DNA of 64,000 nucleotides from Microcoleus sp. (GCA_042408215.1 JAYFMW010000019.1:1-64000); one strand, 5' to 3'; positions 1-64,000 are shown, counted from the first letter of the stretch. A program made the numbers and translations. Notes: generated by a model from the sequence alone, not told the origin.

Positions 1-120
1 TTCTGTCTCAGTCCCTTAATTTCACCTTGACATTTTTCTCGTTGTTTGCGATATTGAGTTTAGCTCTCGCTTTCACTCTCTATCTGTTAATTTTTTGACG
101 AGGTTAATAGTGCTTTAAGC

Positions 121-218
121 TTTCAAACTATTCTTTTTTCTAGGTTCAGCGCGCGTTTCGGTGAATCGCTTCTCTTCCGGCGCTTTATTAATATACTTAC
201 TTCGCCTGGTGTTGTCAA
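121..218 (-). promoter_or_regulatory. sigma70 promoter and boxA-like leader, probably of an rRNA operon lying left of the window
   Basis: Minus strand reads TTGACA (218-213), 17 nt spacer, TATATT (195-190), then GAACCTAGAAAAAAGAATAGTTTGAAA (147-121), resembling cyanobacterial rrn boxA/16S leader. Confidence 0.7.
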
Positions 219-421
219 GCGTTTTGTGAAACTATTTTTGACTTTTTTTTAAACCTATACACTGTCAGGGTTTCGGCTTTTGGACCAGGCTCCGACATCC
301 GCTGGCTGATGCCTCTTTTCCGGAAGGGGTCTTTTTTTCGGCACTCCGGGGGCTTTTTGGGCTCTGAAGCTCCCGCCTATGGGTAGAATGTCTCTACATG
401 ATGTAGATGTCCTATATATAG

Positions 422-1696
422 ATGTTCGATCGCCCGCTCATGAAAAAAACTACAGCTCGCCCTAGTGCCTTATTCCTTACCTGTGCTTCACTGCTGCTGG
501 CTTGCAGTCAGACGAACACTCCCCAAACCTCTACCACAGCATCTCCGGCGACTTCGCCATCTGCTGGTGCTTCACCAGGGGGTTCGGCTGGGGGAAGTTC
601 CAACACTATATATATAGGGATTGGGGTGGCCCAAACTAGCAATGTGGCTTTACTCGGCCAGGAGCAAGTGGCTGGGGCGAAAATTGCTGAGAAGTATTTC
701 AACGACAAGGGCGGTGTGGATGGGACGCCGATTAAACTGGTGTTCCAAGATACTGGTGGAGATGAACAAGGGGCGATCAATGCATTCAATACTCTGATCA
801 ATCAGGATCAGGTGGTGGGTATTGTGGGCCCAACTCTCTCCCAGCAAGCTTTTAGTGCCGATCCGATCGCCGATCGCGCCAAAGTACCGGTTCTCGGACC
901 CTCCAACACGGCTAAAGGCATTCCCCAGATTGGGGATTATGTCGCCAGAGTCTCCGCGCCTGTAGCCGTGGTAGCACCTAACGCAGTTAAAGCCGCCCTC
1001 AAGCAAAATCCCAATATTAAGAAAGTAGCGGTGTTTTTTGCTCAGAATGATGCCTTTAGCAAATCTGAGACTGAAACTTTCCAGACAACGGTTAAAGATA
1101 TGGGTCTAGAATTGGCAACAGTCCAAAAATTCTTGACTACTGATACAGATTTCCAATCTCAAGCCACTAATGCGATAAATGTCAAGCCCGATCTGATAAT
1201 TATTTCCGGGTTGGCCGCTGATGGAGGTAATTTAATCAAGCAATTGCGGGAGTTGGGTTACAAAGGCGTTATCATTGGGGGCAACGGTCTGAATACTTCT
1301 AATGTATTTGCTGTTTGTAAGGCGCTCTGTGATGGGGTTTTGATTGCCCAAGCATACAGCCCGGAATATCAGAATGAAATTAATAAAGCTTTTCGTGAGG
1401 CTTATCGCGCTCAATTTAAGAAGGAACCGCCTCAATTTAGCGCTCAAGCTTTTACTGGCGTACAAGTTTTTGTTGAGTCGCTAAAGGCGATAAATGCTCA
1501 GTCGAAGGTTAGCCAAAAACCTTTGGCAGAATTGCGTACAAATTTGAATCAGCAATTGTTGGGTGGAAAGTATGATACGCCTTTGGGGGAAATTTCTTTT
1601 ACGCCTGAAGGTGAGATTAATCAAAAAGACTTTTATGTGGCACGGATTAAGATGGAGGCGGATGGCAATAATGGTAAGTTTGAGTTTTTGAAATGA
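422..1696 (+). CDS. branched-chain/neutral amino acid ABC transporter substrate-binding lipoprotein (LivK/NatB-like); start may be 440
   Basis: Lipobox LLLAC, Ser/Thr/Pro/Gly linker, PBP type-1 motifs, followed by LivH/LivM permeases. Confidence 0.9.
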   Translation: MFDRPLMKKTTARPSALFLTCASLLLACSQTNTPQTSTTASPATSPSAGASPGGSAGGSSNTIYIGIGVAQTSNVALLGQEQVAGAKIAEKYFNDKGGVDGTPIKLVFQDTGGDEQGAINAFNTLINQDQVVGIVGPTLSQQAFSADPIADRAKVPVLGPSNTAKGIPQIGDYVARVSAPVAVVAPNAVKAALKQNPNIKKVAVFFAQNDAFSKSETETFQTTVKDMGLELATVQKFLTTDTDFQSQATNAINVKPDLIIISGLAADGGNLIKQLRELGYKGVIIGGNGLNTSNVFAVCKALCDGVLIAQAYSPEYQNEINKAFREAYRAQFKKEPPQFSAQAFTGVQVFVESLKAINAQSKVSQKPLAELRTNLNQQLLGGKYDTPLGEISFTPEGEINQKDFYVARIKMEADGNNGKFEFLK

Positions 1697-1797
1697 GGGA
1701 AGTTCGGCAACGGATTCTGTAACGGATGTAACGGATGGATGGAAGAGGGAAGTTCGGCAACGGATTCTGTAACGGATGTAACGGATGTAACTGATGT
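1697..1797. repeat. tandem duplicated GGGAAGTTCGGCAACGGATTCTGTAACGGATGTAACGGATG repeat
   Basis: Two direct copies; related copy at about 43263-43315. Confidence 0.8.
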
Positions 1798-1890
1798 CAG
1801 TCACACCGAAGAAGTAAGAGGGAAAAAGGAAAATCCGTGACGTATTTGTTGTTGAATGATTTCGGTGTGATGCTCAATTCTTAACTGGCG

Positions 1891-2841
1891 ATGGATTTAA
1901 CTCTGTTTCTGCAACAATTTTTGAATGGTTTGTCGATCGGCAGCGTGTATGCTATTTTTGCTCTGGGATATACGCTGGTGTTTTCGATTCTCGGAATTAT
2001 TAATTTTGCTCACGGTGCAATATTTACCTTGGGTGCTTATTTCACTTATGCGCTGATGGGAGGTACTTTCGGTTTTAATGGGTTGTGGGCTAATGCTCGA
2101 ATTCCCGTGGAATTGCCTTTTGCTGTGGCGTTAATTTTGGGAAGTGTCATGGCTGGTTTGGTTGGAGTAATTGTTGAACGAATTGCTTTTTTGCCTTTGC
2201 GCCGCCGACACTCTGATCCTCTGCTGACGGTGGTTTCTAGTTTGGGTGTTGCAGTGGCTATCGCCAATATCATCCAATATCTAGTGGGTGCGGAAATCTA
2301 CACTTTTCCTGCTAACACTTACGGCTATTTGCCTGCTGCAATTAACTTCGGTACAGTGGATAAACCTATTCCGATTCGGACTGTTCAAATAGTAATTTTT
2401 GTGGTATCAGTTGTGATTGTGGCTGTCTTAACTTATTTAATAAATTTCACTAAGTTTGGCAAAGCAATGCAGGCGGTGGCTGAAGATGCTACTACTTCTA
2501 GTCTGTTGGGTATTGATACCGATCGATACATTGTGTTGACGTTTTTTGTGAGCAGTTTTCTGGCTGGTTTGGCGGGGAGTTTGGTGGGTTCTAGTGTTAG
2601 TATTGCTGGGCCTTATTTTGGTATTGCTTTTGGTTTGAAGGGTTTGGCGGTGATTGTGCTTGGGGGCTTGGGGAGTATTCCTGGGGCGGTTTTGGGTGGG
2701 TTTATAATTGGTTTGGTGGAGGCTTTTGTGCCTGGTGATTTTTCGGCTTATAAGGATGCTGTGGCTTTTGCTATATTGTTTATTATGCTATTGGTTAGGC
2801 CGCAGGGTTTGTTTGGTCGGCGTTTGATTCAAAAGGTGTAA
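1891..2841 (+). CDS. livH: branched-chain amino acid ABC transporter permease
   Basis: NGLSIGSVYAIFALGYTLVF...INFAHG, GKAMQAVAED, GGLGSIPGA, RPQGLFG motifs. Confidence 0.92.
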   Translation: MDLTLFLQQFLNGLSIGSVYAIFALGYTLVFSILGIINFAHGAIFTLGAYFTYALMGGTFGFNGLWANARIPVELPFAVALILGSVMAGLVGVIVERIAFLPLRRRHSDPLLTVVSSLGVAVAIANIIQYLVGAEIYTFPANTYGYLPAAINFGTVDKPIPIRTVQIVIFVVSVVIVAVLTYLINFTKFGKAMQAVAEDATTSSLLGIDTDRYIVLTFFVSSFLAGLAGSLVGSSVSIAGPYFGIAFGLKGLAVIVLGGLGSIPGAVLGGFIIGLVEAFVPGDFSAYKDAVAFAILFIMLLVRPQGLFGRRLIQKV

Positions 2842-2862
2842 GATAATTAGGCGATTGAAATT

Positions 2863-2923
2863 GGGGCAACCACGGGGGGATTGCCCCTACAGAAATCGGG
2901 GCAACCACGGGGGATTGCCCCTA
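2863..2923. repeat. two tandem REP-like palindromes GGGGCAACCACGGGGGATTGCCCCTAC
   Basis: GTAG-ended palindrome; same unit at 57077-57101. Confidence 0.8.
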
Positions 2924-3066
2924 CATAAACTAATTAGATCGGAATGATTTAACCGCAGAGGACGCAGAGAACGCAGAGAAAGAGAAGAGAGAAATGAATG
3001 ATTATGATGGGACTGGATTTGAGATGAAGTTGGTATTTAAGTATGTTTATTATTTAAAATAAAATC

Positions 3067-4002
3067 ATGGCTGCATTTTTTACTACTTATGGGTTTTTGA
3101 TTGTCTCGATGTTGCTGGGTGCAATGTTGGGAATGTCGCTGTATTTGCCTTTAATGACTGGTCAGTTGTCTCTGGCTAGCCCTGGTTTTTATGCGTTGGG
3201 TGGGTATATTGCGGCGATTCTGTCTACGACGGTGTTTAAGCCGACAGGGGGTTTATTTCCTCTGCCATTGCTGTTGGTGGAGATGATAATTGCAGGGGTT
3301 GTTTCGGGGTTGCTGGGGATTTTGGTGGGAATTCCGGCGCTGCGGTTAAGTGGGATTTATTTGGCGATCGCAACTATTGCTTTTGTGGAAATTTTGCGGG
3401 TTTTATCGCTAAATCTGGATATCACTGGCGGGGCTGTGGGCATTTTTGGGATTCCGCAACCGTTTGCGACGCCGATCGAGTATTTGTGGATTGTACTACC
3501 TTTGCTGTTGGTAAGTATGGCGATTGTCTATCGGTTGGAACGGATTCGGGTGGGGCGGGCTTTTGCGGCGATTCGGGCTGATGAGTTGGCGGCGGATGCG
3601 ATCGGCATTAACCCAACTTTTTATAAGGTTTTGGCTTTTACGTTGGGTGCTGTTTTGGCTGGGGTTGTGGGTGCGATTAGTGCTCATTTTCTGAATACTT
3701 GGAACGCGCGTCAAGGTACTTTTGATGCTAGTATTATTTACTTGACTTCTGTGTTGATTGGTGGTAGCAGAAGTTTTCTGGGAGCAGTTTTGGGTGGGAT
3801 GGTGTTTACTGCTTTGCCGGAGGTTTTGAGGGGGATGGCGACTATTCAGGGATTGCCGGTTTGGTTGGCGCAATTTCTGCGGGATGGGCGGTTAATTATT
3901 TTTGGGGTGCTGATTGTTTTGGGGACGATATTTTTTCCGCAAGGTTTGGTGAAGCCGGAGTTGTTGAAGAGGTGGAGGAAGGGCGATCGCACTTCTGTTT
4001 AA
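3067..4002 (+). CDS. livM: branched-chain amino acid ABC transporter permease
   Basis: GQLSLA, LRLSGIYLAIAT, GRAFAAIRADELAA, FFPQGL motifs. Confidence 0.92.
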   Translation: MAAFFTTYGFLIVSMLLGAMLGMSLYLPLMTGQLSLASPGFYALGGYIAAILSTTVFKPTGGLFPLPLLLVEMIIAGVVSGLLGILVGIPALRLSGIYLAIATIAFVEILRVLSLNLDITGGAVGIFGIPQPFATPIEYLWIVLPLLLVSMAIVYRLERIRVGRAFAAIRADELAADAIGINPTFYKVLAFTLGAVLAGVVGAISAHFLNTWNARQGTFDASIIYLTSVLIGGSRSFLGAVLGGMVFTALPEVLRGMATIQGLPVWLAQFLRDGRLIIFGVLIVLGTIFFPQGLVKPELLKRWRKGDRTSV

Positions 4003-4179
4003 AATTAGATTTTTGGTAAACAAAGGTGCGATCGCCTCCCCAATCCTTATAGATCGCCTATCCAGAAAAACAGTAAGGGGCGATCGCATCCCCAGTCCTT
4101 ATCCATCGCCTATCTATAAAACCGTGTCTCACAGATCGCTTATGATAAATGTATCCTCGTATGTCTAGGAGTTTAAACT

Positions 4180-4398
4180 ATGTCTCTCGCTGAGTTAATT
4201 CCTTTGGTGAACAGTCTGAGCCAGCCAGACAAATTATCACTCTTCAAACTCCTAGCTGTGCAAATCCCAAAGGCTGAACTACAAGTTATCTTTTCTGCAT
4301 CAGAGTATCCGGTTTGGTCGCCCTACGACGCAACGGAAGCTGCAAACATTATGATGCAGATGATTCGGGATGACCGAGAGGCATCTACTCATGCCTAG
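4180..4398 (+). CDS. small hypothetical protein overlapping the protease gene
   Basis: AGGAG RBS; YPVWSPYDA motif typical of small cyanobacterial proteins; 8-nt overlap with next gene. Confidence 0.7.
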   Translation: MSLAELIPLVNSLSQPDKLSLFKLLAVQIPKAELQVIFSASEYPVWSPYDATEAANIMMQMIRDDREASTHA

Positions 4399-4783
4399 TA
4401 CGATCGAGTTTCCCTTTTCTGACGATGAAGCATTACCCACGATTCCGATCACTCTGAGTCATGCAGGTTTTTCTGTCTGCGCGAATGCACTGCTAGATAC
4501 TGGGTCTGCGGTCAACCTATTACCTTATGACATAGGGCTGCAATTGGGTGCAATTTGGGAGGAACAAACTATCCGCTTGCCATTGGCTGGAAATCTTGCA
4601 ATGGTTGAGGCGCGGGGTGTATTTGTGCACGTTCAAATTGGGAATCTGGAACCAGTTCGTCTAGCATTTGCCTGGGCACAATCCTCTCAAGTGCCCTTAA
4701 TTCTTGGGCAAACGAATTTCTTTCGAGAATTTGATGTTTGTTTTCAGAGATCGCGATGCACGATCGAGATTATCCGCTTCTAA
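4391..4783 (+). CDS. retropepsin-like (clan AA) aspartyl protease
   Basis: ALLDTGS catalytic motif and PLILG..FF C-terminal motif; start placed at ATG 4391. Confidence 0.8.
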   Translation: MPSTIEFPFSDDEALPTIPITLSHAGFSVCANALLDTGSAVNLLPYDIGLQLGAIWEEQTIRLPLAGNLAMVEARGVFVHVQIGNLEPVRLAFAWAQSSQVPLILGQTNFFREFDVCFQRSRCTIEIIRF

Positions 4784-4842
4784 TCAGCGTCGATGTCGAT
4801 TAGATTGATAATAGCTTTTAGTAAAAAGCGATCGCATTCGCT

Positions 4843-4962
4843 GTAGGTTGGGTTGAGCAGCATTGAGCTTGTTGCCTGTCATTTATCGAATCAGGCGAAA
4901 CCCAACATCCATTGGCTTGAGCGGGGCTTAGGTGTTGGGTTTCATGCTTCAACCCAACCTAC
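4843..4962. repeat. REPIN-like element with 14-bp inverted ends
   Basis: GTAGGTTGGGTTGA (4843-4856) ... TCAACCCAACCTAC (4949-4962). Confidence 0.75.
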
Positions 4963-5030
4963 GATGTGGGCTAATAGAATGGGGATGGCCCGCAATCTTT
5001 GTAAGGCGAGCAAGACCATGATACCTAAAG

Positions 5031-5495
5031 TTATGGATCGCCCACATACTGTAATTGATTAAGCGAGAATCGGATTGTTTGCTCATCACGAGCCACGAAA
5101 TTGTAACACTGAATCCGTCGTCCTTCAAAGCCACGACCAATGTTGTCAGCTACCAGACAAGCTTTGTATGAAGTACCTGCACGCAATTTATCAGTTACTA
5201 ACCGTGTTCTATCTTTATTCTGTGTCACATTTGAGTTCAGAACATTAATATTTGCACATCCTCCTGTACGCTCGTTGACGTTGAATTCAGGATCGGTGCA
5301 GATGTTGAAGTAGACAGCACCGCCTACGGGTGTAAAATCCCAAACAAATCTCATTTTTGCTATTTGTTGAGCCAAAGCCCCAGAAGATTGAAATAATGAA
5401 CCTGTAATCAGTAACCCTAGAAAAAAGGTTCCAGGAAGTTGAGCCTTTATCTTCTTCATACTTAACAATTTAAGTGTCAAACAATACGTTCCCAA
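5031..5495 (-). CDS. secreted hypothetical protein with 4 Cys
   Basis: Signal peptide-like MKKIKAQ...GALAQQ; beta-rich mature region. Confidence 0.65.
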   Translation of the reverse strand: MGTYCLTLKLLSMKKIKAQLPGTFFLGLLITGSLFQSSGALAQQIAKMRFVWDFTPVGGAVYFNICTDPEFNVNERTGGCANINVLNSNVTQNKDRTRLVTDKLRAGTSYKACLVADNIGRGFEGRRIQCYNFVARDEQTIRFSLNQLQYVGDP

Positions 5496-5661
5496 TCAAA
5501 ACCCAAGCCCGATCGCCCTGTCAGTGAAAAAAGACAAGGTGCGATCGCATCCCTACCCCTCATCAATCGCCCTGTCGGTGAAAAAAGATAAAGTGCGATA
5601 CTGCTGCGCTGTAGAGCAGATCGATTTAGTAGGAAATCCCTTCTCTCCAACAAGCCGCTAG

Positions 5662-6159
5662 CTATCTGTTCTCAGTTTTATAACAAGCATGACCACCGTC
5701 ACCCACAAAAATCCGACCCTCACCATTAAAGGGATTGAATAGGGGATTATTAGGCGAGTATTTCTGCCTGCACCAGTCCTTCAAATGATAGGAATTTTGT
5801 CGGCTTGTCCAAGTAGCTTGCCATTGTGAACCAGACTGACCGCTAGCGGTGATCGAACCTTCTAAACCTGCATTACGCCCAGAGAATGAAGCCTTGCTTT
5901 CAGCTTCGCTTTTACTAGAGCCTGACTCTGAAATCGCAACCCGACAAATAACATGGGTATCAGCTAAAGAAGCGACAATTTGGCCATTAGAGGCATTGAT
6001 TTTGCTTGCACAGTAAGCATCCCAATCAGATTGACCCAAGTCTCCTAACTTGACATTAACTAATCCTGCCATTACTGGTGATTGCAAACCTACAAAGATA
6101 GTGGTTGCGATCGCACTTGAACCTAAGATGATACTTGCAGCTTTTTTCATAATTGCCAT
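5662..6159 (-). CDS. secreted hypothetical protein with 4 Cys
   Basis: Signal peptide ending PVMA; repeated DWDAYC/DWCRQKY motifs. Confidence 0.7.
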   Translation of the reverse strand: MAIMKKAASIILGSSAIATTIFVGLQSPVMAGLVNVKLGDLGQSDWDAYCASKINASNGQIVASLADTHVICRVAISESGSSKSEAESKASFSGRNAGLEGSITASGQSGSQWQATWTSRQNSYHLKDWCRQKYSPNNPLFNPFNGEGRIFVGDGGHACYKTENR

Positions 6160-6566
6160 GAATCAAAAATTGATATGTTTCCAGGACAGTGGCATCACTA
6201 CATTTGACAGCAATGCGCTTTCATTGAATCTAGATAGCAGGCTATCGGGGAAAGCGTGACGTACTCATTCAGAGTATCTACACCCCACGCATAGCTTTTC
6301 GATCGCACCCTGATAGGTAACTTAGCGGTCTAACTATAGACATCGCAAAAGCCTGAAAACTGGTAGATGAAATTCTGTTCACTAATACAGGCGATAAAAC
6401 TAATTTTTATCTCTTTGCGTATCATAAGACCGATCGCTCAAAACTGCAAAGCGAAAAAAGACGGAAAAAGACGGGTATTTCTAAAATTGCGATGCAAGGC
6501 GGAAAAAGACTGATAAAGACGGATAAAGTCGGGTATACTAACCATAGTTCTCTGACAGCCCTACTG

Positions 6567-7076
6567 ATGGACACTGCCCATATCTTGCAATTTGTAGATG
6601 AAGTGGTCTGCGCGAAGACGGGCAAACATCTCAATGACTTGCAACGTAAAATTATCAAGGGAATACTGAAGCAACAAAAGTATTCTGATATTGCAGATAC
6701 TTACGGTTGTACGGCGGGTCATGCTAAGGATGTAGGTTACAAGCTTTTGCAAATGTTATCTGATGTTTTTGATGAACCAGTTGATAAATATAATCTTAAA
6801 TCTGTGCTAGAACGGCAATTGAATCTGAATATAAATTTTGGCGATCGCATACTACTAATTTTGGTAATAGCAATACAATTAACTATATCAATGGTTGCTC
6901 AGAACTACCCACTGCTACCCCAGATAAAACTCGGTCTGAAACTCCTGACTTCCAGGACAGCACAAATCAAGTTAAGATTGAAATGGTTGGTAAATTACGA
7001 CAGTTGGGATTGAAGGATGAGCAAATTGCAGGAGGTGCTAGGACTAGCCTTGGAGGTGGTGAGGCAGATAGATTGA
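6567..7076 (+). pseudogene. frameshifted cyanobacterial HTH protein (vWA-MoxR-associated N-terminal HTH type)
   Basis: KTGKHLNDLQRKII...YSDIA...LSDVFDEPVDKYNL N-terminus. A frame switch near 6849 and an extra G near 7031 would restore the tail LRQLGLKDEQIAEVLGLALEVVRQID*. Confidence 0.65.
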
Positions 7077-7119
7077 AAAGAATGAGTTTATTTTCCGATC
7101 GCTCTCTTGCCATTCATCA

Positions 7120-7389
7120 CTACACAGCCGCAGTCAAAGCTGTTAAAGAGTATGGAAGAAAAGCTAAAACAATATCATTTTCTGGAATACCTTGATCTAT
7201 CAAATTTTGGGTAATTCCACATTCCATGCCATCGTATTCAATATAAACTTTTCCATCTTGTAGGGTAATGTAAATTAAATTCCCTCTCACTCGCCGTCCT
7301 CTATCCCAACCCACTTGCATGAGAGCATAGCGATCGCGTGTTTCATCAAATACCGGATCTAGTCTAATGTCTCCATGAGATGGACGCAA
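7120..7389 (-). CDS. xisI: XisI family protein (start uncertain, no xisH partner)
   Basis: VFDETRDRYALMQVGWD...IEYDGME..I...L...GIP..DIVLAF; frame continues upstream as QIEKIVKQVILQYAK. Confidence 0.8.
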   Translation of the reverse strand: MRPSHGDIRLDPVFDETRDRYALMQVGWDRGRRVRGNLIYITLQDGKVYIEYDGMECGITQNLIDQGIPENDIVLAFLPYSLTALTAAV

Positions 7390-7469
7390 TTTAGCATATT
7401 GAAGAATAACCTGTTTTACTATTTCTCGATTTGTCGCGCTGGTATCGATTGTTTTACCTCGGTTTTTTC

Positions 7470-7517
7470 AGTCCGCGCAGGCGGACTTTGTTTGTGTAGA
7501 CGCGGTTTCAACCGCCG
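7470..7517. repeat. dispersed repeat GCGGTTGAAACCGCGTCTACACAAAC..AGTCCGCC..CGCGGACT
   Basis: Copies at 9445-9491, 9543-9587 (inverted pair) and about 56086-56135. Confidence 0.8.
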
Positions 7518-7540
7518 AGTCATAAAGGAATTTCTACTAT

Positions 7541-9406
7541 TTATCGATCGCACCCCCAAATCTTAATAGTTTTGTCACTACTGCCGCTAGCCAAAAACTC
7601 TCCTTCCGGGCTAAAATTAACAGAATAGACCGAGTTAGTATGACCTGCAATATTACAAATTTCATGACCGTCTTTAACTCGCCAAATCTTGATAGTTTGA
7701 TTGCTGCTGCTAGCCAGAATCTCGCCATCTGGACTAAAAGCAATAGAATCAACATACCACGAATGTCCTCTAATAGTTAAAACTTCTTGCCAATCTTTGA
7801 CCCACCAAATTTTAATCGTATTGTCGTGACTGCCGCTAGCCAAAAACTCGCCATTGGGACTAAAAGCTATGCAGCGAACGCAGTCTGTATGACCTGTAAG
7901 CGTGCGAATTAGCTGACCATCTTTGACTCGCCAAATCTTGATTGTTCTGTCCCAACTGCTGCTAGCAAGAGTTTCTCCATCCGGGCTAAAAGCCACAAAA
8001 TAAACTAAATTGATGTGACCCGCAAGCGTGCAAATTTCTTGCCCATCTTTGACTCGCCAAATCTTGATTGTTCTGTCCCAACTGCTGCTAGCAATCAGAG
8101 TGCCATCGGGACTGAAAGCTGCCCCGTAAACTGAGTTACTGTGCCCGATCAGGGTGCGAATTTCTTGCCCATCTTTCATCCGCCAAAGTTTGACAGTTTT
8201 GTCCTGGCTGCTGCTGGCTAGCATCAGTCCATCGGGGCTAAAAGCTACTGTATAAACCGAGTTAGTATGACCTGTAAGAGTCACTATTTCTTGGCCGTCT
8301 TCAACTCGCCAAAGTTTTATAGTTTTGTCATCGCTGCCGCTGGCTACAACTTCTCCGTTGGGGCTGAAAGCAACAGAGTAAATTAAGTTTTTGTGACCCG
8401 TTAGAGTGTGAATACATTGCCAGTTATAAGTTTGCTGCTGGGGCGGATTTGGAGTGGAAACGGGTTTAACTAACTTGGAAGTTGTTTGGGGAATTGCTAG
8501 GTCGATCGCAGCTTGGGGATTAATTTCTTTTAATACTTCAACAGCCGTTTGATAGCGACGGTTAGTAGCATTTTCAATCAGTTTATCTAAAACTTTACCT
8601 AGTTCTTCACTGACTGGGTTGTTCGCTAAATACTGTCGCCATATCCAGGCATCTTCACCGGGATCGAACAGGTCAAAAGGGGAAACTTGAGTTAGCAAAT
8701 AAAGGCAAGTTACGCCTAAACTGTACAAATCGCTGGTAAAAAATGCTTTGCCTCTAGCTTGTTCGGGGGCGATGTATTCGGGGCTGCCGATGCTGGTTCC
8801 TGTTTTGAGTAAAGCCGTACCTGTGGCAATTTTCGCGCAGCCAAAATCAACTAAAACTAATTGTTTGTCGGCGCGGCGAATGATGTTTCCTGGTTTGATG
8901 TCTCGGTGAATAATGTTGTGAGAATGGATGAAGTGAATTACGGGTAGTAAGCTATTGAGTAAGTCTTTAATTTGAGTGTCTGTAAATGTGCCTTCTTGTT
9001 CGACGATTTGTGCTAAATTTTGTCCGTCGATAAATTCTTGTACTACATATTGTCGGCTGTCTTGGATGGAATAGGCTAATAGTTCGGGAATTTGAGGGTG
9101 TTTGCCCAATTCGTCTAATCGCATTGCTTCTTGTTCAAAAAGTTGGGCTGCTTTTTTGCTGTTGCGACTGCTTGCTGATGGGATGAGTTGGTTGTCTGTG
9201 GGTAAAAATTGCTTGATGACGCAGCGGGGTTTTGAGGGTTTGTCTTCGTCTACGGCGAGAAATGTTCTGCCAAAGCCGCCTTGTCCGATCGCCTTTATGG
9301 CCCGGTATCTGTCGCGCAACAGCAGTTTCGATCGGCAATTTTTGCACAGTTTGGCTGCGGGGGGATTTTGCGGCTTGGAACAGTTAGGATTGAGGCAGTA
9401 ACTCAT
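7541..9406 (-). CDS. Ser/Thr protein kinase with C-terminal WD40 repeats
   Basis: YCLNPNC Cys motif, GQGGFG, HRDIKPGN, DFG, APE; seven GH...WD-like repeats. Confidence 0.95.
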   Translation of the reverse strand: MSYCLNPNCSKPQNPPAAKLCKNCRSKLLLRDRYRAIKAIGQGGFGRTFLAVDEDKPSKPRCVIKQFLPTDNQLIPSASSRNSKKAAQLFEQEAMRLDELGKHPQIPELLAYSIQDSRQYVVQEFIDGQNLAQIVEQEGTFTDTQIKDLLNSLLPVIHFIHSHNIIHRDIKPGNIIRRADKQLVLVDFGCAKIATGTALLKTGTSIGSPEYIAPEQARGKAFFTSDLYSLGVTCLYLLTQVSPFDLFDPGEDAWIWRQYLANNPVSEELGKVLDKLIENATNRRYQTAVEVLKEINPQAAIDLAIPQTTSKLVKPVSTPNPPQQQTYNWQCIHTLTGHKNLIYSVAFSPNGEVVASGSDDKTIKLWRVEDGQEIVTLTGHTNSVYTVAFSPDGLMLASSSQDKTVKLWRMKDGQEIRTLIGHSNSVYGAAFSPDGTLIASSSWDRTIKIWRVKDGQEICTLAGHINLVYFVAFSPDGETLASSSWDRTIKIWRVKDGQLIRTLTGHTDCVRCIAFSPNGEFLASGSHDNTIKIWWVKDWQEVLTIRGHSWYVDSIAFSPDGEILASSSNQTIKIWRVKDGHEICNIAGHTNSVYSVNFSPEGEFLASGSSDKTIKIWGCDR

Positions 9407-9444
9407 TCGATTTTGGATTGGGGATTTCGGATTTTAGATAAGAC

Positions 9445-9587
9445 GGCGGTTGAAACCGCGTCTACACAAACGAAGTCCGCCTCCGCGGACTGAAGAAAAT
9501 AACTGAAGAAAATAACAAAATTTTAACCGCCTTTGTCTTCAACCCGCGGAGGCGGGTTTTGTTTGTATAGACGCGGTTTCAACCGCC
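9445..9587. repeat. inverted pair of the dispersed GCGGTTGAAACCGC repeat
   Basis: Two opposed copies separated by an A-rich spacer. Confidence 0.8.
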
Positions 9588-9610
9588 CGGTCTTCTTATC
9601 CCAAGCTATT

Positions 9611-10570
9611 TTAGAAGTTCCACATAACGGGATTGTCATCTAGATGATCGGTAACAGTTCGCCCGATCGCGTCAATTTCTTTGAGTGATTCTGCACTCAA
9701 TTTAACAACAGCAGCTTTAGCATTTTCGGTGGCTTGTTCGCCATGACGCGCACCGACAATGGCATTTGTTTGTGGCTGGGAAATTAACCAAGCTAAAGCT
9801 AAATTACCCAAGCTTGTTTGATGTCGATCGGCAATTGGTCGCAGTTGATTTAATGCTGCTTGTATCCTTTCGTAATTCTCTTTATTGAATAGTTTGTTTT
9901 TGGCGCGGTGATCGCCCTCCTCAAACTTGTGTTCTGGCCCAAATTTACCCGTCAATATTCCTTGAGCTAGAGATGAATAGGCAAGGATTGAGATATGATG
10001 TTCGACACAGTAAGACATCGCGTCTTTTTCTACCCAGCGCCAAAACAGAGAATAGGGCGGTTGTAAACTGTCAATGCGTCCGTATTGGGCTGCTTCTTCT
10101 ATTTGGGCGCGGGAGAAATTAGAAACGCCGATCGCCCTTATTTTACCCTGTTCTTTCAACTTATTTAATGCCTCCATTGTTTCCCCAATTGGTACAACTT
10201 CGGAATTCCAACTTCCAGAAGGCCAGTGAATTTGGTAAAGGTCGATATAATCAGTATTGAGGTTTTTTAGCGATCGATCGCACGCTTCGATTACCAAATC
10301 GTACTTGAGGTGATTGGCAAAAACTTTGCTAGCATAAACTACTTGCGATCGCACATCTGAAAGTGCTTCAGCGATGATTTGTTCGGAATGCCCTTCTCCG
10401 TAAACCTCAGCAGTATCAAAGGTGGTAATCCCTGCCTCAAAAGCCTCGCGCATGGCTTTGACAGTTTCGGCATCCTCAATTCCCACCCACATCCGCTTTC
10501 CAGCTTGCCAAGTCCCCATAATTATCGGGGTGATATAAATTTCCGATCGGCCCAATTGTCGCTTTTCCAT
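9611..10570 (-). CDS. aldo/keto reductase
   Basis: GITTFDTAEVYG, YIDLYQIHWP, GKIRAIGVSNF. Confidence 0.95.
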   Translation of the reverse strand: MEKRQLGRSEIYITPIIMGTWQAGKRMWVGIEDAETVKAMREAFEAGITTFDTAEVYGEGHSEQIIAEALSDVRSQVVYASKVFANHLKYDLVIEACDRSLKNLNTDYIDLYQIHWPSGSWNSEVVPIGETMEALNKLKEQGKIRAIGVSNFSRAQIEEAAQYGRIDSLQPPYSLFWRWVEKDAMSYCVEHHISILAYSSLAQGILTGKFGPEHKFEEGDHRAKNKLFNKENYERIQAALNQLRPIADRHQTSLGNLALAWLISQPQTNAIVGARHGEQATENAKAAVVKLSAESLKEIDAIGRTVTDHLDDNPVMWNF

Positions 10571-10695
10571 ATCTTCAACCCTGCTTTTTTTGTTAGCATT
10601 TATTCAGACGTCATATAATCTTAGCAGAATCAAGTTACTGTGGTTGCTGTCAAAGGCAGATTTTGTGACTATGATTAAAATCCCAGTGAATTGCT

Positions 10696-11265
10696 ATGAA
10701 ATCAACTACTCGCGCACTGAAAGAATGGAATGTAGCAGTTAATGCTTTGGAAGGGGGGAAAACGATTATGTTGTTGCGAAAAGGGGGCCTTCGCGAACAA
10801 GCTGGACATTTCCATGTCCCTGACAAGCAGGTTTTGCTGTATCCAACTTTTGAACACCAACAGCCGGATTTATTAAAGCCGGATTTTGCGAGTCAGGTAA
10901 AGACTGTCGAATCTGGCTGGCATCCGCAAACAATTAGAATTAGTAGTTGGGCTGAGATTACCGATGTTTTGTTAGTAGCTTGGGAACCTGCGATTGCGGC
11001 GGTTTTTTCCTATCATATTTGGAATGAAAAATTTGTAGGCGATCGCATTAACTGGAAAAGGACTCAGCCAATTTATATTTTACTATTACGGACTTATCAG
11101 CTAGCTACAGCGGCGGAAATTCCCTACATTGTACAATACGGGGGATGTCGTTCTTGGATTGATTTGGCTGCACCGGTTTCCCTGGAGGGAAGCGTGCCTG
11201 TTTTGAGCGAAAGAGAGTATATTAAACAATCAATGGAAATTCGCAATCTTATTGCAAATGGGTAA
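10696..11265 (+). CDS. DUF1802 family protein
   Basis: ALKEW...LLRKGG...LYPTFEHQ...GGCRSW motifs. Confidence 0.85.
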   Translation: MKSTTRALKEWNVAVNALEGGKTIMLLRKGGLREQAGHFHVPDKQVLLYPTFEHQQPDLLKPDFASQVKTVESGWHPQTIRISSWAEITDVLLVAWEPAIAAVFSYHIWNEKFVGDRINWKRTQPIYILLLRTYQLATAAEIPYIVQYGGCRSWIDLAAPVSLEGSVPVLSEREYIKQSMEIRNLIANG

Positions 11266-11306
11266 TTGGGCATGGGGCATGGGGCATTGGTAATGGGTAA
11301 TGGTAA

Positions 11307-11633
11307 TACAGCAGTTCCCGCTGTTATGAAACACGGTAGGGACACTCCAGGAGCCCATTGGTGTCAACTTAAGCCTGAAACCCTTGGTATCTCTCGCTTT
11401 TACCTAAGTCTAGATCCCCCTAAATCCCCCTTAAGAAGGGGAGTAGGGGGTGACTTTGAGAAGACTCTTGTCCCCCCCTTCTTAAGGGGGGCTAGGGGGG
11501 ATCTAGATTTAATAGTCAAACAACAGTCTCTGACTGGGTTTGACCTTAAGTTGACACCAATGGGCACGCTTGAGTGTCCCTAGGAGGATTGAACGATAAG
11601 TGGGTGTACCTCATAACAGCGGTTTCCGCTGTA
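11307..11633. mobile_element. nested MITE/REP composite
   Basis: Outer imperfect TIRs 11307-11329/11611-11633; GTAGGGACAC/GTGTCCCTAG REP arms; inner perfect 21-bp TIRs 11353-11373/11545-11565. Confidence 0.75.
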
Positions 11634-11746
11634 TCATGTCCGGTCGAATAGTTGTCATGCTGAGGGTCGCGAAGAATCTCCGAGATGCTTCGCTCACTCA
11701 GCATGACAAACAAGCTTTTATCGTAAGCGATCGATCGGACATGATA
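11632..11746. mobile_element. MITE-like element
   Basis: TATCATGTCCG.TCGA ... TCGATCGGACATGATA ends; internal GTCATGCTGAG/CTCAGCATGAC hairpin. Confidence 0.65.
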
Positions 11747-11795
11747 TAATTGGTAATTGGTAATTGGTAATTGGCAATTGGTAACTGGCACAAAC

Positions 11796-12440
11796 TTAAT
11801 TGATAGTTTTTACTACTGTTTTCGAGAGGCGCTTTTCCACTAATCCCAGCCCAAAATCGGCAGCTAATGCCATCAAAGCCGCCGGAATTGCCCCAGCAAA
11901 AAGTAACTGATTGTTGACTGTAGCAACGCCCCGAAAAATAAATACTCCCAAGCCACCAGCGCCAATTGCAGCGGCGATTGTAGCGAGTCCGATCGCAATT
12001 ACGGCGGCCACTCGCACCCCAGCTAGAATCACGCCCAGTGCCAAGGGAATTTCTACTTGCAATAGCAGTTGCATATCAGTCATTCCCATGCCTTTTCCGG
12101 CTTCGCGAATCGCCGGATCGACGCCGATAATTCCAGTATAAGTATTGCGGATAATTGGCAGTAAAGAATACAGAGTGAGGGCGATAATTGCCGTGCGATC
12201 GCCTATTCCACCTAATACCGGAACCGGAATTAACAAGCCAAATAGTGCTAAACTGGGAATTGTTTGCATAATATTCGCAAATCCCAAAATCGGCTTTCTC
12301 AACTTAGGTTTTAGAGTGACTAAAATACCTAGAGGAATCCCCACAATAATAGCGATGAAAATTGCAACTGTTACTAAATACAAGTGTTCGATCGAGTGCT
12401 GAATCATCTCAGCGCCATAGCGATTTATAAATTCGATCAT
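11796..12440 (-). CDS. osmoprotectant (glycine betaine/choline-type) ABC transporter permease
   Basis: QTIPSLAL, EAGKGMGMT EAA loop, IGAGGLG. Confidence 0.9.
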   Translation of the reverse strand: MIEFINRYGAEMIQHSIEHLYLVTVAIFIAIIVGIPLGILVTLKPKLRKPILGFANIMQTIPSLALFGLLIPVPVLGGIGDRTAIIALTLYSLLPIIRNTYTGIIGVDPAIREAGKGMGMTDMQLLLQVEIPLALGVILAGVRVAAVIAIGLATIAAAIGAGGLGVFIFRGVATVNNQLLFAGAIPAALMALAADFGLGLVEKRLSKTVVKTIN

Positions 12441-12613
12441 TGAGTTATTAGTTATTGCTGGCTGTCAATCGATTTTAGATTTTAGATTTTAGATTTTAGA
12501 TTTACCCCACGTATAAATGCGGGGGCTTGAGGATTTTAGATTTGGGATTTTGGATTGATTCCACGGATAAATCCGGGGGCTTGTACCACCTTTGAAATTA
12601 TTGGTCAACCAGA

Positions 12614-13072
12614 TCAATCATTTTCCATTTCAGGACTTGCTGCACCTGGATAGAAGCGAAAGTCCAGAATTTCTTCTAAGCTGTAAAGGCAGTTTTCAGG
12701 GAATGTTTTGAGAGGTAAATCGGTTTCTCCTACTGCTAAATCTCTACCGTTTTGATAAGCTTCTTGAAAAGCTTCTTGCAAATAAGGTTTCAGACTTGGG
12801 TTATCCTGTATCAGCCTGAGAGTGTCCCGCCGCTGCACTCGAATTGTTGACAGCCAGCTACGACTGCGCTGCTGGGGCTGATATTGCCACTTCAGCAAAT
12901 GTCCGAGCAAAATGCTCAAACGATTTCTAATTTCTTGACGTTCCTGTTTACCCAAAGATTCAATCTCCTCAATTAAATTTGGCAAGTCAAGTTGACTCCA
13001 CTGACACTTGCGAAGTAACTTGGCTTGTTCTTGCGTCCAAGCATAGAAGTCTGTCTCGTAAAGACTGTGCAT
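12614..13072 (-). CDS. DUF29 family protein
   Basis: LYETDFYAWTQEQA...NLIEEIESLG...LLGHLLKWQYQ...NPSLK. Confidence 0.92.
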   Translation of the reverse strand: MHSLYETDFYAWTQEQAKLLRKCQWSQLDLPNLIEEIESLGKQERQEIRNRLSILLGHLLKWQYQPQQRSRSWLSTIRVQRRDTLRLIQDNPSLKPYLQEAFQEAYQNGRDLAVGETDLPLKTFPENCLYSLEEILDFRFYPGAASPEMEND

Positions 13073-13125
13073 CGTTTGATTATCAGCTTAGTTACTGAAA
13101 CTATATTATCAAATTTTTGCGAAAA

Positions 13126-13881
13126 TCATTCAAATCTAGCTAATTGCAAACAATCCAAAAATGCGCGAGCTTCCGGCTGCTGAGATTTGACAAATTCCTT
13201 GGGCGACGCCAATTCAACCAACTTTCCATCTTGCATCAAACCAATTCTCGAAGCTAAGAAAAAAGCTTCTTGAATGTCATGAGTGACCAATATAACAGTT
13301 TTGCCGAGTTGCTGCTGCAATTGATAGAATTCCCGTTGCAATTCTAGACGAGTAATGGGGTCTAAAGCACCAAAGGGTTCGTCCATTAATAGCACCGGAG
13401 GGTCAGCAGCAAGTGCTCTGGCGACACCCACTCGCTGTCGCTGTCCGCCGGATAATTGGCTGGGATAGCGTTTGGCGAAGTGCTGGGGGTCGAGGTTGAC
13501 TAATTCTAGCAGTTGGCGGACGCGAGATTGAATGCGATCGCCCTCCCAACCTTCTAATTTTGGCACTAAACCGACATTTTGCTCGACAGTAAAATGGGGA
13601 AACAGACCGATTTCTTGAATCACGTAGCCAATTTTTCGCCGCAGTTGAATAGAGTTCCACTGAGTTGTCGCTTTTCCCATTACCAAGACTTGGCCGCTGG
13701 TTGGTGTTAGCAAATTGTTAATCAATTTCATGGTAGTAGTTTTGCCACTACCGCTGCGTCCTAGCAAGACTAAAACTTCTCCTTGCAGCACTTTAAGATT
13801 CAGGTTTTCTACTAAATATCTGCGGTCTATCCGATAGGTAACGTCGAGCAATTCGATCGCAAATTGATTCTTGGGAGCCAT
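13126..13881 (-). CDS. osmoprotectant ABC transporter ATP-binding protein
   Basis: GRSGSGKTT, LSGGQRQRVG, LMDEPFGALD, VTHD. Confidence 0.92.
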   Translation of the reverse strand: MAPKNQFAIELLDVTYRIDRRYLVENLNLKVLQGEVLVLLGRSGSGKTTTMKLINNLLTPTSGQVLVMGKATTQWNSIQLRRKIGYVIQEIGLFPHFTVEQNVGLVPKLEGWEGDRIQSRVRQLLELVNLDPQHFAKRYPSQLSGGQRQRVGVARALAADPPVLLMDEPFGALDPITRLELQREFYQLQQQLGKTVILVTHDIQEAFFLASRIGLMQDGKLVELASPKEFVKSQQPEARAFLDCLQLARFE

Positions 13882-13963
13882 GAATTTTTTCGGTTAATTT
13901 AGTTTTTATGTCTGTTATTTTAGTTGAAATTTTAGCGAGGAGCAGCCGATTTAATTCCCTGGT

Positions 13964-14515
13964 TTATGAAAAATCCTGACTTTGCCATTCTAACAATAAG
14001 GCTCGACATTGGAGACAAGTTAATTTTTTTAGTAAATCCCGAATTCCGGCTGGTTCGACAGAATATGCAGCACCGATATGTTCGGGATTTACTGTTGCTT
14101 TCGGGTGCAATTCTGCGACAAAACCGTAGATTTTTTGATTGGAAAATGAACTATTAATTGCCCATCCGATCGCATTGAGAGGTCGGATACGGGCGATCGC
14201 ACTTTCCGTCACGCCTAATTCCTTCTTGATGATAGCAGGAACTGCGGCTGCTGGTGTTTCCCCCGCAGGAACGCGACCTCCGGGAAAATCGAGGGTTGTT
14301 TCTGCGATACCTGGACGATACATTGGTACGGGAAACAGCAATGTGTCATTTTGAATTGTCAAAATTACGACTGAATCCGCTCTTTCTACCCGCCAGTATT
14401 CAATGACTTTACCTTCGGTATTTTCGAGGTGTTCGGCGATGAGTTTTACCCAATGCGAGTTAATTTCTACTAAGCGGTCTAGAGTTTTCCACGGGGATGT
14501 TTTAGTTGCGTTCAT
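13964..14515 (-). CDS. NUDIX-like hydrolase (degenerate Nudix box)
   Basis: DFPGG...IKKELG in an ADP-ribose pyrophosphatase-like frame. Confidence 0.65.
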   Translation of the reverse strand: MNATKTSPWKTLDRLVEINSHWVKLIAEHLENTEGKVIEYWRVERADSVVILTIQNDTLLFPVPMYRPGIAETTLDFPGGRVPAGETPAAAVPAIIKKELGVTESAIARIRPLNAIGWAINSSFSNQKIYGFVAELHPKATVNPEHIGAAYSVEPAGIRDLLKKLTCLQCRALLLEWQSQDFS

Positions 14516-14769
14516 ATGGGAATTTTTGAAATAAATTATAGCGCTATCACCATAATTGCATTTTCACATCGACTTCTAGCTTCTGCTACTCAGTCTTTTC
14601 AGCTTTGGGCCTGTTTTTTACTCTTCATTGTAAAGTTTTACTACAGCAATGCACTTTTGCCCGTAGAATTCTGTATCGTAAAGTACAGAACAATTTTTTC
14701 TGGGCCTTCGCCTGGGGTTGTGGCAACCCCGCCCTGGTGCAGAGTCTTAGCTCGATAATAGGAGTAGTT

Positions 14770-15039
14770 ATGAAACAGCAAACATATGTTCGTACTTCGC
14801 AACCTCAATCAACCCAAGCCAGCATCGCGAGTGCGCGAGGCTGGTGTAGATTGGCCGATAGACCCACTGCACCGAAATTTGCCCCTTCTACCTGGGTCAA
14901 ACTATTCAATCCGCCGACAGCATTCAGTTTTGACGAAGCGTGGCTTTTGTGTCAGTCTTCAGAAGAAAAATGGCTAGCTTGGATTCCTGACTACGGTGAA
15001 ATTCTGCTGAGAACAGATGAATTTTGCAATCCCGTTTAA
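14770..15039 (+). CDS. small cyanobacterial hypothetical protein
   Basis: AGGAG RBS before ATG 14770; WVKL...FSFDEAWLLC...WLAWIPDYGE motif. Confidence 0.7.
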   Translation: MKQQTYVRTSQPQSTQASIASARGWCRLADRPTAPKFAPSTWVKLFNPPTAFSFDEAWLLCQSSEEKWLAWIPDYGEILLRTDEFCNPV

Positions 15040-15086
15040 AGGAAGCTAAGTAAAATCAATTGAGTGACCAAAAAATATTTTTTGAC

Positions 15087-15125
15087 AACAAAAAGAGCCC
15101 TAGCTTTTCTATTGCTCTTTTTGTT
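15087..15125. terminator. putative bidirectional terminator
   Basis: AACAAAAAGAGC...GCTCTTTTTGTT inverted repeat between convergent genes. Confidence 0.5.
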
Positions 15126-15172
15126 CAAAAATGCCCTTAATTTTTTATTTTCAAGTAGCGGCACTTACTGGC

Positions 15173-15604
15173 TTATTTGCAAACTGCACGGTTATTTGCA
15201 TTTCTCACAATCGTGCCTACTTTGCCATCAAACAGAACCGGATTCTTCGTACTAGCACGAATCAAGCGCGGTTGTTTGGCCAGACATTCTTTGATTGATT
15301 CTGACCAGGTGGTGAGAGCTCTGGTATATTCTGGACGAGTCGCTGGGGCGCGAAACTGATCGGTAATTAAGTGATCTGTGGTGATGCTAGTATCAACAGC
15401 AACATTAGTAATAATTGGAAAGTCAAAGGCTTTGGGCAAGGTTCTGTCAGGTATTTTACCAGGTAATAACTGGTAATTCATCGAGCCACCTTTGTAGTCA
15501 AAACGTACTTCTACAGGTTTGGTTTCAGCGAAGCTTGGCATCGGCAAGCTGGCTACCAAAACGGTGCAGCAACTCCAAAATAATTTCGATTTCATTAGAT
15601 TCAT
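15173..15604 (-). CDS. secreted hypothetical protein
   Basis: Signal peptide ending PSFA; GAGGAG RBS. Confidence 0.7.
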   Translation of the reverse strand: MNLMKSKLFWSCCTVLVASLPMPSFAETKPVEVRFDYKGGSMNYQLLPGKIPDRTLPKAFDFPIITNVAVDTSITTDHLITDQFRAPATRPEYTRALTTWSESIKECLAKQPRLIRASTKNPVLFDGKVGTIVRNANNRAVCK

Positions 15605-16172
15605 CTCCTCACTTGATTACGATTAGCACTAATTAGGTCAGCTCAAAAAACATTAGCTTCAATTGTAAAAATTCTGATGATATTGAGCTTTTGAGATTGA
15701 GTTTAACGACCTAATTTATTACCACACATCCTCAAAAGTTTTCAAACTGGCTTCCATGACCAACTGTAAAATGGTTTCAGTTCAGTTAAATTTTTACTGG
15801 TCTGAAATTGTTACAGCTTTGGGAACTGGGTTTTACCAGAATTATTGATTTTTGAGCGATGCCTGTGGGAACTTTATCAAATTTTGTCTCTGATATCAAG
15901 CTTTGTCAAGCAGATATCGGTTTTTAACACTTGTTTTTGGCTGGGTAAAGATTTGAGTGTGACTGGTTATACCTTGGCATGGGCATGGGGCATGGGCCGA
16001 AGAGCACTTGTCCTACCCTTCGACTACGCGGGCCCAAGGGCGAAGCCGAAGTATGGGGCATCGGGCATCGGGTATCGGGTATTAATCTGCCTACTAACTA
16101 ATGACTAATGACTACTGACTAATGACTTCTGAGTATTTTCAGGCGACAATGGATGGAGAAAGGGCTTGAAAA

Positions 16173-17132
16173 TTGGTGATTTTAGTGAAAGATAGCAAAG
16201 TCATAGACGTATCAGAAATTATGAGTGTTCCCGCAGCTCCTGCGGGTTACAAATCCGGCTTTGTGGGTATTGTGGGACGCCCGAATGTCGGCAAATCAAC
16301 GCTGATGAATCGGTTGGTGGGGCAGAAAATTGCGATTACTTCGCCAGTGGCGCAGACGACTCGCAACAGACTGCGGGGCATTTTGACGACGCCGGAGGCA
16401 CAAATTATTTTTGTTGATACTCCGGGAATTCATAAGCCACATCACCAATTGGGGAAGGTTTTGCTGCAAAATGCTCAAATAGCGATTAAATCTGTAGATG
16501 TGATTCTATTTGTGGTGGATGGCTCGGTGGAATCGGGAGGGGGCGATCGATATATTGTGGATCTGCTCAGCAATACCGAAGTTCCGGTGATTTTGGGAGT
16601 GAATAAGTTAGACGAACAACCGTCGGATTGTGTGTTGATCGATCGCACTTACGAGCAAATTGTCAATCCTCAGTGGCCCGTTGTCAAATTTTCAGCTCTC
16701 ACAGGCCTTGGAGTCGAGTCCCTGCAACAATTGTTAGTGGAAAATTTAGAAGAAGGGCCTTATTATTATCCGCCCGATTTGGTGACTGACCAGCCAGAAC
16801 GTTTTATTATGGGGGAATTGATTCGGGAACAGATTTTGATGGTGACGCGGGAAGAAGTGCCGCATTCAGTGGCAATTGCGATCGACATGATCGAAGAAGA
16901 ACCGAAAATCACCCGAATTCTCGCTGCAATTCACGTCGAACGCGATTCCCAAAAAGGCATTTTAATTGGTAAAGGTGGGAGTATGCTGAAGGCGATCGGC
17001 AGTGCGGCCCGCGAACAGATTCAAAAGTTAATTGAAGGCCAAGTATATTTGGAGTTATTTGTCAAGGTGCAGCCGAAATGGCGGCAGTCGCGGACCCGTT
17101 TAGCCGAATTGGGCTATCGAGTGGAAGAATAA
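16173..17132 (+). CDS. era: GTPase Era
   Basis: GRPNVGKST, QTTR, DTPG, NKLD, KH domain GILIGKGG. Confidence 0.97.
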   Translation: MVILVKDSKVIDVSEIMSVPAAPAGYKSGFVGIVGRPNVGKSTLMNRLVGQKIAITSPVAQTTRNRLRGILTTPEAQIIFVDTPGIHKPHHQLGKVLLQNAQIAIKSVDVILFVVDGSVESGGGDRYIVDLLSNTEVPVILGVNKLDEQPSDCVLIDRTYEQIVNPQWPVVKFSALTGLGVESLQQLLVENLEEGPYYYPPDLVTDQPERFIMGELIREQILMVTREEVPHSVAIAIDMIEEEPKITRILAAIHVERDSQKGILIGKGGSMLKAIGSAAREQIQKLIEGQVYLELFVKVQPKWRQSRTRLAELGYRVEE

Positions 17133-17327
17133 AGCGAACTGATGGAGCAAATAAGGGCGATCGTTGAGAGAAATGATAACTCAAATATACAGAATTTTGA
17201 GCTGTGGTAAAAACAGATTTTACAAGCTCGTCGGCTGCTTTAATTATCAATTTCACTCAACTTTTCTTACGGATGTTCTGCAATTTTTTGAACAGCTTTT
17301 GGTGCAAAAGCAGCAACTAAAAAAGAA

Positions 17328-17645
17328 GTGGTAATGTATTTGCCATCAGCATTCTTGCTAGTTATTGCGATCGCGTATTGGCAAAACGCCTATCCTATGA
17401 TGGGTAAAGAGGCTGAGAATATCGATCGGGCTAATCGGTCTGGCTTTAGCGTAATTTCTACGCATCGGCTGCCGAGTCAGGCTTGGTGGGTCAATTATTA
17501 TGAACCGCTCCGTGAGCGGATGCAGCAGATCGAAATCACCCCAATTACTCAATCAGTTATTCGTGAAACTGAAGAAGAGATGAGACTGTTTGAAAAATTC
17601 AGCGACTCCTATGGTTATACGTTCTATATTCTGCAAGCAGCTTAG
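17328..17645 (+). pseudogene. C-terminal fragment of a class I SAM-dependent methyltransferase
   Basis: YWQNAYP...LPSQAWWVNYYEPL...YGYTFYI tail without the N-terminal SAM-binding motif. Confidence 0.6.
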
Positions 17646-17654
17646 GAAAAAGCC

Positions 17655-17742
17655 GTCTAACAATTCCCTTGGAGATGAAAAATTTTATTTATGGGGTATT
17701 ATCAAGATATTTTCCGTATAATTCCGTATAATATGGTTATAT
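17655..17742 (+). other. attC-like cassette boundary (non-canonical stem)
   Basis: GTCTAAC 10 nt after a stop codon; GTTATAT end 88 bp later, 46 nt before the next ATG; arms poorly complementary. Confidence 0.5.
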
Positions 17743-17787
17743 TTCTTTAGCATTAAATGTGCCAACGATAACAAGTGGAGAAAACAG

Positions 17788-18372
17788 ATGTGGGATGAAA
17801 GATACAGTGCAGAAGAGTACGTATATGGCAAAAACCCGAACAAGTTTTTGGAAGCTAACGTCAGCAGTATTCCAAAAGGTAAAGTTCTAAGCTTGGCTGA
17901 AGGAGAAGGGCGGAATGCTGTTTTTCTGGCGAAACAGGGTTACTCTGTAACTGCTGTAGATGCTTCTCTAGTTGGTTTGAATAAGGCTAGAAAGTTGGCA
18001 GAAGAGCATGGGGTTGTTATTGAGTTTATTCAAGCTGATTTAGCAGATTATGATTTAGGCGAAAATCAATGGGATGGAATTGTATCTATATTTTGTCCAT
18101 TGCCTTCTTCAGTAAGAAAACAACTTCATAAAAAAGTTGCAGCAGGGTTAAAACGAAACGGTGTTTTTCTGATTGAGGCTTATACACCCGATCAGTTGAA
18201 GCATGGTACTGGCGGGGGAAATTCCGTAGATGTGATGCAATCTAAAGAATCTTTAAGCCTTGAGTTAGCTGGCTTAAAGTTTCAGCATCTAATTGAGCTT
18301 GAGCGTGAAATAATAGAAGGTATTTATCATACTGGAATTGGAGCAGTTGTTCAGGCGATCGCCGCAAAATAA
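17788..18372 (+). CDS. class I SAM-dependent methyltransferase
   Basis: MWDERY, VLSLAEGEGRNAVFLA, TAVD motif I/II. Confidence 0.9.
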   Translation: MWDERYSAEEYVYGKNPNKFLEANVSSIPKGKVLSLAEGEGRNAVFLAKQGYSVTAVDASLVGLNKARKLAEEHGVVIEFIQADLADYDLGENQWDGIVSIFCPLPSSVRKQLHKKVAAGLKRNGVFLIEAYTPDQLKHGTGGGNSVDVMQSKESLSLELAGLKFQHLIELEREIIEGIYHTGIGAVVQAIAAK

Positions 18373-18397
18373 ATGTAACAACCAGTGAGGAATCGCC

Positions 18398-19717
18398 ATG
18401 AGAATTGACCGACTAGAGATTAAAAACTTCAAAAAATTCTCAGACTATACCCTTAACCTGCATCCCCAATTTACCTTGCTAGTAGGCGACAATGGTACGG
18501 GAAAAACCACTATTCTCGATGCTCTAGCGATCGCTGCGGGCGTTTGGCTAGTCAACTCCCCTGACACTACCCTTAACAATAGTCGTCGCAACATTCTCCC
18601 CTCAGAAATCCGCTTAGAAGCGATCGCCACCGATACCGTTACCCAATTTATTGAACGCAAACCAACCCAAATTACAGCGATTGGCACAATCAACGATCGA
18701 CCCGTTACATGGCTTAGACAAATTAAAACTAACGGCTCTCGTACATCCAACACCGAAGCAAAACAAGCCTTAAAGATTATCTCTACTTTATTTCAACAAG
18801 TCGAATCAGGTGCAAAAATTTGGCTACCTGTTATGGCCTACTACGGCGCAGGACGATCGTGGCTACCTTCCAACCAACGCGATCCCAAAGCTTTAACTAA
18901 CACTCTGCCGTCTCGCCGTTGGGATGCCTTTTATGACTGCTTTGAAGAACGTATTAGAATTACCGATTTACATACTTGGTTTCAAAAAGAAGCGATCGCC
19001 TCAGTCAATCGTCAGGGACAAATGCGTTCGGGATACAACGTGGTAAAGTTTGCCATTTTGCGCTGTATCCCCGACGCTGAGGATCTATGGTTTGATGGCG
19101 ATCTCGGAGAAATTGTGGTAGCGATCGATGGTGAACCCCAACCCTTTAGTAACCTTAGTGCAGGACAAAAAATGATGGTGGCATTGATTGCCGACTTAGC
19201 GATCAAAATTGTCACCCAAAATGCGTCATTTTTAACTGAAGAATTAGATCCAGATCGTGAAAAATTACCTCAAATCTTGCAGCAAACATCAGGCTTAGTA
19301 ATGATTGATGAAATTGACGTGCATTTACATCCAAAATGGCAAAGACGAGTAATTAAAGATTTAAAATCCACCTTTCCCTTAATCCAGTTTGTATGTACGA
19401 CCCATTCTCCGATCATTATTAGTGAAGTCGAAGCAGAATGTATTCGCGTTCTCAAACCTCATGCAGTTACTATAACTCCACAAAGTGCATTAGGGCTTGA
19501 TGCCAATCAAGTCTTAGATGAATTGATGGGAGTCTCAGAACGTAACCGAGAAACAGCCGATAGCCTTCACCAACTTTTCAAACTAATTGATCTTGAAGAC
19601 TTTCAAGCTGCCTATCGAGAAATAGAAATGAATCCCGATATTAAAAGATTAGGTGAACTAGCTCCCGAAATTACTCGTGCTAAAACCTTGATTAAGTTTC
19701 TGGAAGGTGAAGAATGA
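18398..19717 (+). CDS. ABC/AAA-family ATPase, PtuA-like (Septu-type defence)
   Basis: Walker A GDNGTGKT, signature LSAGQK, Walker B VMIDEID, HLHPKWQ, TTHSP; ATGA overlap with HNH gene. Confidence 0.85.
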   Translation: MRIDRLEIKNFKKFSDYTLNLHPQFTLLVGDNGTGKTTILDALAIAAGVWLVNSPDTTLNNSRRNILPSEIRLEAIATDTVTQFIERKPTQITAIGTINDRPVTWLRQIKTNGSRTSNTEAKQALKIISTLFQQVESGAKIWLPVMAYYGAGRSWLPSNQRDPKALTNTLPSRRWDAFYDCFEERIRITDLHTWFQKEAIASVNRQGQMRSGYNVVKFAILRCIPDAEDLWFDGDLGEIVVAIDGEPQPFSNLSAGQKMMVALIADLAIKIVTQNASFLTEELDPDREKLPQILQQTSGLVMIDEIDVHLHPKWQRRVIKDLKSTFPLIQFVCTTHSPIIISEVEAECIRVLKPHAVTITPQSALGLDANQVLDELMGVSERNRETADSLHQLFKLIDLEDFQAAYREIEMNPDIKRLGELAPEITRAKTLIKFLEGEE

Positions 19718-20346
19718 GAAATATTCAAAAAAAATCTGAACCAAAATCTTTAACACAGCATCGAGCTAATACCAATTCTGATTACGATAATTATCCTCAG
19801 AAACAGGATTTACGGGATACACTTGTTGGTGAACAAAAAGGAATTTGTTGTTATTGTATGCAACGAATTAAAGCAGAGTCAAAAAAGATGAAAATTGAGC
19901 ATTGGCAATGTCAAGATAGATATCCCCACCAACAGCTAGACTATAATAACCTTCTGGGAGCTTGTTTAGGAGGTGAAGGACAAGAACCAGAAAGACAGCA
20001 TTGTGATACTAAAAAAGGCAATCGAGATCTCCTTTACAATCCTGCTAACCGATTTGATGATGTTGAGAGTAAACTGCGATTTTTAAGAGATGGACAAATA
20101 GAATCAGATGATCCACAATTTAATCAAGAAATTAACGATGTTCTCAACTTAAACGAAAACCGTTTAGTTACTAATCGTAAAGCAGTGCTAGATGCTTTTC
20201 AACAGGTATTCATGGGAAAAAATCCGACTAAAGCAGGCATGGAAAAAGCATTGCGTGAATGGAATGGTGAAAATGGAGAGGTTCTCCAGCCATTTTGTCA
20301 AGTTGTTGTTTATTACCTTCGCAAGAAACTCAAGAGAATGTCCTGA
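19714..20346 (+). CDS. HNH endonuclease, PtuB/TIGR02646-like
   Basis: EQKGICCYC...IEHW...LDYNNLLGAC...HCDTKKG...LNLN. Confidence 0.85.
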   Translation: MRNIQKKSEPKSLTQHRANTNSDYDNYPQKQDLRDTLVGEQKGICCYCMQRIKAESKKMKIEHWQCQDRYPHQQLDYNNLLGACLGGEGQEPERQHCDTKKGNRDLLYNPANRFDDVESKLRFLRDGQIESDDPQFNQEINDVLNLNENRLVTNRKAVLDAFQQVFMGKNPTKAGMEKALREWNGENGEVLQPFCQVVVYYLRKKLKRMS

Positions 20347-20707
20347 AAGTTTGATTTTACAGCAGTCTAACAATTCCCATCAAAGTGATAAAATAGGGAT
20401 AATTTCATAGCAAGGGCTAAAGCCATTACTATAAAAAAATTAAGCGGGAACTTAGATTTTTTCACTCCCAGAAAGAGCAAAAGCTGAGTGAATTACTTTC
20501 AACGCGATCCCTGAAATCAAGAATCGTGATAATGTAAAGATTTTTATACTTTTGTTCTTAGGTTTGAGGTGGTTGGTATCCTTAGGGGAAAAACAGCGAT
20601 CGGTCGTCATAAAATTTCATTTATGGGGTATTATACAGAAAATTTCCGTTGTTCAGGCGAACGCAGCAAAAGACATATAACAACCGTAGAATTACCTAAA
20701 TTTATAA

Positions 20708-20826
20708 TGTCAACTATGAACTACCGAGATTACATCACGCAAGTTGAAAATTTGTTACGTCGTAATTTTAACGCGATCGAATTATTTTATGAAGATGAGA
20801 ATTTATCGCTGCTTGCTTTATCATAA
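20708..20826 (+). pseudogene. fused remnant of a DUF433 antitoxin N-terminus and a DUF5615 PIN-like toxin C-terminus
   Basis: MNYRDYIT (DUF433-like start) joined directly to QVENLLRRNFNAIELFYEDENLSLLAL (DUF5615-like end). Confidence 0.45.
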
Positions 20827-21231
20827 TGCACAGATGGCTTTGGGCCTCTTTCCACGGTTTTTACAAAGGTCGAAAACAGAATGGCGATCGGCGCAAGAAC
20901 CCATCGGAGTTTGAAGAACGGTTGAATACTGAAATTTATACAACGAATATGGGGCGATAGATTACATTGATTCGAGTGTGAGTAAGTTCTGATGAATGTC
21001 TCGATTTTTCCGATCGCCGAGGGTGTTCGATAGACTCTAATCTCAAATATAATAAATATAGCTTTTTTCAGTGCGACGGCTTAAGTGATTGAGCCGAATG
21101 GTGCGCCGAACTCGATCGAGGAAAGGAGATTCTGATGGGGAGTAAGAAGGGGTTGACATACATCATAAAGCTCAGGTGATTTACGTCCGGTGAGCGTGTT
21201 GGTATTACTACTTTTAAATTAGGGGATTATT

Positions 21232-21810
21232 ATGATTGTAGCCAGAGATCAGGAGCGGTCCTTTACGCCTGAAGAGTATTTTATTTGGGAGGAGCAACAG
21301 TTAGAAAGGCACGAGCTAATCGATGGTCGCGTGTATGCGATGAGTGGCGGGACTAGAAATCACAGTGATATCGCGGGAAACTTTTTAGCGACGATCAAGC
21401 CCCATCTGCGGGGCAGTGGTTGTAAAACATACAATTCTGACTGCCGCGTAAATATCCTCAATACTAGCAACTATACCTATCCCGATCTGAGTGTCACTTG
21501 CGATCCGCGAGATAATTCTAGCACTCAATATATTACCTATCCCTGCTTAATCGTTGAGGTTTTATCGGATAGTACCGAGGCTTACGACCGAGGCAAGAAG
21601 TTTGACAAATATCGCCGCAACCCGAATTTGGTTGATTATGTTTTAGTGAGTTCTGATGAGATGGCGATTGATATTTATCATAAAAATGATGCGGGGGATT
21701 GGTTGATTCTGAGCTATCGAGCGGGCGATCGCGTCGAGCTTAAAGGTATTGGTTTAAGCTGGCCGATCGAGCAATTTTATGAAGAAATTGTTTTCGAGCA
21801 GCAATCTTGA
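21232..21810 (+). CDS. Uma2/DUF820 family endonuclease
   Basis: RHELIDG..YAMSGG..NH, YPDLSVTC, PCLIVEVLS.STEAYDRG.KF..Y. Confidence 0.92.
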   Translation: MIVARDQERSFTPEEYFIWEEQQLERHELIDGRVYAMSGGTRNHSDIAGNFLATIKPHLRGSGCKTYNSDCRVNILNTSNYTYPDLSVTCDPRDNSSTQYITYPCLIVEVLSDSTEAYDRGKKFDKYRRNPNLVDYVLVSSDEMAIDIYHKNDAGDWLILSYRAGDRVELKGIGLSWPIEQFYEEIVFEQQS

Positions 21811-21859
21811 ATTTATTATGCTTAAGTGATGTAGTCTAATCGTGGCGAGTAAGAAGATG

Positions 21860-21889
21860 TTGACATACATCATTAAGCTGTGGTATTAT
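21860..21889 (+). promoter_or_regulatory. putative sigma70 promoter
   Basis: TTGACA, 18 nt spacer, TATTAT with an adjacent TG; same -35 context repeated at 21153. Confidence 0.5.
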
Positions 21890-21970
21890 TCGATTAGATT
21901 CAGTATTGTACCGCAACTGCGATACAATTATATCGTTAAAATAGTACCAAAACCAACCAAGGAGAAACCC

Positions 21971-22189
21971 ATGTTAACCCTAAAAAGGGCAATGTTAACC
22001 CTAAAAATGGCAAGCCAAAAAATCCAACAATTCCCCCCAGAACAACTTAATATTTCAGTTCAATCATTGCCAGAAGCTAAACTAGCGATCGAAGCGCTGC
22101 TGTCGATCCAGTTATCACAGCGATCGATCGAGCAATTCTTCAACTTGAAAAATATATTGTTGAAAATTCCTAAACCAACATTTTTGTAA
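21971..22189 (+). CDS. small hypothetical cassette-like gene
   Basis: GGAG RBS at 21961; follows GTTAAAA end; duplicated ATGTTAACCCTAAAAA start. Confidence 0.45.
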   Translation: MLTLKRAMLTLKMASQKIQQFPPEQLNISVQSLPEAKLAIEALLSIQLSQRSIEQFFNLKNILLKIPKPTFL

Positions 22190-22248
22190 CTCGCCTGCTG
22201 GGATTGAGAGGTATATAGAATTCATTAAACATTGCATCGTAAAGAACG

Positions 22249-22348
22249 GTCGAACAATCCCGTTGCACACCGACCGTACAGAGTCTCGCGGTATTTATAT
22301 CTTATAAACGACATTGTACCGCAACTGCGACATAATTATAAGTTATAC
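22249..22348 (+). other. attC-like site (canonical-looking left arm, divergent right arm)
   Basis: GTCGAAC-AATCC-CGTTGCACACCGACCGTACA ... TGTACCGCAACTGCGA...GTTATAC. Confidence 0.55.
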
Positions 22349-22417
22349 CTCTGTCATCGGGCATAGAAAAGTTGCTTCAAGGTTATCGGTAGGGACTTCA
22401 AAATCAGAGAATTAATT

Positions 22418-22738
22418 ATGGCACTCAACGACTTCAGGGCAGTATTTCTTCCTTACTGTTTAGACAAGCAATCTGACGGACGATACGTAGTGCTTAACAG
22501 AGGATACAAGCCGATTGGCTTCAAAACAAGAGAAAATATCAAGTATGAGGACTATCCTATTTGTGTTGAATTGAAAGGTATAGGTTCAGTAACAGCGGCG
22601 AAGCTTTCTTTCGAGGGCGATCCAAATACAGATAGAATTTATTTGTACAATGATGGCTGTGTTCCAACACAGAGTGCTGAACATATGAAAAATTATCTTG
22701 AACGCTTAAAAATCTTGGCAAAACTCAAAGTTGAATAA
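22418..22738 (+). CDS. hypothetical protein in a gene cassette
   Basis: 106-aa ORF (FLPYCL...YVVLNRGYKPIGF...IYLYNDG) between attC-like 22249-22348 and attC 22805-22891. Confidence 0.75.
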   Translation: MALNDFRAVFLPYCLDKQSDGRYVVLNRGYKPIGFKTRENIKYEDYPICVELKGIGSVTAAKLSFEGDPNTDRIYLYNDGCVPTQSAEHMKNYLERLKILAKLKVE

Positions 22739-22804
22739 TCAAGCAATAATAATAAGCTAGCAACATTGAATTGACCATTGAAGAATTGCTAGAGTCTCGG
22801 TGAG

Positions 22805-22891
22805 GTCTAACAAGCCGGTTCCACCCGACCACCGAAAGGTTATCTGTTAATGTTTAAGTTTAATAGTGGCGGGTGAAGCGGAACGTTATCT
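22805..22891 (+). other. integron attC recombination site
   Basis: R'' GTCTAAC, 5-nt spacer, GGTT[C]CACCCG[A]CCAC ... GTGGCGGGTGAAGC, GGAAC, R' GTTATCT; the unpaired C and A give bottom-strand extrahelical G and T. Confidence 0.8.
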
Positions 22892-22939
22892 CGTAAACGC
22901 AGCCTGACTTTGGAGATGATTCGGAAGCTCGATCGAGAA

Positions 22940-23923
22940 TTAAGAATTCCGACGCAGATTTTCATTTCCCCGTGCCCTCGCGCCGGGGAGAATGTCAACA
23001 ACTATCAAGGGCAACTCAACCGAACTAGGTTTAGCAACATGAGGCAGCCCCCAGCCTAATTTTTCCCGCAAAACGTGGAAAAACTCAGGAGGTTGCACCC
23101 GAACGAAGCGCGCCTGGTACGGAGCTCGTTCTACTTGCACCCAATCTTCCGGCCGAACATAACACCCGCCGTTCCCGTCTACCACCATTACCAGCCGGTT
23201 CGGACTCGCGGGCAAAATCTTCACCGGCTCGGTGTTGGAAAACACCAAGGCCCGCGAAGCCATAGAATGGGGGCAAAGAGGCACTAACTGCAACACTGGC
23301 ACTCCCGGAATAATTACAGGGCCGCCGGCCGACAGCGCGTAAGCTGTCGATCCAGTCGGAGTCGAGATAATTACTCCATCTGCGGCAATGTCAACAGCAG
23401 CGTGCTGGCCGATCGCCACTTCAAAATGGCACATACAAGTCAGGGGTTCGCGGTGCAGCACCATTTCATTCAAACACAGCGCTTCCCAGAGGCAGTCATT
23501 TTCCCGGAACAGCCGCACTGCTAGCATGGACCTTTCTTCTATTTCGTATTCTCCGGCGATCGCCTTTTCCAAAGCTTGTGGGAGCAAGTTCAGGTAAGTC
23601 TCTGTCAAAAAGCCCATGTGACCGGTATTCACAGTCAGCAGTGGCACTCCGATGGGAGCGACTTGGCGAAATGCAGACAGCACCGTGCCGTCGCCTCCTA
23701 ACACCACTGCAAACTCCATGTCGCTGTCAAAACCAGGGGGGACGAGTTGGTCGATCGGAGTGTGGCACATGGGGCGATCGGGGCTAGAATAGCCCAGAAT
23801 TCCCCCGGAACCGGAAACCGCGCAGACATCCCAGCCGCGGGCAGTCAGCTTGTCTTTCAACTCAAGAGCGACGCGACAAGCTATAGGTTTAACGTCGTTG
23901 TATATAATCCCAGCTTTCGGCAC
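22940..23923 (-). CDS. nadK: NAD(+) kinase
   Basis: [33 protein letters not shown]-terminus extended past ...SVELP. Confidence 0.95.
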
Positions 23924-23924
23924 T

Positions 23925-24902
23925 TTAAAATGTAAAAGGCATTTTTTGTTTACTCCGTTTTTTAGTTTTAAGCTGCTCGTACTCTATTTCCTTGAGCTTC
24001 TTCATAATCAGACTAAAGTATTCTTCGAGATAAGATTCCAAAGTAGTAGTTTCTTTGGGGTCTAATCCGAAGACACTGTAAACGTCATCCATCGGAGCTT
24101 TCAAGGGTTTTCCGGCGGCCAAAACTTCTGAAAAAGCCAATCGGTCAGCTACGTTCCAACTCCACTGAAAGAACTTAGCAAATTCGCGAGTAGCCCGCAA
24201 CAAGGCATCTGGGGTGCGCGTGATTTTGGCTTGCTTCCCAGACAGTCGCTCGCACAAGCGAACGATTTCGTCAGCATCCCAAGCGCGATTACCTACTACC
24301 GGGAAAGTTTTTTTCTCGGTTTCGGGAACGGAAAGGGCTCGGACGGCAAACTTAGCAACATCCTGAGTGTTCATGTAGGCAAGGGCCGACGGCTTGTTGG
24401 GCAGCCAGACTCCCTGATTGTCTAAAATCGGCATTGCATAAAGGCTCAGCAGTCCTTGCAAAAACCCACAAGGTCTCAAGATTGTGTAGTCGAGACCGGA
24501 TTCTGCTAAAAACAGCTCGGTACAGCGCTTGATTTCCAACAGGGGCACTTGGGGATATTTCTCGGCGTCGAGAAAGGAAATGAATACGTAACGCTTGATG
24601 CCGGCTGCTACTGCTGCTTGAATCAGCGATACTTTTCCATCCCAGTCTACTCTTTTGATGCCCACAGAATCGGCTGCGCTGGCTGTTGCTGCATCGATAA
24701 TCGCCGTGACGCCTTCTAGTGCAGGAGGCAGGCTGTCTGGCTGGCACAGGTTCCCAGGTACGAGTTCGGCGCCCCATTCTTTCAAAAAGGCCGCTTTTCT
24801 GTAACTCCTGACTAAACAGCGAACCTGATAGCCCTCGTCTAGGGCGCGGCGGGCTATTTGGCGGCCGAGAGTGCCGGTGGCACCTACAATCAATAAAGTC
24901 AT
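23925..24902 (-). CDS. ycf39: Ycf39 atypical short-chain dehydrogenase (PSII assembly)
   Basis: [26 protein letters not shown]...[11 protein letters not shown]. Confidence 0.88.
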
Positions 24903-25082
24903 CTAGGGATTAATTACGAATCTTAAACTTTCTATAAGATGATATCAGGTTTGTCTCATTTTTGTATAAAAACTTAACAAAAACCTGAAGCTCTCTCATG
25001 TCGAGGTTGAGATCGAAGGCAGAAGGCACTGATGCCGAAGGCAAGAAAAATTTTGCCTTCAGCTATGATATATGTGAAAAAT

Positions 25083-25187
25083 TTATTCTTCGCCGCCTTG
25101 CAGTTTGAGCAGGAGGAAGCCTCCACCTATACCCACGAGAATTAGGGAAAAGGACAAAAAGGCTGCATTGAAAATTTCAGGATTCAT
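25083..25187 (-). CDS. petM: cytochrome b6f subunit PetM (absent from the ORF track)
   Basis: Translates to MNPEIFNAAFLSFSLILVGIGGGFLLLKLQGGEE*; sits between pdxA and ycf39. Confidence 0.9.
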   Translation of the reverse strand: MNPEIFNAAFLSFSLILVGIGGGFLLLKLQGGEE

Positions 25188-25752
25188 AAAAAAGCTCGGT
25201 AAGTGGGAAACTCAGAGTCTTTAGATCTGAGAGGGAAACGACGCGGGTGGTTAAAACCACCGTGATTTTTTTTTCCATTACCGCCTTGGAATTGCTTGAC
25301 GGGAGTGTACTTTTGTAATGCACTTTCCATGGGACAATTACCATTTCAAGCCTTGCAATCCTGTACGCATAATGGTTGCCTTTGTTGGGCCTCCCTTGCG
25401 GGGTAATGTTAGCTTCGCCAAAGTTATCAGGGCTTGCGCCGGCTTGCAACACTGTAAAGCGTGACTTTAGAACTGTTTAATTGCAAACGACAGAGCTCTT
25501 AACTAGCTTCGCATTCGCCCAGTGTCGTGACCCAAATAACGTAGTCAGTTAAGACTGAGGCTGGTCAGAATAGCTTGCTTCGAGACTTGCTCTTACAAGC
25601 GAGCGTGTCTTTAGACCTGAGTTCCTGACAAATAAGTCCAGTGGGTTTAGTCGATCGCATTAAATTAAGATAGTATCATTTCGGGCGATCGTCTACCAGA
25701 ATGCTAAAATCTCATTGCTGAAACTGTTGTAACATTCTGGAGAAGATCGCGA

Positions 25753-26853
25753 ATGCATCCAGATCGTCCTTTAAATCTAGCTTTAACTCTTGGAGATCCG
25801 GCGGGTATTGGGCCGGAAGTAATTCTTAAGGCTTTGGCCGAACAGCCGTCACTGAGCGAAAGACGGTCACTGAGCGAAAGACGGTCACTGAGCGAAGTCG
25901 AAGTGTTGAGGGTGACGACGATCGGCTCTAGGCTAATTTTGCAGCAAACTTACGATCGTCTGCGATCGTCCGATCCGACAGCAGTTTTGGCAAATCCAGA
26001 AGCATTAGATATTATTGATGTCGAATCCGACAGTACATGGGGGGAAATTGTCCCTGGTGTCGGGAATGCAGCCAGCGGGGCGGCTAGCTTTGCGTATATG
26101 GAAAGGGCGATCGCCCGTACCCTCGCCGGTGAATTCTCGGCGATCGTCACCGGGCCGATTTCCAAAACTTGCTGGCAGGCGGCTGGTTACAATTATCCTG
26201 GACAAACAGAACTTTTGGCATCCAAGGCGCGATCGCAGCGATTCGGAATGCTGTTTGCCGCCAAATCTCCCCACAGCAACTGGATGCTGATTACTTTACT
26301 CGCTACCACACATATTTCCCTACGTCAAGTCCCAGATGCTTTGAGTCCAGAATTGCTGACCGAAAAACTAGAATTGCTGATCGAGTGTTTGCGGGCAGAT
26401 TTTGGCTTAGAAACACCGAGAATTGCGGTTTCTGGCTTAAATCCTCACAGTGGCGAAAATGGGAAACTGGGAAATGAAGAGCAAGACTGGATGATACCGT
26501 GGTTGGAAACGCAGCGCGATCGGTTTCCGAGAGTGCAGTTAGAAGGGCCCGTGCCGCCTGATACCCTGTGGGTAAAAGCCGGTAAAGCTTGGTACGGTTT
26601 AGCCGAACCGGCTCACGATGCTTACTTGGCAATGTATCACGATCAAGGCTTGATTCCAGTCAAATTGATGGCTTTCGATCGAGCAGTCAACACTACGATC
26701 GGTTTGCCATTTGTCCGCACATCTCCCGATCATGGTACTGCTTTTGATATCGTAGGTCAAGGGATTGCGGATGCCTCCAGTATGAAAGCAGCATTGCAGC
26801 TTGCTGTGGAGTTAGCAAGTCGCAGAACAGCAGTTAAGATCGGGGGATGGTAG
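25753..26853 (+). CDS. pdxA: 4-hydroxythreonine-4-phosphate dehydrogenase
   Basis: [41 protein letters not shown]. Confidence 0.96.
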
Positions 26854-27017
26854 GCGCGTGCGAAGCGTCGCACTAAGCTTCGCCGAAGTGTCGAACCATC
26901 GCTTTAGTAGCCCTGACGCTGTGGAAAGTTGCGTCATTCTGATTGATTTTCGCGCTTGGCGGCAAGCAAGGTGATAATTTAATTTCATCATTTAAAGTCA
27001 AATCTCGGTAGCACACT

Positions 27018-30000
27018 ATGGCAGCATTTAATGAAAATTCAGGAGAAATTCATCCCTCAGAAGCATCAGTTTCTGAGCCAATTTCGGCAATTCCTAAAGC
27101 GGGAGATCAACTTCAGGAATTGCTGGTTATCCTGACTGAATTGCAATTATTTAAAACATCAAAAAATCCATCAAAACAACTTGAATTACCGATATCTGAA
27201 AATTCTGGCGATCGACGACTTGAGGAAAATCGCCATCGAGAACATAAGTGGTCTTTTGTGATTGAACCACCTGCTGTTCAACCGGAAATAATGAAAGAAA
27301 GTGAAGAGATAGCAGGGGCCAAAAATATCAACGAAGATTCTGATTTATCTAGAACCGCAGCAAAGCTAGCAAAAGATTATCGGCCGTCGGAGGAAGAATT
27401 AGAACAGGCTGTGCCACAGTTTAAGCAGTTGCAGCAACTGCTGTTTGGGAGAGATTTACCTGAATTTTACAGCAATGTTTTGAGTGTACAACAGAGGCTA
27501 GAGAATTTTGAAAGGTTAATGTCTGAACCGACAGAGTTGATGAATTTAGTGAAACCGTTAATTTCCGAGTTTTTGAAAGAACAGGTTGAGGAGTTGCAGT
27601 CAGAATTTCAAAGGGCGATCGAGGCTAGGGATTCTATAATTGATACCAGGTCAATTCAAGCAAAATTAGCATATTTGGAAAATAAAATTGCTGATTACAA
27701 CACTTCGGCTAGGTGGCCCCTGAGCGAAGTCGAAAAGTTCAGTAACAGCCGCCCGCTTGATAATTCAGAAGAATTAATCAAACGGTTGATGCCAATAATG
27801 GGCGAGTTGCTGAACCGGAAAGTGGAGGAGTCCAAGTTAGAGATAGCATCGGCGATCGCACCAACAGTCAATCAAGTAATTCACCATCAAAATGGACTCG
27901 ATGAAAAAGTATTAATAATTGAAAATAAATTTGCGGATATTCAGCAGAGATTCCAGGCTCAGCCAGAAGATTTAGTAAAACAGCTAGTGCCGATAGTTGG
28001 CGAGTTGCTGGAGCGAAAAATTAGTGAGTTAAAGTTAGAGGTTATAGAGGCGGTTACACCGTCAGCGCAGGTCAGAATTGCTTGGGTAGAAATAGAACAA
28101 AAAGTATTAAGTATCATAGCCAGCAGACTGGCCAGCGAACAGTCTCAAATTCAGCAGCCGGAAGAGATAATGGCTCTGCTAATGCCAGGAATACTTGAGT
28201 TACTGAACCGGAAAATAGATGAATCAAAATTAGAGTTGAAAGCGCAGCTCGCACCGCTTGAAGCAGCGATTAATCAACAAGAAGTCGCAGTAAAATTGGC
28301 AAATGTCGAAACTAAAGTAAATAATCTCCAACGCAAGCAAAACTCTCAGCCAGAAGAGATAATGGCTAGGCTAATGCCATTAATGATCGAGTCGCTAAAT
28401 CGCAAGATTAATGAGACCAAGTTAGAGGTAAAAGAGGCGATCGCACTGGCTGTAAGCGCCGCAATAGATCGGAGTGGTATTGCAGCACAAGTATTAAGAA
28501 ATGAAAATCAAATTGTGGAAGTTCAGCAGCAAGTTTTCGCTGAAATAGAGGGGTTGATGGCAAGGATAATGCCAAGGATTGTAGAGCTGTTATCCCGGAA
28601 AATAAGCGAAGCAAAGCTAGAGATTGAAGCGGCGATCGCCCCCGCTGTGGATGCAATCATTCAGAATAAAAGGATTGAGGAAAGACTTGGGAAGATTGAA
28701 CAAAAGATTGTCGCGATCGAACACCGGATTTATGAATCTACAGATTTGTTTACGGATTTACTGAAACCTTTGATTGACGAGCTGATGGTTAGCCATCACG
28801 CCCAACTGGAAAAATCTGTGATCGAATCAATTTTACCTTTATTAGATGAAGTTGTAAATTATAATTATAAACTTAACGATAAGGTGGCGAGTCTCGAAGG
28901 GAAAATAACTAACACTGAATGGTGGGGAAGTCGGCCAGATTTAGTGGTCAAAATTAAAGAGATTTTTCCCGAAATGATGCTGCGAACAATTAACGAGTCA
29001 AAAGTGGCATTTACAGAAACAATAGCTCCGATAATTGATGAAGTAATTAATGCCAAAACTAGGCAAAACAGGCAGTCGATGGGAATAGCGATAGCGCCGG
29101 CTATTCCTGTGGGAATCAGCCACAGAATAACTGAAGCGCCTGATGAATTTGCCAAGGCGATCGCACCGGAAATAGCGGCTGCTGTTAAACACCAGATTAA
29201 TCTCGATCGAGAAGCCATGTCGGATGCGATCTATCCTATTATCGGCAGCACGATTTTAAAGTACATGGCTGAGACGATGCAGGAGATTAATAAAAAACTG
29301 GAGCAAGCTGTAAGCGTGGAGGGAATTACTCGCAAATTAAAAGCTAAGTTGCTCTTAATTTCGGAAGCAGAATTGCTGATGAAAGAAACAACACCGCAGA
29401 CTGTTAAAGCTGTATTTTTAATTCAAAAAGAATCTGGTTTGGTAATTTCAGGGGTGCAGCAGTCTGAACAAGAACAGCTAGAATCAGATATGGTAGCGGG
29501 GATGCTGACTGCTATTCGCGCTTTTGTCAATGACTGCATAGCTCAATCGGGAAATATTGCAGAGATTGATGCTATAGAATACGGGACATCTACGATTATA
29601 TTGGAAGTAGCTGGTTCTTGTTATTTAGCAGCAGTGATGCAAGGAGAAATCCGCCAGTGGTTTAAGTACAAAATGCGATCTATTTTAAAAAATATTGTTC
29701 AAGAATACGGGAATGAAATTAAGTCATTTAATGGCGATCAAGCAACTGTCCCCGTTGCAGTAACCTCCCAGATACAGAAATTAATTCATCCAGATGTAGA
29801 AGTTAAATCTACTAATAAACCTCCCCTGTTATTAATTGTCGGTTTGGCAGCTTTAGGTTTAATTGGCGTACCTTGGGGAATTTATGAATACCGCAACGGA
29901 GTTGAAGGTAGATTAGAGGCTGATACGAATTTAGCTTTACAGTCTGCTCCCGAGTTGTCGGTTTATCGTCTAACGGCAGATGTGAGAGATCGAGTAGTGA

Positions 30001-30668
30001 GGCTTTCGGGAAGAGTGCCAAATCAAAAGCTGCGATCGCGCGCCGAAAACATCGCTCAGCAAGCAGTTCCCACATTCAGGCTAGATAATCAAATTATAGC
30101 AGTTGAAGTACCTCCAGACCCGGTGTTAGCGGAGGCAGATGTCAAGCGGACTGTGGCTCTTTTGAATAAAGTAGAAAGTATTGATATATCAGCTCGCTAT
30201 GTAGGGGGGAAAGTTGCTGTCAAAGGTAGTGTGAGCCGATCGACAGATGCTCAAAAAATAACTGAAGCTTTTGAAAAAATTCCGGGGGTGAAGTCGGTCA
30301 CAAATACAGTGAGAGTAGTGATTGAACTACCGTCAAAGGTAATGGAAATTAGCATTTATTTCGATGCTGGTGCTGCAATTTTGAATCCGAAGGAAGTAAC
30401 ACAAAAGCTTAACAAAGTCAAGGAATTAATGCAGGAAAATAGCGCCAATAATTTTAGGGTAATTGGCTACAGCGATTTTAAAAGCAATCCTGGGGAAAAT
30501 CAAAAGTTGGCACTGTCGAGGGCGAGAAATGTGAAAGCAGCTCTGGTTAAACAAGGTATAGACGGCAACAGAATCCAAATTGCTGCTACTAAAGGTCGTC
30601 CCAAAGGTGTGGAGGAAAATCAACCGCTATCGCTGAGTAGAGTTGTAAGATTTGAGGTGGTTAAGTGA
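27018..30668 (+). CDS. large membrane protein: coiled-coil repeats, roadblock-like region, TM, BON domains, OmpA-C domain
   Basis: Repeated PEE.MA.LMP...LL.RKI.E.KLE helices; GMLTAIRAFV; TM near aa 940; GYSD...N..LALSRA..VK..L...SRVV OmpA motif. Confidence 0.8.
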   Translation: MAAFNENSGEIHPSEASVSEPISAIPKAGDQLQELLVILTELQLFKTSKNPSKQLELPISENSGDRRLEENRHREHKWSFVIEPPAVQPEIMKESEEIAGAKNINEDSDLSRTAAKLAKDYRPSEEELEQAVPQFKQLQQLLFGRDLPEFYSNVLSVQQRLENFERLMSEPTELMNLVKPLISEFLKEQVEELQSEFQRAIEARDSIIDTRSIQAKLAYLENKIADYNTSARWPLSEVEKFSNSRPLDNSEELIKRLMPIMGELLNRKVEESKLEIASAIAPTVNQVIHHQNGLDEKVLIIENKFADIQQRFQAQPEDLVKQLVPIVGELLERKISELKLEVIEAVTPSAQVRIAWVEIEQKVLSIIASRLASEQSQIQQPEEIMALLMPGILELLNRKIDESKLELKAQLAPLEAAINQQEVAVKLANVETKVNNLQRKQNSQPEEIMARLMPLMIESLNRKINETKLEVKEAIALAVSAAIDRSGIAAQVLRNENQIVEVQQQVFAEIEGLMARIMPRIVELLSRKISEAKLEIEAAIAPAVDAIIQNKRIEERLGKIEQKIVAIEHRIYESTDLFTDLLKPLIDELMVSHHAQLEKSVIESILPLLDEVVNYNYKLNDKVASLEGKITNTEWWGSRPDLVVKIKEIFPEMMLRTINESKVAFTETIAPIIDEVINAKTRQNRQSMGIAIAPAIPVGISHRITEAPDEFAKAIAPEIAAAVKHQINLDREAMSDAIYPIIGSTILKYMAETMQEINKKLEQAVSVEGITRKLKAKLLLISEAELLMKETTPQTVKAVFLIQKESGLVISGVQQSEQEQLESDMVAGMLTAIRAFVNDCIAQSGNIAEIDAIEYGTSTIILEVAGSCYLAAVMQGEIRQWFKYKMRSILKNIVQEYGNEIKSFNGDQATVPVAVTSQIQKLIHPDVEVKSTNKPPLLLIVGLAALGLIGVPWGIYEYRNGVEGRLEADTNLALQSAPELSVYRLTADVRDRVVRLSGRVPNQKLRSRAENIAQQAVPTFRLDNQIIAVEVPPDPVLAEADVKRTVALLNKVESIDISARYVGGKVAVKGSVSRSTDAQKITEAFEKIPGVKSVTNTVRVVIELPSKVMEISIYFDAGAAILNPKEVTQKLNKVKELMQENSANNFRVIGYSDFKSNPGENQKLALSRARNVKAALVKQGIDGNRIQIAATKGRPKGVEENQPLSLSRVVRFEVVK

Positions 30669-30900
30669 AATTGGGAATGGGGAATTGGGCATGGGGCATG
30701 GGGCATGGGGCATGGGGCATGGGAAGCAACCAATAACTAATAACTAATGACTACTGACTAATGACTACTGACTACTGACTACTGACTACTGACTAATGAC
30801 TACTGACTACTGACTACTGACTAATGACTAATGACTAATGACTACTGACTACTGACTACTGACTACTGACTAATGACTACTGACTAATGACTAATAACTA
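30669..30900. repeat. STRR heptamer tracts (GGGGCAT)n and (TGACTAC/TGACTAA)n
   Basis: Direct reading; between convergent genes. Confidence 0.9.
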
Positions 30901-31703
30901 ACTCGCCCGGAGGTGAAGGGGCGGACTGTTTCGTCAGGCAAACGCAGCAGTAAGCGGCCTTGTTTGTCAATGCCTGTGGCTTGTCCAACGATGGTTTCGG
31001 AGGAAAGTTCGATCGCCACATTGCAGCCAACAAGGGCGTCGCGACGGCGCAATTCTGGCAGCATCAGGGCTAAACCCAACTTGGATGCTGGCTTGTCGGT
31101 TCGGGAAAACAGATGCGCTAGTTCGAGTAGATAGTGTCGCAACTTCGCGAGTAAAGACAGTTCGTCAGGGACTGTACTAGAAATAGAATGCAAGCTTACC
31201 GCATTGCCGATCGCCCCGGCATCTTCTCCAGTGCGATCGAAATCGGCGCAGCGGTTGAGTCCAATCCCGACAACTGCGCGAGTCAGGCCCAAAACATTGC
31301 CCGAAGTTGCTTCGCAGAGGATTCCGGCTAACTTGCGTCGGTTGATCAAGACATCGTTAGGCCATTTTAGGCGTAGCATATCGTGACAGTCGGGAGCTAA
31401 ATCTTCGATCGCGTAAATTACGGCCAAACCGACGGCTAAACTGAGTCCAGGCAAAAGATTAGGGTTTAAGTTGTCAAGTACAAAACTGGCTGTTAAGACA
31501 CCGGTTGGGCTGTACCAGGTGCGCCCCTGTTGCCCGCGCCCAGCAGTTTGTCGCCTGGTAAATACGACATCTCCGTGGTGGAGTTGGGCCGCGTGAGTGT
31601 GGGCGTGAGTGTTGGTACTCGGACAGCTATCCAACCAGTGCAGCCAAATAGGGAGATTTGTGCGATCGGGTTTTGGCGATTCGGGCGCAGAAATTAATGA
31701 CAA
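30891..31703 (-). CDS. birA: biotin--[acetyl-CoA carboxylase] ligase
   Basis: STN, QTAGRGQQGRTW, KWPNDV, KLAGIL, GIGLN. Confidence 0.93.
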   Translation of the reverse strand: MSLISAPESPKPDRTNLPIWLHWLDSCPSTNTHAHTHAAQLHHGDVVFTRRQTAGRGQQGRTWYSPTGVLTASFVLDNLNPNLLPGLSLAVGLAVIYAIEDLAPDCHDMLRLKWPNDVLINRRKLAGILCEATSGNVLGLTRAVVGIGLNRCADFDRTGEDAGAIGNAVSLHSISSTVPDELSLLAKLRHYLLELAHLFSRTDKPASKLGLALMLPELRRRDALVGCNVAIELSSETIVGQATGIDKQGRLLLRLPDETVRPFTSGRVSY

Positions 31704-31800
31704 AATCGCCTCCTTATTTTATGGGGTGGTCAGAAACCGGGTTTTTTGCCAGAATACTTGGTGACAGCCCGCAGAAACGGTCAAAAACCCGGTTATGAAG

Positions 31801-32113
31801 CAATACCGTTCAGTTAAGCCCGATCCCCCCTAGCCCCCCTTAATAAGGGGAGTAGGGGGTGGGACAAGAACTGGTTCAAAGTCCCCCTTCTTAAGGCAGG
31901 GCGGTTTCATTCTCGGAAAAACCGCGATTTTGTAGGGGTAGTGCGACCCCTACTCCCCGTGCCTACCCCCCTTACCAACCATCGAATGAGCATTTCAGGC
32001 CTCTGGGCGGGCACTCTTGGCACCGCCCCTACAAGAGAATGAAACCGCCCCCCTTCTTAAGGGGGATTTAGGGGGATCTCCGAGGAATAAACTGTTTTAA
32101 CCCAAGCGTATTG
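31801..32113. mobile_element. nested MITE composite
   Basis: Inner 16-bp perfect TIR GGGCGGTTTCATTCTC (31899-31914/32035-32050) inserted in a CCCCCTTCTTAAGG palindromic repeat, within outer imperfect CAATAC...GTATTG ends. Confidence 0.7.
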
Positions 32114-32133
32114 GGTTATGCAGATTTTACGCT

Positions 32134-33078
32134 TTATGCTTCAGAATTTTCGGGCATTTCTAGCAATTCAGGAATGGTGACAAAGCGATATCCCTGCTGT
32201 TTCAAACCAGCAATGATATCGGGCAATGCTTTAATAGTACGAGATCGATCGCCCCCGCCATCGTGCATCAGAACAATCGCACCGGGTTTGGCACCTTTGA
32301 GGACATTATCAACAAAAGCTTGTGGTTGAGCGCGCGGATCTGTATCTGCGGAAGTTACCGACCACATCACAACGGAGTAATTTTGTGATTTAGCATATGT
32401 AGCCAAGCCATTATTCAAAACTCCCCCCGGCGGGCGAAAGAAAGATGTCTTAACTCCGGTGGTTTCGTAAATAAGTCTGGCGGTGCGATCGATTTCATTA
32501 GCCGCCGTCGCCGCATCCATAGAATCGTACCAGTGATGCCATGTATGATTGCCGATCGCATGACCTTGGGCCACAACTCGGCGAGCAATTTCCGGTGAAT
32601 TTTCGAGGGATTTGCCTATCCAAAAAAACGTGGCTTTTACATCATTTTGCTGAAAAATATCCAGCATTTGTGCTGTGGTTTCCGGCCAAGGCCCGTCATC
32701 AACAGTTAAGGCTATAACTTTTTCAGAATTGTTGACTTTTCCCTCAAAAACAGTTGTTCCTTGAAACTGTTCCGGCGGCACAAAAGTCAAGAGTTTTTCT
32801 TTAGATTCCAATACAGTGAGAAGTTCTTCAACTGTGCGATCGAGATTAAACCCTGTGGGATTTTTTCCTAACTCGTTTGCTAGCGGATTTACTGTTAAAG
32901 ATTGGTTAAGGTTCTGCACCTGCACCGCAGCGGTGGTAGGATTGTCAGTTGCTTGTAAAGCAGGTTGGTTTCCCGGTAGCAGCGTACCGATGACAAAGCT
33001 AATCGCAGCCGCTAAAAGTGCGATCGCCACAAAACGCCATTCTTTCCGCAGTCTTTGAAACAGATGATTTGCGCTCAC
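32134..33078 (-). CDS. polysaccharide deacetylase (NodB domain)
   Basis: ALTVDDGP, GNHTWHH, FRPPGG, VLMHDGGG. Confidence 0.93.
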   Translation of the reverse strand: MSANHLFQRLRKEWRFVAIALLAAAISFVIGTLLPGNQPALQATDNPTTAAVQVQNLNQSLTVNPLANELGKNPTGFNLDRTVEELLTVLESKEKLLTFVPPEQFQGTTVFEGKVNNSEKVIALTVDDGPWPETTAQMLDIFQQNDVKATFFWIGKSLENSPEIARRVVAQGHAIGNHTWHHWYDSMDAATAANEIDRTARLIYETTGVKTSFFRPPGGVLNNGLATYAKSQNYSVVMWSVTSADTDPRAQPQAFVDNVLKGAKPGAIVLMHDGGGDRSRTIKALPDIIAGLKQQGYRFVTIPELLEMPENSEA

Positions 33079-33151
33079 TTGAGATTCCTGCCACTCCGGT
33101 CACAATGCGGAATATAATAGCAGTTAAATAAGGTAAAACGCGATCGCTGTT

Positions 33152-33184
33152 AGAGCCCAGACTTCTTAAAGAAGTCTGGGCTCT
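33152..33184. repeat. perfect palindrome downstream of mfd (terminator or dispersed repeat)
   Basis: AGAGCCCAGACTTCTT-A-AAGAAGTCTGGGCTCT. Confidence 0.65.
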
Positions 33185-33224
33185 GGGTGTGCTGTTTTTT
33201 CAGGTGGGATTACTTAACACTATT

Positions 33225-36200
33225 TTAGAATAAAATATTTGCTTCCGGCAAAGCGCCATGCATTTTACCCAGCCAATCAATCAAATTATCCAGTTGCTTT
33301 TGGGCACTCAAAACCGCCATCCCTCTAATAGTAACCTTCCCCTTGCTGTAGACAAAACGAGACTGCAAATGATCCGGCAAATTAGCCTTAAGCAAATTCC
33401 AAGCAGGTTCCTCCATCGGCGTTTCCAAAACAATGTGCTGCTTATTTTCCGGCTTAATCCGAGAAAAACCAATTTGCTTAGCAATTTGTTTGAGTTCAAC
33501 AATACGAATAAGTTGCTTCGCCGGAAGAGGAATGGGGCCGTAACGATCGCACCAATCAGCCTGAATCTGCTGCAACTCTTGAGGCGTATTAGCAGAAGCA
33601 ACAGACCGGTAAGCACTCATCTTTTGATCCAAATCCCCAATGTAATCAGCAGGAATAAACGCAGTCAAACTCAAATCTATTTGGGTATCTTCAACCTTGG
33701 GAATTTCTTGACCCTTAATTTCACGAATTGCCTCCTCTAACATTTCAGCATACAAATCAAAGCCGATCGCCTCCATTTGACCAGACTGTTCCGTACCCAA
33801 AATATCACCCGAACCGCGAATTTCCAAATCCCGCATCGCCAACTGATAGCCCGAACCCAACTGCGCGAACTCTTGAATAGCCCGCAACCTCTGCTTTGCA
33901 GCATCAGTCAACAGACTTTGCTTAGGATACAATAGCCAAGCGTGAGCTTGAATACCCGCGCGTCCCACCCGTCCCCGCAACTGGTAAAGTTGACCCAAAC
34001 CGAACCGCTGGGCGTCTTCAATCAAAATTGTATTAACACGGGGAATATCCAAACCAGATTCAATAATCGTCGTGCACACCAAAATATCAAAATCCGCCGC
34101 ACTAAAGGACAGCATAATTGATTCTAATTCCGAAGCATCCATTTGACCGTGGGCGATCGCAATTCTCGCCGCCGGAACCATCTCCTGCAACTGAGCGGCC
34201 AACTCATCAATCCCCTCAATCCGGGGCACCACGTAAAAAACCTGACCACCCCTGTCCAATTCTTGACGAATCGCACTCCGCACCGCTTCCGGGTCATAGG
34301 GAGCCAAATGCGTCTGAATCGGGCGCCTGCTGGGAGGCGGAGTAGCAATCAAACTCATCTCCCGAATCCCCGACAGCGACATATACAAAGTCCGAGGAAT
34401 CGGCGTTGCTGTCAGAGTCAGAACATCCACCTCTGTTTTCAGAGCTTTAATAGCTTCCTTTTGCTTAACCCCAAACCGCTGTTCTTCATCCACCACCAAC
34501 AGGCCCAAATCCCGAAATTTAATCGCTTTGCTCAAAACAGCTTGAGTACCCACAATCACATCTAATTCACCAGTAGCCAAACGCTTGTGAATTTCCCGGC
34601 GTTCCGTTTCCGTGCGAAAGCGATTCAGCAAACCAACTTCGATCGGATAAGGCGAAAAACGCTCCTTCAGAGTGTGATAGTGCTGTTGGGTCAAAATCGT
34701 CGTCGGCGCGAGCAAAGCCACCTGCTTGCCCGCTGTAACCGCCTTAAAAATAGCTCTGAGAGCGACTTCCGTCTTGCCAAAACCGACATCACCGCAGACC
34801 AGACGATCCATAGGTCGATCGCCCTCCATATCCCGTTTCACATCCTGAGTTGCCTTCAACTGATCCGGCGTTGGTTGATAAGGAAAAGAATCCTCTAATT
34901 CTTGTTGCCAAGGCATATCAGGAGGAAAAGCGTAACCTGTTTGTTTAGCTCTTTTAGCATAAAGATTCAACAAATCTACCGCTAATTTCTTAACAGCTTT
35001 GCGAACCTTTGTTTTAGTTTTTTCCCAAGTTTGACCTGTCAGCTTGTTGAGTTCCGGCACTTTATCGGCCACAGTCCGAAACCTCGACAAAGCGCCCAAT
35101 TGATCGGCCGCGACTCTCAGAGTACCGTCACCGTATTGAATTAGCAAATACTCGCGAGTTTCCAAATCGAGGGTTAGACGTTCTAACTTGATAAATCTGC
35201 CCACTCCGTGCTGGCGGTGAACTACATAATCACCAGGGCTTAACTTGTTCGCGTCTACTTGTTTAGAAGCAGCGCGGCGGCGCTTGCGAACATAGCTAAA
35301 AGTAGCCAAAGAATGTTGACCGTAGAATTCCCGATCGCAAATCAAAACAATCCGAAAAGTAGGCAGAATAAAACCTTCCAATTCAGCCAGCCCGCTGTAC
35401 TTCAGAGCAACCGGAATATGCTGTAATTGCAACTTATCGATCGCCAAATAATCGCGAGGATTCACCACAAACTGAGCCGGACAGTCATGTTCCGACAACA
35501 GAGAAACAGAGCGGCTGGGTTGAGCCGAAACCAGAAACACCGAAAAACCCCGATCGCGCTCCTCCCTGAGCGTTTGGGATAACTTCGCAAATTGGTGAGG
35601 CATCACCGGCACCGGGCGAGAAGCCAAATTAATCGGAGGAGACGAAGAAACCGGAACCGAAAAAGCAGATTCCGCCAATTCAGAAAGATAGAGGCGATCG
35701 AACCCTTCCACATCAACCATAGACTCAGCAAAAGAGCGATGAATTTTAGGAAGAGAAGCAATTAAACTTTCCCATTGCTCCTGAGCACTGTCAAACCAAC
35801 GATCGCAGTGAGCCTCACACTGAGCCGGTTCATCAATAGCAACCAAAGTATTCAGTGGCAAATAATCCAAAATAGAAGCAGGTTTCTCAAAAGCCAAACC
35901 CAGCAACCGCTTAATAACCTTCCCTTCCCCTTCCTCCCCTTCTTCTCCCTCAACATACGCGCCCTTCGCGCCTTCGCGGTTCGTTTTCAAAATAGACTTT
36001 TGGGCCAAAGCCCCGCGAACAATCCCGCCAAAATCAGTAGGAGTCAAAACCAACCGATCGATCCTATCAAGCGATCGCTGAGAAGACGGGTCAAACTCCC
36101 GAATTTGCTCCAAATCATCCCCAAACCATTCCAGCCGCACCGGCAACTCAGCCGCCACCGGAAACACATCCACAATATCGCCCCGACGGCTCCACTGGCC

Positions 36201-36737
36201 CTCCATTTCGACTAGAGCCACCCGATCGTACCCCATCGAGGCAAGTTGGCGGTCTAAAATCTTCGAGTCTTGAACCATACCTCGCGCCAAAGTCAGACAG
36301 TAGGGTTCAAAAGCAGCAGGCGGTGGCAAATGAGACTGGAGAGCCCGCGCTGTAGCTACGATCGCGATCGGCTTAGAATTAGTAGTGATTTCAGGTTTCT
36401 GGACTAAATCCGCCAGCACCTGCATTTGTCCCCAAGTCATTTCGCTTTCATCGGAGTAAGATAGCTCGTAGGGCGAAGCCTCCGAAGTCGGGTAAAAATG
36501 CACAGTCTGCCAGCCCATCGCCTCCAGCCCGGCCACCCAGCGGCCTGCTTCTTCCAGAGTTGCTGTCACTACGAGTAAATTCCGCCCCTCTTGCTGTGCG
36601 AGGGCTGAAGCTACCAAACCTTTAGGCAAGCGGGCTACGCCGTTGAGTTGCACGTAGTGATGGCGCTTGAGCTTGTTGAGTAGTTCTGTTGCTAGGGGCG
36701 ATCGCCCCAGAATACGAATTATTGAAGAGAAAGTCAT
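33225..36737 (-). CDS. mfd: transcription-repair coupling factor
   Basis: UvrB-like N-terminus, [40 protein letters not shown]-terminus. Confidence 0.97.
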
Positions 36738-37158
36738 GCGCTTTTAATTTTAATGCCCGATCGGCGAAGGCTCTTTCCCGCCGGCCTGTTAAGGAGATTG
36801 TACGACAAACATCATTGATTGTGTCGATCGGCTGTTGTCGCCTGGGAACTGAACTGCGGGTAGATTTCTGCTCTAATATATCGAGGCTACGATCGAAACG
36901 AGCCTGTTCCGTTAATCTAGTGACAGGAAAGAGAAAAAATTTCGATTTTGCGATCGAGATTAAAAGCTTTCAGACCTCTGTTGTGACCACACCCAAAAAC
37001 GGATACAGGCCCCCGACTCAAGTTGTGAAGAACGAAAAATTTTAGAGGTTAGGGAGAACCCGCAGATTATGGCTGCTGGGTCAATCTAAAATCTAAAATC
37101 TAAAATCTAAAATCGACTAACCGGGCTGCGCTTGCCGTTACCACCGATAATTTTAGAA

Positions 37159-38490
37159 ATGTCCCCAAGTACCGACCTTCTGATTGTTCTCCTGCTGATT
37201 TTCCTAAATGGCTTATTTGTGATGTCAGAGATGGCCATCATCTCGGTACGCAAGGTAAGACTGCAACAGATGGCCAACCAAGGTTCGATCAATGCCCGCG
37301 TAGCCTTAGATCTGGCTAATGCGCCCAATCAGTTCTTACCGACAGTTCAAATCGGGATTACGCTGCTGGCCATTCTGTCGGGCGCTTTCGGAGAAACGAC
37401 TATTGCCAAAAGACTAGAGCCTTTGTTGCGGCTGATTCCTGCCCTCGCACCCTACTCTGATACGATCGCCTCAGTAGTCGCAATTTTAATCATAACTTAT
37501 CTGACTCTAATTATCGGCGAACTGGTGCCGAAGCGACTGGCGCTCAACAACCCGGAGCCGATCGCCTCAAGTGTGGCCATTCCCATGCGAATGCTCTCAA
37601 AAATTGGTGCTCCTGCGGTTTATGTTTTAAGTTATTCCACTGACTTAGTAATGCGAATCATGGGGATTTTGCCCTCGACAGAACCGCAAGTTACAGAAGA
37701 AGAAATTAAAGTTTTAATCGAGCAAGGAACCTCAGCCGGAACCTTTGAAGAAGCCGAACAAGATATGGTGGAAAGAGTGTTTCGTTTGGGCGATCGACGA
37801 GTCAGCGCCTTAATGACACCGCGCCCCGATCTTGTCTGGCTCGATCTCGAAGATTCAGTCGAAGAAAATCGCCAAAAAATGCTCGGTAGCGGTCATTCTC
37901 GGTTTCCCGTGTGTCAGGGAGGCCTCGACAACGTTGTCGGTTTAGTACACGTTACAGATCTGCTGTCTCGGACTTTAACCGGTCAACCCCTCGATTTAAG
38001 CGCTTCTTTACGACGACCTTTATTTGTGCCGGAAAGCACGCGGGGTTTAAAAGTATTAGAACTTTTCAAACAATCTAGCAATCAAATTGCCTTGGTAGTA
38101 GACGAATACGGCGTGATTCAAGGATTGGTTACAGTCAACGACATTTTAGTCGAACTGGTGGGCGATTTTCCCTCGATTGAAGATGCAGACGAGCCGCAAG
38201 CCGTGCAGCGGGAAGACGGTTCTTGGCTGTTAGACGGAATGCTACCAGTCGAAGATTTTTTTGAGATGTTTGAAATCGAAGAATTGTCAGAAGAAAACAA
38301 AGGAAGTTACCACACAATGGGCGGTTTTGTGATTACAAATTTGGGCAAAATTCCCACAGCAGCCGAGCATTTTGAGTGGAACGGTTTGCGCGTAGAAGTA
38401 GTGGATATGGACGGGAACCGAGTTGATAAAATCTTAGTAATGCCGATCGACTCAGCGGGCGATATACCCCCCAGCAATCCAAAAACCTAA
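37159..38490 (+). CDS. hemolysin family CNNM/CBS/CorC protein
   Basis: NGLFVMSEMA, GELVPK, MTPR, HSRFPV, VVDEYG, CorC C-terminus; start placed at ATG 37159. Confidence 0.92.
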   Translation: MSPSTDLLIVLLLIFLNGLFVMSEMAIISVRKVRLQQMANQGSINARVALDLANAPNQFLPTVQIGITLLAILSGAFGETTIAKRLEPLLRLIPALAPYSDTIASVVAILIITYLTLIIGELVPKRLALNNPEPIASSVAIPMRMLSKIGAPAVYVLSYSTDLVMRIMGILPSTEPQVTEEEIKVLIEQGTSAGTFEEAEQDMVERVFRLGDRRVSALMTPRPDLVWLDLEDSVEENRQKMLGSGHSRFPVCQGGLDNVVGLVHVTDLLSRTLTGQPLDLSASLRRPLFVPESTRGLKVLELFKQSSNQIALVVDEYGVIQGLVTVNDILVELVGDFPSIEDADEPQAVQREDGSWLLDGMLPVEDFFEMFEIEELSEENKGSYHTMGGFVITNLGKIPTAAEHFEWNGLRVEVVDMDGNRVDKILVMPIDSAGDIPPSNPKT

Positions 38491-38526
38491 AAACCATTCC
38501 TCACAGATCAAATATACATTTCCTTT

Positions 38527-38722
38527 GTAGGGGCGGGTTCACCAACCATCATCGCCGGAAACAAACAATCTCAAAAACCCGCCCCCACCCAACGATCAAT
38601 CATCACCTATCATTTAGAAATTAAATATAAATATCAGGTTGATGTGAATTATTGGTGGGGTGGGGGCTGGTTTTTATATATTGTTGGTCATCGTTATATA
38701 TTGTTTGTGAACCCGCCCCTAC
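38527..38722. repeat. REPIN-like element
   Basis: Perfect 16-bp inverted ends GTAGGGGCGGGTTCAC/GTGAACCCGCCCCTAC. Confidence 0.75.
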
Positions 38723-38764
38723 CAGAGCGCAAATTGTACAATAACGAATCTACCGGACATCATA

Positions 38765-40098
38765 TCACTTCTTCTTGTTTCTTTCATCCTTCCGCAACAC
38801 TTCTAAAATAGAACTCCCCACATAATCGCTAAAAATTACTTCTCCAGCTTTGTTATAATGGCAACAGCTATCCACATAAACAGCATCTTTAGTCTTGTCA
38901 AAAACCTTAACACCATTCAATATATTAATATGATTTTTGGCCAAATTCGGAAACTTCTTAAAAAGGGCAGGATATCCAAGTTCAACAGCTTTAGCATAAG
39001 GAGTATCCTGATTAAAAGCAATCTGTTTTTCTGCTGCGCTAAACACCCTTTTTGTCTGATAGTATTGATTGGGTTGGAGAACATGAAAATACGGCACGTT
39101 GCTAGCCGACAATACTTTATGCATAAATATTGAACTTTTCGCCCAATTCTGAGCCATTTGTTCAAAAGCAACATCATCTTTCATCACCGAATCTTTAAGA
39201 TTGATATAAATTACGCTGCCACCATCATCATTCTGCGGTTGACTGTTCTCTTTTTCAAACCTAATGACATCTTTTCGGTAGTTGTTGACCAAGTTTTGAA
39301 CGTAAATAGAAGTTACAGCATCGCACGCAGCTAACTTGCATTCCTGCAAACCTCTCAAACCCCGATCGATCCTAGCTTTATTTTCTTTAATGGCGATCGT
39401 GGATTTCATCGCTTTTGTAGAAAGGGTATTACTGGCTATGTTTGTCAGCGGCAGGATGTGCTGAATGCTTGGCATCGCCAAATCAATTTTATTTTTATTA
39501 TTTAAATTAGAAAGTGCTACTTCATTAAAGCCATCTATATTGACGACCATATCGAGTTCTTGACCTAAAGCCAAAAAATAGTTTAAAATTAATAATTGTT
39601 GCGGCTGTTTGTACCCTCCGGTAGCAAAAGACAAAATTACATGAATTCTTGATCTTTCAAACCTGGTAACTGTTTGAGGTATTTAGGGAGAATTTGATTT
39701 TGGACTTGATATATTGCATAATCCGAAGCAACAGAACCGCCAAATACTCCGATAATAAACTGATGTTTTTTAGTTTTTTTGAACGGGTAATCGTAAGGAG
39801 AAATAAACCCATAATTATTAACTTTGAAACCTGGGCGAAAGTCAGCACTCGGTTTCTGAATGAACCCAAAAAAAGGATGAAATCTTTCGACTATAGACTC
39901 TCTGAGCCGCACTCCTTCTAAATTAATTCCCACATTGAACTTATCTTTAGGCTGTTCCCTAGTATAGAAAAATTGCTTGTGTTTGACAAAATACCATGCC
40001 AGGGAACCGCCTTCGAGGAAAACCAGTAAAAGCACTAAGTTAATCAAAGCAATTTTGATTATTTCTTGGCTGTTTTTGAGAAAATTAAAATCTTTCAT
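38765..40098 (-). pseudogene. frameshifted SGNH-like membrane-anchored protein (paralog of 40105-41430)
   Basis: ORFs 39637-40098 and 38765-39634 are colinear with the upstream paralog; removing 2 nt near 39640 restores QEFVILSFATGGYKQPQQ. Confidence 0.8.
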
Positions 40099-40104
40099 AA
40101 ACCT

Positions 40105-41430
40105 CTATTTCGACTCCCTCACTACTTTAATAATGGAACTAGAAACATAGTTGGCCAATACTTCCTCTCCTACTGAATTATAGTGACAGCAGGCATCTTT
40201 GTAAACCGTTTCTTTTGTATTGTCCAAAATATTCACTCCGCTAAATACATTGACTCCGGCTTTTTGCAAATCATCGACTTTAGATAAAAGTACCGGATAG
40301 CCTTTTTTCACCCCTTCAATGTACGGGCTATCCTTGCTAATCGCAATTTCCTTTTCCTTTGAGGTAAACACTCGTTTCGTTGGATAATACTGGTTGGGCT
40401 GGATCAAGTGAAAATATGGGATTTTTCTACTAGATAAAATTTGATTCATCGTGACTGAGGATTCGTACCACATAGATGCTATTTTGTCAAAGGCAGCGGC
40501 ATCTTTTAAAACATAATCAGCTTTGGGAATGTAGACTATACCGCTATTTGCTGTGTCTGAGTTGGAGTTTTTGACTTGTCGATCGTACTTGACAACTGCT
40601 TGCTGGTAACTGTTGACTAATTGTCTGACTTGTAGGGAAGTTACTGCATGACACAAAGCTAACTGACAAGTTTGCAATTTGTCAACCGCCTCTTTTAACT
40701 GTTTTTTATTTTCGCTAATTTTGACTATCGAACTCATCACTTCCGGCGACAAGTTATTATTAGCCAAACCAGTTAACGGCTGTAGGTGTTGAACGCTGGG
40801 CATTCCCACTTCAACTTGAGCTTTATTATTTAAATTTGACAGTGCTACTTCGTTAAAACCGTCTATATTAACAACTAGATCTAATTTTTGACCCAAAGCT
40901 AAAAAATAATTTAAAATCAATAATTGCTGCGGCTGTTTGTAGCCGCCGTTGCCAAAATTTAAAACAATAATTTCCTTGTTCGCAAATTCTGGATAAGTCT
41001 TCAATTTGTTAGACAATCTTCGAGTTACGTATTCATCGACGGCAAAGTTATTGGCAACAGAACCGCCAAAAACGCCGACAATAAATTGATTTTTGTTAGC
41101 TTTGATAAACGGATATTCGTAGAGTGAGAAAAAGCCTTGTTTGTTGACTTTCAATTTTAACTTTTCATTAGTAAAAGCACCTTGTTTGATCGCGTAGCCA
41201 AAAAACGGGTGCAGTCTTTCAACTATCGACTCATCTAGCCTAATCCCAATTCTTTCAATATCTTCTACTACTTTTTCTTTGGTTTTAGTTCGGGTATAAA
41301 AAAACTGCTTTTGATCGATCAAATAAAATGCCAGCGACAAACCCTCCAGACAAATAAACGCGATCGCCAAATTAACAGCGATTAAACTCAAGACATTTTT
41401 GCCTTTTTTTAGTAGCGTTGAATCTTTCAT
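40105..41430 (-). CDS. SGNH-like membrane-anchored protein
   Basis: N-terminal TM, VGVFGGSVA, NFGNGGY, DGFNE, DACCHYN. Confidence 0.7.
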   Translation of the reverse strand: MKDSTLLKKGKNVLSLIAVNLAIAFICLEGLSLAFYLIDQKQFFYTRTKTKEKVVEDIERIGIRLDESIVERLHPFFGYAIKQGAFTNEKLKLKVNKQGFFSLYEYPFIKANKNQFIVGVFGGSVANNFAVDEYVTRRLSNKLKTYPEFANKEIIVLNFGNGGYKQPQQLLILNYFLALGQKLDLVVNIDGFNEVALSNLNNKAQVEVGMPSVQHLQPLTGLANNNLSPEVMSSIVKISENKKQLKEAVDKLQTCQLALCHAVTSLQVRQLVNSYQQAVVKYDRQVKNSNSDTANSGIVYIPKADYVLKDAAAFDKIASMWYESSVTMNQILSSRKIPYFHLIQPNQYYPTKRVFTSKEKEIAISKDSPYIEGVKKGYPVLLSKVDDLQKAGVNVFSGVNILDNTKETVYKDACCHYNSVGEEVLANYVSSSIIKVVRESK

Positions 41431-41442
41431 AAAATTGACTGA

Positions 41443-42675
41443 CTACGGTTTACTCTTTGGGAGTTGAGACTGCTTTAATTGTTGGCACAAATTTTGGTTG
41501 ATTTTGATACTAGCCAGTCGGTGTCCCAGTTCGTTCCAGTGGGCACCACAGGGTACAGAATTCTCAAAACCGTGAACGCAAACTTGATATTTTTCAGTGT
41601 AACCTTTAAACTGTTCCGCTAAAGTTAATACCCGAAAACCCTCGCTAGCGCCCAATTTTTCCAGCCTCCTGTCGGGATAAAACAAATTCTGAATATTGTT
41701 TTCCTGCATAAACTTTTTCCGCTTTTCCGAATCGCGATCTACTTGGATCGGATCGCCAATAACTACCAGCAAGAAATCAGCATTTTTCTGCACAACTTCT
41801 TTCCGCATCGTCACGATCGAACCCTCAGTTACCCTCCAAGCATTTTCCCAAACTGCATCCTCCGGCTCCTTAAAATTCTTGGCACTCAAAGCCGTAAAAT
41901 CCTCAGACAAATGCCGCTTTTTATTATCTAAATCGGCTTTTTTCACAACCTGCAAAATCCGGGAATTGCTGACAATCCATCTTGGTAGCCTGTCAACAAA
42001 GGAAACTGCTCTTTCGTTGCGATCGATCGGAGCCCGATCGCGAAAAGACATATCCGGTACTAACTTACCACTAGCATCATACACAAAAAATGGTCGGTAA
42101 AGGTCGTATTCCAATTTCTGGGAATTGTTGATGATATCGTTACCTGTAAAAAAGGCAAGAACTACAATATCAGGATTGTAATCCCACACCTTTTTTCGCA
42201 GCATAACTAATTCTTGAGCAGTGCTGTAACCCTGCACCCCGAAATTAATTACCTCAACTTTTTTGCGCCCCTTGACAGCCTCGCAATTCCCCAATTTCCG
42301 TTCCAATTTCGACCAAAAAGTCTGTTCGACAGGTACGTGGATGGCTTCCGTGAAAGAATCGCCCAAAACCGCCACCCGCAGAGTATTTGGAGGTTTAGCT
42401 TTTGTGTGTTCGCGATCGCGCAAACCCTGGCTATTCACCCGCACAAAACTCGCACCTTCCTCTTTCCATTCCCCCGACGCACCCGGTTTGAGCTTCCAGC
42501 CCAAATCCGGATCGGAAGTGTGGAAATGAGTCGGTGCAGATTCTCCAAAATCTCCTATTTTTTTATAGCCTTTAATCCCCGCCACCCGCAATCCAATTTC
42601 ACCAATTATCACCCCCATCAATAAACCGCAGAGTATCAAACCAAAATTGACACCCAAATTCTTCAACTTGCTCAT
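41443..42675 (-). CDS. SGNH/GDSL hydrolase family protein
   Basis: TM anchor, NSQGLRD, LGDSFT, NFGVQGY, FTGND, HWNELGH; start placed at ATG 42675. Confidence 0.88.
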   Translation of the reverse strand: MSKLKNLGVNFGLILCGLLMGVIIGEIGLRVAGIKGYKKIGDFGESAPTHFHTSDPDLGWKLKPGASGEWKEEGASFVRVNSQGLRDREHTKAKPPNTLRVAVLGDSFTEAIHVPVEQTFWSKLERKLGNCEAVKGRKKVEVINFGVQGYSTAQELVMLRKKVWDYNPDIVVLAFFTGNDIINNSQKLEYDLYRPFFVYDASGKLVPDMSFRDRAPIDRNERAVSFVDRLPRWIVSNSRILQVVKKADLDNKKRHLSEDFTALSAKNFKEPEDAVWENAWRVTEGSIVTMRKEVVQKNADFLLVVIGDPIQVDRDSEKRKKFMQENNIQNLFYPDRRLEKLGASEGFRVLTLAEQFKGYTEKYQVCVHGFENSVPCGAHWNELGHRLASIKINQNLCQQLKQSQLPKSKP

Positions 42676-42679
42676 TCTT

Positions 42680-42844
42680 TCAAAACAAAGTGTAAATAAA
42701 CGGAGCAATTACAGAACCCTGACTCAATACAATCAAAGCTCCCAAAAAGACTAAAGTCACAATTAACGGAAGCAGCCAATACTTTTGGCGTTCTTTCATA
42801 AACGCCCACAAATCTTTGAGAAAATCTAATGTTGATTCAAACAC
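42680..42844 (-). CDS. SxtK/DUF5989 family small membrane protein (absent from the ORF track)
   Basis: GTG start; MFESTLDFLKDLWAFMKERQKYWLLPLIVTLVFLGALIVLSQGSVIAPFIYTLF*. Confidence 0.88.
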   Translation of the reverse strand: MFESTLDFLKDLWAFMKERQKYWLLPLIVTLVFLGALIVLSQGSVIAPFIYTLF

Positions 42845-43255
42845 TTAAAAAGGACGCTCCATACTAACTTTGGTTCTTGCTTTGCTTTGGACGCGGTATG
42901 TATCCATTTTGGGATTGAGTTTTCGCCGCATTGCATCTTCGCCGAATAGGTTTTTAATAAATCCCATCGGCCAAATTATCAGGTAAAAAACTATCCCCAA
43001 AATAATCGGCGTTTCGATTTTGTTGAGGAGAAGTCCAAACCGCATCCACCCGTGATAAATGGGATTGAGTGATTTCGGCGCAACCAATGCTAGCACAACT
43101 AGGACTGCGCCGATCGCCCAGGGCCACCAATGTGTAGGATGACGGCGCAATAATGGTACTACTAAACCGAATAGCAGTGCTATCAAACCGCCTATTAGGA
43201 GTCCGAAATCACGGAGGCCTTTTTTATCGAGTTTTTTTATTTCGCGATCGCTCAT
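42845..43255 (-). CDS. SxtJ family membrane protein
   Basis: LRDFGL...P.Y..WM.FG..L.....P.ILG.VFY...P.G...D.M.R...MERPF. Confidence 0.85.
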   Translation of the reverse strand: MSDREIKKLDKKGLRDFGLLIGGLIALLFGLVVPLLRRHPTHWWPWAIGAVLVVLALVAPKSLNPIYHGWMRFGLLLNKIETPIILGIVFYLIIWPMGFIKNLFGEDAMRRKLNPKMDTYRVQSKARTKVSMERPF

Positions 43256-43408
43256 GGGAAGAAGGAAGTTCGGCAACTGATTGTGTAACGGATTTAACGG
43301 ATGTAACTGATGGAAGTTAGTCGTAGTTAGTCCTAGGGTGCGCAGTGCGCACCTTACCCGGATTGTTAGTTGTTAAATAACAAATAACTAATAACAAATA
43401 ACTACTAA

Positions 43409-45358
43409 CTAATCTAGTTCAAATTCATTTTTCCAAGCTTCGTCTTGTTTCCAAGGAATTTGTTCTGATTTAGGTAGCAAGAAATTCTCCAAAACCAGAT
43501 AATCCATTTCGGTACGCATGAAACAGCGATAAGCATCCTCTGGAGTACAAACAATCGGTTCGCCCCGGACGTTGAAAGAAGTATTCACCACAATCGAACA
43601 TCCCGATCGCGCTTCAAAGTGACTGATTAAGTCATAATACCGAGGATTGGTTTCTTTGTGAACTGTTTGGATGCGAGCCGAATAATCGACGTGGGTGACA
43701 GACGGAATCTCGGAACGCGGAACGTTGAGCTTGTCTATGCCGAACAACTGCTCTTGTTCGGCTGTCATCGGAATTCGCAGATTTGCTTTGACTGGAGCCA
43801 CCAATAGCATATAAGGGCTGGAATGATCCATCTCAAAATACTCAGCAACTCGTTCCGCTAAGATTGACGGCGCAAAAGGTCGAAAAGATTCCCGATATTT
43901 GATTTTCAGGTTCATCACCGACTGCATTTTGGCATTGCGGGGATCGCCAACGATCGATCGACCTCCGAGAGCCCGCGGCCCAAATTCCATCCGCCCTTGA
44001 AACCATCCCACCACATTTCCCTGTTCCAGAATTTCTGCCAACTGTGGCATTAATTCCGCATCGTCGAATCGATGATAGCTGGCTTTGACAGCATCCAAAT
44101 ACTCAACAATTTCTGTGTCAGTAAACCTTGGCCCCAAATACGAACCGCGCATTTGGTCGCGACAAGTTAAATGAGCAGTAGACTTAGTAACTGTTGCCAC
44201 TGGTTGGTTTGCAGTCAGGACTTCTGTTTTCTCTTCTACATTATTCGCCATTGTGCGATCGCCCACATCGCGCGTTTGTTCGCCATACTGATACCAAATC
44301 GCCAAAGCCGCGCCCAAAGCACCACCAGCATCTCCTGCGGCTGGTTGAATCCAAATATCTTTGAAAATGCCCTCCCGCAAAATGCGACCGTTAGCAACGC
44401 AATTAAGAGCAACGCCACCGGCAAGACAAAGATAATCCACATTCAATTCTTTTTTAACTGTTCTGCAAAGCCGCAACACAACTTCTTCGGTGACAACTTG
44501 AATTGAAGCGGCAATATCCATTTCTCGCTGAGTTAATTTACCTTCAGCTTTGCGTGGCGGGCCTTCAAATAGTTCGTCAAATTTCTGATTTGTCATGGTT
44601 AAGCCAACAGTATAGTTGAAATAATCCATGTTCAAACGGAAAGTTCCGTCGTCTTTGAGGTCGATTAAATAGTTGAGAATTTTGTCTACATATTTGGGTT
44701 CGCCGTAGGGCGCTAAACCCATGAGTTTGTATTCGCCAGAGTTGACTTTAAACCCTGTGTAGTAAGTGAAAGCGGAATAAAGCAAACCCAAAGAGTGGGG
44801 AAAATCGATTTCCCACTGGGGAGTCAGTTGGTTTCCTTCTCCTAGCCAAATGGAGGTTGTCGCCCATTCACCCACGCCGTCGAGACACAAAACGGCGGCT
44901 TTTTGAAAGGGGCTGGGAAAAAATGCTGAGGCGGCGTGGGATTGGTGGTGTTCGGTAAATAGGAGAGATGGCTTGAGTTTTGAGGTTTTGCAGTTTGCCA
45001 TTTCTGCGAGCTCTCTTTTGAGTATGGTTTTGAGGTACAGCTTTTCTTTTAGCCAGATTGGCATGGCGGTTAGGAAAGAGCGAAAACCTTGGGGTGCGTA
45101 GGCTAAATAGGTTTCGAGAAGGCGCTCGAATTTGACTAAAGGTTTGTCATAAAAGACTATTCGATCGAGTTGCTGTAGGTCAATTTTTGCTTCTTTTAGG
45201 CAATAGGCGATCGCATTCTTAGGAAATCTGGCATCGTGCTTTTTGCGGGAAAATCTTTCTTCCTGCGCTGCGGCGATAATTTCTCCATCGCTAATTAAGG
45301 CGGCGGCGCTGTCGTGATAGTACGCCGAGATTCCAAGTATGTTCATCGCTCTCCTCAC
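43409..45358 (-). CDS. O-carbamoyltransferase (NodU/CmcH/SxtI family)
   Basis: ILGISAYYHDSAA, QEERFSR.KHD, EHHQSHAASAF, EYKLMGLAPYG, EFGPRALG, FRPFAP, NTSFN. Confidence 0.95.
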   Translation of the reverse strand: MRRAMNILGISAYYHDSAAALISDGEIIAAAQEERFSRKKHDARFPKNAIAYCLKEAKIDLQQLDRIVFYDKPLVKFERLLETYLAYAPQGFRSFLTAMPIWLKEKLYLKTILKRELAEMANCKTSKLKPSLLFTEHHQSHAASAFFPSPFQKAAVLCLDGVGEWATTSIWLGEGNQLTPQWEIDFPHSLGLLYSAFTYYTGFKVNSGEYKLMGLAPYGEPKYVDKILNYLIDLKDDGTFRLNMDYFNYTVGLTMTNQKFDELFEGPPRKAEGKLTQREMDIAASIQVVTEEVVLRLCRTVKKELNVDYLCLAGGVALNCVANGRILREGIFKDIWIQPAAGDAGGALGAALAIWYQYGEQTRDVGDRTMANNVEEKTEVLTANQPVATVTKSTAHLTCRDQMRGSYLGPRFTDTEIVEYLDAVKASYHRFDDAELMPQLAEILEQGNVVGWFQGRMEFGPRALGGRSIVGDPRNAKMQSVMNLKIKYRESFRPFAPSILAERVAEYFEMDHSSPYMLLVAPVKANLRIPMTAEQEQLFGIDKLNVPRSEIPSVTHVDYSARIQTVHKETNPRYYDLISHFEARSGCSIVVNTSFNVRGEPIVCTPEDAYRCFMRTEMDYLVLENFLLPKSEQIPWKQDEAWKNEFELD

Positions 45359-45444
45359 AAATCGCTATGCGTTTGCATCTGAATATTTAGAATAGCTAAT
45401 GATTATAGCTGCTTAAGTGCGGATTTAAACTTTTTCTTCAACGT

Positions 45445-45552
45445 CTTGGACGCGCGCCAACTAAAGAAACCGGGTTTTTTACCGAATCTGGGGGCCCGAA
45501 CGGGTCTTTTCGTAAAAAAACCCGGTTTCTAGACCTCGATGCGTCCACGACT
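45445..45552. repeat. GAAACCGGGTTTTT/AAAAACCCGGTTTC inverted-repeat element
   Basis: Related copies at about 31733-31795, 49074-49145 and 63797-63906. Confidence 0.75.
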
Positions 45553-45594
45553 CTTCAATCCCAAATCTCAAATCTAAAATCTAAAATCCCAAAT

Positions 45595-46080
45595 CTAAAA
45601 TCGGCGCATCCGTCGCCCCCAGGCTCTAAAGTAAGTGGCGATCGGGAATTGATAAAATTCACCTACCAACCACAGCACAATGCCTAAATGGGACAAAAAA
45701 GCTAAGCCTGTCCAAGCCGCAGGGAACCAGGATAAGCGGCTACCGGGTACGGGGGGAAAATAGTAAGCTGAAAGTCCTAGCAAGGTAGTGGGAAGGAAGA
45801 TCAGACCGATCGCCGCTGCCAAGTAGGGCCATCCGAATTCTACGCCTTCGAGGTGGGCTCCGATCCATTGTTTGCCGTTCCAGTGCCAACTTACGGGCGG
45901 TTGGCGATCGGCCATTTTGAGGGATTGTCTTTCAACGCTGGCGGTGAAAATGTGCTGGCAGAAGTTACAACCCAAGGCATCCATCATTACGAGAGTTGAA
46001 ATTTGACCGGTGCGACATACCGGGCAAGGATAGTTATCTTGAGGGTTAAAAGGGCGGGTTGATTTTTTGAATCTCTGCAT
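45595..46080 (-). CDS. cyanobacterial hypothetical membrane protein with Zn-ribbon
   Basis: CPVC...CNFC plus two TM helices. Confidence 0.75.
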   Translation of the reverse strand: MQRFKKSTRPFNPQDNYPCPVCRTGQISTLVMMDALGCNFCQHIFTASVERQSLKMADRQPPVSWHWNGKQWIGAHLEGVEFGWPYLAAAIGLIFLPTTLLGLSAYYFPPVPGSRLSWFPAAWTGLAFLSHLGIVLWLVGEFYQFPIATYFRAWGRRMRRF

Positions 46081-46229
46081 GGATGAGGTGGTTTGTCAAC
46101 ATATTCAATTATTTTAACAGAGCGATCGTGCGTTGGGTCGGGCGGGTTTATGAGATTATTGATTTTAGGCAAATATTGTTGGTAAAACCCGCCCCTACAG
46201 GTTAATGATTCATGGTGGATGATTTGGGA

Positions 46230-47150
46230 TTAATTGCGGTGATTGTTGTTATACTGAATTCGGGCTCCGGCCCACTGAAGTTTTTCTCTCAAAGTGCCGT
46301 AATAAGAATAGTTTTCTCGCAAAATGATAAACTTGGCTTCGCAGTCTGCCATCCGCACCTCTACGCGCTGTCCGGGCCAAATGGCAGTACCTAAAATGCC
46401 ATCTGTCCAGAGTTTGGTAGTGAGTTCGTAATCTGCTAAGGGCCAAATGCTGACGACTGAACCGGCCGGCAAAACTACTGGGCGACTGGATAAACTTAAG
46501 GGACAAATCGGAGTAACTACGATCGCATCCATTCCGGGGTGTACGATCGGGCCGTTGGCAGATGCGGTGTAGCAAGTGGAACCGGTGGGAGTTGCGACTA
46601 TTAAGCCGTCGCCCTGATATTGATCGACTACTTCGCCGTCAACTTCCATTTCGAGAATGCAACTCGGCATTCGATCGGCACAAGCGGGTTTGATGCACAT
46701 TTCATTGAGCGCCAAAAAGCGATCGCTCTCTGGTTCGAGATTAGTTCTATTCCCATCAAAAATCGCCGCCTGCAACATCATCCGCTTCTGCACGGCATAC
46801 CTATCTTCGGCCAGCCTGTCCCAAATCTCTTCAGTATTTTGGAAATCCTCAAAAGATTCAGTTAAAAAACCTAAGTGTCCCCCCACATTCGCCGCCAAAA
46901 TCGGGATGCCGTCAGCAGCTAAATTTCGCGCCGCAGCAAGGGCAGTGCCGTCGCCACCGAGCACCACAGCCAGGTCGATCGGCACATTGCTAGAAGCCAA
47001 AAACACTGGATAGGGGTTATCTTTCGGGCCGCTCGGCCCCATCAAAATATGACACCCGCGACTTTCTAATTGCCGAGCACATTGTTCGGCCCATCGCTGG
47101 CTGAAGAGATCTCTGGCTTTGTGGGCAATAATTACTTGTTTTAGTTGCAC
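46230..47150 (-). CDS. nadK: NAD(+) kinase, second paralog
   Basis: GGDGT, GGHLGFL, LNE, GDG..ATPTGSTCY.SANGP. Confidence 0.93.
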   Translation of the reverse strand: MQLKQVIIAHKARDLFSQRWAEQCARQLESRGCHILMGPSGPKDNPYPVFLASSNVPIDLAVVLGGDGTALAAARNLAADGIPILAANVGGHLGFLTESFEDFQNTEEIWDRLAEDRYAVQKRMMLQAAIFDGNRTNLEPESDRFLALNEMCIKPACADRMPSCILEMEVDGEVVDQYQGDGLIVATPTGSTCYTASANGPIVHPGMDAIVVTPICPLSLSSRPVVLPAGSVVSIWPLADYELTTKLWTDGILGTAIWPGQRVEVRMADCEAKFIILRENYSYYGTLREKLQWAGARIQYNNNHRN

Positions 47151-47325
47151 AACCTGTCGATTTTAGATTTTAGATTTTGGATTTGGGATTGTTAGATTTT
47201 AGTTGAAAGATCTTGAAATATACGATCGCACAAATTGGTTTTGGACATCCTGTTAGATTTTAAACTATTTTGGAGAATTCCCAATTATTTAATCGAAAAT
47301 CGAAAATCGAAAATCGAAAATTGTA

Positions 47326-48972
47326 TTACCCGTCGATACTGCGGGATTTCGGGCGTGGCCATGTAATGCTGGTGTCGGCTGCGATTAGACGAGAAACAGC
47401 GATCGCCCCAAACTGATTAAGATGGCTGGGGTCAAAAAAATAGTCGTTGCGGTTTGGCCACCGCTGGGAAAAGTCGCGGAAAGCGAAGCCTTTTTGCCGC
47501 GAGAGTTGCTGCATTTGTTGCCGGAATTGCTGTTCTGCATAGCGACGAGTGCTGTCTAGATAGTCGTCGGTGAGGGGCAAATTGACGAAAACCAATGGAA
47601 TTTTGCGAGTTTTGACAAAAGCTATGACTGAATTGAAAGCTTGAGCCTGTTTGCCTTCAAGGTTGAAGTCTTCGTAGTCGCGATCGTACCTACCAGAAAC
47701 GTAGGGATGTTGGTCATAATAGGTGTTGGGATTATAGCGGGCCGACAGAGACATAAATCCGTTAGAGTCGATCGAGTCTGCCAAGTCGTTGACGGGCCTG
47801 ATCGGCCTAGTGGCGGGCGCTGAGAGGGTTCTATATGGTGCATTTTGGAATACTACAGGAGTGGCGATCGGTTTTAAATGAGATTTTGTAACATTGTCAA
47901 AAACCTTTCGGGGCGGATTCACCAATCGCTTTAAAGGATACCCAAAGACTAAAAAACCTCCCCCCACCTCGCGCGAGAGTCCTCGATCAATATTGGTGGC
48001 TGATGTAAGTTTTAACTCAGATTTTGTACCAATAGAGGCTGTCGAAAGCTGTGCTCTCTGGAAACTGCCGCGGCAAGGCTGCGGGAATTTGTAACACTGG
48101 GAAGTAACATTGGGTTCATCTTCCGGCAATTTGGGGCGAACACCTGCGACTAAAAGTTGATTGCCCTCAGAGGCGATAATTGAGTTAAAAGTGCGATCGG
48201 CCCTGCCACTATTGAATGCCCGCACCCCGTCAGCCCAGACAATCATTTGAGGTAAATGCTGGGGTTTTAAGAGTCGCCGCAGTTGAAAGTCAACTACTTG
48301 TGCAGTGGCACCGTTAACTGCAAAATTAAATATGGTTAAGCCCGATCGACCGTTAGCAGCCAAAGATTGTTTGAGCTGTTTGGGATCGACGCCTTGCAGC
48401 GCGCGAGAACTACCGACAATCAAAACATCTGGCGGGCCGACCGTCGCCACGTAGGATAGGTAAAGTTCTAGCTGTTCGTTGAGCAAATCGCTGCTAAAGC
48501 TGGCGGAGTTGAGTTGACGAGTTGCGCCTGCTTGCTGTTGGGAATAAGTGAGGTTTTTCATGTACTCCACCACTTTTTTCTCAGCAAAAGCCCGTTTGGG
48601 ACTGCTGGGAGGAACGGCTTGCATCCAAGCTACCGCTTGCACCCACAGGGCTGCTACTTCGTCCCAGTCTTGTTTTGAATTGGCTGATTGAGCCAAATTA
48701 GAGGCTTGGGTGGCAAAGCTAACCGCCTCCGTGAAGCCATCGTTTTGGGGGCATGAGAGCGCGCTAACGAATTTTTTGGGTTTTTTGGAGTTTTGAGCTA
48801 GGAGAGTCTCAGGGGGCTGTGCTTGGGCTGCGGATGCGATCGCCCCATCGGTCACTGCGGTGTTGAGCTGCTTCGTTGAGGAACATCCGACTGTTAAGGC
48901 TAGCACCGTCGCAGCGGCGCAGGTACGTTTGAGGATGCTAGTGCTGATGCTAGCAATGTAGTGGCGAATCAT
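47326..48972 (-). CDS. lipoprotein with DUF1574/SGNH-like domain
   Basis: Lipobox LTVGC; LIVGSSRA, NFAVNGA, FFDPSHLN. Confidence 0.75.
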   Translation of the reverse strand: MIRHYIASISTSILKRTCAAATVLALTVGCSSTKQLNTAVTDGAIASAAQAQPPETLLAQNSKKPKKFVSALSCPQNDGFTEAVSFATQASNLAQSANSKQDWDEVAALWVQAVAWMQAVPPSSPKRAFAEKKVVEYMKNLTYSQQQAGATRQLNSASFSSDLLNEQLELYLSYVATVGPPDVLIVGSSRALQGVDPKQLKQSLAANGRSGLTIFNFAVNGATAQVVDFQLRRLLKPQHLPQMIVWADGVRAFNSGRADRTFNSIIASEGNQLLVAGVRPKLPEDEPNVTSQCYKFPQPCRGSFQRAQLSTASIGTKSELKLTSATNIDRGLSREVGGGFLVFGYPLKRLVNPPRKVFDNVTKSHLKPIATPVVFQNAPYRTLSAPATRPIRPVNDLADSIDSNGFMSLSARYNPNTYYDQHPYVSGRYDRDYEDFNLEGKQAQAFNSVIAFVKTRKIPLVFVNLPLTDDYLDSTRRYAEQQFRQQMQQLSRQKGFAFRDFSQRWPNRNDYFFDPSHLNQFGAIAVSRLIAADTSITWPRPKSRSIDG

Positions 48973-49146
48973 AGAGCTTTTAGCGATCGCGAAACATTAC
49001 TAAATATTACATGAAAGCGCCAAAAGTCTCCCGTCGTCGTTGTTACGTTAGCGTATTCATGGGGACCCCAGCCACCGGGTTTTTTCACGAAAAGACCTGT
49101 TGGAACCAGCAGATTTGGTAAACACATTCGGCTTCGCGAGCGTGCT

Positions 49147-52100
49147 TTAGTCGGAGTTCGTCGGAATGTCTGTGTGAGATTCGATGACTGCTTCGGCTTC
49201 CAGGGCGATCGATCGCAATTTATCCAGTATATCCTGACTTGCCGACTGCCACAACCCCCGCTGACGAGCTTCTAACAATCTTTCCGCCATATCTCGCAGC
49301 GCCCAAGGATTGTTTGATTGAATAAATGCGTGCACTTTCTCATCAAAAATGTAAGCCTCCGCGATTCCTTCATACATAAAATCCTCAACACAATTAGCCG
49401 TAGCATCATAAGCAAACAAAAAATCAACAGTTGCTGCAATTTCAAACGCACCTTTATAACCATGTCGCATGGCCCCTTCAATCCATTTCGGATTCACAGC
49501 CCTGCTGCGATAAACTCGCGCAATTTCTTCCCGCAGTTGTCTAACTTTCGGATTCTCAGGAATTGAGTTATCTCCGAAATAAGTTTCAGGATTTTTGCCT
49601 TGCAAATTGCGAATTGCCGCAGTCATTCCGCCTTGGAATTGATAATAATCGTCGGAGTCTAAAATGTCGTGTTCGCGGTTGTCTTGGTTTTGCAGAACTA
49701 TTTGCATTTGGCTGAGGCGTTTGGTAAATGCTTCCGGTGCAGAACATCCCCATTCACGCCCCTTAAATTCACCCCCCCTAACCCCCCCTTGGTAAGGGGG
49801 GGGACAAGAATTTGAATTAGCCCCCCCTTGGTAAGGGGGGGTTGGGGGGGTAGGAGTGGAATTAGCCCCCCCTTGGTAAGGGGGGGTTGGGGGGGTATGA
49901 GTGGAATTAGCCCCCCCTTGGTAAGGGGGGGTTGGGGGGGTATGAGTGGAATTAGCCCCCCCTTGGTAAGGGGGGGTTGGGGGGGTATGAGTGGAATTAG
50001 CCCCCCCTTGGTAAGGGGGGGTTGGGGGGGTATGAGTGGAATTAGCCCCCCCTTGGTAAGGGGGGGTTGGGGGGGTATGAGTGGAATTAGCCCCCCCTTG
50101 GTAAGGGGGGGTTGGGGGGGTATGAGTGGAATTAGCCCCCCCTTGGTAAGGGGGGGTTGGGGGGGTATGAGTGGAATTAGCCCCCCCTTGATAAGGGGGG
50201 GTTGGGGGGGTATGAGTGGAATTAGCCCCCCCTTGGTAAGGGGGGGTTGGGGGGGTACTTGTATAGGCGTAACTGCTCCAATTAATGTAAGCTTTTGCTA
50301 AATCTCCGTCGTCTGTCCAGTTTTGAGCTTCAATGATGCCCTTGAAGTCCCGCGCCGTAAGCACCCGGTTTGGAACCAAATACTCTAAATTGCGATCGAA
50401 CTTCTGCATCTTCTCGACTCAAACCCGTCGTTTCCCAATATAGAATCTCTGCTTTAACTTGTGCTGCTAAAGGATTGCTTTCCGCAGGTTCATCTAAATC
50501 TGCCACAGCTTTTACCGCAGAATCAAACAAATCAATTAAATTAAAAAAAGCATCCCGAAAAAAGCCAGAAATTCGCAAAGTAACATCAACTCTGGGCCGC
50601 CCCAAAATAGAAACTGGCAAGATTTCAAAATCTACAACCCGGCGCGAAGGCCCATCCCAAACTGGTTGAACTCCGATCAATGCTAGGGCTTCTGCAATGT
50701 CGTCTCCTCCCGTCCGCATCGTGGATGTTCCCCACACTGACAAGCCCAAAGTTTTGGGATATTCGCCATTTTCTTGAGTGTATCTTTCGATTAAAGTTTC
50801 AGCAGCAACTCTCCCAACTCTCCAGGCGGTTTCTGTGGGAATGGCGCGGATATCTACTGAGTAAAAATTGCGACCGGTGGGTAATACATCGGGTCGGCCA
50901 CGGGTGGGCGCGCCGGATGCACCGCTGGGTATGTGGCGCCCATCTAACCCGCGCAAAAGGTTAGTAATTTCTTGGTTTGTTTGGAGGAGTGATGGTAAAA
51001 GATAGTTTTCTATCCAGTCTATTTCTGGTTGTGTTGCTTGTCCTATTTGGAGATTTTTAACCGCCGATTCACGCGGATTAACGCTGATGTTGTCGATGAT
51101 GTTGTCGATTAAGTTATCGACTAATTCTATGGCTTTTTCTTCGATTTCTGCTGTTAAATCGCCCGCTGTGCGGTGCTGAATTATGGAGGTGGGATGGGAG
51201 GTTAAGGGGTCGAAATCGTAGCCTGAGTCTTCTGCTAGGGCGCGGGTTAAGCCCGATCGCCCGTTGGTGGGATGGCGGGCGATCGCAATTATCAAATCTC
51301 TCAATTGTCGCCCTTGGGGGCACTGTCCGAAAATGTGCAATCCGTCGCGAATTTGGGACTCTTTTAGTTCGCAAAGATAGCCGTCTGTGCGGGTGATGAA
51401 TTCGGTAAATTCGGATTTATTGAGTTGTATTCCTAAGTCTTTGTCTAGGTTTTCCTTGTTGGTGAGGGCGACAATGCGATCGCGAATCATCGGTAATCGA
51501 GATGGATCTAAGCTTTGCGCTTCGCAATATTCGTCGATTAAGGCCTCTAACTGCTGCAAAGGCCCATAAAGTTCGGCGCGAGTCATCGGCGGTGTCAGGT
51601 GGTCGATTATCACGGCTTGCGATCGTCTTTTTGCCTGGGAACCCTCCCCCGGATCGTTGACAATAAAAGGATAAAAATTCGGCATCGCGCCTAATGCAAC
51701 TTCGGGATAACAATTGCTAGATAAAGCGACACTTTTACCGGGAAGCCATTCTAAATTACCATGTTTTCCGGCATGAATGATTGCCTGACTTCCAAATTTT
51801 TGGCGCAACCAATAATAGTAAGCTAGATAATTGTGAGTTGGTTCTAAATCCGGTGCGTGATAGTTCAAACTAGGGTCAATTTCGTATCCCCGCGATGGTT
51901 GAATTCCCACAAACACATTGCCAAATTGAATCCCCGGAATCGGAAACAGGTTCGCATCCATAAGTTCCGTCTTTTCCCCTGTCGCAAACCCCCATCTATT
52001 ACAGATTCCATCTTGGACTTGCGGCGGCAAAGTTGCAAAATACTCTTGATATTCTGCCAAATCCAAATATTGATTTACAGCCCGCAATTCCCGTCCTTCC

Positions 52101-54163
52101 GGGTCATTTGTCACGCCGGATGTTAGCATTTCAATTAACTCATTGCCACTGTTTGGAATGTTATCTACTTGATAACCATCTTCCTGCAAAGCTTTGAGGA
52201 TTTCCACACAGCTAGCGGGCGTATCCAAGCCGACACCGTTGGCTAATCTTGCGTTGCGGGTGGGATAATTTGCGAGAATTATGGCGATGCGTCTGTTGGT
52301 GGCGGGAGTTTGTTTTAGTTTTACCCAGTTTGTAGTTAAATCTGCTACAAATGAAATGCGATCGTCCGCAGCGACATAACCTACTACATCTGTTTCTAAG
52401 TCGCTATTCCAAGTCTGTACAGCCTTGAAAGAAACCGCCCTAGTAATGATTTTGCCATCTACTTCTGGCAAAGCTACATTCATCGCCACATCGCGCGGCG
52501 AAAGTCCTTGCAATTCACTTTCCCACTGTTCTAAACCGCCACCACTAAATATGGCTTGCAATACTGGAACATCTAATAATTTTAAGGTATTTTGTTCTGG
52601 TTCTGGACTGTTGAAACCGGAGATTGCAAAACTTGTCGTGTTCAGCAATAATTGAATTGGTTCAGCGTCTTTTGGTTGGAAATATTCTATCAATTCCACT
52701 TGCAAATCTGGTTCTCGCAAAGAAGACACAAACACGGGAACGGGTACTAAGTTTCGCTCTGATAAAGCTTGACAAAGCGCATCAATTGGTGCTAGGTTTC
52801 CTGATAAATAATGAGCGCGATAAAACAAGATTCCCACCGTAGGGGCGGTGCCCCCGTGCCCGCCCTCTTCCTGTCCTTTAGCATCGGTTTCTACCCCCGG
52901 AGATCCCCCCCAGCCCCCCTTAATAAGGGGGGAGCAAGAAGTGGTCAAAGTCCCCCTTGTTAAGGGGGATTTAGGGGGATCGGAATCGGGAATCAAAGTC
53001 CCCCTTGTTAAGGGGGATTTAGGGGGATCGAAATCAGGAATCAAAGTCCCCCTTGTTAAGGGGGATTTAGGGGGATCGAAATCAGGAATCAAAGTCCCCC
53101 TTCTTAAGGGGGATTTAGGGGGATCGGAATCAGGAATCAAAGTCCCCCTTCTTAAGGGGGATTTAGGGGGATCTAAATCGGTTTGTAAACCCGGAGATCC
53201 CCCCCAGCCCCCCTTAATAAGGGGGGAGCAAGAAGTGGTCAAAGTCCCCCTTGTTAAGGGGGATTTAGGGGGATCGGAATCAGGAATCAAAGTCCCCCTT
53301 GTTAAGGGGGATTTAGGGGGATCGAAATCAGGAATCAAAGTCCCCCTTGTTAAGGGGGATTTAGGGGGATCGGAATCAGGAATCAAAGTCCCCCTTCTTA
53401 AGGGGGATTTAGGGGGATCGAAATCAGGCATCAAAGTCCCCCTTCTTAAGGGGGATTTAGGGGGATCTAAATCGGTTTGTAAACCCGGAGATCCCCCCCA
53501 GCCCCCCTTAATAAGGGGGGAGCCAGAAGTTGTCAAAGTCCCCCTTCTTAAGGGGGATTTAGGGGGATCGAAATCAGGTGGTAAAGTTCCAAAACCAGCC
53601 CTCGCATTTCCTCCCCATTCATAAATTCCGACGCGGGAAACTGTTTGAGGTAAAGGTGGATTGTAGGCAGTTTTGAGACAAGTATCTGCCGCAAATTTTA
53701 GGGCATTAACAAAGTTTTGGACTCCGCCTTCTGTGAAGTAGCGCCACAGTTGATTGACTGCTGATAGCGATATATTTGAATGACTGATTAAATCGGGATC
53801 TGGACTGTCATCACCGGGCATTACAATCAGTTTAGCTTGAGTTTTTTCCGCCGTTTCCCGCAGAGTTTCTAACCCATAAGACCAATAGGAACGCCCTCCT
53901 AACAGCCTTAAAATTATTACCTGCGCGTGTTCTAAAATTTCCTCGGCGTAGGTATCAATGGTTAGTTGTTGCTGCAATTGGAGGAGATTCACCGCGCGGA
54001 GTTTGGGGAATTCTGCTGGTAGTTTTGATGCAGCCGCCGCGAGAGTTTGAATATCTGTGTCAGCGGCACTAATAAAGACTATTGGTGCGGGGGTTTGTTG
54101 GATGAATATTACTCCTTCGGCTTGGGGGTTCCAGCCTCCTGGTGTTGCTGCTATTTTGTGCAT
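49147..54163 (-). CDS. cobN: cobaltochelatase subunit CobN, frameshifted near 50340 and carrying large in-frame repeat insertions
   Basis: MHKIAATPGGW, GKHGNLEWLPGK, PTGRNFY, RPRVDVT.RISGFFRD, NQDNREHD, NPKWI. An extra base in CCC 50339-50341 breaks GAGLQG/IIEAQNW. Confidence 0.92.
49770..50257. repeat. about 10 x 45-bp tandem palindromic repeat, in frame in cobN (TPPTPPYQGGANSTH)
   Basis: Unit GTGGAATTAGCCCCCCCTTGGTAAGGGGGGGTTGGGGGGGTATGA plus one inverted terminal copy. Confidence 0.95.
52838..53580. repeat. hierarchical 48-bp palindromic repeat array plus REP, in frame in cobN
   Basis: 11 PPKSPL(R/T)RGTL units and 3 inverted SPLIKGGWGGSP units arranged 1+1, 5+1, 5+1; GTAGGGGCGGTGCCCCCGTGCCCGCCC REP at 52838. 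Confidence 0.95.
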
Positions 54164-54335
54164 TAATTTTTAGTTTATGTTGATCAATAGTGAGAGTAAT
54201 TGCGATGGTCTTTATTAGTATAACATGACTTATATCAAATTTGGTTGTACCGGAATATTTTAACCACAGAGGGCGCAGAGTACGCAGAGGAAGAGAAGAG
54301 AGAGATGGATGTTTTTCTGTTTCCGAGGTTTTAAT

Positions 54336-55196
54336 CTATAAACTGATAACGAACACTCCGAAAATCATGATTGCTGCGCCTAGTAATCTTTGTTGAATAT
54401 CTTTTTCCTTGAAAATAAAGTGGCCGAATAATACACCCATTAATACGCTAGTACGTTTAATTGCTATCACTTGTACTACCAAAGTTAATGTCAAAGCTTG
54501 CATTTGACAAAGCACTCCTATAGCATTGAAAAATCCCATAGCTGCTAGCATTGGTAATTGTTTGAGGATTTTTCGGCTGGGATTTGGGGTTTTGTGCAAT
54601 AACATTGGCAGTAGCAAGATACTCATTGTACCAAACAAAGAGAATAGCCAAAAAATCGGGGATGAATTTTTAACTCCTATTTTGTCAAAGTTTGAGGTGA
54701 TACTCCAGAGAAATGCTACAATTAACATCATTTTTGGCCCTGGTTCCTTCAGCAGTGCTTTGAATGGGGCTAAATATCCTTGCGATTTCTCTTTGATATT
54801 TAGTAAGTAAGAGCCTGTTACGATTAGCAAAATGCCAATATAATCAAAAAATTTGGGATATTCACCGACAATTAATGGTGAAGTTAGCAACATGAATAAG
54901 GGGGTCAACGCTACCAGCGGTACTGTCAGGGATAAATCTGATACTTTGATGGCTTTGATGTAGAGTATGGCTGTGACAGCGTTGATGCTACCTCCGATTA
55001 ATAGGGCGATCCAAAATTGAGTGTTTAATGCCGGAATTCCTGTAGAAATTACCCAGGGAGTTAAAAAGATGACCGAAAAGAATGCGAGGGACCAAGCGAC
55101 TACATATTCGTCACTTTTTTTGAGATTTTGCTTGCCAAAAACGTCTTTAAGTGCTTCAAAGAAAGCGGTAAAGATTCCTAAAATTAACCAAGTCAA
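54336..55196 (-). CDS. EamA/DMT family transporter
   Basis: About 10 TM helices in two EamA repeats; overlaps livF stop. Confidence 0.88.
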   Translation of the reverse strand: MTWLILGIFTAFFEALKDVFGKQNLKKSDEYVVAWSLAFFSVIFLTPWVISTGIPALNTQFWIALLIGGSINAVTAILYIKAIKVSDLSLTVPLVALTPLFMLLTSPLIVGEYPKFFDYIGILLIVTGSYLLNIKEKSQGYLAPFKALLKEPGPKMMLIVAFLWSITSNFDKIGVKNSSPIFWLFSLFGTMSILLLPMLLHKTPNPSRKILKQLPMLAAMGFFNAIGVLCQMQALTLTLVVQVIAIKRTSVLMGVLFGHFIFKEKDIQQRLLGAAIMIFGVFVISL

Positions 55197-55930
55197 CCTA
55201 AGTATGCCCTCCTGACTCGCTCGTCGTTGAGCAAATCTGATCCAATGCCTGTCAGAGTTATGTTACCAGCTTCTAGCACGTAACCTCGATCGGCAATTTG
55301 CAATGCTAAACTGGCGTTTTGTTCGACTAACAAAATTGTAACCCCCGTGGAGCGCAGATTTTGAATAATCCCAAAGATTTCTTTGACTATGGCTGGCGCT
55401 AAACCTAAACTGGGTTCGTCTAATAGTAGCAGTTTTGGGCGCGACATCAACGCGCGGGCGATCGCCAACATTTGCTGTTCCCCGCCACTCAGGGTTCCCG
55501 ATAATTGATGGCGGCGTTCTGCTAACCTGGGAAATAGTTTAAATTGGTAGTCTAAATCTGCTTTGATTTCTGCTGTTTGCGATCGCACATAGGCCCCTAA
55601 TTCCAAGTTTGTCAACACCGTTTGCTGCGCCAAAACCCTCCTCCCTTCTGGGCTGTGGGCTATTCCGAGTTTGACAACTTCGTGAGGGAGGCGGCGGGTA
55701 ATATCGCGCCCGTTATAGATAATTTGTCCTTGGTGTAGATTAACTATTTTGGAAATAGCCCTGAGTGTGGTACTTTTGCCGGCACCATTCGCACCGATGA
55801 GGCTGACGACTTCGCCTGCATTTATGATTAAATTAATATTTTGTAAAGCTTGAATTCCGCCGTAATTTACTGAAAGATTCTTGAGTTCTAAGAGGATGTT
55901 TTTGGTGGTTTTGGGTGGGCTATTGTGCAT
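55193..55930 (-). CDS. livF: branched-chain amino acid ABC ATP-binding protein
   Basis: GANGAGKST, PEGRRV, LSGGEQQMLA, LLDEPSLGLAP, YLG end; start placed at ATG 55930. Confidence 0.93.
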   Translation of the reverse strand: MHNSPPKTTKNILLELKNLSVNYGGIQALQNINLIINAGEVVSLIGANGAGKSTTLRAISKIVNLHQGQIIYNGRDITRRLPHEVVKLGIAHSPEGRRVLAQQTVLTNLELGAYVRSQTAEIKADLDYQFKLFPRLAERRHQLSGTLSGGEQQMLAIARALMSRPKLLLLDEPSLGLAPAIVKEIFGIIQNLRSTGVTILLVEQNASLALQIADRGYVLEAGNITLTGIGSDLLNDERVRRAYLG

Positions 55931-56173
55931 TTTATGTGACTTGGATTGTTGATGAAAAAACGTCTCTTTTCTAGCAGTTTTTTGGTCGTGAGTCCGATAG
56001 TCCGACAGGGGTTGAAACCCCTGTCTCATAGCTAAAGTCCTCTTAAGAGGACTGGGAGATACATTTAATACTAATTATTACTCTTAGTCCGCGGAGGCGG
56101 ACATTGTTTGTGTAGCCGCGATTTCCAATCGCCGGGTTCCAATCGCCGGTTTCCAATCGCCGGGTTTTCTGAG

Positions 56174-56986
56174 TTATTTTTCATCTCCCAAATAAGCTTC
56201 AATTACAGCAGGATCATTCCTGACAATAGCAGGTTCTCCCAAGGCAATTAGCTGACCAAAATGCAGCACGGCAATTCGATCGCACAATCCCATCACCAGC
56301 GGTACGTGATGCTCGATCAATATTACAGTTAAATTGAACTTTTGGCGCACTTCTCGGATAAAGTCACTTAATTTGTGCTTTTCATTCGGATTCATCCCCG
56401 CCGCCGGTTCATCTAACAGCAATATTTGCGGTTCTAGGGCTAAAGCACGGGCAATTTCTAAACGTCTTTGGTCGCCGTAGGACAAGTTTTTGGCTTGTTC
56501 GTCTGCCCGATCGCCCAATCCGACCAATTCCAACAATTCCAACGCTTTCTCGCGGGTTTGGCGCTCCATTGCGTTCGCTGCTGGTAACGCAAATATGCCC
56601 GCTAGCAGTGATAAAACGGGATTGTGCGATCGGCTGTGGATATGTCGCGCGATCGCCACGTTTTCACTAACAGAAAGTTCCCCAAACAACCGGATATTTT
56701 GAAAAGTTCTGGCAATCCCTTTATTGGCAATTTGATAAGGTTTCAATTGAGAAATATTTTCATCTTGATAAATCAGATTGCCGCTAGAAGCAGGTATCAA
56801 TCCAGTCATTACATTAAATAGGGTAGTCTTGCCCGCGCCGTTAGGGCCGATCAGTCCAAATATCTCGTCTTTTTCAACTGTAAAAGATACGTCGTTGACG
56901 GCAATTAAACCACCAAAGCGACGAGTTAATCCTTTGGCGGCTAAAACAGGATTGGTTTTTGAGAAGGTCAGGGTTTCGGAACTCAT
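56174..56986 (-). CDS. livG: branched-chain amino acid ABC ATP-binding protein
   Basis: [45 protein letters not shown]; start placed at ATG 56986. Confidence 0.93.
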
Positions 56987-57008
56987 AAACAAATGATAAA
57001 ATATAAGA

Positions 57009-57134
57009 TATAGCAATCCTAAATCATTTGTACAAATATGTAGGGGTAGTGCCCCCGTGCCTACCCCAGCCAAAACGGGCAACCACGGGGGATTGCCCCT
57101 ACAATAATTACGCAAATGATTTAGGATTGCTATA
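57009..57134. mobile_element. MITE with 22-bp perfect TIRs (including flanking TA) enclosing a REP pair
   Basis: TATAGCAATCCTAAATCATTTG ... CAAATGATTTAGGATTGCTATA; inner GTAGGGG...CCCCTAC. Confidence 0.8.
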
Positions 57135-57141
57135 TCTAATT

Positions 57142-57405
57142 ATGCCTCAAATTATGGATGCTCAAAAACTCTTAGAACGAATCACCGTAAATCCCCAAAT
57201 ATTTAACGGAAAACCGATTATTCGGGGTCGCCGTCTGGCGGTTGAGCACATTCTAGGAATGTTAGCCGCTGGCGACACTCCTGAAACGATTCTCGAAGGC
57301 TATCCCTGGCTAGAAAGAGAAGATATTCAGGCTTGTCTAGTTTATGCCCACCGACTGGTTAGTCACGAGCGAGTCGAACCTCTCTTGGTGGAAGCTGGCA
57401 AATGA
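57142..57405 (+). CDS. DUF433 family putative antitoxin
   Basis: ERITVNPQIFNGKPIIRGRRL.V...L..LAAG......YP.LE.EDI.ACL.YA. Confidence 0.9.
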   Translation: MPQIMDAQKLLERITVNPQIFNGKPIIRGRRLAVEHILGMLAAGDTPETILEGYPWLEREDIQACLVYAHRLVSHERVEPLLVEAGK

Positions 57406-57417
57406 AAATATAAACTC

Positions 57418-57489
57418 ATGCGAGAAATCCGATGCAATGCCTGTGGTAGCAACCGCTATGAGGAACGTAAAATCAATTACCTTTTTTAG
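57418..57489 (+). pseudogene. truncated YgiT/MqsA-type Zn-finger remnant
   Basis: MREIRCNACGSNRYEERKINYLF*, only the first CxxC present. Confidence 0.4.
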
Positions 57490-57581
57490 ATTGCCCGGAG
57501 TCCTGAAACCAGTTTGATGAGAATGTAAACACAATTATTCATATAGCTGATACGGCTCATCACACACAAGGATTCTAGCCC

Positions 57582-60500
57582 ATGACGAAGCACTACCGAC
57601 AAAGATTAATTACCGTAATTGCCCTCTCGTTTCTATCTTTCACATCGCCTTTGCTGTTGATTCGCAATGCTAGGGCTGGAATTGTGTACGAACCCACAGC
57701 TAACCCCAAAGAGATTGCCTCCCTCATCGAGAAGTTAAAGACTAACGATGAAAGGGAACTTGATACAGCTATTGAGAAGTTAGGAAAAATAGGTGAACCA
57801 GCCATCCCGGCTTTGAGTGAAGCTTTGCGCGATCAGAATTTGCTAGTCCGCCGGAGTGCTGCCCAGGTTCTCGCAAAAATTGGCCATCCTGCTATTCCTG
57901 ACCTTGCTAAAGCTTTGAACAACCCCGATGCAGGTGTGCGTAGCAGCGCAGCCTCTGCTTTGGGGGGTATCGGTCCAGAAGCTAAAACTGCTGTGCCGAA
58001 GCTAATTTTCCTACTTAAAGACCGCGAGGCAAATGTGCGTGGCAGTGCAGCCTCTGCTTTGGGGAGTATCGGTCCAGAAGCTAAAACTGCTGCGCGGCCG
58101 CTAGTTCCCCTGCTTAAAGACCGCGAGGCAAGTGTGCGTAGCAGTGCAGCCTATGCTTTGGATAGAATTGGTGCAGAAGCTAAAGATGCTGTGCAAGATC
58201 TCGTTCCCCTGCTTAAAGACTCCGATGTAGGTGTGCGTAGAGATGCAGCCTATGCTTTGGGGAGAATTGGTGCAGAAGCTAAAACTGCTGTGCCACAGCT
58301 AGTTCGACTGCTTACAAACTCCGATGTAGGTGTGCGTAGGACTGCAACCTATGCTTTGGAGGGAATCGGTGCAGAAGCTAAAGCTGCTGTGCCACAGTTA
58401 ATTGCCCTGCTTAAAGAAGACTCCGATGCCAATGTGCGTAGGAATGCAGCCTATGCCTTGGGGAATATCGGTGCAGAAGCTAAAGATGCTGTGCCACAGC
58501 TAATTCTTCTGCTTAACAACTCGGATGCAAATTTGCGCGGCAGTGCAGCTTATGCCTTGGGGGATATCGGTGCCAAAACTATTGTGCCGAAACTAATTCC
58601 CCTGCTTAACAACTCAGATCCAACTAATGATGCAAATGTGCGTTGGAGAGCAGTCTATGCTTTGGGGAAAATGGGTGCAGAAGCTAAAATTGCTGTTCCA
58701 CAGCTAATTCTCCGGCTTAAAGACTCAGATGCAAATGTGCGTAGCAGTGCCGCCAATGTCTTGGGGGGTATCGGTGCAGAAGCTAAAGATGCTGTGCCAC
58801 AGCTAATTCTTCTGCTTAAAGACTCCAATGTAAATGTGCGTAGCAGTGCGGTCTCTGCTTTGAAGAGTATTGGTGCAGAAACTAAAACTGTTGTGCCAGA
58901 GTTAGTTGGCCAGCTTAAAGACTCCGATACAAATGTGCGTAGCAGTGCAGCCTCTGCTTTGGAGAGTATTGCTCTTAGCCTTCAAGAAAAAGCAAAGACG
59001 CTAACTTCACCGGAGTTAAATCAGGCTGTATCAAACTTAGAATCAGCCTTGAAAGTTTTGGCAGAACATAAAGATGATTTCTCACAATCAACGATCGCAA
59101 ATCTCCGCCTATACATCACTGTTCTCAAAGCCGAAAAAAACGATCGCCTATTCGTAAAATCAATCATCCAAAATCCCTACATCTGGGGAACCGGAATTTA
59201 CTTATTTTTACTCTGCGGAACCTTTGCCATCCGCCCATTGTGGCTGCTAAAAATCTACGAAACCTTAAAACCGATCGGCTTCAAAATACCAGTTCTCGGC
59301 ACAGATGTATCCCTCGGCAACTTGATATTTTTCAAATACCATCCCAGAGTTCTTGATGCTTGGGTGACAGCACATATCCAAGCCACACGAGAGGAATTTC
59401 AGAACCGGAAAACAGTGCGCGATCGCAAAATTTTCGTTCCCATCCCCGTCATCCTTGATAACAACACTATTGCAACTTTGAAAGGCCAATATTTGCAGCC
59501 CACATTTGCTAAAAAGCGCGGTTGTTTGTTGATTTGGGAAGAAGGGGGAGCCGGGAAAACCAGTTTAGCTTGTCAGATTGGCAAATGGGCGATGTCGGAT
59601 CATCCTGAAGAACGCATTTGCAGTCATCGAATGCTGCCAGTTCTGATCGAAGAGGAACTAAAAGTAGCCGAAGGCAAACAGCCATTCATCGAAGCAATTC
59701 GCGGTCAATTGCAAGATTTAAACGATACTACCGAGGCGATTTCTGAAGAGTTATTAGAACAGTTGCTTAAACAGCGGCGCATCCTAGTCATCGTCGATCA
59801 CTTCTCAGAAATGAGCGAACAGACACGAACAGCAATTAAACCGGAAATGCCAGACTTTCCCGTTAATGCTTTGCTCGTAACTTCGCGGCTGGAAGAACCT
59901 TTAGGTCTAGTCACCAAGACAGCAATCAAACCCCTACGCATTGCTGGAAATCGACTGTCATCGTTCATGGAAAGCTATCTCAACCAACGGCAAAAGCGCG
60001 ACTTATTCAGCGACACAGAATTTTTCAATGCCTGTATCCAACTATCAACAATAGCTGGCGACAGAAACATCACCGTTTTGCTAGCCAAACTCTATGCCGA
60101 CCAACTGATTACCAAGAAAGAAGGCACAACAGACGGCAATTTACCGGATAATATTGCTGAGTTAATGCTGCACTACTTAAATCAACTCAACCGCAGCGTA
60201 ACAGAGAATAAATTGAGCGATGCCACCGTCCACAAAGATGCTAAAATCATAGCCTGGGAATGCCTGAAACAAACCTATCGCCCCGCAGCCGCCAACCGTC
60301 AAAATGCGATAGATGCTCTGGGTGGAGAGAATGCAGAATCGCGAATCAAGTATTTAGAAGACAAACTCAGAATCATCCAAACAAAAGGTGTATCCCACGA
60401 CCAAATTCACTTTGCTTTAGATCCGGTAGCAGAGTATTTAGCCGCGTTGCATTTGCTAGATATTAACGGCACTGATGAGAGTAAATGGCAAGATTTTTTG

Positions 60501-60665
60501 AAGGTAGCAGACTCCCAAAATTCACCAGAAGGAATCAAAGGTTTTATGCTCGCAGTAAAAGATTGCTATCTAGATCAAATTCCCGGTGCAAAAGATACCG
60601 ACTTTCTGCCACAACAAATCACATCGCGCTATAATGTAAGTACCGTAGTGCCTGTATCTCCTTAA
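57582..60665 (+). CDS. signal peptide + HEAT repeats + TM + NACHT-like P-loop NTPase
   Basis: Signal-like N-terminus; about 13 VR..AA.ALG.IG.EAK.AVP.L repeats; TM near aa 535-560; WEEGGAGKT and LVIVD motifs; F...VAEYLAA. Confidence 0.8.
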   Translation: MTKHYRQRLITVIALSFLSFTSPLLLIRNARAGIVYEPTANPKEIASLIEKLKTNDERELDTAIEKLGKIGEPAIPALSEALRDQNLLVRRSAAQVLAKIGHPAIPDLAKALNNPDAGVRSSAASALGGIGPEAKTAVPKLIFLLKDREANVRGSAASALGSIGPEAKTAARPLVPLLKDREASVRSSAAYALDRIGAEAKDAVQDLVPLLKDSDVGVRRDAAYALGRIGAEAKTAVPQLVRLLTNSDVGVRRTATYALEGIGAEAKAAVPQLIALLKEDSDANVRRNAAYALGNIGAEAKDAVPQLILLLNNSDANLRGSAAYALGDIGAKTIVPKLIPLLNNSDPTNDANVRWRAVYALGKMGAEAKIAVPQLILRLKDSDANVRSSAANVLGGIGAEAKDAVPQLILLLKDSNVNVRSSAVSALKSIGAETKTVVPELVGQLKDSDTNVRSSAASALESIALSLQEKAKTLTSPELNQAVSNLESALKVLAEHKDDFSQSTIANLRLYITVLKAEKNDRLFVKSIIQNPYIWGTGIYLFLLCGTFAIRPLWLLKIYETLKPIGFKIPVLGTDVSLGNLIFFKYHPRVLDAWVTAHIQATREEFQNRKTVRDRKIFVPIPVILDNNTIATLKGQYLQPTFAKKRGCLLIWEEGGAGKTSLACQIGKWAMSDHPEERICSHRMLPVLIEEELKVAEGKQPFIEAIRGQLQDLNDTTEAISEELLEQLLKQRRILVIVDHFSEMSEQTRTAIKPEMPDFPVNALLVTSRLEEPLGLVTKTAIKPLRIAGNRLSSFMESYLNQRQKRDLFSDTEFFNACIQLSTIAGDRNITVLLAKLYADQLITKKEGTTDGNLPDNIAELMLHYLNQLNRSVTENKLSDATVHKDAKIIAWECLKQTYRPAAANRQNAIDALGGENAESRIKYLEDKLRIIQTKGVSHDQIHFALDPVAEYLAALHLLDINGTDESKWQDFLKVADSQNSPEGIKGFMLAVKDCYLDQIPGAKDTDFLPQQITSRYNVSTVVPVSP

Positions 60666-60960
60666 TATCAAATCCGTTATACCAATTTAATGGGTCGTTG
60701 CAGATATCTCGATCCCCCTAAATCCCCCTTAAGAAGGGGGACTTTGAGAATAATCTTGTCCCCCCCCCTTGTAGGGGCGGTGCCCCCGTGCCCGCCCTTG
60801 GTTAGGGGGTATCAGACTCTATGCAGCCTCATAAAAAATTTGTATTAGCATGATCGGGCGTAAAATCAAGTCAACAGTCAACAGTCAACAGTCAACAGTC
60901 AACAATCATTCCGGTGCAACCGGAATTGATATCACATCTCCCAGGGACAATTGTATAACA

Positions 60961-61854
60961 ATGTACATACCAGATTCGCAATCTTCCCAAGCAAAAGCGT
61001 TGCCGACGATGTACGATCTACCCAGTGAAGACCCGGAGGACCCAGGCTTGCCTGACGAATATCACCGGTGGCAAGCACAACTTTTGTGCGATAGCTGCCT
61101 CCCTTCTAATTATCCAGCCGATCGCGTATTTTCGGCCAGCGATCTTAATCTATACTACGACTCCAGCCATCCCAATTGGTACAAAAGACCCGATTGGTAC
61201 TTAGTTGTGGGCGTTTCGAGATTTTACCAAGACAGAGACTTGCGCCAAAGTTACGTGATTTGGGATGAAGCAGTCAATCCTTTAATTGCGATCGAATTTC
61301 TGTCGCCCGGTACGGAAGATGAAGATTTGGGGCTGACAGCATCGGAACCAAACAAACCGCCGACTAAGTGGCAGGTTTACGAGAGAATTTTGCAGATTCC
61401 TTATTACTTTGTTTTTAGTAAATACAACAACCAATTGAGAGTATTTCGCTTAATTGGCAACCGTTACCGCGAACAAATATTAACAGGTTCTCGATTCTGG
61501 ATACCGGAAATAAAGTTGAGTTTGGGTTTGTGGGAAGGTTCTTTCCTACAAAATCAGAGGTTGTGGCTGCGTTGGTATGATATTAATGGCAATTTAGTTC
61601 TGACTCCTGAAGAATTTGAAAGACAGCGAGCGCAATTGGAAAGCCAACGAGCTGAATTGGAAAGTCAACGAGCCGAATTTGAAAGACAGCAAGCTGAAAT
61701 TGAAAGACAGCAAGCTGAATCAGAAAGGCAACGAGCCGAATTTGAAAGACAGCAAGCTGAATCAGAAAGGCAACGAGCCCAATCAGAAAGGGAGCGAGCA
61801 AATCGTTTAGCCGATCGCCTCCGAGGGATGGGCATTAATCCAGATGAGTTGTAA
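60961..61854 (+). CDS. Uma2 family endonuclease with coiled-coil tail
   Basis: LPTMYDLPSE, DLNLYYD, RPDW, IEFLSP, WLRWYD, (ERQRAE)n, LRGMGINPDEL; start placed at ATG 60961. Confidence 0.9.
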   Translation: MYIPDSQSSQAKALPTMYDLPSEDPEDPGLPDEYHRWQAQLLCDSCLPSNYPADRVFSASDLNLYYDSSHPNWYKRPDWYLVVGVSRFYQDRDLRQSYVIWDEAVNPLIAIEFLSPGTEDEDLGLTASEPNKPPTKWQVYERILQIPYYFVFSKYNNQLRVFRLIGNRYREQILTGSRFWIPEIKLSLGLWEGSFLQNQRLWLRWYDINGNLVLTPEEFERQRAQLESQRAELESQRAEFERQQAEIERQQAESERQRAEFERQQAESERQRAQSERERANRLADRLRGMGINPDEL

Positions 61855-61926
61855 AATTAAATAGCAGCATGAAATGGTGCAAGCTGCAAGCGCTGTCCAT
61901 AAAAATTTATTAACAAAAAACTACTT

Positions 61927-63795
61927 ATGCCAGAATCTACCTCACTGCGCGATCGCTACTTAGCCCTCATCGACAAAATTGTCGAAATCACCCTCAAAGG
62001 TCAAATTCGCTCCAAAGAACAAGTTTATCAAATGCTCGTGCAAGACATCGGCACCGGCACCGGCGAAATCTTTGAACGCTGCTTCGGAGAACGCCTGGAT
62101 GCCACCGAAAACCTGCTAAAAAATGAAAAAGACGAAATCAAACAAGCCAAAGCAAATCGCACCCTCAGAGCCCTAAAAACCATCCAAGGAGAATGGGAAC
62201 GCTGGCAAAAGGACAACCGAGTTTCTAGTGCGATCGCATCGGCAATTCAACAAATTATTGCCGCCGAACCTAACAGCCGTCTCCTAGCATTATTGCAAGT
62301 AATTGACCCCAACAAAGAACTTCCCCTGACTCTCGATCAATTGCAGCAATTAGCAAAAATCCTGCACCAACAAATGCTGCAAACTTCCAATCCTGAAACC
62401 GAAAGAGACTTGCAGCAAATCACCTCCGGGATTGCCAAAGGTTTAGAATCTTGGCAACGACTGGAACCGGAACTCGTGGGCTGGATTTATCAGCCGCAGC
62501 AGCTAGGATTTGCCGGTTCTCCCGAACAAAACGGGCCTTGGGCTTTTTGGGCAAAAAAGGTGAAAAGTCCTTTTGCTCACGCTCTTTTGAATGCCATTGC
62601 ACTCGGTGAATCGATCGTTGAATTAGCTGCAAAAACCTCTAATTTAGAGTTGGGCGCTTTGGTAGAATTAGGGATTATTTTGCAGTGTTTGCAGCGGGCT
62701 TTGGCGACATGGTTTGACAAGCAAGTTTATGATTCCAAAGTGTCAACAAAAGCTTCAATTTCTACTTACATTACTTTTTCGGTAATTTGGAGTCAGTTAG
62801 CCAGCGGATTTAATAATTCTACCAAAAGCGGCGAGCAGTTGGCAAATGCTTGTTTTCAAGTAACGCTGCAAATTTTGCGTGCTTTTTCTCAACGGGAATA
62901 TTTTCCGCTTTACGGCGGGATTTTCGCCTCCTTTGATGGCAAATCTCTGCGGCATACTTTGGAGTATTTAGACGAACCGCTGCGACGGGTAGAAGGTACT
63001 CAAGCTAAGGCTCGAATTCTGACGCTTTTGGGTTATTCGATGGGGGCTATGGGAGCCTACGAACGTGCTATCTTACTGCACAAAGAAGCCCTGGAAATTG
63101 CCCGTCTGGAAGATGATAAAGCCTGCGAAGTTGCTAATCTCAATCACATCAGCCGTAACTATGTTGCTCAGAAAAACTATCAGGAAGCGATTAATTACAG
63201 TCAGCGGGCTTTAATTATGGCACGACAAGCGGGTGAGCGACAAGGTGAGGCGAATGCTTTGGCTAATTTGGGTTACAGCGAGGTGTTTCAAGCCCGACAG
63301 TTGGAGGAGGTGGAACCGGAGGTTTATGAAAGTGCGATCGGCTATTTGGAGCAAGGTTTGTTGCTGTCGGAAAGGTTGGGCGATCGCCAAAGTCAAGCTT
63401 TTTGTTCCAGCAGTCTGGGAATTGCTAAAATTGCGTTGAAAAATTCTGAAAGTGCGATCGAATATTTGGTCAAAGGTTGGCAAGCGGCCCAATTCTCCGG
63501 GGACTTATATTTGCAAGGTCTGAATTTGGCTTATTTAGCTCAAGCTTATTATAGCATTAATGAGCTAGAAAAAGCTATATTTGCTGGTAGTTTGGGTATG
63601 TATACTTTGGAGCAAATTGGGGCGATGGAGTGGCGTCAATCGGCGGGTTTGCTGACTATTTTGCGGGGACAAATGGGGGCGGAAGCTTTTAAAGAGTCTT
63701 TGGCTAAGAGTCGAGCAAAGATCATTCCGGCGATCGGTGTTGACGGTTACGATTACATCCCGGAATTGTTGGAAAAATATCAGCAATCTATCTAA
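61927..63795 (+). CDS. tetratricopeptide repeat protein
   Basis: C-terminal TPRs (A..LH.EAL.IAR..D...E...L); cyanobacterial-type N-terminus LRDRYL.LID.IV. Confidence 0.85.
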   Translation: MPESTSLRDRYLALIDKIVEITLKGQIRSKEQVYQMLVQDIGTGTGEIFERCFGERLDATENLLKNEKDEIKQAKANRTLRALKTIQGEWERWQKDNRVSSAIASAIQQIIAAEPNSRLLALLQVIDPNKELPLTLDQLQQLAKILHQQMLQTSNPETERDLQQITSGIAKGLESWQRLEPELVGWIYQPQQLGFAGSPEQNGPWAFWAKKVKSPFAHALLNAIALGESIVELAAKTSNLELGALVELGIILQCLQRALATWFDKQVYDSKVSTKASISTYITFSVIWSQLASGFNNSTKSGEQLANACFQVTLQILRAFSQREYFPLYGGIFASFDGKSLRHTLEYLDEPLRRVEGTQAKARILTLLGYSMGAMGAYERAILLHKEALEIARLEDDKACEVANLNHISRNYVAQKNYQEAINYSQRALIMARQAGERQGEANALANLGYSEVFQARQLEEVEPEVYESAIGYLEQGLLLSERLGDRQSQAFCSSSLGIAKIALKNSESAIEYLVKGWQAAQFSGDLYLQGLNLAYLAQAYYSINELEKAIFAGSLGMYTLEQIGAMEWRQSAGLLTILRGQMGAEAFKESLAKSRAKIIPAIGVDGYDYIPELLEKYQQSI

Positions 63796-63796
63796 T

Positions 63797-63906
63797 TAGG
63801 ACTTACGCATGGGAGCCGAGAAACCGGGTTTTTTACGAAAAGACGCATTGCAGCCCGCAGATTGGGTAAAAAACCCGGTTTCTTTGTCGGAGTGCGTCCA
63901 GGACTG
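63797..63906. mobile_element. MITE-like element
   Basis: TAGGACTTACGCA left end, degenerate TGCGT right end, internal GAAACCGGGTTTTT inverted pair. Confidence 0.6.
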
Positions 63907-64000
63907 TTAATATTAAATCCCGGTTCGTTACCCATTTGATCGATCGCCGGTAATTGATGTTTTTATACTTGCTAACAACTAATGTTCAACTATCACCGGC

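What the first reader, a model, noticed from the sequence alone, without database searches (positions are those of the whole stretch)
17328..22891. Integrase-less integron-like cassette array (CALIN) between era and nadK carrying defence-type cargo
Seen: every gene in this 5.5-kb AT-richer island is on the + strand. The intergenic gaps repeatedly show an R''-like box shortly after a stop codon: GTCTAAC 17655, ATGTAAC 18373, GTCTAAC 20365, GTCTAAT 21834, GTCGAAC 22249, GTCTAAC 22805. GTT-starting R'-like boxes lie shortly before the next gene or at the array end: 17736, 21935, 22342, 22885. Two cassettes show the expected self-complementarity of their own ends, GTTATAT/ATGTAAC and GTTATAC/GTCTAAC (6 of 7 each). 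Established: this layout is how IntI-excised cassettes are arranged. Inference: a decaying attC array in a filamentous cyanobacterium, acting as a hotspot for methyltransferase, Septu-like, Uma2 and TA genes, served in trans or historically by an IntI not in this window.
Basis: partly seen in the sequence, partly recalled or inferred. Interest (0 to 1): 0.82.

Follow-up and report, generated by a model that had tools for sequence, protein, structure and literature searches.

The report
Broken integron that still swaps genes
This stretch is the wreck of a gene-capturing integron whose integrase gene is cut to a stub, yet across the cyanobacterial genus Microcoleus the same spot holds dozens of different foreign genes, some of them related to anti-virus genes, between two constant flanks, likely because strains swap them by ordinary homologous recombination.

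Summary
An attC model trained on relatives finds one complete attC (22805-22891, 64 bits). Of the other boxes, two mark attI-type docking sites, several are attC stubs, and two are coincidental. The 'absent' integrase is present as a 40-codon intI stub inside the island (21040-21159, minus strand, 82% identical to an intact IntI).

Across Microcoleus the era-nadK interval is 2.0-16.3 kb (49 complete cases). It is built from stacked one-slot units: intI stub, promoter, attI, usually one cassette, attC, then a constant higA-antitoxin stub (72 of 84 attC sites end in it). None of 79 genomes has an intact IntI, yet 20 units sharing one intI deletion carry 14 different first cassettes. A cassette travels with its own attI haplotype, not with the host's era gene.

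Best reading: cassettes are loaded by IntI in rare strains (96%-identical intact IntI proteins exist in environmental data) and spread by homologous recombination between conserved flanks, like class 1 5'-CS/3'-CS swapping. IntI acting in trans is the main rival. The scan noted stacked integrase-less attI sites before, in another genome. New variant of a known kind.

The parts
16173..17132 (+). era GTPase, left anchor gene of the hotspot
   Evidence: Pfam MMR_HSR1 + KH_2; found in 79 of 79 genus genomes
17366..17645 (+). 3' fragment of a methyltransferase cassette gene; homology begins at a HIP1 octamer
   Evidence: 95% identical over 301 nt to the first cassette of an integron in another family (L023)
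17655..17742 (+). attC stub (R'' plus about 7 nt) fused to a probable degenerate attI of a second integron type, ending in the GTT box at 17736
   Evidence: model R1 12.7 bits, E 0.56; only 11-18 nt motif matches to attI regions of other cyanobacterial intI: weak
17736..18379 (+). cassette with a class I SAM methyltransferase (gene 17788-18372) whose attC is cut after R''
   Evidence: Methyltransf_25 E 5e-14; perfect 7/7 end complementarity in L024
18398..19717 (+). Septu-type PtuA ATPase
   Evidence: PADLOC PtuA E 3e-114; NCBIfam PtuA below its cut-off
19714..20346 (+). Septu-type PtuB HNH nuclease
   Evidence: PADLOC PtuB E 1e-78; TIGR02646 above cut-off
20365..20378 (+). attC stub (R'' plus 7 nt), same as at 17655
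   Evidence: repeat D8; no model hit
20611..20685 (+). deleted duplicate of the 17679-18383 unit (attI-like motif, last codons of the methyltransferase, R'' at 20675)
   Evidence: repeats D4 and D5, 87% identical
20716..21038 (+). fused scraps of recurrent genes: 5' end of a DUF433 gene, 3' end of a DUF5615 gene, 3' region of an AAA ATPase gene
   Evidence: pieces shared with 20-35 other intervals; families; assignment of the scraps is by position in those relatives
21040..21159 (-). intI stub: first 40 codons of an integron integrase, cut at a deletion junction shared across the genus
   Evidence: 82.5% identical to the N-terminus of intact IntI P0004, E 2.5e-13, best hit in the genome; 34 of 56 stubs share the junction
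21136..21172 (+). first copy of the Pc -35 region overlapping the intI start; its -10 box and attI are replaced
   Evidence: repeat D3
21232..21810 (+). Uma2 family putative endonuclease
   Evidence: Pfam PF05685 E 5e-36
21843..21932 (+). Pc-like promoter (-35 at 21860, extended -10 ending 21889) and attI with palindrome and L box; its R site is lost
   Evidence: best promoter match of the region, 11 of 12; module conserved in 34 of 49 intervals; alignment breakpoint at 21932
21933..22287 (+). internally deleted gene piece followed by the left half of an attC (22249-22287)
   Evidence: intact gene and intact attC in L057
22288..22348 (+). second attI (palindrome, L box 22330-22336, 5-nt spacer, R site 22342-22348) fused onto the half attC: an attC/attI hybrid
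   Evidence: same layout as attI upstream of IntI genes in L009, L017, L018, L020, L023
22342..22891 (+). the one intact cassette: 106-aa protein of unknown function (22418-22738) plus its attC
   Evidence: 96.5% identical to L148, where it sits directly behind stub-Pc-attI; no Pfam, PADLOC or NCBIfam hit, Atlas best 0.77
22805..22891 (+). complete attC site
   Evidence: 64.4 bits, E 1e-14 with a model that excluded it
22885..22969 (+). constant 3' flank: 3' end of a higA-type antitoxin gene, joined at an internal GTT
   Evidence: 99 copies in 54 of 60 interval sequences; intact higA genes with the same reading, two with GTT at the junction, L244 and L245
22940..23923 (-). nadK, right anchor gene; an extra base at 23009 removes its stop in this assembly
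   Evidence: Pfam NAD_kinase; the base is absent in the 7 runs that cover it

Best explanation
The island is a decayed chromosomal integron site made of stacked one-slot units (intI stub, Pc promoter, attI, usually one cassette, attC, constant higA stub), and its cargo is likely swapped between Microcoleus strains by homologous recombination through those constant flanks after cassettes were likely loaded by an intact cognate integrase in rare donor strains. Shown: the unit structure, the stub, the constant flanks, cargo diversity, and the lack of intact IntI in the 79 genomes searched. Inferred: (1) an ancestral integron was joined to a GTT inside a higA gene by IntI recombination at a secondary site; (2) donors with intact IntI inserted single cassettes at attI; (3) recipients took up DNA (ComEC and DprA are encoded) and replaced or added units by RecA crossovers in the stub/Pc segment and in the higA stub or other repeated TA scraps; (4) unequal crossovers and short-homology deletions, modestly enriched at HIP1, stacked and eroded the units into this mosaic; (5) Pc would express the cargo. 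In this genome only the last cassette (22342-22891) would still be a substrate for an incoming IntI.
For: Stub, Pc and attI lie in the canonical divergent layout. The attI has the L box / 5-nt spacer / GTT form seen upstream of other cyanobacterial intI genes. 35 of 60 interval sequences carry IntI fragments, all on the minus strand. 72 of 84 attC hits end in the same higA stub, and 29 of 38 attI sites have exactly one attC before it. 37 attI sites lead into 29 different cassettes; 73 terminal attC follow 55 different sequences. 20 units with the same intI deletion carry 14 different first cassettes. In 6 of 7 same-cassette pairs the 90 nt before attI differ by at most 3.3% (median 11% for 344 different-cassette pairs), while the distal stub differs by 10-14% in 4 of the 7 and the hosts are no closer than usual (era 2.7-11.7%, median 5.7%). 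attI-proximal distance is uncorrelated with era distance (rho -0.07), whereas era and nadK correlate at 0.75. One run holds a contig with 4830 other bases between the same two flanks. Intact IntI proteins 96% identical to the Microcoleus fragments exist in environmental assemblies (P0001, P0002). ComEC and DprA are present. Integrase-independent, RecA-dependent cassette replacement between conserved segments is demonstrated for class 1 integrons (PMC3410848, passages read).
Against: No experiment, and no donor contig showing intact intI + this attI + the higA flank: the metagenome and viral scans found none, and P0002's DNA context could not be fetched. The 3' flank does not co-segregate with the terminal cassette (distance 0.091 for both same- and different-cassette pairs), which fits exchange exactly at the attC crossover by IntI as well as crossovers in a short flank. 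Only 7 same-cassette pairs, and they are not independent. The conserved flanks are short (about 200 and 55-100 nt) and about 10% divergent, which is marginal for RecA; crossovers may use era, nadK or TA scraps instead. The predicted empty site attI|higA was found in 0 of 144 family genomes. Most genomes are drafts, so an intact intI could be unassembled. 30 of the 84 attC hits were training sequences chosen for lying next to the flank (42 of the other 54 also do).
Confidence: 0.58

Rival explanations
1. The orphan attI and attC sites are still serviced by an integrase supplied in trans (a plasmid, a transient integron or incoming DNA). A double exchange at attI and at the resident attC replaces the cassette and keeps one slot.
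For: Junctions are exact at GTT on both sides. The 3' flank haplotype is independent of the cassette. attI and Pc stay well conserved next to a dead intI. A cyanobacterial plasmid encodes an IntI, 56% identical.
Against: The attI-proximal haplotype follows the cassette and not the host. No intact IntI of any type in 79 genus genomes, and none in viral contigs. It does not explain the duplication of whole units, including stub and higA flank (26 of 49 intervals have two or more flanks).
Confidence: 0.25
2. The locus is a frozen fossil. An ancestral large array was assembled while intI was intact, and today's differences come from independent deletions and vertical descent.
For: Heavy decay and many gene scraps; several independent intI deletions exist; Xanthomonas arrays froze after intI loss (10.1101/2025.06.18.660453, passages read).
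Against: Deletion from one array would not leave 55 different cassettes each ending exactly at the same flank with intact attC sites. Near-identical cassettes (0-2% different) occur in hosts 4-12% apart at era, and hosts under 3% apart carry different cassettes in 20 pairs.
Confidence: 0.12
3. One reading: a classical CALIN of six or seven attC-delimited cassettes inserted at a secondary site, with no integrase nearby.
For: One complete attC and three or four R'' stubs, co-oriented genes, low GC; 20 of 49 relatives' intervals have two or more attC hits and a program would label them CALIN.
Against: One attC only in this window; the GTT boxes are attI-derived or coincidental; an intI stub lies inside.
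Confidence: 0.04

Closest known systems
CALIN and SALIN elements (Cury et al. 2016, PMC4889954; Loot et al., bioRxiv 10.1101/2022.09.11.507474; passages read)
   Same: attC-bearing cassettes with no intact integrase in the genome; integrons in Cyanobacteria are already reported.
   Different: Here attI, Pc and an intI stub are retained (95% of CALINs had no recognisable intI pseudogene in that study), the window has one attC, and the repeated unit is the whole platform, not the cassette.
Xanthomonas ilvD-linked chromosomal integron (bioRxiv 10.1101/2025.06.18.660453; passages read)
   Same: Genus-wide integron at a fixed chromosomal address, intI mostly inactivated, large cassette diversity.
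   Different: There, strains with the same intI lesion usually have identical multi-cassette arrays. Here one shared deletion goes with 14 first cassettes in 20 units, units have one slot, and a constant 3' flank exists.
Class 1 integron 5'-CS/3'-CS with cassette replacement by homologous recombination (Domingues et al. 2012, PMC3410848; passages read)
   Same: Conserved intI-attI segment and conserved truncated-gene 3' segment flanking variable cassettes; exchange without integrase.
   Different: Chromosomal, environmental, flanks only about 55-200 nt, units stacked in tandem, different IntI lineage (53% identical to IntI1); the mechanism here is inferred, not tested.
attG secondary sites (bioRxiv 10.1101/2022.09.11.507474) and delta-attI-type cassettes (PMC12901181, abstract only)
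   Same: The higA junction is a GTT inside a gene, fitting the GWT attG consensus; 22249-22348 is an attC/attI hybrid.
   Different: One such junction became a genus-wide constant flank.
Septu PtuAB anti-phage system
   Same: Adjacent ATPase and HNH genes matching PADLOC PtuA and PtuB over their full length.
   Different: Activity untested; no reverse transcriptase gene in the island, so not the retron-linked form at this site.

Membership tests
CALIN | [quoted passage not shown] | tested here: not met
   one significant hit with model R1 in the window; IntegronFinder's own model was not available
CALIN | no intact intI nearby | tested here: met
   best TIGR02249 score in the genome 29 bits against a cut-off of 265; only a 40-codon stub
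Integron (complete) | intact IntI with the integron-specific insertion | tested here: not met
   stub only; 0 of 79 genus genomes over the cut-off; the cognate intact proteins P0002 and P0004 pass it
Integron (complete) | attI next to the 5' end of intI, with cassettes on the opposite strand | tested here: met
   layout in relatives such as L080, L142, L148; interrupted by Uma2 in the window; conservation drops after GTT (GTT itself was required by the search)
Integron (complete) | Pc promoter driving the cassettes | tested here: inconclusive
   11 of 12 consensus match at 21860-21889, conserved across the genus; transcription not measured
Integron (complete) | attC with R''/R' boxes and a bottom-strand hairpin with unpaired bases | tested here: met
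   covariation in 8 of 12 pairs; window site 64.4 bits; its folding energy alone was unremarkable, z -0.9
Integron (complete) | IntI-catalysed attI x attC recombination | not testable with these tools
   needs a recombination assay
SALIN | single attC with no other att site or integrase gene nearby | tested here: not met
   single attC, but two attI copies and an intI stub lie within 2 kb
Class 1 integron | IntI1, attI1 and qacEdelta1-sul1 3'-CS | tested here: not met
   cognate IntI 53% identical to IntI1; 3' flank is higA-derived; it resembles class 1 in layout only
Septu | adjacent PtuA ATPase and PtuB HNH genes | tested here: met
Septu | anti-phage activity | not testable with these tools
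   needs a phage challenge

The most novel reading that the evidence does not exclude
Oscillatorialean cyanobacteria run integrons in a different mode: one-slot platforms with a fixed 3' flank that grow by stacking whole units and are refreshed across a genus by recombination, so a rare integrase-bearing minority loads cassettes for an integrase-free majority. The same design arose separately, with another 3' flank and intact integrases, in G133 (6 intI copies or stubs; 6 of 12 attC end in one constant segment).
Probability: 0.4. Interest if true: 0.75.

Novelty: new variant of a known kind. Interest (0 to 1): 0.58.

Why it matters
Integrase-less integron remnants are usually read as frozen fossils or passive reservoirs. 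A genus-wide site where cargo keeps turning over after integrase loss makes it directly testable how CALIN-like elements stay dynamic, in a globally dominant soil-crust and river-mat cyanobacterium. It also gives a fixed address for mining cassette cargo: 21 of 108 representative proteins scanned match PADLOC models at E up to 1e-15, including CBASS, type I R-M, GmrSD, AbiTii and NucC-like genes (several other matches are generic kinases or enzymes), and many cassette genes have no family. Finally, it defines a cyanobacterial attI/Pc sequence, which integron-finding programs generally lack.

Tried and rejected
Rfam scan of the island: three chance hits only. Single-strand folding of the six candidate attC sites was not discriminating (z from -1.9 to +1.3). 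A home-made attC heuristic gave many false hits on both strands (51 plus, 58 minus) and was replaced by the covariance model.

I first read the 95-nt module as a Uma2-linked promoter or an attC right arm; rejected once the intI start codon was found inside it. I considered the 3' flank to be a cassette start; rejected because it reads as the HigA C-terminus and intact genes exist.

Search for the empty attI|higA site: 0 of 144 genomes. Search for a donor with intact cognate intI: metagenome scan 4 loci, none informative (scan stopped at 18 of 64 parts); viral contigs none; plasmids only distant integrases.

HIP1 at breakpoints: enriched but modest (CGATCG 183 of 2226 against 87 expected; the octamer 42 against 12). 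HSP ends are noisy, so it is kept as a minor factor. Atlas search of the 106-aa protein: best 0.77, no lead. Rows dropped: the weakest of 85 attC hits (E 0.49); L072 (nadK inverted) in interval statistics; 11 of 119 representative proteins; 29 genus genomes lacked era and nadK on one contig, and I fetched partial sides for 6 of them. The own-genome attC search scored 150 of 2179 candidates, so 10 sites is a minimum. No supplements were read.
Full report
Observation. Three GTCTAAC boxes against 0.14 expected show a real signal, although a loose R'' box follows 18% of all long ORFs. The cargo is a methyltransferase fragment, an intact methyltransferase, Septu-type PtuA and PtuB, Uma2 and a 106-aa unknown.

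Only one attC. I built a covariance model from 30 attC sites of relatives, trimmed at GTT and excluding the window's own site; 8 of its 12 pairs covary. In the 64-kb window it finds 22805-22887 at 64.4 bits and nothing else significant. The sites at 17655, 18373, 20365 and 22249 are left-hand stubs; for 22249 the intact site and intact upstream gene survive in L057. The genome has at least 10 attC sites at about eight places (150 of 2179 candidates scored).

The GTT boxes are mostly attI. A module of about 95 nt (promoter, palindrome, L box, 5-nt spacer, GTT) occurs twice in the island and in 34 of 49 complete era-nadK intervals; conservation falls right after GTT. The same layout precedes intI genes of other cyanobacteria. 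An exact pattern found 84 stretches in the species collection, mostly in records titled Microcoleus or Tychonema. The -35 box overlaps the start of a minus-strand reading frame that is the first 40 codons of an integron integrase: window 21040-21159, 82.5% identical to intact P0004, the best IntI match in the genome. So the integrase relic is inside the island. The box at 22342 is a true attI R site. The box at 21935 belongs to another recurrent piece joined at 21932, and 17736 resembles a second attI type on motif evidence only.

The locus across the genus. era and nadK converge in 49 complete cases, 2.0-16.3 kb apart (median 7.8 kb); one further genome has nadK inverted. IntI fragments occur in 35 of 60 interval sequences, always on the minus strand, but none of 79 genomes has an IntI over the family cut-off, and a search with the cognate protein finds only fragments in 7 of 78. 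On the right, 72 of 84 attC hits end in one constant sequence, present 99 times in 54 of 60 sequences. It is the 3' end of a higA-type antitoxin gene: intact genes were found in 8 of 11 more distant hits examined, two with GTT exactly at the junction. Of 38 attI sites, 29 have one attC before that flank, 5 have two, 1 has none and 3 have no flank downstream. 26 of 49 intervals carry two or more flanks. The repeating unit is therefore stub-Pc-attI-cassette-attC-higA stub, interleaved with recurrent TA and ATPase genes and their scraps. L148 shows the window's last cassette in the uninterrupted unit.

Turnover after integrase loss. 37 attI sites lead into 29 different cassettes, and 73 terminal attC follow 55 different sequences. 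34 of 56 stubs share one deletion junction; the 20 of these with an intact attI carry 14 different first cassettes. In Xanthomonas, by contrast, strains with the same intI lesion usually have identical arrays (bioRxiv 10.1101/2025.06.18.660453, passages).

Mechanism. In 6 of 7 pairs sharing a first cassette the 90 nt before attI differ by at most 3.3%, against a median of 11% in 344 other pairs. The distal stub differs by 10-14% in 4 of the 7, and the hosts are not unusually close. attI-proximal distance does not follow era distance (rho -0.07), whereas nadK does (0.75). This is what crossovers within the stub/promoter segment predict; insertion into a resident attI would leave the haplotype with the host. 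One sequencing run holds a contig with 4830 different bases between the same flanks. Intact integrases 96% identical to the fragments exist in environmental assemblies, ComEC and DprA are encoded, and extensive recombination and gene transfer are reported for the genus (PMC10923798, passages). Replacement of cassettes between conserved segments without integrase is demonstrated for class 1 integrons (PMC3410848, passages). Against this: the 3' flank haplotype is independent of the cassette, the sample of pairs is small and related, the flanks are short, no empty site was found in 144 genomes, and no donor contig was recovered. IntI acting in trans remains a serious rival, and the two routes may both operate. 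Breakpoints are two- to threefold enriched at HIP1 sequences, a minor contribution.

A parallel case. G133, another genus of the family, has six intI copies or stubs within 50 kb, two of them intact, and 6 of its 12 attC hits there end in a different constant segment. The one-slot, stacked design is thus not unique to this site.

What is known. CALIN, SALIN, attG sites, attC/attI hybrids and cyanobacterial integrons are described (PMC4889954 and bioRxiv 10.1101/2022.09.11.507474, passages; PMC12901181, abstract). I found no paper on integrons in Microcoleus or on this unit structure in eight searches of the open library (listings and abstract starts), and the main Microcoleus population paper does not contain the word integron; subscription papers and supplements were not searched. 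The general rules for attI and attC layout and the name HigA for the antitoxin are from my own knowledge; the HigA label has only indirect support from calls (a related gene matched PADLOC PD-Lambda-2_B). The scan itself noted an attI-docked cassette elsewhere in this genome (e1-8289355) and stacked integrase-less attI sites in another genome (e1-8373129).

Verdict. New variant of a known kind; interest 0.58.

Noticed in passing
window 23009 (nadK 3' end): An extra base removes the nadK stop and extends the frame by about 20 codons; it is absent from the contigs of all 7 runs that cover it, so it is probably an assembly error or private change.
   Followed up: yes
G133:C1:4450000-4511000 (L209-L212): Tandem stack of six intI copies or stubs, each with attI and one or two cassettes, with its own constant 3' segment and interleaved TA genes; two integrases are intact.
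   Followed up: partly
G000:C20:391400-391620 and C13:17790-18790: Two more copies of the Pc/attI module in the same genome; the C20 one precedes a cold-shock-like gene and a truncated EF-Tu-like gene, with an attC about 1.9 kb downstream.
   Followed up: partly
L086, L087, L092, L093: A second IntI type survives as N-terminal stubs with its own attI elsewhere in several Microcoleus genomes.
   Followed up: partly
L077 (G008:C20:1268-1909): A GC-richer, unrelated intI 5' half with attI and a GNAT cassette, fused to a histidine kinase gene piece in a close relative.
   Followed up: no
L083:7388-8976; L052:3793-10214; L066, L068, L069: Cargo at this hotspot includes a CBASS cyclase plus 4TM effector, a whole type I R-M operon between attI and attC, and a nitric oxide reductase gene block.
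   Followed up: no
L010 (G053:C143): A non-coding stretch that looks like a group II intron-type RNA lies just after attI of an intI gene; judged by eye, not tested.
   Followed up: no
window 17366; 21010; 22084; 22935: Several mosaic junctions fall at or next to the HIP1 core CGATCG.
   Followed up: partly
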